Source of the DNA: Callorhinchus milii
Lineage: Eukaryota
DNA length: 64,000 bases
Assembly: GCF_018977255.1 (NCBI RefSeq)
Contig: NW_024704742.1
Span: forward strand, 138,882,001-138,946,000
Direction: 5' to 3'
Made by a program: the position numbers and the translations under genes. The notes below the pieces were generated by a model. The model had not been told where the DNA came from. It was given only the letters and a program-made list of their open reading frames with translations, and made no database searches. Below are positions 1 through 64,000 of the stretch, piece after piece; within the stretch, counting starts at the first letter, position 1; each line of letters starts with the position of its first letter.

Positions 1-109
1 GTGCCATCATCAGTAGTCCCCTGAAGTACTGCAGGCCTGCGTGGCTGAGGAAGCGGACAAGAGACCAGGCCAGAGACCTATGTCAGGGTCTTTAAACTCA
101 GAGTCTATC

Positions 110-245
110 TCAGTTGGAGGCGTACTGCATTGATGCAACATTAAAACACAGTCCCGTCTGCCTATTCAGGTTAAAGATCTCACGGCACTATTTGAAAAGG
201 GAAGGGAGTTTCTTGCTCCAGGTGTCCCTGGCCAACAATATCCCA
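110..245 (+). mobile_element. Old Deu-domain SINE fragment
   Basis: AAAAGATCTCACGGCACTATTTGAAAAGGGAAGGGAGTT...GGTGTCCCTGGCCAA resembles the Deu central domain (AmnSINE1/SacSINE1 type). Confidence 0.55.
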
Positions 246-269
246 AATAGGATTCACTCCTATTAAAAG

Positions 270-535
270 GATTCACATGCTAATAAAGGATGAGATAAAA
301 ACAGAAGAGTGAAGGGATTTTAAATCAGAAAATCAAGATGTAAGAAACAAGGGCCAGAAAACACGAGTGAGAGTAGTTTATAGACCCCCTAACAGCAGTT
401 ACAGTATTGGGCAGGATAATTAGAGGAGCATGTAGCAAAGGAAATACACTAATGGTGAGTGATTTCAATCTTCATATAGACTGGGAAAACCAAATTGGCA
501 AAGGTAAATTAGAGGATGAGTTTATAGAATGCCCC
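270..535 (+). mobile_element. CR1 LINE endonuclease fragment
   Basis: Encodes VVYRPPNS and DFNLHIDWENQ, APE endonuclease motifs typical of CR1 ORF2. Confidence 0.7.
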
Positions 536-599
536 TCAGGTCTCCTCAATCTTCACATCAAATGCCAAGTGCGAGGAGGTCATGGACTTCTTTTCAACT

Positions 600-2046
600 A
601 AAGTAATATCCGTCAGGCAGCCTCATCCTCCTGCCTCGTCAACCACCACCACCCCCTCTCCGTCCCCTCACCCTCCCCATCATCAGCTCCTACCATGACC
701 CCCATCCTACATTCCTTCCTCCCCATCTCCCTCCTCCCTCTCACCCACCATCACCTCAATGAAACCCACCACCTGCTGTCTCGACCCCCTCACCACCAAC
801 TTGCTGGTCACACAGCTCCCCCGCCTCTACCCACTACTGGCTGACAACATCAACTAGTCCCTCTCCTCTGGATCAGTCCTTTCCTCAAACCTGCTGTCAT
901 CAGCTCCCCTCTTGAAAAAACCCTCCCTAGATCCCTCAAACCCCAGCCACTACCGCCCTATTTCTAACCTGCCCATCCTTGTCAGAGTTCTAGAACGCGT
1001 TGTTGCCAATCAACTTCGCACACACTTCTCCTCCCACTCCCTCTTGGGGATGTCATCCGCAGACATGGGGTACGTTTCCACACGTACGCAGACGACACCC
1101 AACTCTACTTTTCCACCTCTCTTTGCGNCCCCCCAGTCCCCTGATGTTCTCCTGTCAGATCTCAGGGGTTGGATGAGCACAAACTTCCTTCAGCTGAACA
1201 TTGACAAGACGGAAGCCATACTCTTCGGCTCTCATCAACGTCTAAAATCTCACGGTTCTCACCTCCTCCACCGACCCGACCTCCCCCTAAAACTCTCCGA
1301 ACCCGTACGCAACCCAGGCGTCAGGTTCGACCCCCAAATATCCTTCCTCCCCCACATCCGGTCCCTCACCAGCACCGCTTTTTTCCACCTCCAACGCATC
1401 GCCCGTCTCCGCCAATACCTTCCTCCAAAAGCTGCTGAATCCCTGGTCCAGGCCTTTGTCACTTCTCGGCTGCACTACTCTAACGCCCTCCTCACCGGTC
1501 TCACCCTCCACTGCCATCCATAAAAACCAGGTCATCCAGAACTCTGCCGCCCGCATTCTCACCCGCCCCAAACCCCACTCCCCCCAGTCCTGGCCCTCCC
1601 CTCCACCCCCAAACCCCACTCCCCGATCTCCCCCAGTCCTGGCCGGACTGCACTGGCTGCCTATCCCAGAGAGGATCGATTTCAAGATCCTCACCCTTGT
1701 CTTCAAATCCCTCCACTCCTCTGCCCCCCCCCCCCCCCCCCAACCTCTCTGACCTCCTCTCTCCTCAAAACAATACCCGTTGCCTTGGTTCCTCCAGGTC
1801 TGCCCTCCTCCTCGTCCCCCTCCTCCTCCGCTCCACCCTCGGCGGCCGTGCCTTCAGCCACTACGCCCCGAGGCTCTGGAACTCCCTTCCTCACTCACTT
1901 CACCCCCTCTCTTCCTACTTTCAGGTCTCGGCTGAAGAGCTTTCTTTTCGACCGCGCCTTTGGTCACCTTCTTCCCCTCCCCCGGGATCCGTTACTGTGA
2001 AGCGCTCTGATATGCCGTCCAGCGTGGAGGGCGCTATATAAATCCA
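600..2046 (+). mobile_element. L2 LINE, 5'-truncated with internal RT deletion
   Basis: [80 protein letters not shown]. 3' tail ends GCGCTATATAAAT. Confidence 0.88.
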
Positions 2047-3057
2047 ATATATGTTGTGTAGTATATCCTGTAAAGGGCTTTGAGACTTCCTCGCGAGTAA
2101 GGAGTTATAATACAGTATATCTTTGTAGGCAACTGACAGCCAGTTAGAGCACAGCAACGTCTCAGACAGGAATGAACGACTAATTGTATCTGGGGATTGT
2201 TGGATAGAACTGGTTGACATCCAACACGCATGGGTTTGAGCTCTCACTGGGTGGCTGAAGGTACCAGGAACTCCCTGTGAGCTTCCTGTTGGCAACACAG
2301 CTCAACAAGTGTTCAAAGTGCAAGCCCAATGCCACGTACAGAGATTACTTATACAGGTCTTCATATGAGGCACTTTGGCAAACATACGTCTGCCATGAAG
2401 GTTAGGATGCTGTGCAACAGATCACTACTGGCCAGAGCCCACCCTCCCTCTTGCTTTCCCAACTGACTAGAAATCTACCTCACAGCTTAAGAATAATAAT
2501 AATCTTTGCATTCGATATAGCGCCTCATCACATCTTCAAGCCGTCTGTAAAGTGTAGTGACTTGCGTATTTTGTAGGCAAAACATGGCAGCCAATTGAGC
2601 ACAGCAGTGAGTGTCCCACAAACAGTTGTGGATTGAGTGACCCAATTATTCATTTTTTTGAAGGGATTATTATAGGATTAGTCCTGGATTTCTCAAAACG
2701 GACAGAAAGAAATCCCTCCTCTGCCCAAACCGTGAAGAACTGTTTGGAAGCATGTCTTACACACAATCAGGCAGAGAAAGGACAAGTGATGGTGGGGAGT
2801 GTGAAGGACAGATGAGGGTGTGGAGGGTGAAGGTTGGGGAGTAGAGGGTAATAGTGGGGGTATGGAAGGTGAGGGTGTGGAGGGTGAGGAGGGTGTGGAG
2901 GAGGGTGGGATGTGGAGGAGAAGGGTGAGGTTGGGGGTGTAGAGAGTGAGGGTGGAGAGGGTGTGGATGTGGAGAGTGTGGGTGGAGAGGGTGTGGGTGG
3001 AGAGGGTGTGGAAGGTGTGAGTGGGGCTGTGGAGGGTGGGTGTGGGGGTGGAGGTAC

Positions 3058-3206
3058 CTGTAGGATGGTAGTGTCTGTCAGTAGTTGTATCTCCAGCAGC
3101 TCTGAGATGTTGGAGACGATATCACACACTCGGTTGTACAACATGACAATGACGCGCTGTTTGTGGCTGGAGTACTTTGCTCGCTTGGCTTTTGAACTGC
3201 CACCTT
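3058..3206 (-). CDS. NIPBL: NIPBL coding exon (exon 18 equivalent), 149 nt
   Basis: (E)GGSSKAKRAKYSSHKQRVIVMLYNRVCDIVSNISELLEIQLLTDTTILQ. Acceptor ctttcag (an alternative in-frame AG lies 3 nt downstream), donor CAG|gtacct. Confidence 0.93.
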
Positions 3207-4267
3207 CTGAAAGGAGTAAACATCACAACATACATTACATTTACCAGCAACATCACCCACTGAGCAACAGAGGCAAGAGAGCAAGCAGGATCCCAACACC
3301 GACACACACACCACTATACTCCTGCTAGGCTTCACAAGGTCGCTTCACCGGCTCCCGTCGCCCCCTCCCCCACTCCATATCTGCCAGCAGCCCAACCCCC
3401 GCAGTCCACCCACCCCTCTGCTCCCCTGCAGCCCACCCCCACCTTCCCCACAGCTCACCCCTCACCGCTCCCCCGTAGCCCACCCCCCACAGCCCACCCC
3501 TCACCGCTCCCCCATAGCCCACCACCCACCGCTCCCCCACAGCCCACCCCACTACCCCGCAGCCCAAACCCCGCAGCTCATCCTCCGCAGTCCACCCCCC
3601 ATCGCTCCCCCGCAGCCCACCCCCCTCTCCCCCGCAGCACACCCACCCCCCTGCTCCCTTCCCCATCTCCCCGCCGCACCCGCTCCCCAGCCCCCTACCT
3701 CCCTGCCACGGGATTTGTGAATGACCATTTTCTGAGGTGACATTTACTTACTGGAATGAAAGCGGTTTTCCTCGTGATGTTTAGAAGTTGCTGTGAGGCA
3801 AAAGCAAAGGCCAGTTATCAATCATGTGACAAGTCACCATCTCTACACCATCCTCCACCGTTATGTGGTCTCATGTTAGAATCGTGTCCTGGCAATATCA
3901 ACCAGACAATCTGTACCAGCAGCAGAGCTGCTCACTGTAGCACCCCCTTTTTAGGGGGTGAGGGGTCAGCTGGGCGTCACATGCGGAAACCCATCACGGT
4001 ATTTAAGATTATCCAAACCAAATTGAGATTTCCATATATCCCATCCAGACATGGAAATTCCAGAGACAGATTGTTGGAATGCAATACGCTCTCTCTCCCT
4101 GGAGGGACACATCCTCTTAACTAATTCCAGAGAGTATTAGGCACAGGTTGGCAAGAGCCAAGGTTTGGGGACTCCAGAGTGTGTGTTGGGGTAACTGCTG
4201 GAGTCTAACCAGCTAAACCACACAGCTTGCCTTTGAGAGCACTGTCTGGCCAGCTTTCCGCTGCTTA

Positions 4268-4452
4268 TCCATCTAGCACCACCTGCCTGTTAGGGCTTTA
4301 GCTTGTCCATCTAGCACCACCTGCCTGTTAGGGCTTTAGCTTGTCCAGCTAGGACCACCTGCCCATGAGGGCTTTAGGTTGTCCAGCTAACACCACCTGC
4401 CCATTAGGGCTTTAGGTTGTCCAGCTAGGACCACCCTACCGTTAGGGCTTTG
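4268..4452. repeat. 38-bp minisatellite, about 5 copies
   Basis: TCCATCTAGCACCACCTGCCTGTTAGGGCTTTAGCTTG units at 4268, 4306, 4344, 4382 and 4420. Confidence 0.9.
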
Positions 4453-4500
4453 GCTAGCATGGAAATAAGGAGATGGAGACAATTAAGTTGAAGTGCTGAC

Positions 4501-4735
4501 CTGCGGAATGTGGGTCCACTCTATACACAGGGTCATACTGTGGGTACAGGGTGTTCTGAAGATGAAACTTGGTAAACTGAATGACCCTCTCTATCACATC
4601 ATCGATGTACACCGCTTTAGACATGTTGGGTGATGTCATGACATTGAGTGCAGTCAAGCAGGCGTCTGCAGACTTGGTGACTCGCTCCATAATCAGCTCC
4701 CGCCACAGCTTCTCTTCATCTTCCATATCATTGTC
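4501..4735 (-). CDS. NIPBL: NIPBL coding exon (exon 17 equivalent), 235 nt
   Basis: DNDMEDEEKLWRELIMERVTKSADACLTALNVMTSPNMSKAVYIDDVIERVIQFTKFHLQNTLYPQYDPVYRVDPHSA. Acceptor ttcccag, donor G|gtcagc. Confidence 0.96.
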
Positions 4736-5301
4736 CTGGGAATACAGGACACTCATGGTTAAACATTCGCTTACAAACTCAGAAAGCACCTTGTGTGCAC
4801 TGCAATGTACAGCTCCTGCAATTGACTTCTAGCTAAGGCATTATTACCCCTGGAAAGCAATCAACCAATTGACTAACAACCGGGTTCCTACTTACTGCTA
4901 GGTAAACAGAGGCATGTGGAGTAAGGAAACTTGCCCATAGTTTCGCCCTGCCTGGGAATCCAACCCAGGTTCTCTCGTTACAAGGCTAGTGCTCTACCCA
5001 CGAAGCGACAGGACTCCACATTTAGTTAAAAAGCAGCTGCAAGTTGTGTACATATACGCTAGAGGGCGAACTGCGTATTCAATTCAGAATCTTTTGTAGC
5101 ATGGAGATGATCAGCTGTAACAAAACAATTTGCACGTTTCAGGCTTTGATCTGATGGGTAGGTCATGCTGATAAGCTGGTCAAAGGAGCAGTTAAAGAGA
5201 TCGGTTCTCGCACAGGTTTTGAAATTAGAGAGAAGGAACGAGAAAAAGTCCGAGAGAAGCTCCAGAGGGCAAGTGGCTGAAATTACAGCGGCACTGGGCA
5301 T

Positions 5302-5632
5302 AATAATAATAATCCTTGCATTTGAAATAGTGCCTTATCACGTCTTCGAGACGTCTCAAAGCGCTTTACAGAATATACTGTAAAGTGAATTGACAGAATA
5401 TTTTGTGGGCGATACAGCAGCCAACTGCGCAAAGCAGCGTCCCACAAACAGTCGTAGATTGAATGAATAAATTATTTTTTTAAGCGATTATTACTCTCGG
5501 GAAAGCGATCTGCCAATTGACTAACAACCGAGTTCCTGCTTACTGCTAGGTAAACAGAGGCATGTGGAGTAAGGAAACTTGCCCAATGTTTTGCCCTGCC
5601 CTGGAATCGAACCTGGGTCCACTCGCTTGCTA
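5302..5632 (-). mobile_element. tRNA-Ala-derived SINE with L2-type tail (representative of older subfamily)
   Basis: B-box GGTTCGATTCC, CORE-like GGGCAAGTTTCCTTACTCCAC segment, Deu-like TTGGCTGC segment, tail GAGACGTCTCGAAGACGTGATAAGG..(TTA)n. Further copies or fragments near 2490, 4840, 12150, 13581, 15160, 18290, 19880, 21750, 25700, 26820, 27350, 30285, 33862, 38634, 41274, 44500, 45220, 46084, 51147, 53853, 59488, 62650 and 62925. Confidence 0.85.
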
Positions 5633-5634
5633 AA

Positions 5635-6460
5635 TCACCTAGTGTGAGCATATATAGACTGAAGAGGAGGGGAGAGGACAAAGCCCTGAGTAACGCCACA
5701 TGTGACAATGCGGGGCTAGAGGAGAAGATGTTGGTGGACATTGAAGACAATGAGAAAGGTAGGATTGGAATCAGGCAACGACAGAATCGTTGAGGTGGAG
5801 ATAGAATAGAGGCAGTGGAGAAAAATAGAGTGGTCAACAATATCGAAAGCGTCTGAGAGGTCGAAAAGGATGAGGAGACAGAAAGAGCCCTGGTCACAGG
5901 CGAATAGAATGTTATTGGTGTCTTTGACCAGGGCTGACTCTGTTCTGTGGGCGGCACAAAAACCTAGATTGGAGGGGTTCATGGAAGGAATGCTGGGAGA
6001 GGAAAGAGTGAAGCAGGCAAGTGTTTGCTCTTTCCTCTCCCCGTTCTATGACCTTGGAAAGAACAGGAAGGTTTAAAATGGGGCGGTAGTTGGGAGCAGA
6101 GATGGATCAAGGGAAGCTTTTTTGAGGGTAGGGGTGATGACGGCTGTCTTTAGGGGGATGGGTACAGTGCCAGTGGACAGGGAGAGGTTAACAAGGTCTG
6201 TCCATAGGGGGGTAAGGAGGTGGTGAGGAGAGGGGTGGCGATGGGGTCAAGGGAGCAGGTGGTGGGTTTCATACAGGAAATGATGGAGGTGAGGGAAGAG
6301 AGGGAGACAAGATCAAAAGTGTGGAGGGAGGAATGGAGGGTGGGGGGGCTGGAAGGGGAGCGAGAGGGGACGAGGTAGCGATAGAGGCAGCAAAGCAGAT
6401 CCCCTCGACTTTGGATTCGAGGAAGTCCATCATCTCCTCTAAAAACAGCCAGGAGATTCC
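5635..6460 (-). mobile_element. L2 LINE ORF2 fragment (RT N-terminal part)
   Basis: HRTESALVKDTNNIL...LILFDLSDAFDIVDHSIFL and TTCSLDPIAT. Confidence 0.85.
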
Positions 6461-6489
6461 CACCCCGCCCACACACCCCACACACAACC

Positions 6490-7125
6490 GGGGACTCCCC
6501 TCCCCCTACACACAGCCAGGGGACACCCCTCCCCCTACACACAGCCAGGGGACACCCCTCCCCCTACACACAGCCAGGGGACACCCCTCCCCCTACACAC
6601 AGCCAGGGGACACCCCTCCCTCTACACTCGGCCAGGGGACACCCCTCCCCCTACATACAGCCAGGGGACACCCCTCCCTCTACACTCGGCCAGGGGACAC
6701 CCCTCCCCCTACACACAGCCAGGGACACCCCCCCCCCCACAGCCAGGGGACACCCCTCCCCCTACACACAGCCAGGGGGACACCCCTCCCCCTACACACA
6801 GCCAGGGGACACCCCTCCCCCTACACACAGCCAGGGGACACCCCTCCCCCTACACACAGCCAGGGGACACCCCTCCCTCTACACTCGGCCAGGGGACACC
6901 CCTCCCCCTACACACAGCCAGGGGACACCCCTCCCCCTACACACAGCCAGGGGACACCCCTCCCCCTACATACAGCCAGGGGACACCCCTCCCCCCTACA
7001 CACAGCCAGGGGACACCCCTCCGCCCTACACACAGCCAGGGGACACCCCTCCACCTACACTCGGCCAGGGGACACCCCTCCACCTACACTCGGCCAGGGG
7101 ATTCCCTCTCCCTACACGCGGCCGG
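6490..7125. repeat. 29-bp C-rich minisatellite (about 21 copies) directly 5' of a CR1 ORF1
   Basis: CAGCCAGGGGACACCCCTCCCCCTACACA units. Confidence 0.92.
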
Positions 7126-7199
7126 GGAACTCCCTGCGCACAGACGGGGGATTCTCCCAATACAGATGGGGTATTCCCCACAGTGCACACAGACAGGAT

Positions 7200-10100
7200 A
7201 CCCTCTCCCCAGTGCGCGCAGGCCAGAGATTCCCCCCACGCACACTGTCCAGGGGTTTCCATCCAGTACACAGACAGCAAAAAAAGAACAGGCAGTACAG
7301 AAATGCCCTTAGAGTGTGGCACTCACAAACCGGTTCTCGGTACTGGACACTGGGGAGAAAGCCTCTGGTGAGAAGAGTCAAAAGGCGATGGATGTTCAGA
7401 GGCATAAGGGGCAAAATGCCAATGCTGTTGTTATCGGGGATACAACAGCTAAAGGGATAGATAGGCGTTTCTGCCATAAAAGACGGGACTCGTGCCTGGT
7501 ATGCTGCCTCCCTGGGGCCGGGGTGCAGGACGTCACGGAACGGGTGCAAAATATACTACAGGAGGAAGGGGAAAATCCGGAAGTGGTGGTCCATGTCGGG
7601 ATCCATGATGTAGGTGATAAAAGGGCTGAGACCCTACAAGAGAATATCAGAAACTTGGGAAGAAGCTGAAGAGCAGGACCTCAATGGTGGTGATCTCGGG
7701 ATTACTCCCAAAGCCTTATGCAAGTGAACAGCAAACCGGGAGGATCAAACACATGAATGTCTGGCTGGAGAAATGGTGCAGGATGGAGGGCTTCAGGTTT
7801 CTAAACCACTGGGACCACTTCTGGGGCAGATGGGACCTGTTCATGAGAGATGAGTTACACCTGAGCAGGGCTGGGACCAATGTCATTGTAACAGGGATAA
7901 CAAATCCTGCGGGGAAGCGTTTAAACTGATTTCGAGGGGGGATGGGGATCAGAATGTAGCATCAGGGAGGGGAAACGAGTTACATTGTGGACGAGGAGAG
8001 ACAAACGGAAATGAAACAAGGAATAGATCATCAAAAAGGGGAAAGAGGGGGGAGAAATGTAGAGCGGATTAAGCCGGTCTTGGAGTACATGTATGTAAAT
8101 GCACGGAGCGTGATCAATAATATTGGTGAGCTGCGGCTCAAGGTGCCACATGGGACTATGATGTAGCGGCAATTACGGAGACTTGGCTCAAGTAAGGACA
8201 GGAATGGGAGCTGAATATTCCTGGCTACAACCTATTCAGGAGGGATAGGGAAGGGAAAAAAGGAGGAGGGATGGCAACACTCATTAGGGACACGGTCACA
8301 GTCCTGGAAAAGGACGATGTGTTAGAGGGTCCAAAAACTGAACTATTTGGTTAGAGTTAAGAAGCAGAAAAGGAGCTGTTACTCTGTTAGGTATTTATTA
8401 TAGACCTCTAAATAGTGGGAAGGAGAGACTAGCAAATCTGCAGCAGATTTCGGAGAGACGCAAAACCAACAGAGTAGTGATAATGGGGGACTTCAATGAT
8501 CCTAACAAGACTGGGAAACACACAGTGTAAAGGGCAAGGAGGGGGAGGAATTCCTGAAATGTGTGCAGGAGATCTTTCCAGATCAGCGTGTTTCCAGCCG
8601 AACAAGAAAGGAAGCAGAGCTGGAATTAGTTCTGGGAAACGAAGTGGGGCAAGTGGAGCAGGTTTCAGTAGGAGAGCATCTGGACAACAGTGATCACAAT
8701 ATCATTAGGTTTAGAATAGTTACGGAAAAGGACAACAATCAATCAAAGGTAAAGACCCTCAACTAGAAGCGGATTAATTTCAGTGAGCTAAAAAGGGACC
8801 AGGCCAAGAAAGACAGGAAAGGGAGATTGGGAGGTAAGACGGCAAACGAACAATGGGAAGCCTTCAAGGAGGAGATAGTAACCAAGGTCACTATGGGAGC
8901 CACGGGGACAAATAGCGGAGGCTTTGGCCACAATTTCTCAATCTTCGTTGGACACAGGAGTGGTGCCGGAGGACTGGAGAGTGGCCAATGTGACTCTCCT
9001 GTACAAAAAGGGACAGAAGGACAAACCTGGGAACTCCAGGCCAGTCAGCCTGACATCAGTAGTGGGGAAACTCCTGGAGACTATAATCCGGGACAGAATA
9101 AATCTTCACTTAGAAGAATATGGGTTAATTAGGGACAGACAACACGGATTTGTTAAAGGCAAATCTTGTCTAACAAATCTAATAGAATTTTTCGATGAGG
9201 TAACGGAGAGGGGATAAAGGTAGTGCAGTTGATGTAGTTTATATGGACTTTCAAAAGGCATTTGACAAAGTGCCACATGAAAGACTTGTAAGAAAGATAG
9301 AAGCCAATGGTATAAAAGGGACAGTGGCAGCGGATCCAGAACTCACTGGGAGACAGAAAGCAGAGAGTTGTGGTGAACGGCTGCTTTTCTGACTGGAGGG
9401 AAGTGTACAGTGGTGTCCCCCAGGGATCGGTATTAGGACCACTGCTCTTCCTAATATACATAAATGATCTGGACTTGGGTATAGCAAATACCATTTCCAA
9501 GTTTGCGGACGACACAAAGTTAGGGAGAGGGTAAACAGTGAGAAGGATAGGAGCCGACTGCAGGAAGACAGAGACAGATGGTAAAATGGGCGACACGTGG
9601 CAGATGAGTTTCAATGTGAAGTAATGCATTTTGGTAGAAAGAATGAGGGGCAATATAGGCGCTAATACAATCTTAAGGGGGGGGTGAAGGAACAGAGAGA
9701 TCTGGGGGGGCAGGTAACTGGATCCTTGAAGGTGGCAGGACAGGGAGATAAGGCTGTAAAGGGGCATATGGGATACTGGGCTTTATAAATAGGGGCATAG
9801 AGTACAAGAGTCAGGAGGTGATGATTAACCCATATAAACACTGGTTAGGCCTCAGTTAGAATACGGCCCCAGTTCTGGGCCCCACACTATAGGAAGGACG
9901 TTAAGGCATTGGAAAGGGTACAGAGGAGATTTACGAGGATGGGACCAGGAATGAGGGACCGTGATGATGAGGAAAGGCCGGAGAGGCCGCGATTATTCTC
10001 ATTGGAGCAGAGAAGGTTACGAGGACCTAATAGAGGTCTTCAACATCATGAGGGGATTTGATGGGTTAGAGAGGGACAAACTGTTCCCACTGGTGGGAGT

Positions 10101-10406
10101 GTCGGTGACTCGAGGTCACAGATTGAGAATAGTCTCTGAAGGAAGCCGAGGGGAGGGGAGAAGACAGTGCTTCACGCAGCGCGTTGTGGGAATCTGCAAC
10201 ATTGCCTGAAAGGGCGGTGGAGGCCTATTCCATAACTACTTTTAACAACGCGGTGACGGGTATTTGAGGAGACGGGTTTGCGGGTTATGGGGAAAGGGCC
10301 GGGAGTGGGACTGACATTACATTGCTCTATTCAAACAGTCGCACAGACTCGATGGGCCGAATGGCCTCTTTTTGTGCTGTACAATTCCATGATTCTATGA
10401 TTCTAT
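7200..10406 (+). mobile_element. CR1 LINE with ORF1 esterase, endonuclease and RT, degenerate, with an internal deletion near 8880
   Basis: SGNH-like ORF1 (VVIGD...VCCLPGAGVQDV...VVVHVGIHDVG), EN region around 8090-8700, RT (VPEDWRVANVT...[24 protein letters not shown]), 3' ATTCTATG repeat tail. Confidence 0.9.
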
Positions 10407-10409
10407 AGT

Positions 10410-11745
10410 TCGGGGACAGAGCAAATACATTCTCACAAAGGGGAAAGAAGGGCATACAAACCTGCCTGGATGACTAAGGAAATTTGGATTAAAACAGAAA
10501 AAGGAGGTTTATGACAAATGTCAAGTCCAAAACACACAGGATAATCAAATAGAATATAGTACATATAAGTACAGAGGAGAAGTGAAAGGGAAATAAGGGA
10601 GCAAAGAGATTGCATGAGAAAAGATTAGCAGGAAACATAAAAGGGAACCCTCAGGTAATGTATAAGCATATCAAGAGTAAAAGGTTAGTCAATGGTAGAA
10701 AGGGGTAGTAAACGGTTGCTTTTCTGACTGGAGGAAGGGGTGTAGTGGTGTCCCTCAGAGGTCAGTATTGGGACCACTGCTCTTTCTGATCTATATTAAT
10801 GATCTGGACCTGGATATACGGAGCACAATTTCCAAATTTGCAGAGAACGCTAAGATAGGAAAAGTAGTTAATGGTGAGGAGGATAGTACCAGACTCCAAG
10901 AGGACTTAGACAGATGGTAACATGGGCAGATAGTGGCAGATGAGGTTTAATGTGGAGAAATGCGAAGTGTTGCGTTTGGGTAGGAAGAATGAGGAGAGGC
11001 AATATAAGCTGATGGTACAATCTTAAAGGGGGCAAATGAACAGAGAGACCTGGGGGTCCACATCAGCAAATCTCTGAAGGTGGCCGGACAGGTAGATAAA
11101 GAGGTTATAAAAGCATCCGGGATACTCGGCTTTACAAATAGGGCATAGAGTACACAAGTCAGGAGTTATGCTGAATATTTATAAAATGCTGATTAGGCCT
11201 CAGTTGGAGACTGCGTTCAGTTCTGGGCACTGCACTTTAGGAATGATGTTCGGGCATTGGAGAGGGTGCAAAGGAGGTTTACCCGATGGTACCAGGAATG
11301 AAGGACCTTAGTTATGAGGAGAGGTTAGAGAAACTAGGATTATTCTCCCTGGAGCAGAGAAGATTATGAGGGGATTTAATAGAGGTTTTCAAGATCATGA
11401 GAGGATTTGATAGGTTGAACCGGGAAAAACTGTTCCCACTGGAATGTGGGTCAGTAACCCGAGGACACTGATATAAGTTAGTTTAAGATAGATAGACAGA
11501 GGGCAGGTTAGGAGAAAATGTTTCACCCAAAGAGGTGTTGGGATCTGGAATGCATTGCCTGAAAGGGTAGTGGAAGCCGTTCCAATAACAACTTTTAAGA
11601 GAGAAATAGATGGGTATTGGGGAGGACAGGATTGCAGGGCTATGGGGAGAAAGTGGGCCAGTGGGACTGGGTTGGATTGCTGTTTTAGGAGCCGGTGCAG
11701 ACACAATAGGCAGAATGGCCTCTTTCTGTGCTGTATGATTCTATG
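10410..11745 (+). mobile_element. Second CR1 LINE (ORF2 fragments and 3' end)
   Basis: [24 protein letters not shown] RT segment, FTQR-type C-terminal segment and ATTCTATG tail. Confidence 0.85.
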
Positions 11746-11823
11746 ATATAGCTCCTTATCACGTTTTTGATGTCTCAAAGCACTTCAAAGAATATACTGT
11801 AAAGTGAATTGACTGTATGTTTT

Positions 11824-12143
11824 AATAATAATAATAATCCTTGCATTTGATATAGCGCTGTTCACGTCGGGAGGACGTCCCAAAGCGCTTCACAGAACAC
11901 ACAGTAAAGTGAATTGACTGTATATTTGTGGGCGAACGCGGCAGCCAATTGCGCACAGCAATGTCCCACAAACAGTCGTGGATTGAAAATGACCAATTTA
12001 TTATTGTTTTGTTTTGGAGGATTATTATTAGGCTCTGTGTGGAGTAAGGAAACTTGCCCGAGGTTTGGCCCTGACCCCCCGGGATTGAACTCCGGTCTCT
12101 CACTTGCAAAGCGAGTGCTCTAACCACTGAGCTACAGGACTCT
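11824..12143 (-). mobile_element. Young-subfamily tRNA-Ala SINE nested inside an older SINE (11746-11822 and 12150-12448)
   Basis: Complete head GAGTCCTGTAGCTCAGTGGTTAGAGCACTCGCTTTGCAAGTGAG to (TTA)n tail. The flanking sequences join into one older SINE copy. Confidence 0.85.
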
Positions 12144-12552
12144 ACGGGGCTTGTGGGCAAAACTCAGCAGCCAATCGCGCACAGCAGTGAGTGTCCCACA
12201 AACAGTCGGGGGATTGAGTGACCACGTAATTATTATTATTATTACACCTTTTATACCTTTTTTAAAAGAGATTATTACCCCCAGAAAAGCGATCCGACAA
12301 TCAACTAACAAGCGGGCTCCCACTTACTGCCAGGTAAACAGGCATGAGGAGTAAGGAAACTTTCCTAAAGTTTCACCATGCCCGGAATCAATCCGAGGTC
12401 TTCTCGCTTGCGAGGCGAGTGGTCTAACCACAACACTACAGGATTCTACAAGTTACATATTGCACAATATCCTAATTGTTCAACAATCGGCCCAGCTTTA
12501 ACCATATTCTGCTAGGTAGATCCACACGTTGACAACACATCTGAAAACTCAC

Positions 12553-12639
12553 GTGGTTGAATAAAGTGGAAAGTTTGGCCCCATCCTGTATGTTTTTCTC
12601 CAGGATACTCAGCACTTTCACCATCTTATCTGTTGGGAG
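12553..12639 (-). CDS. NIPBL: NIPBL coding exon (exon 16 equivalent), 87 nt
   Basis: LPTDKMVKVLSILEKNIQDGAKLSTLFNH. Acceptor cttcacag, donor CAC|gtgagt. Confidence 0.95.
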
Positions 12640-12899
12640 CTGTGAAGATACAATACAGTGAGAGATTAACATTTCTCCACACCAGAGCTTTAGAAGAAAT
12701 GAGACCTTCTAAGGATGGCCATGAAAGATGCACAACAATAATAGCATTCATACAGTGTCTTTCATGTCAAGGACGTCCCAAGGCTGGACAGTCAAGTGTT
12801 TACACCATTGACATGCAGACTTGGATTGACATGGAGCTCAGAGAATCTGCAGATCATTCATTACCTGCTCTATATATAAACTTCCTCCTTCAAAGCAAC

Positions 12900-13280
12900 A
12901 TCAACCTCCAAAGCTCACCCTCACCATCTTCCCCTCACACACCCTGATCCACACCATCTTCCCCTCAACAACACCCTCACACAATATTCCCCTCACTCAC
13001 ACACAATCTTCCCCTCACACACACCATTGTCTCCTCACACACCCCCTCACTAACACCATCTTGTACACACACCTGTGCACACACCCTCACACCCTCATTC
13101 ACACCCTCACACACACCACCTTCCCTTCACACACCCTCAGCAAACACCCTGACTCAACACTCTCACACATCCTCACACACACCCTCAACATACCATCTTC
13201 CTTTCACACACTCTCACTCACATACACCATCTTCCCCTCACACACACCCTCAACATACCATCTTTTCCTCACACACATCA
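12900..13280. repeat. CA/CT-rich degenerate tandem repeat
   Basis: Repeated ACACCATCTTCCCCTCAC / ACACCCTC units. Confidence 0.8.
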
Positions 13281-13359
13281 CAATCTGCTCAGCCCTGCAG
13301 ACGTTTCTCACGTGTGAAGAGCTACCAGTGTCAGATTGTAAACATTAACATATACACAC

Positions 13360-13463
13360 CCGGTCCATGATCCCCATGGCTTTAATTTTGGCAGATTCGC
13401 TGCTCAGCTCATTCAGTTGTTGTTTCCCCAGCAGCAGTTCCTGAGGGACCTCATCTTCATCCC
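13360..13463 (-). CDS. NIPBL: NIPBL coding exon (exon 15 equivalent), 104 nt
   Basis: Manual translation (G)DEDEVPQELLLGKQQLNELSSESAKIKAMGIMDR. Acceptor ctctacag, donor CGG|gtgtgt, phase 1-0. Confidence 0.95.
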
Positions 13464-14099
13464 CTGTAGAGAGAACAGCAAGTGAGACCCATTGTGTCAC
13501 CTGGAGCAACTGTCACACAACTCTGAGTTCGTCCAACAAAAGGAAACAGGGACGTTAAAAACAATGTCAATAAAACAAGTAATAATAATAATAATTCCAC
13601 CACTTAATATATTGCTTTTCACGTGCTCGAGACGTCTCAAAGCACTTCACAGAATATACTGTAAAGTGAATTAACTGTATATTTGTGGGTGAAACGCGGC
13701 AGCCAATTGGGCACAGCAATGTCCCACAAACAGTCATGGATTGACCAATTTATTATTTTTTTTTCTTCAGGGATTATTATTAGGTGTGTGGAGTAAGGAA
13801 ACTTGCCCAAGGTTTCACCCAGTTTTCCCAGTTTTTTCCAGATGTCTCGCTTGCAAGGCGAGTGCTCTAACCATTGAGTTACAGGACTCCTGTATCCTGT
13901 AATCACTGAGTACAGACTCCTGTTTTCATGCGGTCTTCACAGTCTTCAAAACTTCTCAAAGCGCTTCACAGAATCTAGCGCTTATACACTGTAATATATT
14001 GTAAAGTGAAATGACTCCCTCATCCATCTTAGTGGGACCACACACACATGGTTTAAGTCCTACTTAACTAACCGCCAATAATACATCTCACAAATGGTT

Positions 14100-14525
14100 T
14101 CTCCTCCCGTCCCTGCCCGGACATGCTCCCTCCCTCTCGACGATGTCACAGGGTCAACTTTCACATGTATGTGAATGACACCCAAATCTACTTCTCCTCC
14201 CTCATCTGTAACTCCCAGTCCGCTGAGGTCCTGTCAGCCTGTTTGACAGACATCAAGCCCTGGATGAACACAAATTTCCTGCAGCTGAATATCGATTAGC
14301 CGAAAGCCATACTCTTTGGCTTCTGTCAACGTCTTCTCTCCTGCAGGTCTGAACTCCTCAACCTCCTCGGGCTCTCCCTCAGAGTCTCCAAATCCATGTG
14401 CAACTTAGGCATCAGTTCAATCCCCAGCTTTCCTTTCTGACCACATCCATTCTCTGACCAGAATCGCTTGTTTCCACCTCCAAACACCGCCTTTCTTCAC
14501 AACTGACACAGCTGAAATCCTCGTA
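14100..14525 (+). mobile_element. L2 LINE RT C-terminal fragment
   Basis: Degenerate FHMY.NDTQIY and WMNTNFLQLN motifs. Confidence 0.7.
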
Positions 14526-14544
14526 TCACACTCGTACCAGTATT

Positions 14545-14690
14545 GTCAGTTCTGACGAAGGGTCGTGGACCCGAAACGTTGACTCACTTTCCTTCCTTCA
14601 TCGATGCTGCCTGACCTGCTGAGTGTTTCCAGTAACTTCTGTTTTTGTTTCAGATTTTCAGCATCTGCAGTATTTGGGTTTTGTTTATTA
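14545..14690 (+). mobile_element. Penelope-like terminal repeat (solo)
   Basis: Same sequence (GATGCTGCCTGACCTGCTGAGTGTTTCCAG...TTTCAGATTTTCAGCATCTGCAGTA) adjoins the GIY-YIG element at 61544-62651. Confidence 0.8.
14548..14584 (+). ncRNA. Minimal type I hammerhead ribozyme (Penelope-associated)
   Basis: AGTT-CTGACGA-A-GGGTC gtg GACCC-GAAA-CG-TT-GACT: intact CUGANGA/GAAA core, 5-bp stem II, AGUU/GACU stem I, palindromic CG stem III. Confidence 0.8.
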
Positions 14691-14980
14691 GTATTGTAGC
14701 AACAAGTGACAGTGTATTTTGTGGGCCAACACAGCAGCAAAACTTCCTTCTCTTATCGTATATTGCCACAAAATCTCTAATGTCTACCTGAAGAGGCAAA
14801 CAGACGGCTCCTGTGAAAGTCTAATGCGATACATGACACCCCAACCTCCAGCACCTGGAGCATCAGCCTAGAGTGATGTCCCAATGTGGGGCCTGTGGAG
14901 AGGCCACAATGTAGATCAATGGACAGACCAGAAGAGCCTTTTAGTTTACCCTGTAGTCTGGCTTTCAGCGACTAACTCAC

Positions 14981-15070
14981 CCAATGCAGTAAAGTCCATA
15001 TCTTCCAAGTTTTCCAGGATATTTTCAACTGTCCCTGTGAATCGTTTGAATGTTGAGGAATCCATCATTT
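14981..15070 (-). CDS. NIPBL: NIPBL coding exon (exon 14 equivalent), 90 nt
   Basis: Manual translation (E)MMDSSTFKRFTGTVENILENLEDMDFTAL. Acceptor attacag, donor G|gtgagt. Confidence 0.95.
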
Positions 15071-15636
15071 CTGTAATACAACAACTACTGGTTCAATAGT
15101 GCACTGTTACTGGAATCCGCTTCCTTCATAGTGTTCAGTTCAATCAAAAGTTTTTCTTCATAATAATAATCCTTGCATTTAATATAGCACCTTATCATGT
15201 CTTTGAGACGTATCAAAGCGCTTCACAGAATATACTGTAAAGTGAATTGACTGCACACTTTGTGAGTGAAACGCAGCAGCCAACTGTATGCACAGCAGTG
15301 AGTGTCCCACAAACAGTTGTGGATTGAGTGACCAAATTATTATCATTTATTGTTTTAAAAGGATTATTACCCCCAGAAAAGCGATCCACCAATCGACTAA
15401 CAGTTGGGTTCCTACTTACTGCTGGTAAACAGAGGGGTGGTGGAGTAAGGAAACTTGTCTAAGGTTTTGCCTTGCCTGGGCATCAAACGCAGGTCCTCTC
15501 GCTTACGAGGCGAGTGCTCTAAATACTGAGATGCAGGACTTCAGTTTTACTTCGAAACGGTGAAATCAAATGCTTTTTGGGACAAATCTGACCCTGCCAG
15601 GCTCTGTGCTTGTCAGTGTCAGTGTGAGGATCTTAC

Positions 15637-15708
15637 CTTCCGGAGTAAGTTTGGGTTCGTAAGCTTTCCTCTTCTTTTGTTTCTCTCTTTTCCTCATCTT
15701 TTTGGCAA
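15637..15708 (-). CDS. NIPBL: NIPBL coding exon (exon 13 equivalent), 72 nt
   Basis: Manual translation (I)AKKMRKREKQKKRKAYEPKLTPE. Acceptor ttttacag, donor G|gtaaga. Confidence 0.95.
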
Positions 15709-16277
15709 CTGTAAAAGTTTAAAATGGTTTAGGATCTTATTAATCCCACATAAGATAGAAGTACATAGAACACTGCAGCATGGAAACAGGCCATTCAGAC
15801 CAACTGATCCATGCTGGTGTTTATATTCCACAAGCTTCCACACCCCAGGACCTTAGATTTATGTCTTATCTGAAGGACAGCACCTCCCACAATTGACTGA
15901 CTGTCAGTCAATTCCGTATGATTTCCCTTAAGAAGTAAAAGGCAACTAAGTCATGGCACAGTGGCTGAAAGCACAGTCACTGATGGTGGAACAGAGGGCC
16001 CAAGGGACATGCCAGTCCCTTGTGCCCTCCGAGCCAGTCGAGCAGAGGCAGCAGTAGTGGGTTGGGGAGTAAGTAGATCAGAGAGGTCGGAAGGTGCCAG
16101 GGCATGAAAGGATTTGTAAATGAGCTTGAGGATGTTGAAATCAATCTGTTCGGCGATAGGGAGCCAGGCAAGGACTGGGGTGATGGGAGTGCAATCTGCT
16201 TTGTGAAAGCTGCTGAAGGAAGGTGTGAGGAAATGCAATTACTCTCACTGAGGGAAGGTGGAGGCGAATGCACTTAC

Positions 16278-16472
16278 TTTCACTGAGACTCGGTGGGGGA
16301 GAACCCTCCTCAGACTCTGGGCTCTTCTCCCGATACCTGCTGCTCCCTGAGCTTCTTCTGCCATCGTGAGAATGGCTGCTTTTTCGCAACTCATTTAAGA
16401 CACGCCGGTCTCGATCTTCACACTCCCAGGCTTTATCCACCTCCTTGTCCTTCTTGTGTCTCTTTCTAGAGG
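16278..16472 (-). CDS. NIPBL: NIPBL coding exon (exon 12 equivalent), 195 nt
   Basis: SRKRHKKDKEVDKAWECEDRDRR...SHSHDGRRSSG...SPPPSLSE. Acceptor ctccag, donor A|gtaagt. Confidence 0.94.
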
Positions 16473-17219
16473 CTGGAGATCAGCAAGAGATACATAGCAA
16501 TTAGTTTATCTTTATTACATTTACTAATACAATTGACAGGTTTAAGTAGAGAATGAAGTGAGGCAGATGGTAATATTAATTAGATTCCAATGCTGCTTTT
16601 GAACAAAATATAGGTATTGGTAAAAAAAACAGAATTGGATACACGAAAGGAATAAGAGAATGGTTACTTAGAATCATAGAATTTTACAGCACAGAAAGGG
16701 ATTCGGCCCATCGTGCCTGTGCTGCCTCTTTGAAAAAGCTACCAACTAGTCCCGCTCCCCCACTCTTACCCCATAGCCCTGCACATTGTTAAGTACCCAT
16801 TTAATTCCACCACCTTTTCAGGCAGTGCATCCCAGACTGAGGAGAGTGCTCTGAGCACTGAGTTACAGGACTCCATGATGGGGAAAGGCAGGTAAAGGGA
16901 TTCCTCCCTTTGGAATAGATTGCTCTTTCAAAGAGCAGCACAGCACGATGGGCCGGATGGCTGGCCACATTCTGTGCTGTAAATTCCTATGACTCTAAAC
17001 TGCAGAAATAACAGGATTATAATTATGGATTATCCAAAGATCGTTTGAAATGTAGGGCACAGGAGGAGGCAACTCATGTTCTCCAAACCGCATCCATCCT
17101 AATCCAAATAATAAAAATCCTTACATATGTTAGCGTCTTTCATGTCAGGGGGACATTTCAAAACACTTCAAAGGATTTATTGTAAAATAATAATCCTTGA
17201 ATTGATATAGTGCCTTATC

Positions 17220-18272
17220 TCCACAAACGGCTTCTCCTCCTGCACCGTCTCGTGTGGCATTCCTCGGGGCTCTGTGCTTGGTGCCCTCCTCTTCAACCTG
17301 TACATGCTCCCTCTTGGGAGACATCATCCAGACATGGGGTCAAATTTCACAAGTACGCAGATCACACACAAATCTACCTCTCTGCCTCCACCCTCGACTC
17401 CAGGACTCACTACTGCCCTGACAGAATGTCTGTCAGACATTAATTCCTGGATGAGAGCGAACTTTCTACAGTTGAACGTCAGCAAGACCGAGCTTCTGAT
17501 TGGCTCCCGTCAGTGCCTCCACACCTCAGGAACTAGCAGCATCAGCATCCACGGATGCACACTCCACCTCACCAAGCCAGTGAGGAACTAGGTGTCTTGT
17601 TTGACCCTGAACTGTCCTTTCTCCCCCACATCTATGCCATGACCCGCTCTGCCTTCCCCACCTCCACTGCATCACCCGACTCCGCCAGTGCCTCACCTCT
17701 CAGATTGCCGAAACCTTCATACACCCTTTCATTACATCCAGGCTTGACTATGCCAACACCCTGCTTGTCGGCCTCCAACTCTTCCCTCAACAAGCTGCAG
17801 ATCATCCAGAACTCTGCAGCTCGTGTCCTCTCCCACACCAGACTCCGTGACCCCATCACCCTCACTCGGCTCCACTGGCTCCCCATCCCCCAGAGGTTAT
17901 AGTTCAAAATCCTCACCCTCACCGCCTCCATGGCCTTGCCCCCTCCTATTTCTCCGACCTGCTAACCCCATATCAACCTGTCCGCTTCCCCTGCTCAGCG
18001 GGCTCCAGTCTGCTCCATCGCCGGTCAGGCCTTCAGCCTCTCTGCCCCCACCCTCTGGAACTCCATCCCACATTCCCTTCACCTCGCTCCCTCCCTTGCC
18101 TCCTTCAAGCTACACCTCAAGACCCTCCTCTTTGGCCATGCCTTCGGCCTCCCTCTACCCTCTCTGGCACCCCCCCCCCACCCCCCTCACCCCAATGGTC
18201 CTAATCCCTGACTGTTCACCTGCTTGGGACGTCCTCCCGACGTGAAAGGTGCTTTACAAATGTAATTTTATT
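17220..18272 (+). mobile_element. L2 LINE 3' portion
   Basis: LGALLFNLYMLPLG, FHKYADHTQIY, WMRANFLQLNVSKTE, LHWLPIPQR, tail GGGACGTCCTCCCGACGTGAAAGG. Confidence 0.88.
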
Positions 18273-18547
18273 GCATCAGGTCTTCAAGACGTGTATACTT
18301 TGATTGCACACAGCAGTGTTCCACAAAAGTCTGGGTTTGAATGACAAAATTATCATTTATTTTAAAGAGATTATTACCCCTGGAAAAGCTATCCGCCTAT
18401 TGATTAACAACCGGGTTCTTACTTACTGCTAGGCACAGAGGGGTGTGGAGTCAGGAAACTTGCCTAACGTTTCACCCTGCTTGGAAATCAAACCCAGGTC
18501 TCTCTTGCGAGGCAAGTGCTCTGACCACTAAGGTACAGGACTCCGAT

Positions 18548-18875
18548 GTAGTGATCATGCATTTTGTAGGTGAACATAGCAGTCAAACTGCAGCAAGCAA
18601 GGCCCACAAACTGCCATAAAATGAATGACCAATTTTGTTTGGGGCATCGTTGGCCATGACACTGGGAGAAACTCCCTTTTCTTTGCAAATAACTCCTCGG
18701 GATCTTTAACATCCACCTGAACATCCAGACGAGTCCTTGGCTTAACATCTCATCTGAAGGATTGTATCTCCGTGGACCATAAGCCAAGGCTAGGTACGTT
18801 CCAACTTGGGGCTTGAGTCACAACCTTCGGACTCGGAGGAGAGAGTGCTACGAAATGTGCCAGGCTGACATCAGA
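18548..18875 (-). mobile_element. Old Deu-domain SINE (similar copies about 24420-24680 and 60940-61240)
   Basis: Minus-strand GATGTTAAAGATCCC...GGGAGTTTCTCCCAGTGTCATGGCCAA Deu-like motif. Confidence 0.6.
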
Positions 18876-19120
18876 AGTAACACAGATATATTCAAAAATA
18901 AGATGAATAGACTGCAAACTAAACAGAAATCCCTGTTTAAAAACCAGGGTTGGAAATTGTCAGACAGATGTGCTTCCAGTCAGTGAGTGGAACTAATCTG
19001 CGCTTGTGGGACGTCAATGATCACCGGGCATCGACGGCTTGAACCTGAGCCCACTAGAGGGAGACACAGAGCAAATGTTCCCAACTCAGCTGATGGGAGT
19101 TCTGTTTGTGATGGAACCTG

Positions 19121-19850
19121 AGTGTGTGTGTGGGGTGTGTGTCTGTGTGTGGGGGGTGTGTGTGCAGGCGTGTGGGGTGTGTGTGCAGGTGTGTGGGGTG
19201 TGTGTGCAGGTGTGTGGGGTGTGTGCAGGCGTGTGGGGTGTGTGTGCAGGCGTGTGGGGTGTGGGGTGTGTGTGCAGGCGTGTGGGGTGTGGGGGTGTGG
19301 GGGTGTGTGGTGTGCAGGCGTGTGTGTGCAGGCGTGTGGGGTGTGTGCAGGCGTGTGGGGTGTGTGTGCAGGCGTGTGGGGTGTGTGTGCAGGCGTGTGG
19401 GGGGTGTGTGCAGGTGTGTGGGGTGTGTGTCTGCGTGTGTGGGGTGTGTGTGCAGGCGTGTGGGGTGTGTGTGCAGGCGTGTGGGGTGTGTGTCTGTGTG
19501 TGTGGGGTGTGTGTGCAGGCGTGTGGGGTGTGTGTGCAGGCGTGTGGGGGGTGTGTGCAGGTGTGTGGGGTGTGTGTCTGCGTGTGCAGGGTGTGTGTGC
19601 AGGCGTGTGGGGTGTGTGTGCAGGCGTGTGGGGTGTGTGTCTGCGTGTGTGGGGTGTGTGTGCAGGCGTGTGGGGTGTGTGTCTGGGTATGTGTGCAGGT
19701 GTGTGGGATATGTGTCTGTGTGTAGTTGTGTGTGTGGTCTGTGAGGTGTGTGTATGTGGTGTGTGTTGGGTGTGTGTAGTATGTGCAGCTGCAAATGTGT
19801 GTGTGTGAATGTGTATGAGTGTGTGTGTGTCTATCTGTGTGTGAGAGACT
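19121..19850. repeat. GT-rich compound micro/minisatellite
   Basis: GTGTGGGGTGTGTGTGCAGGC-type units. Confidence 0.95.
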
Positions 19851-20388
19851 CATCTCTTGTATCCAATATTAAGATCTCATTACGCCCACAAAACCTACAG
19901 TCAATTCACTTTACAGTGTATTCTGTGAAGCGCTTTGAGACGTCTCGATAACGTGATAAGGTACTATATCAAATGCAAGGATTATTATTATTATTATGTT
20001 ACACAAAACAATGGGAGTAAGTCCAGTGCAATGTACAATTTTTACCTCAAATGTGTTCGCTCATCTTTGAACAGCGTTGAATGTGAAGCATTGTTGTGCA
20101 CAATTGAAGCATTTTGTTTGGCCATCCGAGTGTCTGACACTTACGGAAACCCATCACTGTGCTTAAGAGTCTCCAAACCAAGCTGAGATTTCCATGTATC
20201 CCACCTACACACGGAAATCTCAGAGAGAGATTGTTGGAATGGAATGAGCTCTCTCTCCCTGGAGAGAAACATCCAATATAAAGAGAGGTACTCCTGAGTA
20301 ATCCTAACTAGCATCAGACCATTTCAAAGCCACACATTACATGTAGATATTTCTAAATGGATTTCTAAGTGCTGTCAGAACTACTTAC

Positions 20389-20574
20389 ATTCAAAGTCTT
20401 GTTCGCTATCATTGTCACCCTCGTCCGAGCTGATTTCGGCATAGTTTGGCTTCTCCTTCACTGTGCTGCGCTTCCGTTTGATCATCTTCACTCGCTCACA
20501 CAGCGGCATGGTGGACTCGATCTCAGCAACAAGATCTGGGGGCAGCTCCTTCAGCACTGACTGGTCAATGCCAC
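20389..20574 (-). CDS. NIPBL: NIPBL coding exon (exon 11 equivalent), 186 nt
   Basis: GIDQSVLKELPPDLVAEIESTMPLCERVKMIKRKRSTVKEKPNYAEISSDEGDNDSEQDFE. Acceptor tgacag, donor T|gtaagt. Confidence 0.96.
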
Positions 20575-20684
20575 CTGTCACCAAGAACATGGTCAAATCT
20601 AAACAACCTGCAGGAACAGAGAGCCTTTCATCCAGAAATAAATTCCGCAAAGCCCTTTACAAAATGCTGTTGATCAGAAATCAA

Positions 20685-21700
20685 CAACTTACATTTATAT
20701 GGCGCCCTTCATGCCGGGCGGCGCCTCAGAGCTTAACAGTGGCTGAGCCTGATGCCGAGCCAGGGGGAGGGGGAAGGTGACCTCAGGTACGGTCGAAGAG
20801 GAAGGTTTTCAAGCGTAACCTGAAAATAGGGAGAGGGCGAAGGCGAAAGGATTGAGGGAGAGATTTCCACAGCTTCGGGATGTAGTGACTGAAAGCACAA
20901 CCACTGAAGGTGGGATGGAGTGTCCAGGGACAAGGAGGAGGCCGGAGCCAGTCCAGCAGAGGCAGCGAGTAGCTGTGTAGGGAGAAAGCAGGTTGGAGAG
21001 ATGGGTGGGGTGTGGCCAGGGCGTGAAGAGATTTAAATACAAGAATGAGGATCTTGGAATCGATCCGCTCTGTGACAGGGAGTCAATGGAGTTTGACAAG
21101 GACTGAGGTACAGAGTTTATTGTGGGTGAGAATGTGGGCGGCGGAGTTTTGAATCAGGTGAATAGTGGAGCAGGGGAGACCGGCAAGGAGGGAGGTGACA
21201 AAGCCATGGACAAGGGTTTCGGTAGCTTTTGGAGTGAGGTACGGACGGAGGTGGGCAATGTGGCAGAGTGGAGGAGAGCCGTCCTGCCCAGGGACCAGAT
21301 GTGTGATAGAAAGGAAAGCTGGAGGTCCAACCTGGTGCCTAAGTTGCACCAGGTTCAATGTTTTCCTCGACACTGAGGTCTTGGATGGTCTTTTATTGAA
21401 GAGGGAGCGGACATTCTGTCGGCCGATGCGGAGGGGACAGTTGGTTGGTGGTGGAATGTGGGGGAGAGGGGGGGAGGTCCGACACGGAAGGTGGGGATGT
21501 GGATGAGGGAGGAGAGGTTGGCCCACGGGGTCAGGGACCGATGGGCCTTGCGGTCGGCCTGACGGAGGATTTGCCGGAGCAGAGGGAGGCTGTGGGTCGG
21601 TCGAGCAGGGACAGGAGTCGGGGAGGACGGTGGGAGAAGAGGATTAGTGATTAGATCAGGATTAGAGGACGGTGGCAGACAAGGGTGGGAGCATTATGGA
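20685..21700 (-). mobile_element. L2 LINE, internally deleted (5' region fused to 3' end near 21360)
   Basis: HIAHLRPYLTPKATETLVHGFVTS...IQNSAAHILT. The upstream part resembles the L2 5' region at 58250-58560. Confidence 0.8.
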
Positions 21701-22544
21701 GAAACAGCTTGGGTCAGTGGCGGCAGCTAAAATGTGCACACCGAGAGTAAGAGCACTCGCCTCGCAAGCGAGAAGACCATAGTTTGATTTCTGGGCAGGG
21801 CAAAACAGTGGGCAAGTTTCCTTACGCCACACGTCTGTTTACCTAGCAGTAAGTAGGATCCTGGTCATTGGCAGTTTGCCAAAAAAATAACAATTTGGTC
21901 ACTGAATCTGTGACTGTTTGTAGGACACTCACTACTGTGCACAATTGGCTGCCGCGTTTCACCCAAAAAATATACAGTCAATTCACTTTACTGTATATTC
22001 TGTGAAGCGCTTTTGAGACGTCTCAAAGACGTGATAGGGCACTGTATCAAATATAAGGATTATACAGTTAAAAACCCAGTTTGCGGTCAGCAATCCAGCC
22101 ACCTCACAATTGCGGGCCATTTTCAAAGTCATTGTCTATGTTAAAAGACAGGTTGTCTGCTTCAGTAAACCAGGCACCTCACTATTCAGGACAACGGTCA
22201 TTGATTGTGGCCACTACAACGGTACAAATGCGGTACAAACCTCCCCTCCGTTACTATCCTGTACACAGAGCGCTAGGCCTCAGGCCACAGGTGCTGTTTG
22301 CTCGACGCTTCTACTGTGGGCGTAGTGGGCTCCTGTCGCTCATGCGCGTCACGGGGAGTGTTTAGATCGTGGAAGCGGTGCAAGCATAAAATCGACTTCG
22401 CCTGGTGCCTGGAGCCTAACCTTTCCACTAGGGACCAGGGACACTGAGGAACAAGACCCACAGGAGAAGGAACAGGAAAAGCAGCCTCAAACATCAAAGA
22501 CCCCTCTCATTTATGCTGAGGAACTGGGTATGTTGGGACAAGTA

Positions 22545-23470
22545 AAGGATGTTTTCCTTGACTTATCGATATAAATGACTTGGACTTGGGTATAGGGAGT
22601 ACAAAGTTTTCAGATGATACGAAGCTAGGAAAATCATAAACAATCATGAGGATGGAAGCAGAGTGCAAGAGGACATAGACAACAACAACAAAATTACATT
22701 TATAGAGCGCCTTTCACATCGGGAGGAGGTCCCAAAGCACTGAGACACAGACTGGTAACATGGGCCGACACGGGGCAGATGGCGTTTAATGTGGAGAAAT
22801 GCAAAGTGATGGAGTTTGTGAGGAAGAATGAGGAGAGGCCATATAAGCTGATGGTACAATCTTAAAGGGGGTGAAGGGACAGAGAGACCTGGGGGTCATA
22901 TAGTAAATCTCTGAAGGTGACCGGACAGGTAGATACAGCTGTTAATAAAGCATCCGGACACGAGGCTTTATAAATAGGGCATAGAATACACAAGTCAGGA
23001 AGTCACGATGAACCTTTATATAAATCACTGGTGGGGCCTCAGCGAGAGACTGGGCTCAGTTCTGGGCCCCACACTTTAGGAAGGATGTCAAGGCATTGGA
23101 GAGGGAGCGAAGGAGATTGACCAGAATGGTACCAGGAATGAGGGCCTTCAGTGATCAGGAGAGGCAGAGAAGTGAGGATTATTCTCCGGGGAACAGAGAG
23201 GGTTAAGGGGAAACTTAATAGAAGTTTTCAAAATGATGAGGGGATTCGATAGAGTGAACAGGAGAGACTATTCCCACTGGCGGTGGGTCGGGAACCCGAG
23301 GGCACCGGTTTAAAATGGTTATTAAAAGAAACAGAGGGGAGGGGAGGAGTAATGTTTACACAGCGAGTTGTTGGGATCTGGAATGCATTTCCTGAAAGGC
23401 TGAGGGAAGACAATTCCATAACAACTTTTAAGAGAGTAATTATTTTGGGAGGACAAGTGTGCAGGGCTAT
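22545..23470 (+). mobile_element. CR1 LINE 3' portion, with a short L2 tail inserted at about 22680-22742
   Basis: WQMAFNVEKC, FTQRVVGIWNAFP. Confidence 0.85.
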
Positions 23471-23742
23471 GGGGGTTGGGGGGGAGTGGGGTTGATCAGG
23501 GCTATGGGGGGGGGGGGGGAGTGGGGTTGATCAGGGCTATGGGGGGGGGGGGGGAGTGGGGTTGATCAGGGCTATGGGGGGGGGGGGGGAGTGGGGTTGA
23601 TCAGGGCTATGGGGGGGGGGGGTGGGGTAGATCAGGGCTATGGGGGGGGGGGGAGTGGGGTGATCAGGGCTATGGGGGGGGGGGGGAGTGGGGTTGATCA
23701 GGGCTATGGGGGGGGGGGGGGAGTGGGGTTGATCAGGGCTAT

Positions 23743-23783
<41 letters not shown>

Positions 23784-23815
23784 GTGGGGTTGATCGGGGC
23801 TATGGGGGGAGTGGG
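23460..23815. repeat. G-rich minisatellite derived from the CR1 3' region
   Basis: CAGGGCTAT(G)nAGTGGGGTTGAT units. Confidence 0.9.
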
Positions 23816-24884
23816 AGAGAGTCCCCGAAGTGCTCCGCTCCACCCTCGGCGGCTGTGCCTTCAGCCCCTGTGCCCCGAGGCTCTGGAACTGCCTTCCTCA
23901 CTCCCTTCGTCTCGCCCCTCTCTTCCCATTTTCAGGTCTCTGCTGAAGACCTTTCTTTTCGACCGCACCTTTGGTCACCTTCTTCCCCTCCCCCTGACTC
24001 GGCCCTGGGATCCGTTACTGTGAAGCGCTCTGAGACGCCGTCTGGCGTGGAGCGCGCTATATAAATCCAAGTTGTTGTTGTTGAGAGCGGGGAGTGGGAT
24101 TGATTTGGAAGCTCTTATAAAAGAGCCGAAAGAGACACAATGGGCTAAATGGCCTCCTTCTGTGCTGTATAATTCTATGATCTGTTTTAAATGTGACAAT
24201 GCCTTTATTTTAGTGAGTTTGGTTGTTGAATGTTCATCCTATATAATTTTAAAGATCATTATGTTCATCCTATACAATCCTTGAGTGACCTGCTCCCTCC
24301 CTGACCCCAGCTCGGGTCTAAAATGCTGTACTCTTGTCCAGTGCCTTGGGACGTCCTCCCGACGTGAAAGGCGCTATACAAATGTAATCTTGTTGTTGTT
24401 GTTCTACTGCATTATTGAAGTGTAGTGACTATGTATTTTGTAGACAAACTTGGAAGCCAATTTGTGCATAGCAGTGTCTCACAAATAACCATGAAGTGAA
24501 TGGCTGAATGACAAATTTTATGCCAAACTTTACACCTAGAGGAACTTTCTTCTCTTTTCGAGCAGTGCCACAGGTTCTTTAATGTCCAACTGAACATGCA
24601 GACAGCAATCTCAATTCAGTGTCTCATCCGAAGGACGCACCTCTGACAAGGTACTGTTCCTACAGCACTGTATTGGAGTGTCTGTCTAAACTGAGTTCAA
24701 CATAGGAACTGCTAGATGAAAAAAGACCAAGGTGCATCTCGCTCACCTTCTCCCATCCTGGCCGTGGCTCTAATAATAATGGAGATGTTGACAAATCATC
24801 GAATAGTCTATAATAACCCTTGCATTTGATGTAGCACTTTATCACATCTTCGAGACGTCTCAAAGCACTTCACACTCAACCCCA

Positions 24885-25690
24885 CCCTGAACTGTCCTTT
24901 CTCCCCCACATCCGCGCCATGACCGGCACTGCCCACCACCACCTCCGCAACACTGCCAGACTCCGCCACTGCCTCACCCCTCAGGCCCCCAAACCCTCAC
25001 CCTCACGCATTCGTCACCTCAAGGCTCGATTACAGGAACTCCCTTCTCATCGGCCTTCCCAACTCTTCCCTTCACATCCTGCCGATCATCCAAAACTCTG
25101 CAGCTCATGTACTCTCACGCACCAGACTCCCCGACCCCATCGCCCCCGCCCGACCCCATCGCCCCCGCCCGACCCCATCGCCCCCGCCCGACCCCATCGC
25201 CCCGCCCGACCCCATCGCCCCCGCCCGACCCCATCGCCCCCGCCCGACTCCACTGGCTCCCCATCCCCCAGAGGAACGAGTTCAAGATCCTCGTCCTCAC
25301 CTTTAAGGCCATCCCTGGCCTCGCCCCCTCCTACCTCTCTGACCTGCTGACTCCCTGCCAACCTGCCCACTCCCTCCGTTCAGTGGGCTCCGGCTGCTCC
25401 ATGTCTCCCGCCCGACCTGCCCTACCATCGGTGTCCGGGCTTTCAACCTCTCTGCCCCCACACTCTGGAACTCCATCCCACGGTCCCTTCGCCTCACTTC
25501 CTCACTCACCTCCTTCCAGGCCGGTCTCAAGAACCTTCTCTTCGACCGTACCTTTGGTCTCCCTCCCACCTCTCTGCCTTCCCCCACCTCTCCCCCAAAC
25601 TCGGGCCCCGACATCTGACTATTCAGCGCTTTGGGATGTCCTCCCAACGTGAAAGGCGCTCTATAAGTGTAATTTTGTCGTTGTTGTTGC
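24885..25690 (+). mobile_element. L2 LINE 3' portion with internal 19-bp tandem expansion
   Basis: HHHLRNTARLRHCLTP, LHWLPIPQRNEFKIL, CCCGACCCCATCGCCCCCG repeats, L2 tail with (TTG)n. Confidence 0.88.
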
Positions 25691-26099
25691 TGTTGAAACA
25701 CAACAGCCAATTGCAAACAGCAGTGTTCCACAAACAGTCGTGGGTTGAGTGACCAAATTATTATTATTATTTATATATTTTTATTTTAACAGCATTAAAA
25801 CACCCCAGAAAAGCGATTTGCCAGTTGACTAACAACTGGGTTCCTATTTACTGCTAGGTAAACAGAGGTGTGTGGAGTAAGGAAACTTGCCCAACATTTC
25901 GCCCTGCCAGGAATCGAACACAGGTCTTCTTGCTTGCGAGTGCTCTAACCACTAAGCTACAGGACTCCTCACAGATTCAGGTACGAAGCAAGAAAAAACC
26001 ACCAGTGGCGGGAAGCTTGGGGAACCACAGATCCAGAGTTGTCTGTTTCTCACAAGCATATTACACTCGCCGTATGTCATGACTCAAATTACTCATATA

Positions 26100-26815
26100 C
26101 TGTTTCCCTAAAAGATTCGGAAAGAAATCTAATCTAATTTGCATTTAAATTCATCAACACTTTCTGCTTCCACAGTCTCCCTAGGGAACTTGTTCCATAT
26201 CCATATCCTGATTTACTACTCGCTCACTGAAATGTTTCCGCAGATTAATTCTGAATGTAGCCCCCATCAAGCTTAGACCGTGTCCTCTGGTTCTACTGTT
26301 CCGGACACGATGAAACAACTTATCATGGCCTACTTATTGAGTCTCTTTTAGAATCTTGAAGATAGCAATTATATCACCTCTCCACCTCCAGAGTGAACAT
26401 GCCCAGTTTACTCAATTACTCCTCATAGTCCAGTCCCTCCAGCCCCTCATTCATTCTGTATCCTCTGAATCGCTGTAATATTCCTCCTGAACTGCGGCAA
26501 CCCGAGCTGTGCACAGTACTCCATTTCAGGTCACACCAGTGATTTATAGTGGCACGATTACCCCACTATTTTGGCTCAATATTGATCTCTTAATACATCC
26601 CAACATTTGATTTGCTTCACTCATTGCTACAGACCACGTTATTGTCAATCAGGATCCCCAGGTCTTTTTCATTACAGATTATTTTGTCCCCATTCAAATA
26701 ATAGTCCCTTCCTGGATTTTTTATCCCCATGTGAAGCACTTTGCATTTCTCTACATTAAATTTCATCTGCCATTGGTCTGCCCAATTCCCAAGTAATTTC
26801 AAGTCCTCCTGTAAT
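26100..26815 (-). mobile_element. Older CR1 LINE 3' fragment (related fragment at 47270-47730)
   Basis: WADQWQMKFNVEKCKVLHMG...EKDLGILID. Confidence 0.8.
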
Positions 26816-27973
26816 CAACCGACTGACTAAATGTTGTTAGTCGATTAGAGGATTGCTTTTCCGAGACTAATAATCCCTTAAGAAAAAATTGGTCACTCAA
26901 TCCACGACTGTTTGTGCGACACTGCTGTGCGCAATTGGCTGCCGCATTTCACCCGCAAAATATACAGTCACTCCACTTTACAGTGTATCCTGTGAAGCGC
27001 TTTGAGACGTCTCGAAGGCACGATAAGGCGCTATATCAAATGCAAGGATTATTATTATTATCTTACTCAGCTTTGCAGTCCAAATCATTCAAATTCCCGA
27101 CAAGAACACTACAAAACTGAACAGGTGCATACCAAAGGTAGCAGCAAATATAATCTGCACCAGTTACATCCCAGAAGTTAAATTAAAAATAAGCAACAAC
27201 AAATAAAAGAAAGTGAAACCAAAATCTGAGGAAAAATAAAATGGAAGAGGCGTGGAGCTCATGTCCTGGTTGCAAGCCAATACATGCTTGTGCAGAAGGT
27301 CGTAGCTCCTTAAATCTCAAAGTAAACTGTAAACGGGATGCTCAATGTAATAGCAATCTTTGCATTTGACATAGGGCTTATCACGTATTCAAGACATCTC
27401 AAAGAGCTTCACAGAATATACTGTAAAGTGAATTGACTGTATATTTTGTGGCCGAAACACAGCAGCATCCCACAAACAGTCGTGGATTCAGTGACCACCA
27501 ATTTTTTTTAAAAGGGATTTTTAACCGATCTGCCAATCGACTAACAACTGGGTTCCTACCGACTGCTGGGTAAACAGAGGCATGCGGAGTAAGGAAACTT
27601 GCCCAACGTTTCGCCCTGCCCGGGAATAGAACCCAGGTCCTCTCGCTTGCGAGGCGAGTGCTCAAACCACTAAGCTCCAGGACTCCAATCCTGGCAATAT
27701 AAAGGCACGCACATTGGACAAGTAGCAATGCTGCCTAAAATGTCACCAAAGGGTCACTTTCAAACCAAACACCCAACACCATCTTCAACACCTTTACTTC
27801 CTCTAAGAGGAGATCAGAAGCTTGGTGGAATAATCCAGGAACAGCAGTACTCAAAAGTTCCACAAATGTACATTGAGAGACTAATTTTGTGGAAGAAACT
27901 AAAAAAGGTTTCACTGCAGAAGTGAATGCGAAACGTGCAACTCCTTACAGAGTTCAAGTATAAAGTGAGGTGT

Positions 27974-28005
27974 TGCAGTGCTGAATGTCTCCCACTAGAT
28001 GGCGA
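27974..28005 (+). promoter_or_regulatory. Candidate CTCF site with upstream TGCAG module
   Basis: TGCAG-N13-CCACTAGATGGCG, matching CCASYAGRKGGCR, in non-repetitive intronic sequence. Confidence 0.55.
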
Positions 28006-28139
28006 TCCATACACGAGTACACAAAAAGACAAAGTCTGTTACACGTCCCAGAAGTTGCCTCTTAACTCACTTGTTTAACATGATTTCTGGTTAGCAGAAC
28101 CAATGGAGAAATGAGAAGGAATTTCTAGGGATTGGAGGG

Positions 28140-29540
28140 ATGGCCCCTCTTACCTACATACTCTCTCTCGGCAATGTCATCCGCAACATGGGCTAAACTT
28201 CCACATGTATGCGGATGACATACAAATCTACTTCTCTTCCTCCAGCTGAGACTCCCAGACCACAAATGTTCTGTCAGGTTGTCTGGATGAGTGCAAAGTT
28301 CCTGTAGCTGAAAGTTGACAAGACGGAAGCCGTGCTCTTTTGCTCCCGTCTACGTCTTCTCTCCCGCGGTTCAGACCTCACCCTTTCCCTAAGACTCACC
28401 AAACCCGCGTGCAACTTAGGCACCAGGTTGGACCTCCAGCTTTGCTTTCTATCACACATCTGGTCCCTGGGCAGGACGGCTCTCCTCCACTCTGCCACAT
28501 TGCCCACCTCCGTCCGTACCTCACTCCAAAAGCTACCGAAACCCTTGTCCATGCCTTTGTCACCTCCCTCCTTGCCGGTCTCCCCTGCTCCACTATTCAC
28601 CTGATTCAAAACTCCGCCGCCCACATTCGCACTCACAATAAACTCTGTACCTCAGTCCTTGTCAAACTCCATTGACTCCCTGTCACAGAGCGGATCGATT
28701 CCAAGATCCTCATTCTTGTATTTAAATAAAAATAAATCTCTTCACGCCCTGGCCACACCCCACCCATCTCTCCAACCTGCTTTCTCCCTACACAGCTACC
28801 CGCTGCCTCTGCTGGACTGGCTCCGGCCTCCTCCTTGTCCCTGGACACTCCATCCCACCTTCAGTGGTTGTGCTTTCAGCCACTACAACAACAACAACAA
28901 GATTCCATTTATAAAGCGCCTTTCACGTCAGGAGGACGTCCCAAGGCGCTGCACAGTTGGGTCATGACCCGAGCATTGGGGAAATGGTCAGGGGAGGGGA
29001 GGGAGCGAGGAGGGGGGAAATGGTGAGGGGAGGGAAGGGAGGGAGCGAGAAGGGGGAAGAGAGTCGAGAGCGGAGCTGAAGGCTGGTCAAAGAGAAAGGT
29101 TTTGAGACCGGCCTTGAAGCAGGAAAGGGAGGAGGCGGCGAAGGCACTGGGGGATGGAGTTCCAGAGCCTCGGGGCTGAGAGGCTGAAGGCCCGACCAAT
29201 GGTAGGGCGATTGGGGCGGGGGACGTGGAGCAGACCGGAGCCGGAGGAACGGAGGGTACGGGCAGGTAGGTAGGGGGATAGTAGGTTGGAGAGGTAGGAG
29301 GGAGCGAGGCCGTGAATGGCCTTGTAGGTCACTACATCCCGAAGCTGTGGAAATCTCTCCCTCAATCCTTTCGCCTTCGCCCTCTCCCTATTTTCAGGTC
29401 ACGCTTGAAAACCTTCCTCTTCGACCTTACCTGAGGTCACCTTCCCCCTCCCCCTGGCTCGGCATCAGGCTCAGCCACTGTTAAGCTCTGACACGCCGCC
29501 CGGCTTGAAGGGTGCCATATAAATGTAAGTTGTTGTTGGG
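28140..29540 (+). mobile_element. L2 LINE 3' portion interrupted by an opposite-strand L2 3' end (28886-29329)
   Basis: FHMYADDIQIY...IQNSAAHI. The sequence on either side of the insert joins (CAGCCACTACA|TCCCGAAG) as in the uninterrupted copy at 20685-21355. Confidence 0.85.
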
Positions 29541-29857
29541 GTTTGGAACAAAACCAACAACAAATTACATATATACAGCGCCTTTGGGAGAATGTCCCAA
29601 GGCGCTGGACAGTCAGGGATTTGGAACTGAGCAGAGTGTTGGGATCAGGAGGGCTAGAGGCAGGGGTAGGAGGGTGACCGAAGGTACGGTTGAAGAGCTG
29701 GGTCTTGAGATGGGCCTTGCAGGAGGCAAGGATGGGAGCAAGGCAAAGGGACTGTGGGATGGAGCTCCAAAGGGTGGAGGCAGAGTGGCTGAATGCCCGA
29801 CCACATGTGACTATTTTTGTTATTGAGACTATTCAGATTGCATCAATTGAATCAGGA

Positions 29858-30058
29858 ACAAAATGCAAAACACTACAGATGCTGGAAATCTGAAACAAAA
29901 ACGGAAGTGGCTGGGAACCCTCTGCAGGTCAGGCAGCATCTTTGGAGAAAAGAAAGTGAGTCAACATTTCAGGTCCACGACCCTTTGTCAGAGCTGACTC
30001 ACTTTCCTTTCTCCATAGATGCTGCCTGACCTGCCAAGTGTTCCCAGCGAATTCTGAA
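29858..30058. mobile_element. Penelope-like terminal repeats in inverted arrangement, with a decayed hammerhead
   Basis: Arms 29910-29963 and 29995-30048 are reverse complements. Minus-strand CTGACAA-GGGTC-gtg-GACCT-GAAATGTT lies between them. Confidence 0.8.
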
Positions 30059-31002
30059 ATAGAATCAGCAATTATTTGAAGCGCTCTGAGACGCCGTCCA
30101 GCGTGGAGGGTGCTATATAAATCCAAGTTGTTGTTGTTGAAGCCTGGTTAAGATCATGAGAAGGGATATGGGAAAAGAGCTGGAACTTAGGATGAATTAA
30201 TAGCACAACTTAAAAGAACAGAAGTAGCATAGACACAAGGACCAAATAAGTCTTTTGTGCTGAAAATTTGTTTCTATACTAACATTAATCGTTGCATTTG
30301 ATATAGCGCCTTATCACGTTTTCTAGACACGTTTTCTAGACGTCTCAAAAGGCTTCACAGAATATACTGTAAAGTGAATTGACTGTATATTTTGTTGGCG
30401 AAACGGTGCAGCCAATTGCGCACCACAGTGTCCCACAAACAGTCATGAATTGAGCGATCAAATTTTTAAAAACATTTTTGAAGTGATTATTACCCCTGAA
30501 AAAGCGATTCACCAAGCTGGGTTCCAGCTTACTGCGAGGTAAACAGAGGGTGTGTGTGGAGTAAGGAAACTTGCCTACGGTTTCGCTCTGCCCGGGAATC
30601 GAACCCAGGTCCTTTCCCTTGCAAGGCGAGCGCTCTAACCACTGAGCGACAGGATCTCAGGTCTTAACTGGAAGAATGATGAATATTTGAGCACAATCCT
30701 GAAATAGTGCCCCCTAGTGACCTATTCCCCAACTAAAATAAATTAATTTTCACCAATTTAGCTCGTCATGTCCTCTCACAATCTTAATGAAACCTCATCA
30801 TACCCCCTGTGTTTGATTAGAACGCCCCCAATTTAACCAGCCTCTCATCATATGTATTTTTTCTCAATCACAGCATCATCCTAGTAAATCTGTGCTCCAC
30901 CCTCTGTATCTCCACGATCTCCTTCCTGTCCTGTGACACTCCAAACTAAACACAAAATTCTGAACCTATTTACAACAACCTCTGCGTTGTTGCAGGTGGG
31001 CT

Positions 31003-31730
<728 letters not shown>

Positions 31731-32410
31731 AGGGTGACCGAAGGCGCAATTGAAGAACTGGGTCTTGAGACGGGCCCTTTACTGCAACTTCTTTTCAACT
31801 TGACATTCCAGTCTCTCCAGCGATTCACTCAGTTTTAATCAGTCAATGAGCAATTTCAGCATCTGCTCAACCCCAGATCTGCAGCTCCTCCCCTCGTGCC
31901 TCCAAGCTCACCCACCCCCAGACTCCCCCACTATTCTCTCCCCAGGCTCCCACGCTAAACCGCTTCCCGCCAGCCGCTATCCCCCTTCCCGCCAGGCTCA
32001 CCCACTATCTCCCCCGCTAGGCTCCTCTTCTATCCCCCCCGCCATCCCCCCCCACCAAGTTCCCCGCACCCTCCACCAAGCTCCCCCGCCAAGCTCCCCA
32101 ACTATCCCTCTCCCCCAGGCTCTCCCGCTATCCCTCTGCCCCAGGCTCCCCCACTATTTCCCGCCTCACTCCTGCTATCCTCCACACCCACCCCCCCAAT
32201 GCTATCCTATCCCCCCCACCCACCACCGGGCTTCTGTCTCTACCCACCACCCCCAAGTCCCCACTCCCACCCACCACATTCGGGCTCGTCTCCACATAGC
32301 ATACTTGGGCTTCTGGTCTTACACACCTGAAACGTTGCTCATAAACACTGCGCTGATTTCCCCGTCTCGTACATAGGAAACCTCTGTAGAAAGCAAAGTG
32401 TGTACTGTAC

Positions 32411-33775
32411 CTTTACTTGGCTTGGAGGGTGGTCTGCTCTTGCTGGATCTGCTGGAGCCCCTCAGTGCGTTTTTGTCTTCACTGTCCTTTATGAACTTCT
32501 GCACCTCATCCAGGGGGAGTTTATGAAGAACCACAACAGGTTTTATTCCTTTCTTTAGATCCTCAACCAAATCGAGTTTTTCTGCCTTAACTTTCAATTC
32601 ATTTTTATCCAGAGGTTTCCTTGGTTCTCTCTGCTCACTGGAAACATTACCATCCTTATCCCGTTTGATTTTTGGAATGACAAAGTTTTTAAGTGCTTCT
32701 GACCTGCCTCCTCCGAGCAAATAGCTGGGAAATTTGTCTTTACTGTCAATAGGGGGTTTGTGGATATCAGGTCTGACCCTGCTCCCCTCAGATCTACGTT
32801 CGTCCTTTTCTTTACTGCTCAGTGATCCTGATGGCAGGTCTGATTTGCGACTGGGTTTGAATGCAGATCGATCTTTTATATCCAGCCTGACTCTGGGAGC
32901 ATCTCGATTGTCCGGCCTGATCCTTGGGCTGTCCCCCTGCAGCCTCTGCTCCTCTGGTGAGCAGCGCTCACTGCGATCCACTCGCTCCCCTCTCTCCCCA
33001 GATTCTGATCGAATTCTCTTCTCCACTTTCACTGGTTTCGAGCCGTCTATCCTGCTGCTGTGTTTCACATTCTCATTGCGAGCGGATTTAAAATCAGACT
33101 CGCCTTTGCTCAGCTTTGGTGTTTCTGGTCTCTTGATCTTCGAAGGGTCGATTTTGAGCTTCTCAGCATCGCTCTTGTCCTCTGCTCTGGGTTTCTGTGC
33201 TTCGTGCACATGTTCTCGCTTCTCCCTGGTGGCCTCAGAGACGGGACGCCCTTCGTGCCTGACTTTGGCCATATCTGACCTGTTCTCGGCTTTTACCTTT
33301 GAATGCTCAGATTTGCTCTCGTGTTTCTGCTTCACTATTTCCGGTCTCTTGTCGGACAATGGTTTGGCTGAGTCGCGCCTGTTGTCATGTTTCACTTTTG
33401 CAGCATCACCCTGGCTCTCGCTCCTTTGCTTTGGCGTGTCTGGTCTGGCCTTGATCACATCAGGCCGGCTGTCATTCTTTTGGCCCTCAGTTTCTGACTT
33501 CCTCCTGGGAATCTCCAGACGGTTTTCAGGCTTAGGTTTTAATACTCCGGTCATGGCTTCTTGCTGCAAGTTTGAAGGTTCCTCAGTGCTCTGCACTACC
33601 AGCTCTGATGGTTTCTTTACACACTCTGGGTCTGGAGGAAGGGCTGCCTGCGCGTCTGTCCGTCCTGCGTGGTGCAGATCAATGCTAACCAAGAGGGCAG
33701 GCCTATTTGCACCTCCTCCAGCACCAGCAGTTTCTTGGGGAAATGAGTCTTGTTTCCGTTTCTTTAGGGGTTTGT
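32411..33775 (-). CDS. NIPBL: NIPBL large coding exon (exon 10 equivalent), 1365 nt, containing the HP1-binding PxVxL motif
   Basis: DKPLKKRKQDSFPQE...FPSYLLGGGRSEALKNFVIPKIKRDKDG...KPVVVLHKL...SKPSK. Acceptor gtttcag, donor G|gtacag, phase 1-1. Confidence 0.96.
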
Positions 33776-34174
33776 CTGAAACAATGAACAAAAACCAAGC
33801 ATCACTCTCGTGCACATTTAGCACAATAATGAAAGGCAACAGAGCAGACCACATCTTTTCATGATAAAAATCCTGGCATTTTATATAGCGCCTTAACACA
33901 TCTTCGACACTTCTCAAAGCACTTCAGAATATACTGTAAAGTGGAGTGACTGTATTTTCAGGCCAAAACGCAACAGCCAATTGCGCACAGCAGTGAGTGT
34001 CCCACAAACAGTCATGGATTGAGTGACCAAATTATTATTTTTTTAAAATGGAAATATTACCCCCGGACAAGCGATCAGCCAATCGACTTACAACCAGGTT
34101 CCCACTTACTGCTAGGTAAACAGAGGTGTGTGAAGTAAAGAAACCTGCCTAATGTTTCGCCCTGCCCGATAATT

Positions 34175-35722
34175 TAACAACAAAACAACAAAATTCCCTG
34201 CGTAAAGCGCCTTTCACGTGGGGAGGACGTCCTAAGGCGCTTGACAGACAGAGGTACAGAACGGAACTGGGGGTCGAGGTGGGGGAGGTCGGTGGGGAAG
34301 CAGGGACATCGAAAGCACGGTCGAAGAGGAGGATCTTGAGATGGATCTTGAAGGTGGCAAGGGAGGGGGCGAGGCGGAGGGACTGTGGGATGGAGTTCCA
34401 GAGAGTGGGGGCAGAGTGGAAGAAGGCCCACCCGCGAATAGTGGGATGAGCGAGGGAGGGGGGACGTGAAGCAGGCCGGAGCCCACTGAGCAGAAGAAGC
34501 GAGCAGGATGGTAGGGGGTTAGGATGTCACAGAGGTCGGGGGGAGCAAGACCATGGAGGGCTTTGAAGGCGAGGACTAGGATCTAGAACTGTATCCTCTG
34601 TGTGGTGAGAAGCCAGTGGAGTTAGGCGAGGATGGGGGAGATAGGGTCGCGGAGCCTGGTGGGGGTGAGGATTGGGGTGATGGGGTCGGGGAGCCTGGTG
34701 GGGGTGAGGATGGGGGTGATGGGGTCGGGGAGCCTGGTGGGGGTGAGGATGGGGTCGGGGAGCCTGGTGGGGGTGAGGATGGGGGTGATGGGGTCGGGGA
34801 GCCTGGTGGGGGTGAGGATGGGGGTGATGGGGTTGGGGAGCCTGGTGGGGGCGAGGATGGGGGAGATAGGGTCGGGAGCCTGGTGGGGGTGAGGATTGGG
34901 GTGATGGGGTCGGGGAGCCTGGTGGGGTGAGGATGGGGGTGATGGGGTCGGGGAGCCTGGTGGGGGTGAGGATGGGGGTGATGGGGTCGGGGAGCCTGGT
35001 GGGGGTGAGGATAGGGGTCGCGGAGCCTGGTGGGGATGAGGATGATGGGGTTGGGGAGCCTGGTGGGGGTGGGGATGGGGGTGATGGGGTCGGGGAGTCT
35101 GGTGGGGCTGAGGATGGGGGTGATGGGGTCGGGGAGCCTGGTGGGGGTGAGGATGGGGCTGATGGGGTCGGGGAGCCTGGTGGGGGTGAGGATGGGGGTG
35201 ATGGGGTGGGGGAGAGGACACGGGCTGCAGAGTTAGTTTGGGATGATCTGCAGTCTGTGGAGGGAGGAGTTGGGGGCCGACAAGGAGGGAGTTTGCATAG
35301 TGGAGTCTGGCTGTAATGGAGGGGTGTGTGAGGGTGTCGGGGGCTGTGGTGTGAGACAGTGGGGGAGTCGGGCCATGTTGCGGGGGTGGGGGAGGCAGAG
35401 CAGGTCATGGCACAGATGTGGGGTAGGAAGGATAGTTGAGGGTCAAACAAGACCCCAAGGTTCGGGACTGGCGCAGTGAGGGGGAGTGAGCCCCAGGGAT
35501 GGTGATGCTGTCAGGGCCTGAGGTGTGGAGGCGCTGATGGAAGCCAATCAGGAGCCTCGGTCTTGTTGACGTTCATCTGTAGAAAGTTTGCTCTCATCCA
35601 GGACTTGACGTCAGTGGGTCCTGGAGTCAAGGGTGGGGGGCAGAGATGTAGAGTTGGGTGTCATCCACATACATGTGGGAGTTGACCCCATGTCTACGGA
35701 TGATGTCAACAAGTGGGAGCAT
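34175..35722 (-). mobile_element. L2 LINE 3' portion with an internal 39-bp minisatellite (34630-35210)
   Basis: FDPQLSFLPHI, NSAARVLS, (PTRLPDPITPILT)n repeat, L2 tail. Confidence 0.88.
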
Positions 35723-36789
35723 ATAACAACAACAACAACAAGATTCCATTTATAGAGCGCTTTTCACTTCGGGAGGACGTCCCAAGGCGCTGTACAGTTG
35801 GGTCAAGACCCGAGCATTGGGGGGAAATGGTGAGGGGAGGGAAGGGAGGGAGCGAGGAGGGGGTAGAGAGTCGAGAGGGGAGCTGAAGGCATGGTCAAAG
35901 AGAAAGGTCTTGAGACCGGCGTTGAAGGAGGAAAGGCAAAGGCACTGGGGGATAGACGTTGAAGTGGAAGGGACGAAGCACAGAGTCCTGAGGAATGCCG
36001 CACGAGACGGTGCGGGGGTTGGAGGAGAAGCCGTTTGTGGAGATGAAGTGGATACGGTGTGAGAGGTACAATATGGACCATTCAAGAACAGAGCCGTGAA
36101 GGTTGAGGTGAGAGGAGAGGTGGTGGATAAGGACAGAGTGGCCAACTTGGGATGTCCTCTTGACGTGAAAGGCGCTCTATAAATGTAATTTTGCTGTTGT
36201 TGTCGTCGACAGTGTCAAAAGCAGCAGAGAGGTCAAGTCGGGCGATGAGACAGAGGGAGCCCTGGTCGCAGATGGACAGATTGTCATGTCACTTAATGTA
36301 ACCCAGGTCCTCTCGCTTGCGAGGCAAATGCTTGGAGTAATTCTGTACTTAATGGTTTAATAACAACAGCAAATTACATTTGTATAGCAACCTTCACATC
36401 AGGAGTACGTCCCGAATATTATGGTCAGAAGTATTCTGTCTAAACGAACTGTGCACATGTAAGCATGCTTTTGGAAAAGCAATCTAAATCTTACTTCCGG
36501 GGCTTATTTTATAGCAGTGCTCGGTACTCAATGTGCAAAGTTTTCTAGGTCTCAAGCAAAATATTATCACTGAGATCAAACCTAAATCTACAAAACTATG
36601 GTCCAAGACCAGTAACTGCTAGGTTAATAAGCTAATGCCCTAGAAACCTGCCACTTCAAAAAAAAATTACAATTATGGAGCAAATTCAACAAACAATATG
36701 GGCTAAGACTAGCTATCAGACTGTTGGGCCTGGTCTGATAATGCTAATGCTCTGGAAGATCAGATAAAACAAACCATTTACAGAAACCT

Positions 36790-38260
36790 GTAAACATACT
36801 CATGTGGAGTAAAAGCTGCTATTCCACAAAGACTTTCGACCTCGTGCCCCACGAAGCTCTTGTGATGAAACTGGAACCCATGGGAATACGTCCGGAATGC
36901 GTATTCCAGCTCCAAGATCTGTGTAACGGTTGATGGTGGACTCACTGAGCCCACCCCTCTTGAAAGGGGGTTAAGGCAAGGCTGCCCATTGTCACCCACA
37001 CTATTCAATGTGTTCATCAACAATGTGTTGGATGGCATTGAGGGCAGGAATGCCTTGGTGTATCTGTTCCAGGGTTCTCCGTCAGGATTCCAATGCTCGC
37101 TTGTGGACGATATTGTGCTGTAGCGGCCTCATCACCCCACCCGCCATCTTGAAGACTGGGGCACCCAATGCAGCATGATCGTGGGTGCCCCAAAACAACA
37201 ACAACCAATTACATTTACATAGCGTGTTTCAAGTCAAAAAGACATCACAAGGCGCTGGACAGTCAGAGATTTGGACCCGAGTAGGTGGTTGGGATCAGGA
37301 GGGGTGGAAGACAGGGAAAGTAGGGGTAGGAGGGTGGCCGAAGGTGCGGTCGAAAGGAAGGGTCTTGAGATGCCTTGTAGGAGGCAAGAGAGGGAGCAAG
37401 GCGAAGGCACTCTGGGATGGAGTTCCAGAGATTGGGGGCAGAGAGGCTGAAGGAATCATGGTTCTGCACGGTTCAAGAGAAAACACTGAAGTATTATTGA
37501 TTGGAAGATATAAGGGGCATCAGTCCCCATTGTTGATTCTTATCAGTATCTGGGGGTTGCGATGACACCAAATTTTTAGCACCTTGGGACGCTCTCACGA
37601 CATGAGAGTCGCTCTGCTCTATAAACGTGACTTGTTTTGCTTGGATGCAGTTCTGAAGGACTGCACTCTGGTCATCCTTGTCTCTGTTCAAGGACACAAG
37701 ATCCCAATGCAGGTCAAGCTATGGTGTATAACACCTATATGGGGCTGCAGCAGAGACTTCCTCCAACCCATTTGTAAATTCCAGGATCAAGCAGTGAGGT
37801 GGATTAGTGGGAACGCAGGGAGGATTCCAGCGTACACTGACCTGTCACTCCACACCCTGAAGGCCAAGGCAGATTCACAGTCAGAGGTCCCTCACATGAG
37901 GACCTGGATTAAGATTTGGAACTAGAGAACATCACAAGCTGCCCTGTAAAGGTCTTCCCAACCACAATGAAGGCAGGTGACCGTCATGTAGCTGATGAGA
38001 AATTCTTGAGGTTTGGGGGTGCCAGTTGCTGGAAGGCATTACCTGGAGTTAGAGTTTGTGATCACATGTCCATACATCTAGTGTATTGAATCCACCTCAA
38101 CTTGTTTGCAGAGTGGTAAGCAGCTGTGCACCTCCAAATAATGGAACCATTGCTCAATGAGAAGGAACGTGTTTCCGAGATGTGGACAGGTGGCATTGCT
38201 CTCACGCATTTAATGCAGAGCTGTGTTGCCCACCAGTAAGCTCTCTGGGATTTCTTGGTT
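36790..38260 (+). mobile_element. Decayed non-LTR retrotransposon of a clade other than the local CR1/L2, interrupted by an L2 tail (37195-37455)
   Basis: Plus-strand DLVPHEALVMKL, GLRQGCPLSPTLFNVFINNVLDG, DDIVL, and a frameshifted zinc-knuckle-like PRCG...THLMQSC near 38165-38225. Confidence 0.7.
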
Positions 38261-39784
38261 CTTACCATCCTAGTTAGGGCTCAAACCCATCCTTGATGGA
38301 TGTAAAATGACCAACTAATGACTAACCCGACTTAGTTGGGGGTGGGAGGAGGAGAGGGTGGAAGGTAAGTAGGGTCCCCTTAGGTTTGAACTGGCTCCCT
38401 GGTGTTGATGCTTGGGAACTGAATGTCAGAATCTCTTGAGCGTGTGAGAACCCATCACTATCCAGCTGACCCACCAAAAAGGTAAATACTCCAGCATGGG
38501 CCAAGTGCCACTTTCATTGATGCAATGTGTTTATATCTGTATGCTGGAGTGGGAAAACGCTTGGCCGGTCCCACAACAAGCTCATATCCTCCCCCCGACT
38601 TATTCAGCCAAAAGTGATCTATTATCCCTTTGAGGAGTCCTGAAGTGTAGTGGTTAGAACAAGCGAGAGGACCCAGTTTTAATTCCTGGGCAGGGCGAAA
38701 CGTTGGGCAAGTTTCCTTACTCCAGAAGCCTCTATTTATCCAGCAGTAAGTAGGAACCCGGTTGTTAGTCGATTGGCGGATCACTTTCCCGGGGGTAATA
38801 ATGTTTTCAAAAATATTATAATTTGGCGTTTTTGGCTGAGTTCCCTGGTATTTTTCCAAGGCAAGACTTATCACCTCGGAATCCGGGATTTGGGGCATTA
38901 AAATCCTGAAATCCCAGGATTGAGAAAAAGCACCGGGAATGCAATCCCGATTTACATATGGGGTAGAGGAAGCCTCTCTATTGCATTCCTAATAATAATC
39001 CCTCCAAAACCAAAAACAATAAGAAAAAAATGGTCATTTTCAATCTACGACTGTTTGTGGGACATTGCTGTGCACAATTGGCTGCCGCGTTCACCCACAA
39101 ATATACAGTCAATTCACTTTACAGTGTGTTCTGTGAAGCGCTTTGGGACGTCCTCCCGACGTGAAAAGCGCTATATCAAATGCAAGGATTATTATTATTA
39201 TTATTCCTAGTGGCTAAGAAACATATAGAACTATTTGGACATAGATCTTATATGCCACCATCTTAACCTGGATTGGGATGCTGCTGTCCTTGAAGAGCTT
39301 GACCAGAGTGCCCTTCGCCCTTCTCAGCACGGTCCCTCAGCACAGTGTCCAAGCAAACCTCAAATACTAATCAGAATCGACAATTGGCACTGTTGCCCTT
39401 TGAATCTTTCAATCAATACCCTCGAGATCCCTTCTTGAGCCACCCAGAGCCAACATTCTGCCCTTGGGGAGCACCCAACTTCATATCCCAATGAATGGCT
39501 CAATAATAGTGTGGCAGCCAAGTGGGGAGAGGCTTGGCTCTGACACCCTCTACATTTGGGCGGCCTATCACTCATTGATAGCCACTTGGCTGGGTACCAG
39601 AACAACAAAAGGAGCCAGACCATAGTTGGTTGCAATTTAAAAAAGAAGGATTCCTCCCCCCCTTCTGAAGCTTTCCAGTCTTCATCCATCTGATTCACAC
39701 AAAGCAAATCCCCACCATTCAAATTTAACACTTTAAATTAGGCACTGAATGTGCAACTTGATGCAGAATCAAGCTTGTTAAGTT

Positions 39785-41273
39785 AGTCACCTGGTCTGGA
39801 TGGGATGTACCCTAGGTTACTGAGGGAAGTCAGGGTGGAAATAGCGGAGGCTTTGGCCACAATCTTTCAATCCTCTTTGGACACTGGAGTGGTGCCAGAG
39901 GACTGGAAGATTGCAAATGTTACTCCCCTGTACAAAAAGGGGCAGAAGAATAAACCTGAGAACTACCGGCCAGTGCCTAACATCAGTATTAGGGAAACTT
40001 CTGGAGACTATAATCCGGGACAATATAAATTCTCACTTAGAAAAATATGGTTTAATAAAGGACAGTCAACACAGATTTGTCAAAGGCAGATCGTGTCTGA
40101 CAAACCTAATAGAATGTTTTGATGAAGTGACTGAGAGGGTGGATGAAGGTAGTGCAGTAGACGTGGTTATCTAGATTTTAGAAGCCCACGGTATTCAAGG
40201 GATTGTGGCAACATGGATCCAGAACTGGCTAGGAAACAGAAGGTAGAGAGTGGTAGAGAGTGCTTTTCTGACTGGAGGGAGGGGTGTAGTGGTGTCCCTC
40301 AGGGGTCGGTATTGGGACCACTGCTCTTTCTGATCTATATTAATGATCTGGACCTGGATATACGGAGCACAATTTCCAAATTTGCAGAGAACGCTAAGAT
40401 AGGAAAAGCAGTTAATGGTGAGGAGGATAGTACCAGACTCCAAGAGGACTTAGACAGATGGTAACATGGGCAGATACGTGGCAGATGAGGTTCAATGTGG
40501 AGAAATGTGAAGTGTTGCATTTTGGTAGGAAGAATGAGGAGAGGCAATATAAGCTGATGGTACAATCTTAAAGGGGGCAAATGAACAGAGAGACCTGGGG
40601 GTCCACATCAGCAAATCTCTGAAGGTGGCCGGACAGGTAGATAATAATATCTTCATCAGTAGGGACATAGAGTATAAGAGTAGGGGTTATGCTTAATCTG
40701 TACAAAACACTGGTTAGGCCTCAGCTGGAGTACTGCGTCCAGTTCTGGGCACCGTACCTCAGGAAGGATATTAAGGCACTGGAAAGGGTGCAGAGGAGAT
40801 TCACGAGAATGATACCAGGAATGGGGAACCTTAGCTATGAGGACAGTGGAGAAGTTAGGACTTTTCCCATTAGAGCAGAGGAGGTTACGCGGGGACCTGA
40901 TAGAGGTCTTCAAAATCATGAAAGGTTTCGACAGGCGATAGGGAAAAGCTGTTTCCGCTGGTAGGTGTGTCTGTGACCCGCGGTCACAGTCTGAAGATAT
41001 CTACCAAAAGAAGCAGAGGGGAGGTTAGAAGGAATGTTTTCACTCAGCGAGTAGTTGGGATTTGGAATGATCCGCCTGAAAGGGCAGTGAAGTCCGATTC
41101 GATAACAGCTTTTAAGAGAGAACTGGACAGGTATCGGGGGAAGACGGGTTTGCAGGTTATGGGGAAAAAGCTGGTGAGTGGGGTTAATAAAAGTCAGTTG
41201 CTCTGTCAAAGAGCCGCACAGACTCGATGGGCCGAATGGCCTCCTTCTGTGTCGTAACATTCTATGATTCTAT
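39785..41273 (+). mobile_element. CR1 LINE RT and 3' end
   Basis: [60 protein letters not shown] tail. Confidence 0.9.
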
Positions 41274-41930
41274 GAATAATAATCCTTGTATTTGATATAG
41301 CGCTTTTCATGTCTTCTCGACATCTCAAATCTTTCACAGAATAGACTGTAAAGTGAATTGACCGTATATTTGTGGGCGAAACGCAGCAGCCAATTGCGCA
41401 CAGCAGTGAGTGTCCCACAAACAGTCATGGATTAAAAACGACCAATTTACTATTGTTTTTTTGGGAGCTGTTAAAAAAGCATCCGGGATACTCGGCTTTA
41501 TAAATAGGAACATAGAATTCAAAAGTCCTGAGGTTATGTTGAATATTTATAAAATGCTGATTAGGCCTCAGTTGGAGACTGCGTTCAGTTCTGGGCACCG
41601 CACTTTAGGAAAGATGTTCGGGCATTGGAGAGGGTGCAAAGGAGGTTTACCCGATGGTACCAGGAATGAAGGACCTTAGTTATGAGGAGAGGTTAGAGAA
41701 ACTAGGATTATTCTCCCCGGAGCAGAGAAGATTAAGAGGGGATTTAATAGAGGTTTTCAAGATCATGAGAGGATTTGATAGGTTGAACCGGAAAAACTGT
41801 TTCCACTGGCATGTGGGTCAGTAACCCGAGGACACTGATATAAGTTAGTTCATAGAATCATAGAATCGTACAGCACAAAAAGAGGCCATTCGGCCCATCG
41901 AGTGTGTGCAGCTGCTTGAACAGAGCAATG

Positions 41931-42249
41931 TAATAATAATAATCCTTGCATTTGATATAGCGCTTTTCACGTCGGGAGGACGTCCCAAAGCGCTTCACAG
42001 AACACACTGTAAAGTGAATTGACTGTATATTTGTGGGCGAACGCGGCAGCCAATTGCGCACAGCAATGTCCCACAAACAGTCGTAGATTGAAAATGACCA
42101 ATTTATTATTGTTTTTGGTTTTGGAGGGATTATTATTAGGCTCTGTGTGGAGTAAGGAAACTTGCCCGAGGTTTCGCCCTCTGCCTGGAATTGAACTCAG
42201 GTCTCTCACTTGCAAAGCGAGTGCTCTAACCACTGAGCTACAGGACTCC
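41931..42249 (-). mobile_element. Young-subfamily tRNA-Ala SINE
   Basis: Full head with A/B boxes and TGC anticodon loop. Nearly identical to 11824-12143 and 43749-44072. Confidence 0.9.
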
Positions 42250-43748
42250 ACGTCACTCCCACTCCCGGCCCTTTCCCCATAACCCGCAAATCCGTCTCCT
42301 CAAATACCCGTCACCGCGTTGTTAAAAGTAGTTATGGAATCGGCCTCCACCGCCCTTTCAGGCGATGTTCCAGATTCCCACAACGCGCTGCGTGAAGCAC
42401 TGTCTTCTCCCCTCCCCTCGGCTTCCTTCAGAGACTATTCTCAATCTGTGACCTCGAGTCACCGACACTCCCACCAGTGGGAACAGTTTGTCCCTCTTTA
42501 ACCCATCAAATCCCTTCATGATGTTGAAGACCTCTATTAGGTCCTCGTAACTTTCTCTGCTCCAATGAGAATAATCGCGGCCTCTCCAGCCTTTCCTCAT
42601 CATCACGGTCCCTCATTCCTGGTCCCATCCTCGTAAATCTCCTCTGTACCCTTTCCAATGCCTTAACGTCCTTCCTATAGTGTGGGGCCCAGAACTGGGG
42701 CCGTATTCTAACTGAGGCCTAACCAGTGTTTATATGGGTTAATCATCACCTCCTGACTCTTGTACTCTATGCCCCTATTTATAAAGCCCAGTATCCCATA
42801 TGCCCCTTTACAGCCTTATCTCCCTGTCCTGCCACCTTCAAGGATTCAGTTACCTGCCCCCCCAGGTCTCTCTGTTCCTTCACCCCCCTTAAGATTGTAT
42901 TACCGCCTATATTGCCCCTCATTCTTTCTACCAAAATGCATTACTTCACATTGAAACTCATCTGCCACGTGTCGCCCATTTTACCATCTGTCTATGTCTT
43001 CCTGCAGTCGGCTCCTATCCTTCTCACTGTTTACCCTCTCCCTAACTTTGTGTCGTCCGCAAACTTGGAAATGGTACTTGCTATACCCAAGTCCAGATCA
43101 TTTATGTATATTAAGAAGAGCAGTGGTCCTAATACCGATCCCTGGGGGACACCACTGTACACGTCCCTCCAGTCAGAAAAGCAGCCGTTCACCACAACTC
43201 TCTGCCTCCCAGTGAGTTCTGGATCCGCTGCCACTGTCCCTTTTATACCGTGGGCTTCTATCTTTCTTACAAGTCTTTCATGTGGCACTTTGTCAAATGC
43301 CTTTTGAAAGTCCATATAAACTACATCAACTGCACTACCTTTATCCCCTCTCCGTTACCTCATCGAAAAATTCTATTAGATTTGTTAGACAAGATTTGCC
43401 TTTAACAAATCCGTGTTGTCTGTCCCTAATTAACCCATATTCTTCTAAATGAAGATTTATTCTGTCCCGGATTATAGTCTCCAGGAGTTTCCCCACTACT
43501 GATGTTAGGCTGACTGGCCTGGAGTTCCCAGGTTTGTCCTTCTGTCCCTTTTTGTACAGGAGAGTCACATTGGCCACTCTCCAGTCCTCGGGCACCACTC
43601 CTGTATCCAACGAAGATTGAGAAATTGTGGCCAAAGCCTCCGCTATTTGTACCTGTGCCTCTCATAGTAACCTCGGCTGCATCCCTTCCGGACCGGGCCA
43701 CTTATCTACCTTCAGCCCAGTCAACCTTTTCAGTACTTGGAGTACTTT

Positions 43749-44072
43749 GGAGTCCTGTAGTTCAGTGGTTAGAGCACTCGCTTTGCAAGTGAGAGACCTG
43801 AGTTCAATTCCAGGCAGAGGGCGAAACCTTGGGCAAGTTTCCTTACTCCACACAGAGCCTAATAATAATCCCTCCAAAAAACCAAAAACAATAATTAAAT
43901 TGGTCATTTTCAATCTACGACTGTTTGTGGGACATTGCTGTGCGCAATTGGCTGCCGCGTTTGCCCACAAATATACAGTCAATTCACTTTACAGTGTGTT
44001 CTGTGAAGCGCTTTGGGACGTCCTTCTGACGTGAAAAGCGCTATATCAAATGCAAGGATTATTATTATTATT
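43749..44072 (+). mobile_element. Young-subfamily tRNA-Ala SINE
   Basis: GGAGTCCTGTAGTTCAGTGGTTAGAGCACTCGCTTTGCAAGTGAGAGACCTGAGTTCAATTCC...GCAAGG(ATT)n. Confidence 0.9.
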
Positions 44073-45653
44073 ACTTCCTCTCTGTTTATATTTATCCTAT
44101 CCATTTCCTCTCCCCTCTCCTCCGATACTGCAGCATTTGGTGCATCCACTTCTTTTGTGTTAAAACAAACAGAGGGCAGGTTAGGAGAAAATGTTTCACC
44201 CAACGAGGTGTTGGGATCTGGAATGCATTACCTGAAAGGGAAGTGGAAGCCGATTCAAGAACAACTTTTAAAAGAGTAGATGGGTATTGGGGAGGACAGG
44301 ATTGCAGGGCTATGGGGAGAAAACGGGCCAGTGGGATTGAGTTGGATTGCTGTTTTCGGAGCCAGCACAGACACGACAGGCCGAATGGCCTCTTTCTGTG
44401 CTGTATGATTCTATGACTTGGTTCTCTAATCACTGTCACTGACAAGATTCAAGACATTATCCAGTGAAGCAAGACAAGTTTGGTTCCACAATACACATTA
44501 ATAATAATAACCCTTGCATTTGATATGGCATCTTATCACATCGTCGAAAAGTCTCAAAGCGCTTCACAGAAATATACTGTTAAGTGAATTGATCGTATAC
44601 TTTGTGGGCGAAATGCTGCAGCCAACTGAGCACAGTAGTGTCCCACAAACAGTCGTGGATTGATTGACCAAATTATTATTATTATTATTTATTTTGTTTG
44701 AAGGGATTATTACCCTGATCCACCAATCGACCAGGTTCCACTTACTGCTAGGTAAACAGAGGAGTGTGAAGTAAGGAAACTTGCCCAGTGTTTGCTCGGG
44801 AATCGAACTCAGGTCCTCTCGCTTGTGAGGTGATTGTTCAAACCACTAAACTGCAGTTTACTCATGATTCAGAATCAAGTTTGCAAATGAGTCCACATTT
44901 GGTTCTCTCATCACTGTCAGGACAAGATTCCAAACATTATCCAGATCAGCAACACACGTTTGGCTCCACACCATATTATGTCGATTCAGGACTGGGAACT
45001 GCTGGATTATGGATTTACAGAACAGAAATGGGCCAACTGCCCAACAAGTGTGCGCTGTATTTTTCTTCATATGAGCTTATCTAATCTCACTATACTGCTT
45101 GCTCCTCACACCGTTAATATTCCTGCTCTTCAATAATCAGTACATTTCCCTTTTGCAAGAACTACTGGACTCTGCATCAACTTCAATTTGTGGAAAATAA
45201 TTTCAAATACACGTTCTGCATAATAATAATCCTTGCACTTGATACAGCACTTTATCACATCTTCGAGAAGTTTCAAAGTGCTTCACAGAAGTAAAATGAC
45301 TGTTTTTTTNGTAAGCAAAACGCGACTGACAGCCGATTATACACAGCAGTGTCCCATGAACAGTCGGAGAGTGACAACAACAACTTCCATTTATATAGCG
45401 GTCTTTACGCCAGACGATGTCTTAGAGTGCTTATGGATTGAGTGACCAAATTATTATTATTATTTTTTTACGGGGATTATTAACCCCAGAAAAACAATCC
45501 GCCAGTCAACTAACAACCAGGTTCCTACTTACTACTAGGTAAACAGAGGTAAGGAAATTTGGCTAAGGTTTCACCCTGCTTAGGAATCAAACCCAGGTCC
45601 TCTCACTTGCAAGGCAAGCGCACTAACGACTAAACTACAGGACTCATTAAATC

Positions 45654-45694
<41 letters not shown>

Positions 45695-46659
45695 CCTTGC
45701 ATTTGATATAGCGCTTTTCACGTCGGGAGGACGTCCCAAAGCGCTTCACAGAACACACTGTAAAGTGAATTGACTGTATATTTGTGGGCGAACGCGGCAG
45801 CCAATTGCGCACAGCAATGTCCCACAAACAGTCGTAATGAGGTTTAACACAGAACTCAGTGCCCCCAACAGATTGAAGATTTCTTTTAAAGGAAAACTCA
45901 GCACTATGAAACCTCTCTGAACCCATTGGAGAACACAGATGTGAGAGCAACAAAAAAGATAATGTGCCGTGGATACAAAACACTTCTGCACTTGCAGAAT
46001 TATCTTTGTATTTGATATAGCACCCATAACATCAATATATCTCAATGAGTTTCATAGACAATTGCTGTCAGGAGTAGCAATTATGGAGTCCTGTAACTCA
46101 GTAATTAGAGCACTAGCCTCGCAGGCGAGAGACCTGGGTTTGATTCCCAGCAAGTTTCCTTACTCTACACACCTCTGTTTACCTAGCAGTAAGCAGGAAC
46201 CCGTTTGTTAAGTCAATTGGCTGATCGTTTTTCCCGGTGTAATAATCCCTTAAAAAAAATTGGTCACTTCAATCTACGACTGTTTGTGGGACATTGCCGC
46301 GTTTTGCCCACAAAAAAATATATACTTTACATACAAAGATAATTCTGCAAGTACAGAGGTATTTTGTATCCACAGCACATTATCTTTTCTGTTGCTCTCA
46401 CATCTGTGTTCTCCACAGTCCATTCACACCATTTCGGTGTGATAGAAGCATAAGGTTTGTTTCTGTTCCCTTGTGGTATGGGTTCAGAGAGGTTTCATAG
46501 ATATCACTTTACAGTATATTCTGTAAAGCGCTTTGAGAAGTCTCGAAGACGTGATAAGACACTATATCAAATGCAAAGATTGCCTGAAAAGCTGGTGGAA
46601 GCCGATTCGATAACAACTTTTAAGAGAGAAATAGATAATTATTTGGGGAGAACAAGTTT

Positions 46660-47120
46660 GCAGGGCTATGGGAAGAGAGCAGGGGAGTGGGGTTGATCAG
46701 GGCTGTGGGGAGAGAGCGGGGTTGATCGGGGCTGTGGGGAGAGAGCGGGGTTGATCGGGGCTGTGGGGAGAGAGCGGGGTTGATCGGGGCTATGGGGAGA
46801 GTGCGGGGGAGTGGGGTTGATTAGGGCTATGGGGAGAGAACAGGGGAGTGGGGTTGATCAGGGCTATGGGGAGAGAGCGGGGGAGTGGGGTTGATCAGGG
46901 CTATGGGGGGAGCGCGGGGGAGTGGGGTTGATCAGGGCTATGGGGAGAGCGGGGGGGGGGGGGGTTGATCAGGGCTATGGGGAGAGAGCGGGGGGAGTGG
47001 GGTTGATTAGGGCTATGGGGAGAGCGCGGGGGAGTGGGGTTGATTAGGGCTATGGGGAGAGCGCGGGAGAGTGGGGTTGATCAGAGCTATGGGGAGGGAG
47101 CGGGTGAGTGGGGTTGATTT
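46660..47120. repeat. G-rich minisatellite within a CR1 3' end (46582-47190)
   Basis: CAGGGCTATGGGGAGAGAGCGGGGGAGTGGGGTTGAT units. Confidence 0.9.
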
Positions 47121-48785
47121 GGATAGTTCTTTTAAAAGAGTCGACACAGACACAATGGGTCAAATGTCTTCCTTCTGTGCTGCATGATTATTATTATTAT
47201 GATTATTATTATTAGGCGACTGCAACAGCCAATTGCCACAGATCACATATCTGAATTGATTAGAACATAAGAATTTGCTGACGAAAGAAAACCAAGATCC
47301 ATCTAGTTCGCCTTCCACCAGCCTGGCAGTCGCTTGACATGTCGTGTCCCAACTATATACTGTATTCCCAGATATTATTTTCTTGGAGAAATCTATCTAA
47401 TTTGTTCTTGAAACAAACAACACTTTCTGCTTCCAGGATCTCCCTAGGGAGCCTGTTCCATAAGTTTACTACTCGCTTACTGAAGTAGTGTTTCCGCAGA
47501 TATGTTCTGAATTAAAACAGCTTATCAGGGTCTACGTTATCCCAGTCCCTTCAGAATCTTAAAGACGATATCACCCCTCAACATTCTCTTCTCCAGTGTG
47601 AACATGCCCAGTTTGCCTAATCGCTCCTCGAAGTCCAGTTCCTCCATCCCCTCAATCATTTTTCCTCTCCTCTGTATCCTTTCAATCAATGCAATATCCT
47701 TTTTATATTGCAGTGACCAGAACTGCACATTATTTCACTGAATTGAATCACTGCTTGTGTGTAGTGATCCATCAGATCTTTGGGCTTTGTGTTACTGGTC
47801 ACTGATACTCATTTTTGTTAACAGAATCTACACACATCATCACTGAACCTTTTTAGATCCGATTAAAAAACAGCTCACACCTCTCTTCGTCCAGATAGCA
47901 CCAAAGGGCTCATCCTTCTATCAAACCCAAGTGGCCTGAATGGTCGCGAGAGCAACAGAAAACATTGCAAGAATGAGCTGTGGATACAAAAGGTAATTCC
48001 CTGCTACTCACAATTTGCTGTGTTATACAACACTTTGGATGTGCTAGGATAGGTTATAGAAGTCTGTTCTATCAGCTTGTATCAAGTCAAACATAATTTG
48101 CCTCTAAACAGTGTGTGCAAATGAGCACTAGTTCTGCAGCTCTGCACTATACAGAACAAGCCAAGAGCTTTCAGAGAAGCTGGAAAGATGAACCAAGCTG
48201 GGGGCGGGGGCAAGAGAGGGGATGGAGAAAAGGGCACAAACATAAATTTTAAAAAATTTCGAAAAATTTCAAAGAAGCTCACTTCAGATGAAGGAAACAC
48301 TAAGGGTTATATTTAGAGAATTTTACTGAGATTTAATAAATACAATGAACTCGGTAGATTTGAAGCAGTGCATTGAACAACGAATTCCATATTCAGCTGA
48401 ATGCACCTCCAGTGAAAATAGCCCCAACTTCTTAAGTCTCTCCTCACACTGAAACCCCTCATCCCTGGTGACATCCTAGTGAATTTGACAGAATTTGTTA
48501 ATATAAAAATTGGTGCATTCTGTCAAATTCACACCATTTTGGTGTCATAGAAAGTCTGTCCCATCAGTTTGCAGAATGCACCAATCTGACTAGCCACTAA
48601 GAGACCATTGGGAGCATCTCCTCAGTCACGAACGACGACAGCAGCTTCTAACAGCTAATGGGAGTGATACTGAGAACTAGCTCTCCACAATGGATGAGCA
48701 ACGTTTGTGGGTGCCGGGAAGGATGAGTATAACAGATAGGAACAGACTTGCTTTCTTCCATTTACTACTTATGTTAAAATCTCAC

Positions 48786-49391
48786 CTTTATCCTGCACCT
48801 CCTTGGAAAACCGTTCTCTTTCCATGGCAGACTCACGTTCTATCCGTTCAATCTCTGCTAAAGCATCCAATTCTACCTCATTGTACGGCGTCATGGACTG
48901 CTCCTGCTGCTGTTGCTGTGATTGTGTTGGCTTCACTGCTCCGGCCGCAGTGTTCTGCTGTAAAACAGGGACCTGCTGTGCTTGGAGAAAGGCCTGCTCC
49001 TGTTGTGGTTCACACTGAGCAGCAATGTTCATTGAGTCGTGGTTATCATTGGGAGTCCCTGGCTGTTTGGCAGTCTGTTCTGAGAACTGCATATTGTTCA
49101 ATTCTGCCTCGTTCTCTGTATTGCCGTCCATGTTTGGAATTAGATCATCCTGCTGATCGCGAACTCGAGTTAGTCTCAGAGTGAGCTTGGTGCAGCCCTT
49201 AGACGGAGAGCTGACAATATCATACATGGCCGTCTTATCTGCCTGTTCTTTCTCTTCCTTTGTGAGCTTGGCTTTTTTAGTTTTCTTCTTGCTTCCCATC
49301 CTGTCTGGAGAGTCCAGCAGAATATCGGGTGGGGCGTCCCTTGGTGAGGCGTAAGGAGGTGGTGACTGTAAGATCAGAGGCGGTCTGGATG
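48786..49391 (-). CDS. NIPBL: NIPBL coding exon (exon 9 equivalent), 606 nt
   Basis: SRPPLILQS...PPDILLDSP...[29 protein letters not shown]. Acceptor ctgacag, donor G|gtgaga, phase 1-1. Confidence 0.96.
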
Positions 49392-49407
49392 CTGTCAGCA
49401 CAAAAAA

Positions 49408-49778
49408 TAATAATAATAATAATAAGCCTTGCATTTGATATAGCTCCTTATCACGTCTTCGAGACGTCTCAAAGCGCTTCACAGAATATGCTGTAAAGTG
49501 AATTGACTGTATATTTTGTGGGCAAAACGCAGCAGCCAATTGCGCACAACAGTGTCCCACAAACAGTCGTGGATTGAGTGACTAAATTATTATTATTATT
49601 TTTTTTGAAGGGATTATTATCCCCGGAAAAGCGATCCGCCAATCGACTAACAACCGGGTTCCTACTTACTGCTGGTAAACAGAGGCGTGTGGAGTAAGGA
49701 AACTTGCCCAACGTATCGCCCTGCCTGGGAATCAAACCCAGGCCCTCTCGCTTGCAAGGCGAGTGCTCTAACCACTAA
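49408..49778 (-). mobile_element. tRNA-Ala SINE whose tail abuts the exon 9 acceptor
   Basis: Full SINE body. The (TTA)n tail ends about 13 nt before the acceptor AG. Confidence 0.88.
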
Positions 49779-51961
49779 GGCAAAGTTCAGATCTAGTGCA
49801 TGGACTGATGGATTAAGGGTACAAATGCTGCTATAAACAATATATGAAATATTGACATTGAACCGCCCCCATAGATTTAGCAATAAAATTACTAATATAT
49901 TCTAAGGCAGAAGTCTTATAGCTCAAACCAGAGACCCAAAATTCAGCTTCACCCATATAGGGAGTGAGAGTCTGTCTGTCTCAGCATTGTTTCTATCCTG
50001 TAACCATAGAGCTCGGAGCTCACTATGGATTAGCCAAGATGGTGGGAAAGTGTAGAAACTATCCATACAGACACTTGTGGGTTTGGCTATCTAACTGTGT
50101 GCTGGAGACCTCCCTGCAGCCTGCCCTCCTGTCAAGAGACGCATGCGGCAATGTACAGTCCAGAAAGAGAATGCCGGGCAGTCATGTGATCAGCAGCTTT
50201 GGATGAATCAGTTGCATTCTTCATCTCCTGAGAGACAGCCGCACCAAATAAACTCCACAGCCAGAGGAGCAGTGGCAAGACACCTCACCCTACATGATAC
50301 TGGGAAACAGTACACCAATCCTCTCCATGGAAGCAGAAAGAGTGAAAACACACAAGAAAGGGAATTTCTTCTGGCAAGTCTGGCAAGCGAAGAGATGGTT
50401 TGGAGCCCATGTTCCCTGGCACTAGGCTGAAGTGGTGATTAGTTCTCAATTATCATAGTGGAGGGAGAAAATTCCAGATCTGGTCTGAAAAGAGATCTCG
50501 ATAAACACAAAGCCCCAAGCGAGGGTTAGGGATCAAAGGTGACATTTGGCAAATCAATACTGAACACCAGTCTCTCAATGAAGATTAATGACAGACTATT
50601 CCTGTAATACCTCTCATGATAGCCTTCAGGAATGACTTCTGTAATTACAAGGTAAGCTCACATTCTCTCACATCACAGCAGCACTCTACGAGGAGATGTG
50701 GGGTGAGAGTGGAGGGAAATTATTGCACAGTGAAGAGAAAACACTTGCACTGAGTACTGCAGACTGACATTTAAGAATTTATCTACAACTTGTGTTTTAA
50801 ACAGGTGTAACCTTTTTAAACTAACACCTCATGTCCAGATTAGATGTATGATTGTGTTTAAGTGCCTCAGGGACCAAGAATACAAATTATTTCTTAGATG
50901 TTGGTAGAGTAGATATTCAACAGCATTTCACTGGAACACAATGGCCATTTCCTTAACAATTCATTTGCAGAAAATGCTAAGTCTCCAATTTATAATTTCC
51001 ACAAAGGAGCTTTCTGAAGGGACTCCCTAACAAGCGATGGCAATGGAGGTTATTAAATAAACAGGGCCACAGGAAGAGCGGGAAACTAGGATAAGAGCAA
51101 ATAGCTCTAGTGGAGAGCTAACAGCAGTGCAGACAAAATGGTCCAAATAATAATAATAATCCTTCCATGTGATACAGCACCTTATCATGTCTTCTAGACA
51201 CCTCAAAGTGCTTCTCAGATATACTATAAAGTGAATCGACTGTATATTTTGTGGGCGAAACACGGATGCCAAATGCGCACAGCAGTGAGTGTCCCACAAA
51301 GAGTCGTGAATTTAGTGACCAAATTAATATTATTTTTATTTATAATAAATAAAATCATGTATTTAAATAGCCAATTATTGGGTACGGGTCATGACCCAAC
51401 TGTGCAGCGCCTTGGGACGTCCTCCTGACGTGAAAGGCGCTCTATAAATGGAATCTTGTTGTGTGTTGTTGTTGTTGTTATATGTATTATGATTTTATGA
51501 TTTAATCCTGTCAGTCTGAGATTTACTGCTGTATGAGATTGATTGAGTGAGCCACAGGTCTGATTTATAATCTTGCAGTCAGCAATGCAGGTTTAACCCA
51601 TGAGTGTCTGTGGAAGATCTGATCTGAATACATATTTTATGCTTTCTATAACTCTACCAAACCCTATCTGTGGGCAAATATTAAATGAATTATGGATCAG
51701 AATGACTCGCAAGCACTTGAATGGCTTGGTTTCAATGAACTATAATTAGGTCAAAAATAAGCTTTAACGCCAGTGGAATTTTTCTACGTGCCCCCTGCCT
51801 CCCACATAGAGTGCTTCTTTCCCATAAATCAATACTCCAATCCACTGCAGCCCACCCATTAAGCAATGCAATAATCACTGCCCCCCATAAAGCATACACC
51901 AACCCACTGACCCCCATAAAGCAAAACATCAATCCACTGCCCCTCCATAAAGCAATGGCTC

Positions 51962-52848
51962 GCCTGATTGGCTCCCGTCAGCACCTATTCACCTCAGGCC
52001 CTGACAGCATCACCATCCCTGGGGCTCACTCCCCCTCACTGCGCCAGTCCCGAACCTTGGCGTCTTGTTTGACCCTCAACTATCCTTCCTACCCCACATT
52101 TGCGCCATGACCCACTCTGCCTCCCCCACCCCCGCAACATGGACCGACTCCCCCACTGTCTCACACCGCAGCCCCCGAGACCCTCACACACCCCTCCATT
52201 ACAGCCAGACTCCACTATGCAAACTCCCTCCTTGTCGGCCCCCAACTCCTCCCTCCTCAGACTGCAGATCATCCCGAACTAACTCTGCAGCCCATGTCCT
52301 CTCCCCCACCCCATCACCCCCATCCTCACCCCCACTAGGCTCCCCGACCCCATCACCCCCATCCTCACCCCCACCAGGCTCCCCGACCCCATCACCCCCA
52401 TCCTCACCCCACCAGGCTCCCCGACCCCATCACCCCCATCCTCACCCCCACCAGGCTCCCCGACCCCATCACTCCCATCCTCACCCCCACCAGGCTCCGT
52501 GGCCATATCTCCCCCATTCTCGTCCGACTCCACTGGCTTCCTATCACACAGAGGATAAAGTTCAAGATCCTGGTCCTCACCTTCAAAGCCCTTCATGGCC
52601 TCGCTCCCCCAACCTCTCGGATCTCCTAATCCCTTAACACCGTTCGCTCCTTCCACTCAGCGGGCTCCGGCCTGCTTCACGCCTTGAGACCCACCTCAAG
52701 ACCCTCCTCTTCAATGTTGCTTTCGATCTCCCAGCTTCCCCCCTGCTCTCACCCCTCCCACACCCTGACCGTAACTCTGTTTTTCCAGCACCTTGGGACG
52801 TCCTCCCGATGTGAAAGGCGCTATACAAATATAATTTTGTTGTTGTTG
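51962..52848 (+). mobile_element. L2 LINE 3' portion inserted into a minisatellite array
   Basis: Near-identical to 34175-35570 in reverse complement. Flanked by CCATAAAGCAATGCACCAATCCACTGCCCC units on both sides. Confidence 0.85.
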
Positions 52849-52849
52849 C

Positions 52850-53275
52850 CGCACCAATCCCTTGCCCCCCCAAAGAACAATGCAATAATCCATTGCCCCC
52901 ATAAAGCAATGCACCAATCCACTGCCCCTCCCACCATAAAGCAATGCACCAATCCACTGCCCCCCCCACCATAAAGCAATGCACCAATCCACTGCCCCCC
53001 CCACCATAAAGCAATGCACCAATCCACTGCCCCCCCCACCATAAAGCAATACATCAATCCACTGCCCCCCCCACCATAAAGCAATGCACCAATCCACTGC
53101 CCCCCCCCCCACCATAAAGCAATACATCAATCCACTGCCCCCCCACCATAAAGCAATACACCAATCCAGTGCCCCCCCACCATAAAGCAATACACCAATC
53201 CAGTGCCCCCCACCATAAAGCAATGCACCAATCCACTGCCCCCCCACCACCCACCCCATTAAGCAATGCACCATA
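52850..53275. repeat. About 35-bp minisatellite (older units also at 51820-51957)
   Basis: CCACCATAAAGCAATGCACCAATCCACTGCCCCCC units. Confidence 0.92.
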
Positions 53276-54889
53276 ACTGTAAGCAAAAGCATCTGGGACA
53301 TAAAATGCATTTTATCCAGGGAATCCTCTGTACATCACAGAGTTAGGAGTCTTCAGTTTGGACCCAATTCTCATTGTAGTGAAAGTCTGATGTCTGAGTG
53401 CTATACATGGGATTGATTCGCTGGAGAATCTTCAGGTAACAAGGCAGGTACATTTGCCAGCAGCCTTGTAGCCATGACACTGTGAGGACATGATTCAAGC
53501 ATCTGTCAAACAATTTGCACTTTAGAGCGTGCATGTTTTCACCACATCCCAATGCCATAATATTACATAGACTGTACAGCATTAAACCAGGCCATTCGGC
53601 CCCACTAATTCATGCTGGTGTTTATACTACACACGAGCCACATTCCATATCTTTATACCCTGCCTTCTTCCGCATGTTGAAAATTATCTTGGGAGAGGCA
53701 CCAGGATTAATTATTAAGTATGTATAGTAAATTGTAGAAAGAGAGTCTTTCTGAACCATTCTAAGCCAACCTGAGTAATTTCAGAAGCATCAGCTGTGCC
53801 CATTCACTGTTACAATGGTTGATCTACAGAAACTCTCTGTGGATTAACATTCATAATAATCCTTGTCTTTGATATCGTTCCTTATTACATCTTTGAGACA
53901 TCTCTAAGTGCTTCACAGAATTTTCTGTAAAGTGTAGTGACTGTGTATTTTATGGATGAAACCCAGTGGCTAATTGCGCGCAGCAATGTCCCACATACAG
54001 TCATGGATTGAGTTACCAAATTATTATGATTATTTTTGTTAAAGGATTATTACCCCTGGAAACGCAATACGCCGATCGACTAACAACCGGGTTCCTATTT
54101 TCTGCTGGGTAAACAGAGGTGTGTGGAGTAAGGAAATCTGCACAACGTTTCGCCCTGCCCGGGAATTGAACCAAGTCCTCTCACTTGCAAGGCGAGTGCA
54201 CTAACCAATAATTTCAGATCTATAGAAACTGTCTGAGGATTAACATGCAGAATGTTTTCAGTCTGTGCATTACAGTGGTGAAGGAATAGTAGAGAAACAA
54301 AGCTACTCAAATAGCTTAGCTTCTAGAATATCAACACTGAACCAAAATAAACATTAATTCAAAATATCCTTTGCTTTCCCTTACTGAGCTCTCTATTCTT
54401 CCCTACCTCCTATTTTTCATTTCAAATGCTTTATTCCTTTCCATCACTTATTCCACATTTCTGCAAACTATTTCAGTTTAAAATGGTGTTCTTACCTTTC
54501 TTGCTTCCAGTCCAGAAGTGTTTCCCTGACTGAATAATAATCTGACACATTGGATTTAGGGCCAATGAAAAGGGCAGAGACTAAAACATGACTTGGACAT
54601 TTCACGGGTGCAATCAATCAGATGAAATTCTGAGGCACACTACACATGATGTAAGTAACTGGAGTGGCAGCTGTGAACGAGCAAACTCAGGATGATACCA
54701 CCAAGATCCCATAGGGACAAATAAACATGTAGTACTAGGTGGGGAGGGGAAGCAGGTACAGGATTTTAACAAATAGCTTTTTACACAGAGTTATTATGGT
54801 CTGGAATGCAAGGTCTAAAAGGATGGGGGGAACATTCAATAATCGCTCTCAAAAGGGAATCAGCTAGGTACTTAAAAAGAAAATATTTG

Positions 54890-55380
54890 CAGGGCTATGG
54901 GGTAAGAGCGGGGCCAGTTGGGGGTAAGAGCGGGGCCAGTTGGGGATAAGAGCGGGGCCAGTTGGGGATAAGAGCGGGGCCAGTTGGGGATAAGAGCAGG
55001 GCCAGTTAGGGTAAGAGCGGGGGAGTGGGGACTAGTTGGGGTAAGAGCGGGGGAGTGGGGACTAGTTGGGGTAAGAGCGGGGGAGTGGGGACTAGTTGGG
55101 GTAAGAGCGGGGGAGTGGGACTAGTTGGGGTAAGAGCGGGGGAATGGGTCAGTTGGGGTAAGAGCGGGGGAATGGGGCCAGTTGGGGTAAGAGCGGGGAA
55201 TGGGGCCAGTTGGGGTAAGAGCGGGGGAATGGGGCCAGTTGGGGTAAGAGCGGGGGAATAGGGCCAGTTGGGGCAAGAGCGGGGGAATAGGGCCAGTTGG
55301 GGTAAGAGCGGGGGAATAGGGCCAGTTGGGGTAAGAGCGGGGGAATAGGGCCAGTTGGGGTAAGAGCGGGGGAGTGGGGC
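54890..55380. repeat. G-rich minisatellite within a CR1 3' end
   Basis: GGGGTAAGAGCGGGGGAGTGGGGACTAGTT-type units. The same CR1 tail resumes at about 58740-58910 after the L2 insertion. Confidence 0.9.
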
Positions 55381-55382
55381 TA

Positions 55383-58300
55383 CAACAAAATTACATTTAT
55401 AGAGCGCCTTTCACGTCGCGAAGACGTCCCAAGGCGCTGGACAGTCAGGTGTCAGAACCCGAGCATGGGGGAGGGGTGGAGTAGAAGGGAGGGGTGGGGG
55501 AGGACAGAGAGGTGGGAGGGTGCCTGAAAGCACGATCAAAGAGGAGGGTCTTGAGACCGGCCTGGAAGGAGGCAAGGGAGGAAGTGAGGCGAAGGGACCG
55601 TGGGATGGAGTTCCAGAGTGTGGGGGCAGAGAGGCTGAAAGCCCGGCCACCGATGGTAGGGCAGGTTGGGCAGGAGACATGGAGCAGCCGGAGCCCACTG
55701 AACGGAGGGAGTGGGCAGGTTGGCAGGGAGTCAGCAGGTCAGAGAGGTAGGAGGGGGCGAGGCCAGGGATGGACTTAAAGGGGAGGACGAGGATCTTGAA
55801 CTCGTTCCTCTGGGGGATGGGGAGTCAGTGGAGTTGGGCGGGGGCGATGGGGTCGGGCGGGGGCGATGGGGTCGGGCGGGGGCGATGGGGTCGAGCGAGG
55901 GTGGGAGTGATGGGGTCTGGCGAGAGTGGGGGTAATGGGGTCGAGCGAGGGTGGGGGTGATGGGAAGCCGATGAGAAGGGAGTTCCTGTAATCGAGCCTT
56001 GAGGTGACGAATGCGAGGGTGAGGGTTTGGGGGCCTGAGGGGTGAGGCAGTGGCGGAGTCTGGCAGCGTTGCGGAGGTGGTGGTGGGCAGTGCTGGTCAT
56101 GGCGCGGATGTGGGGGAGAAAGGACAGTTCAGGGTCAAACAAGACCCCCAGGTTCCTGACTGGCTTAGTGAGGTTGAGTGTGCAGCCATGGAGGCTGATG
56201 CTGCCAGAGCCCGAGGTGAGGAGGCGTTGGCGCGAGCCAATCAGGAGGGCCTCGGTCTTGCTGACGTTGAGTTGGAGAAAGTTGTCTCTCGTCCAGGACT
56301 TGATGTGGGACAGGCAGTCGGTCAGGACGCCAGTGGTCCTGGAGTTCAGTGGGGAGGCAGAGAGGTAGAGTTGGGTGTCATCTACATAGTGTGGAAATTT
56401 ATCCCATGTCTGCGGACGATGTCACCAGGGGGGAGCATGTAGAGGGGGGGGGGGGACCGAGGACAGAGCCCTGAGGAACACTGCACAAGACAGTGCGGGG
56501 GCTGGAGGAGAAGCCGTTTTCTGTGACGAAATGGAGGCGGTGTGAAAAGTAGGACCTGAACCAGTCAAGGACAGAACCTTGAAGGCTGCGGTGGAAGGAG
56601 AGGCGGTGGAGGAGGATTGAGTGGTCCAGGGTGTCAAAGGCGGCGGAGAGGTCAAGGAGGACGAGGAGGCAGAGGGAGCCCTGGTCACACATGGTCAGGA
56701 TGTCATTTGCAATCTTGACCAGAGCAGTGTCCATGCTGTGGGCAGCACAGAAACCCGATTGGAGGGGTTCATGGAGGGAGTGGGAGGAGAGGAAAGAGCA
56801 AAACTAGGAGGCAACGGCTCTCTCGAGGACATTAGACAGAAAAAGGAGGTGGAAGATGGGCTGGTAGCTGGATAGTTGTGATGGGTCAAGGGAAGATTTC
56901 TTCAAGGTGGGGGTGATAGTGGCTGTTTGAGGGGGTAGGAACAGTGCCAGATGACAGGGAGATGTTGATGATGTCGGCGAGTAGTGGGGCAAGGAGGTGG
57001 AGCTGGGATTTAAGGAGAGGGGTGGGGATGGGGTCCAGGGAGCAGGAGGTGAGCTTCATGGAGGATATGGTGGCGATAGGTTCAAGGTGTGGAAGGAGGG
57101 ATGGGTAGTGGTCTGAGAGTGTGATGGGGGTTAGGGAGAGGGTCGAAGTTGGGAGGGCAGTGGCTGCTGAGCGGATTCCCTCGATTTTGGACTCAAGGAG
57201 GTCCAGCATTTCCTTGCAGTGGGAGTCGGAGGAAAGAATCTGCGAGGCTCGTCGGGGAGGGCAGAGGAGCCGGTTGGTGGTTGGTGGTGGAGAACAGGAG
57301 CCTGGGGTTGCCCTTCACCTCCAGGATTAACCTGGAATAGAAGGACGATTTGGCTGAGGCGAGAGAGGAAAGGTAGGTCTTGATGAGGTCCAGCCAGATG
57401 TGCCGGTGAACCGTTCGGCCGGATTTGAGCCAAGTGGGTTCGGCAGCCGCACCTGGCCCTTGAGCGAGGAAAGGTGGCTGGTGAACCAAGGTGAGGATCA
57501 GGAATAGGAGGCAGTTTGGGAGGTGAGGGTGGGCAAGGACGTCAAGTGTGGTGGAGAGGGTACTGTGGAGGAGTGTAAACGCAGAGGATGGGTTGGTGCG
57601 GGAGGTGGACCAGAGGGGGAGGAGTTCAGTGGACTCCAGGGCAGCGGAGAGGGACTGCGGGGAGATCTTCTTCCACGGCCGGTAGGAGATGGTGGTAGGT
57701 TTGGAGGCAGTGGGGAGACGGATATGGGAGTTGAGGGAAATGAAATGGTGGTCAGAGATGGCCTTGTCAGTGATGGTGACATCCGAGACACTGAGGCCCC
57801 AGGTCGAGCGGGTGACCGTGGGTGTGGGTGGCAGAGTAGATGTGGAGGGAGAGGTTGAGAGAGGAGAGGAGAAGTCTGAGGAGATGGAGCAGGAGGGGGT
57901 GAAGTGGAGGTTGAAGTGGCCTAGGATGATGAGGCGGATTGAGCAGAGGCAGAGGGAGGCTAGAACGGTGGCGATGTCAGTGATGAAGGAGGATTTTGGA
58001 GGGTGGTAAATTAGGAGAATTTTTAGAAAGAGGTGGGAGGGACGGCAGAGAGTAAGGTGTTCGAAAGAGGGGAATAAACCGGTGGGATTGGGGGATAGGG
58101 CAAGTGATGCCCTGGAGATGAGGGCCATACCACCGCCACGGCAGTTGAGGTGTGGGGCATGGTGGTAGGTGTAGCCGGTTGGTGTGGCCTCAGTGAGGGG
58201 GAAGGTGTCACCTGGGTTGATCCAGGTTTCCGGAGGATGAGAATATTGACGGCCAGGGTCTTGTTGCAGATGGAGCAGACATTTTGAAGGCCAATGCGGA

Positions 58301-58735
58301 GTGGACAGTTGGCAGGGGGATGTGTGGGATGGGAGGGGGTGGTGGATTAGTTGGCAGGGAGGGTGGGGATGTGGATGAGGGAGGAGAGGTTAGCCCCCGG
58401 GGTCAGGGTCCGTGGTGGCTTGCGGCGGTTATGGGGAAGTCGGTGTGGCTGCTGCTGGACAGCCAGCGCTGAGTGCTGCGATGAGCCTGGGGAGGATTCC
58501 CGGCTGGAGCAGAGGGAGGCAGTGGGGGTGTCAAGCAGACACAGGAGGTGGGGAGAGCGGAAAGAGAGCAGGACAGAGAGGGAGAGTTGCAGGGAGGGGG
58601 GCATTTTGAGGGAGGGCCAGCTCGGGGGCGGCGGCCAAGATGCGCACGCTGGGACAAGAGGTGGTGGGTTAGTGGGACATGTCGGCCGGCAGGAAGCTGT
58701 GGGGACTAGAGGTGGCGCAGAGGGGGGAGTTTAGC
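55383..58735 (-). mobile_element. Near-full-length L2 LINE (endonuclease and RT, frameshifted)
   Basis: EN (LLIYHPPK, LIILGHFNLH, ISDHHFISL), RT (DTALVKIANDIL...LVLLDLSAAFDTLDH...VPQGSVLGP), 3' tail at 55383. Confidence 0.9.
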
Positions 58736-59298
58736 AATGAGCAGTGTGTAGGGGTAAGAGTGGGGAATGGGACTAATTGGGGTAAAAGCGGGGTAGTGGT
58801 ACTAATTGGGGTAAGAACGGGGGAGTGGGATTAGTTGGTAGCTCTTCCAAAGAGCCGGTACAGCCACAATGGGCTGAATGGCCCCCTTCTGTGCTGTAAG
58901 ATTCTATGATCTGACAACAATCAGGAGATGGCAAATGAACGAGGTATCACTGCATGATGGAAATGTGCATCCCACAGGACACATCTCCTGGAGCAGCTCC
59001 ATTTATCCCAATGGAAACCATGCATCAGACTGGCCTGGAGACTGGCTGAGAGCACAAGCCAGGACTCACTTCCCATTCATCTACCAGCACAAATGTCATG
59101 CTCAGTACTCTACATGCGCTCGAACAACAGAATATTAAACAACTCAGATAGACTGGACTAATCCAAACACAATGCTGAGGATGCATTATAAAGGTCAGGG
59201 ATGTCCTTGGAGGTCAGGAACACAAGCCTCATTCAGATCCCAGCTTTATATACATTTTTCAGATTGCATTCAGGAAGGGCTCAGTCATTAGCATTTAC

Positions 59299-59392
59299 CT
59301 TTAGGAGTTCCGTCACTGCTAGCAGGAGAACACACCGCTTGTGGGGATCTTAAGGGGAAGGAAGCAGTGTTTCTCAATGAGGAATCGCCATC
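59299..59392 (-). CDS. NIPBL: NIPBL coding exon (exon 8 equivalent), 94 nt
   Basis: Not in the ORF track. Manual translation gives DGDSSLRNTASFPLRSPQAVCSPASSDGTPK. Acceptor tgttgtag, donor G|gtaaat, phase 0-1. Confidence 0.93.
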
Positions 59393-61543
59393 CTACAACA
59401 CAAACATTGGTAGAGACTTCAAATAAACACATTAACCAAGCATTCAAAATGCAGCATCACTGATCAACGGCTCTCAGATCAGCTGTTTTATAATAATCCT
59501 TGCATTTGATACAGCGCCTTATCATGTCTTCGAGATGTCTCAAAGAGGATCACAGAATATACTGTAAAGTGAATTAACTGTATATTTTTGGACGAAACGC
59601 GGCAGCCAATTGCGCACAGCAGTGTCCCACAAACAGACGTAGAATAAGTGACCAAATTTTTTTTTAAGGGATTATTACTCCCAGAAAAGCAATCCGCCAA
59701 ATCGACTAACAACCAGGTTCCTACTTCCTGCTAGGTAAACAGAGGCGTGTGGAGTAAGGAAACTTGCCCAATGTTTCGCCCTGCCAGGAATCAAAGCTAG
59801 GTCCTGTCGCTTGCAAGACTAGTGCTCTAACTACTAAGTTACTGACCAAAAAATACTAGGAAACCTCTCTGCTCTCCAGCAATGAGTCCAGGGACACAGA
59901 AACACTTTTAAACATACGAGTACACCACCTAGTCAGCCATGATAATCAAATTCTTGCATCTGATATAGCGTCTTTCATGTCGGGAACACATCTCAAAGCG
60001 CTTCACAGAATTTTACAGTAAAGTAAAAATTTTACTGCGACTGTATTTTGAAATCAAACCATCTAACACACAGGGATACTGGGCAGGCAAACAAAGACCC
60101 GTGTGGAAAACTTGAATAGAAAAGGGAGGCACAGGGCTTACAGTCATTGCTGCAGTATCCTCTTGTATAAAGCCAGAAATCATCACGTTTTTAGTTCATT
60201 TGCAACTCTCGCTCTTCCAATTTCCCAGTGTGCAAATGTCTCCATTCTGCATCCTTGAGGAAACTGGATACCTAGCTTTGTGATCTTCACTGTACTTGAT
60301 CTTGTAACACACAGATGACAAGAGTAGTCCCCAGCACCTCAACCTGTGCTCATTTGCTCGGATGGGGACCAAAACTCAAATCCATGGGCTAGAACATAAC
60401 ACAACATGGACTGGGAAAGAGAGTGGCTCATCCTGAACCGGGTGGGGTACAGTCTAGCTGAGCCGGAGTGAAGTTTGGCCTTGAATCCGAGAAGTGTATT
60501 TTCAAGTCCACGTTTCATTGGATAAAGAAGATCAACAACAACAACAACAAATGACATTTACACAGCGCCTATCACATCAGGACAATGTCCCAAGTTACTG
60601 GACTGTCAGGGATTTGGACCTAAGCTGGGGGTTGGGATGAGGAGGGGTGGAGGGCGAGTTGAAGAGGAGGATCTTGAGTCATGCCTTCAAGAAGGCAAAC
60701 GGAGGCATCGAGGTGAAGGGACTGTGGGATGGAGTTCCAAAGGGTGGAGGCAAAGAGGGTGAAGGCCCGACCACCAATGGTGATCATTGATCGTCCAGGC
60801 ATTAATGATCTCACAGCCGAGTTTGAAGAACTACAAATGGTAATATTTACTATACAGATTTACTACTTAAGCGCTCCAAGACACTAAACCATTTGAAGGG
60901 AGCTATACAAATGCAAGCTGTTGTTGTTACAGAATCAATAAGCAAACTTTAACATTTGAAATAGCACCTTTCTTATCAGGAGGCCATCTCAAAGCTCTTC
61001 ACAGCATAGACTATAGAGATTATGTATTTTGTAGGAGAACTGGCAATTCATTTGCGCACAGCAGTGTCCCACAAACAGCCATGAGGTGAGTGACCCACTT
61101 TATTTGGGGGGAATTGTTGGCCAGTACACCAGCAATACTCCTTTCTCTTCTCAAATTGCGCCACGGGATCTTTAATGTCCATCTGAATAGGCAGACTGAC
61201 ATGCAGACTAATGCCATTGAAGGATGGAACCTCCAACAAAGTGTCATCCTGGACCAAGATGGCTTCTGAGAGCCAGATGTCGGATTTGAGAAACGTCAGC
61301 GGGCCACATAAGCAATATTTTTGTATTTCCCTTCCAGAAACATAATCCGTGAGAATATACTGTAAAGTGAATTGGCTGTATATTCTGTGGGCGAAACATG
61401 GCAGCCAATTGTGCACAGCAGCGTCCCACAAACAGTCGTGGATTGAGTGGCCAAATTATTTGTTTTATAGATAATATTATTCCGAGGTACTAAATCTCGC
61501 CTCGGAAAAACATCAGGGAACTCGGTCAAAACTGCCAAATTAT

Positions 61544-62651
61544 GAAATAAAAACAGAAGTCGCTGGGAACACTCAGCAGGTCAGGCAGCATCTATGGAGA
61601 AAGGAAAGTAAGTCAACGTTTCGGGTCCATGACCCTTCGTCAGAACTAGGGTATTTTCGGAGGGAGAGGTTTTTAAGGGCCAAACAGAGGGTGGAAGCAG
61701 GGCAAGGAAGACAAAGGAGAATATGGGGTAAACAACAACAAAATTACATTTGTATAGCGCCTTTCACTTCGGGAGAACGTCCCAAGGCGCTGGACAGACA
61801 GAGTTACGGACCCGAGCTGAGGGTCAGGTTGGGGGAGGGCAGTGGGGGAAGCATGGTAAAGGACAGGGGATGATGGGTTAAAGAGGTGTTAATAATGCAA
61901 AACACGGGGAGGGGAGGGGGAATTGCAACTGAACAGGCCGACCAGAGAGAGAAAAGGTGTGTCTGGGACCAAGATGATGTGGCAATGGTCGCAGAAGAGG
62001 GGGAGGGGGAAGGTGAGCTGTTATTGTACAATATTGAGGCCAGAGGCTGTAAGGTCCCAAGCAGAGAAATTAGGTGGTGTTCCTCGAGCTTGCACCGTGG
62101 TTCATTGGAACAGCGACCATGGATGGCGAGGTCAGAGTGCGAGTGGAAGAGAGAGTTGAAGTGGCAAGAAACCGGAAGCTCAGGGTTGTGCTTTCGGACA
62201 GAAAGGAGGTGTCGGCAAATCAGTCGCCCAATCTCCGTTTTGTCTCCCCAATGTAGGGGGGGAACCACATCATGAGCAATGAATGCAGTAAACTACATTG
62301 GTGGCAGTACATGTAAATCGCTGTCTCACTTGAAATCTGTGTTTGGGGCTCTGGACAGTTGTATGGGAGGAGGTGAAAGGGCAGGTATTGCATCTGCTGC
62401 GCTACATGGGAAGGTGCCGGGATGGGGGTGTGTGTGTGGAGGGGAGGAGCGCACCTGTTGGTGATGGAAGAATGAACCAGGAAGTCATGGAGGGAACGGC
62501 CCGTTCAGAATGCTGAGAGGGGAGGGGAGGGAAAGGTATACTTGGTGGTTGGATCACGCTGGAGGTGGCAGAAATGGCAGAGAGTTATTTGTTGGAATCA
62601 TTATTAAATTATTATTGGGATTATTTTTGGGATTATTATTAATTGTTGGTG
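61544..62651 (-). mobile_element. Penelope-like element fragment (GIY-YIG endonuclease and terminal repeat), with an L2 tail nested at about 61731-61860
   Basis: HLLSVRKHNPELPVSCHFNS...CSNEPRCKLEEHHLISLLGTLQP is the C-terminal GIY-YIG region of Penelope-like elements. Flanked by the 11-bp direct repeat TGCCAAATTAT (61533-61543 and 62652-62662). Confidence 0.85.
61611..61647 (-). ncRNA. Minimal type I hammerhead ribozyme (Penelope-associated), sense to NIPBL
   Basis: Minus strand AGTT-CTGACGA-A-GGGTC atg GACCC-GAAA-CG-TT-GACT. Confidence 0.8.
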
Positions 62652-63101
62652 TGCCAAATTATAATTTTTTTGAAGGGATTATTACCCCTAGCAAAGCGAT
62701 CAACCAGTCGATTAACAACTGGGTTCCTACATACTGCTAGGTAAACAGAGGTATGTGGAGTAAGAAAACTTGCCCGATGTTTCACTCTGTCTGGGAATTT
62801 AACCCAGGTCCTCTCGCTTGCGAGGCGAGTACTCTAACCACTGAGCTATAGGACTCCACAAGTAAGGTGCCATTAGAAAAATAAAACAAGGCCATGACAG
62901 ACCCACTAAATTTGTGCAAACTTATAATAAGCTTTGCATTTGAAACAGCCCCTTATCACGTCATTGAGACGTCTGAAAGCACTTCACAGAATATACTGTT
63001 AAGTGGATTGACTGTATTTTGTTGGCAAAACTTAATTACAAAACCATCTGCTTTTTAGATGTCATTGCACAAAGAACTCAACGAATACAGAAAGTTCCCA
63101 C

Positions 63102-63262
63102 CTCAGAGCCAAGTCTATGAACCATGTGCATGTAGTCCTCGGTCGATCCGTGCCTAGAATTATCTGTATGGTGATTGGATGAAGAACTGGACATCTGGCT
63201 GGCCACTTTACTGTCGTGGATGTTCCTCATGCCACTGGGAATCAGGGGACTGGACACAGAGG
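63102..63262 (-). CDS. NIPBL: NIPBL coding exon (human exon 7 equivalent), 161 nt
   Basis: Encodes (A)SVSSPLIPSGMRNIHDSKVASQMSSSSSNHHTDNSRHGSTEDYMHMVHRLGSE, matching the vertebrate NIPBL N-terminal region. Acceptor ttttcag, donor GAG|gtggga, phase 1-0. Confidence 0.93.
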
Positions 63263-63275
63263 CTGAAAAGCACAG

Positions 63276-63646
63276 TAATAATAATCCTTGCATTTAATAT
63301 AGCGCCTTATCACATCTTCGAGACGTCTTAAAGCGCCTCACAGAATATACTGTAAAGTGAATTGATTGTGTATTTTATGGGGGAAGTGTGGAAGCCAATT
63401 GCACACAGCAGTGAGTGTCCACAAACAGTCGGGGATTGAGTGACCAAATATTTGTAAAACTTTTTTTTTATTTAATTACCCTTGAAAAGTGATCTCAATC
63501 GATCAACAACCGGGTTCCTACTTACTGCTAGGTAAACAGGCGTGTGGAGTAAGGAAACTTGCCCAATGTTTCACCCTGCCCGGGAATCAAACCCAGGTCC
63601 TCTTGCTTCCGAGGAGAGAGCTCTTTCCACTAAGTTACAGGGCTCC
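63276..63646 (-). mobile_element. tRNA-Ala SINE whose tail abuts the exon 7 acceptor
   Basis: Full SINE body. The (TTA)n tail ends about 11 nt before the acceptor AG. Confidence 0.88.
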
Positions 63647-64000
63647 ACAAAGCTTTGCTATTAATGATATTTTCACTTATATAAATGAATCACTTCATGT
63701 AGATACTCATGAGTATTCAGAAATTCTAAGGGGACAACAGAAGCCAGAGAATTGTTATGTTCTGGAACACATTTCCTGAAAGGATGGTGCAAGCAGATTC
63801 GATAGTAGGTTTCAAAAGGTACTCAAAAAGGCAAAACTTGCAGGGCTACGGGGTAAGAGCACGGTAGCGGAACTAGTTGGCAGCTCTTTCAGAAAGCCGG
63901 GACAGGCATGACAAGCCGAATGACCTCCTCTGTGCTGTATGATTCTATGATACTGTGATCTGATGTCTTTCTGCAGGATGGCATCACACCCACCCCAACA

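Follow-up and report, generated by a model that had tools for sequence, protein, structure and literature searches.

A tandem repeat across the exon-12 donor of Callorhinchus milii NIPBL spells SPPPSLSE a second time and probably leaves a disabled pseudo-donor

Introduction

Why should eight residues encoded at the end of an exon be spelled again, with only synonymous changes, in the intron that follows? The question is raised by the minus strand of a 64,000-nt stretch of Callorhinchus milii DNA (contig NW_024704742.1; hereafter the window, in whose coordinates all positions are given), where the end of an NIPBL exon and its splice donor are followed immediately by copies of themselves. An earlier note on this DNA had proposed that the intronic copy was or is translated, or that it is maintained as a frame-shifting donor coupling splicing to NMD in a dosage-sensitive gene. 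Our analysis points to another answer: copy 2 is probably an untranslated, disabled pseudo-donor left behind by an old tandem duplication, with only the first donor spliced in RNA contigs.

Results

The exon upstream of the repeat belongs to NIPBL

The exon at 16472-16278 (minus strand) encodes a peptide that matched a Callorhinchus milii NIPBL entry at 100%, and RefSeq NIPBL isoform X1 was mapped exon by exon across the window by tblastn. The protein of this isoform matched PF12765, the cohesin-loader HEAT repeat by which NIPBL/Scc2 is recognized. By homology the label exon 12 fits, as the exon (16278..16472) is 195 nt long with phase 1-1, compared with the 198-bp exon 12 of human NIPBL, an exon with a weak acceptor that undergoes physiological skipping according to the available passages of PMC4100155. 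Contig pieces of exon 12 were found in all three RNA-like runs (the run types, RNA-like or DNA-like, are guesses, no run being recorded as RNA), and exon 13 (15637..15708, minus strand) was joined to it at 15708-16278 with CT..AC borders in runs X1, X2 and X5. Two synonymous serine-codon variants within exon 12, at 16321 and 16339, occurred in runs X1, X2 and X9 and were absent from X5.

Several other features of the window were recorded along the way. In the UniRef C. milii model, the last 113 residues derive from a multi-copy repeat (11825-12163), and RefSeq isoform X1 instead continues into real exons at 4789 and 3210; the UniRef tail is likely a gene-model artefact. Poly-G tracts at 31056-31573 (518 nt) and 23743-23782 (40 nt) are likely sequencing or assembly artefacts, and the only Rfam match, a weak tRNA-like one in intron 13 (15468-15539, E 0.4), is likely the head of a SINE.

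A 35-nt unit is repeated in tandem across the exon-12 donor

On the minus strand, a 35-nt unit spanning the exon-12 donor is present about 2.6 times in tandem, and the same period was reported independently by Tandem Repeats Finder. Copy 1 (16268..16302) contains the 24 coding nucleotides of SPPPSLSE, an A at position -1 and the authentic donor AAA/GTAAGT, with its GT at 16277-16276. Copy 2 (16233..16267) is intronic, again spells SPPPSLSE and carries the weak pseudo-donor AGA/GTAATT (GT at 16242-16241), and copy 3 (16212..16232, the low end being approximate) is partial and decayed and has no donor. Copies 1 and 2 are identical at 27 of 35 letters (77% identity), far above chance, since the best shifted self-matches at eight other NIPBL donors reached 15-19 of 35.

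The two 24-mers differ at seven positions (16265, 16262, 16256, 16255, 16254, 16253 and 16244), and every one of these differences is synonymous, so that the earlier description of a tandem copy of the exon end and its donor, encoding SPPPSLSE twice with silent differences only, is confirmed. Four of the seven are adjacent and form a single contiguous block (16253..16256, minus strand), which reads GAGT in copy 1 and TTCC in copy 2 and contains the serine codon switch. The synonymous GAA/GAG difference coincides with donor position -2. The 4-nt block might have come by template switching from inverted exon sequence upstream; inspected by eye, the match is inexact, and this origin was set aside.

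Decay in copy 3 is seen directly as one deletion, one insertion and two substitutions relative to copy 2. The TCC block and two CCT codons are common to copies 2 and 3, which share five of the seven differences from copy 1. No more than two changes set copy 2 apart from both copy 1 and copy 3, and copy 2 carries neither an indel nor a non-synonymous change. Positions 16138-16695 are spanned by a contig of the DNA-like run X9 that has 0 gaps and three variant letters, none of them inside the repeat; the 35-nt period is therefore not an assembly slip, and an assembly indel that turned an in-frame 36-nt repeat into one of 35 nt was ruled out. The period and the decayed third unit of the earlier note thus stand. 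Behind the array, starting about 50 nt from donor 2, lies a decayed LINE-type repeat fragment (15955..16190, minus strand) with 68-82% matches to several window copies and high multi-copy depth; the copy at 55828 is preceded by an ORF with a weak RVT_1 match (E 8e-4).

Donor 2 is weakened and only donor 1 is seen joined to exon 13

Scored against the U1 consensus, donor 1 matched 7 of 11 positions and donor 2 matched 5 of 11. Two differences fall within the donor 9-mer, and both weaken donor 2: the GAA-to-GAG change removes -2A, and the sole intronic difference removes +5G. In real donors without +5G, -1G is almost invariant (PMC8283771, in the passages available). Neither donor 1 nor donor 2 has -1G, so +5G matters here; donor 2 possesses neither of the two letters, at least one of which is expected of a usable donor. 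Judged from the letters, both changes point to a donor being lost rather than kept.

The joint from donor 1 to exon 13 (16278-15708) was present in contigs of all three RNA-like runs, which come from two studies. No joint at 16243, the position expected for donor 2, was among the joints listed for these runs, whose contigs were obtained without NMD inhibition and drop rare and NMD-degraded forms; exon 11 lies outside the covered stretch. The comparison of donors 16277 and 16242 joining to 15708, suggested in the earlier note, therefore came out positive for donor 1 in three of three runs and negative for donor 2 among the joints listed, at the level of contigs. Unspliced sequence was also present, as an intronic contig of run X2 covers 16092-16254. 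All six C. milii proteins that span the junction read SPPPSLSE-IAKK, the product of donor 1. The doubled motif occurred in none of 340 anchored NIPBL proteins (362 examined), a redundant set whose first search was biased to forms containing exon 12.

Splicing at donor 2 would lengthen the exon by 35 nt, translated as SKCIRLHLPSVR with copy 2 out of frame, and lead to a premature stop at codon 4 of exon 13, which bears out the frame shift that had been predicted for it. In the frame of copy 2, a TAA within donor 1 blocks every upstream entry, including read-in from exon 12. The sole frame-open route by which copy 2 could be translated is a micro-exon at 16272-16243 whose acceptor would be the AG at +4/+5 of donor 1; no such form was seen in the printed segments of the NIPBL proteins, a search of low sensitivity for a 30-nt piece. 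With an in-frame TAA, and with neither a doubled motif nor a micro-exon form among the 340 NIPBL proteins, the proposal that copy 2 is translated today finds no support. Pfam gave no match on the read-through frames, and the ESM Atlas search returned nothing above 0.82.

The synonymy is real but modest under fairer nulls

Seven random hits would all be synonymous with P 2-3e-5. When copy 1 was taken to evolve under purifying selection and copy 2 neutrally, exact calculation gave P 1.3e-4 to 3e-4 for seven differences and 4e-4 to 1e-2 when 4-9 differences were considered. Counting the four adjacent changes as one event together with three single changes gave P 1.3e-3 to 1.6e-3. The argument of the earlier note that neutral decay should not preserve the peptide thus holds insofar as the outcome is improbable under neutrality, but it was overstated (P about 1.5e-3), because its null ignored both the selection on copy 1 and the adjacency of the four changes. 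The synonymy shrinks under these fairer nulls but persists, and what is left is real but modest for a case picked from a large scan. The likelihood ratio of both copies being functional over copy 2 being neutral was 2-209 from the 24 coding letters alone and 0.1-28 with 11 junction letters added, the values depending on the assumed multi-hit rates.

The motif and the start of intron 12 in other vertebrates

SPPPSLSE is kept in most vertebrate NIPBL proteins. Among turtles, a frog, a lizard, a bird and teleosts, the motif serine is replaced by Pro, Asn or Arg and the length of the Pro run changes, so that the site is labile and accepts multi-letter changes even while it is coding. The Asn and Arg replacements suggest an AGY ancestor, in which case copies 2 and 3 would carry TCC as a derived codon. 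A literature search on phosphorylation of NIPBL S1150/S1160 returned nothing on topic.

Searching with the exon plus intron read-through retrieved 16 proteins in nine clusters, all unspliced ORFs of other vertebrates and none chondrichthyan-looking. Ten of these ORFs stay open for at least 12 codons, and nine of the ten (seven of eight clusters) fit 0-3 of the 8 motif residues at the 35-nt register. The exception, P0369, a fish-like exon-12 read-through on an ENA contig of 694 nt, can accommodate 6 of 8 motif residues at a spacing of exactly 35 nt and also has SVR at a register equal to that of C. milii. A fit of 6 of 8 residues arises in 1.7-5.3% of trials with random open frames, and it was solely the tail of P0369 that carried this protein through the search (exon-only E 0.1). 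Its fit is probably that of a chance candidate brought up by selection, and we treat it as a lead, not as support. The read-through ORFs P0365-P0377 of several vertebrates begin G/R/S/C-K/E-W/C, with the window counterpart at 16277-16271, which suggests conservation of T at +6 and G at +7 in the intron-12 donor. A search of metagenomes for orthologous intron DNA gave 78 pattern matches, none of them confirmed, and all 17 motif-plus-donor matches were not NIPBL.

Four of the nine listed NIPBL isoforms of Rhinoraja longicauda (P0019, P0153, P0155 and P0163) carry 11 extra residues ending in F-T-V at the exon 12/13 junction. An acceptor lying 33 nt before exon 13 is the likely source of the insert, whose frame is closed by a stop in the C. 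milii window. These skate isoforms are probably not products of donor 2, since the F-T-V end matches the letters of the C. milii exon-13 acceptor.

Discussion

What has to be explained is a peptide that survives in an intron, and four readings compete with a disabled pseudo-donor. One holds that copy 2 is the vestige of an alternative exon end that diverged synonymously while it was coding and is now dead, either through a duplicated exon 12 that was later truncated or through an in-frame 36-nt alternative donor that was later frame-shifted. Seven of seven synonymous differences and the 2-209 ratio from the coding letters speak for it, and its best argument is the serine switch, since serine island switches are common at, and typical of, conserved coding sites in the available passages of PMC7954308. 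The five differences common to copies 2 and 3 either predate the split of these copies or arose on copy 1, and the similarity of spacer 2 is no counter-argument if this spacer is a later copy of spacer 1. Yet the array repeats every 35 nt at both of its steps, and deriving it from a 36-nt ancestor takes additional events; a search of intron 12 turned up nothing of the remaining part of a second exon 12, and no doubled-motif protein occurs among the 340 anchored NIPBL proteins. On balance we consider a past coding role unlikely. A living micro-exon would explain the kept peptide in full: exon 11 would join a hypothetical, so far unobserved exon at 16243..16272 (minus strand) through the AG inside donor 1 (gtaAG), and this exon, of 30 nt, phase 1-1 as in exon 12 and with the stop-free frame xHSPPPSLSE, would replace exon 12 and keep only SPPPSLSE. 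The physiological skipping and weak acceptor of human exon 12 (PMC4100155, in the same passages) favor such a route. However, the acceptor is AAG, preceded by purine-rich sequence and by several other AGs close at hand, where a YAG and a pyrimidine tract would be expected, and the donor lacks both -1G and +5G; the joints listed for the contigs of three runs, over a stretch outside which exon 11 lies, include none at 16243, and the isoform is absent from the NIPBL proteins examined. It is very unlikely that a micro-exon of this kind replaces exon 12; just as doubtful is the wider idea that the exon-12 donor doubles as an acceptor and that tandem duplication gave rise to a micro-exon used in rare or tissue-specific transcripts, with P0369 as another relic of an ancient arrangement.

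The remaining two readings keep copy 2 for reasons other than its peptide. If donor 2 were a maintained frame-shifting donor whose coupling of splicing to NMD tunes NIPBL dose, the added 35 nt and the stop at codon 4 of exon 13 would fit, its RNAs would be depleted from contigs, and the unspliced intron contig of run X2 (16092-16254) would be in keeping with it. But donor 2 is weakened by both differences in its 9-mer, the listed joints include none at 16243, NMD use neither needs the peptide nor would select for it, and in arrays of this type the pseudo-donors downstream usually stay silent (PMC1557585, in the passages available); the NMD donor of the earlier note is therefore unsupported, and we regard it as highly improbable. 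Copy 2 might also be retained for its nucleotide sequence, serving beside donor 1 as an RNA structure or a pyrimidine-rich splicing element, and its synonymous look would then arise because copy 1 drifted only at silent sites. In favor of this, copy 2 has hardly any private change while copy 3 decayed. Against it, folding of 16195-16330 was no better than that of shuffles (z -0.33), Rfam gave no match over the array, and Asn or Arg at the motif serine in other vertebrates would make AGY the ancestor and TCC derived. We give this reading, too, very little weight.

A disabled pseudo-donor accommodates these observations best. Slippage or unequal crossing-over may have made the array, after which the upstream and stronger donor would win. 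As use of donor 2 leads to a premature stop, changes that weaken it would be tolerated or even favored. About four events could then account for the kept peptide: copy 1 would have been free to change only synonymously, one synonymous change would double as a donor-weakening change, and one multi-nucleotide replacement would have landed by chance on the serine codon. The spelling of the peptide is thus probably kept partly by luck. If so, the locus adds one more junction-spanning tandem repeat, of little consequence, and at the same time shows cleanly how a frame-shifting donor that competes with the authentic one decays in a dosage-sensitive gene; it also warns against taking a short duplicate as translated because all its differences are synonymous. 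Should the micro-exon or the past coding role prove real, it would instead illustrate the birth of an exon from a duplicated exon end via a dual-use splice site and would single out SPPPSLSE as a functional motif.

Known systems resemble the locus to different degrees. At dual-specificity splice sites, one site acts as both donor and acceptor. The hypothetical micro-exon is similar in its dual use of a donor as an acceptor and in being a 30-nt exon that preserves the frame; here, however, there is no pyrimidine tract by the AG, the donor is weak and no reads were seen. Poison exons and other unproductive splicing are alike in that use of donor 2 would make a premature stop, but donor 2 is weak and its junction is not among the joints listed. 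The human NIPBL variant without exon 12 concerns the same exon with the same phase and indicates that splicing around it is flexible; it is produced by skipping of the whole exon, and the available passages mention no second donor, duplicate or micro-exon (PMC4100155).

No report on the C. milii NIPBL duplicate was found in the literature covered, which excludes most subscription papers and all supplements. The array is real and new at the level of the locus, and it is of a known kind, the junction-spanning tandem repeat with pseudo-donors. Its closest described case is the 37-bp minisatellite in IVS7 of human F7, whose downstream pseudo-donors are silent (PMC1557585, as far as its available passages go). 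In both arrays the first unit spans the exon-intron boundary, the period is not a multiple of three, donor copies lie downstream and only the most upstream donor is seen used, which for NIPBL holds in three of three RNA-like runs at the level of contigs, where rare forms can be lost. Among the later NIPBL units, copy 2 retains a GT donor and copy 3 has none. The passages on F7 describe 5-9 identical, activatable pseudo-sites in a length-polymorphic array (PMC1557585), whereas NIPBL has about 2.6 diverged units, one weakened pseudo-donor and a peptide kept in the copy. Nor is the latter a VNTR in the strict sense, as its units are 77% identical and the array was the same in one DNA-like run, few individuals being sampled. 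By analogy, the NIPBL array would work as the F7 minisatellite does, with the upstream donor used and the downstream copy silent.
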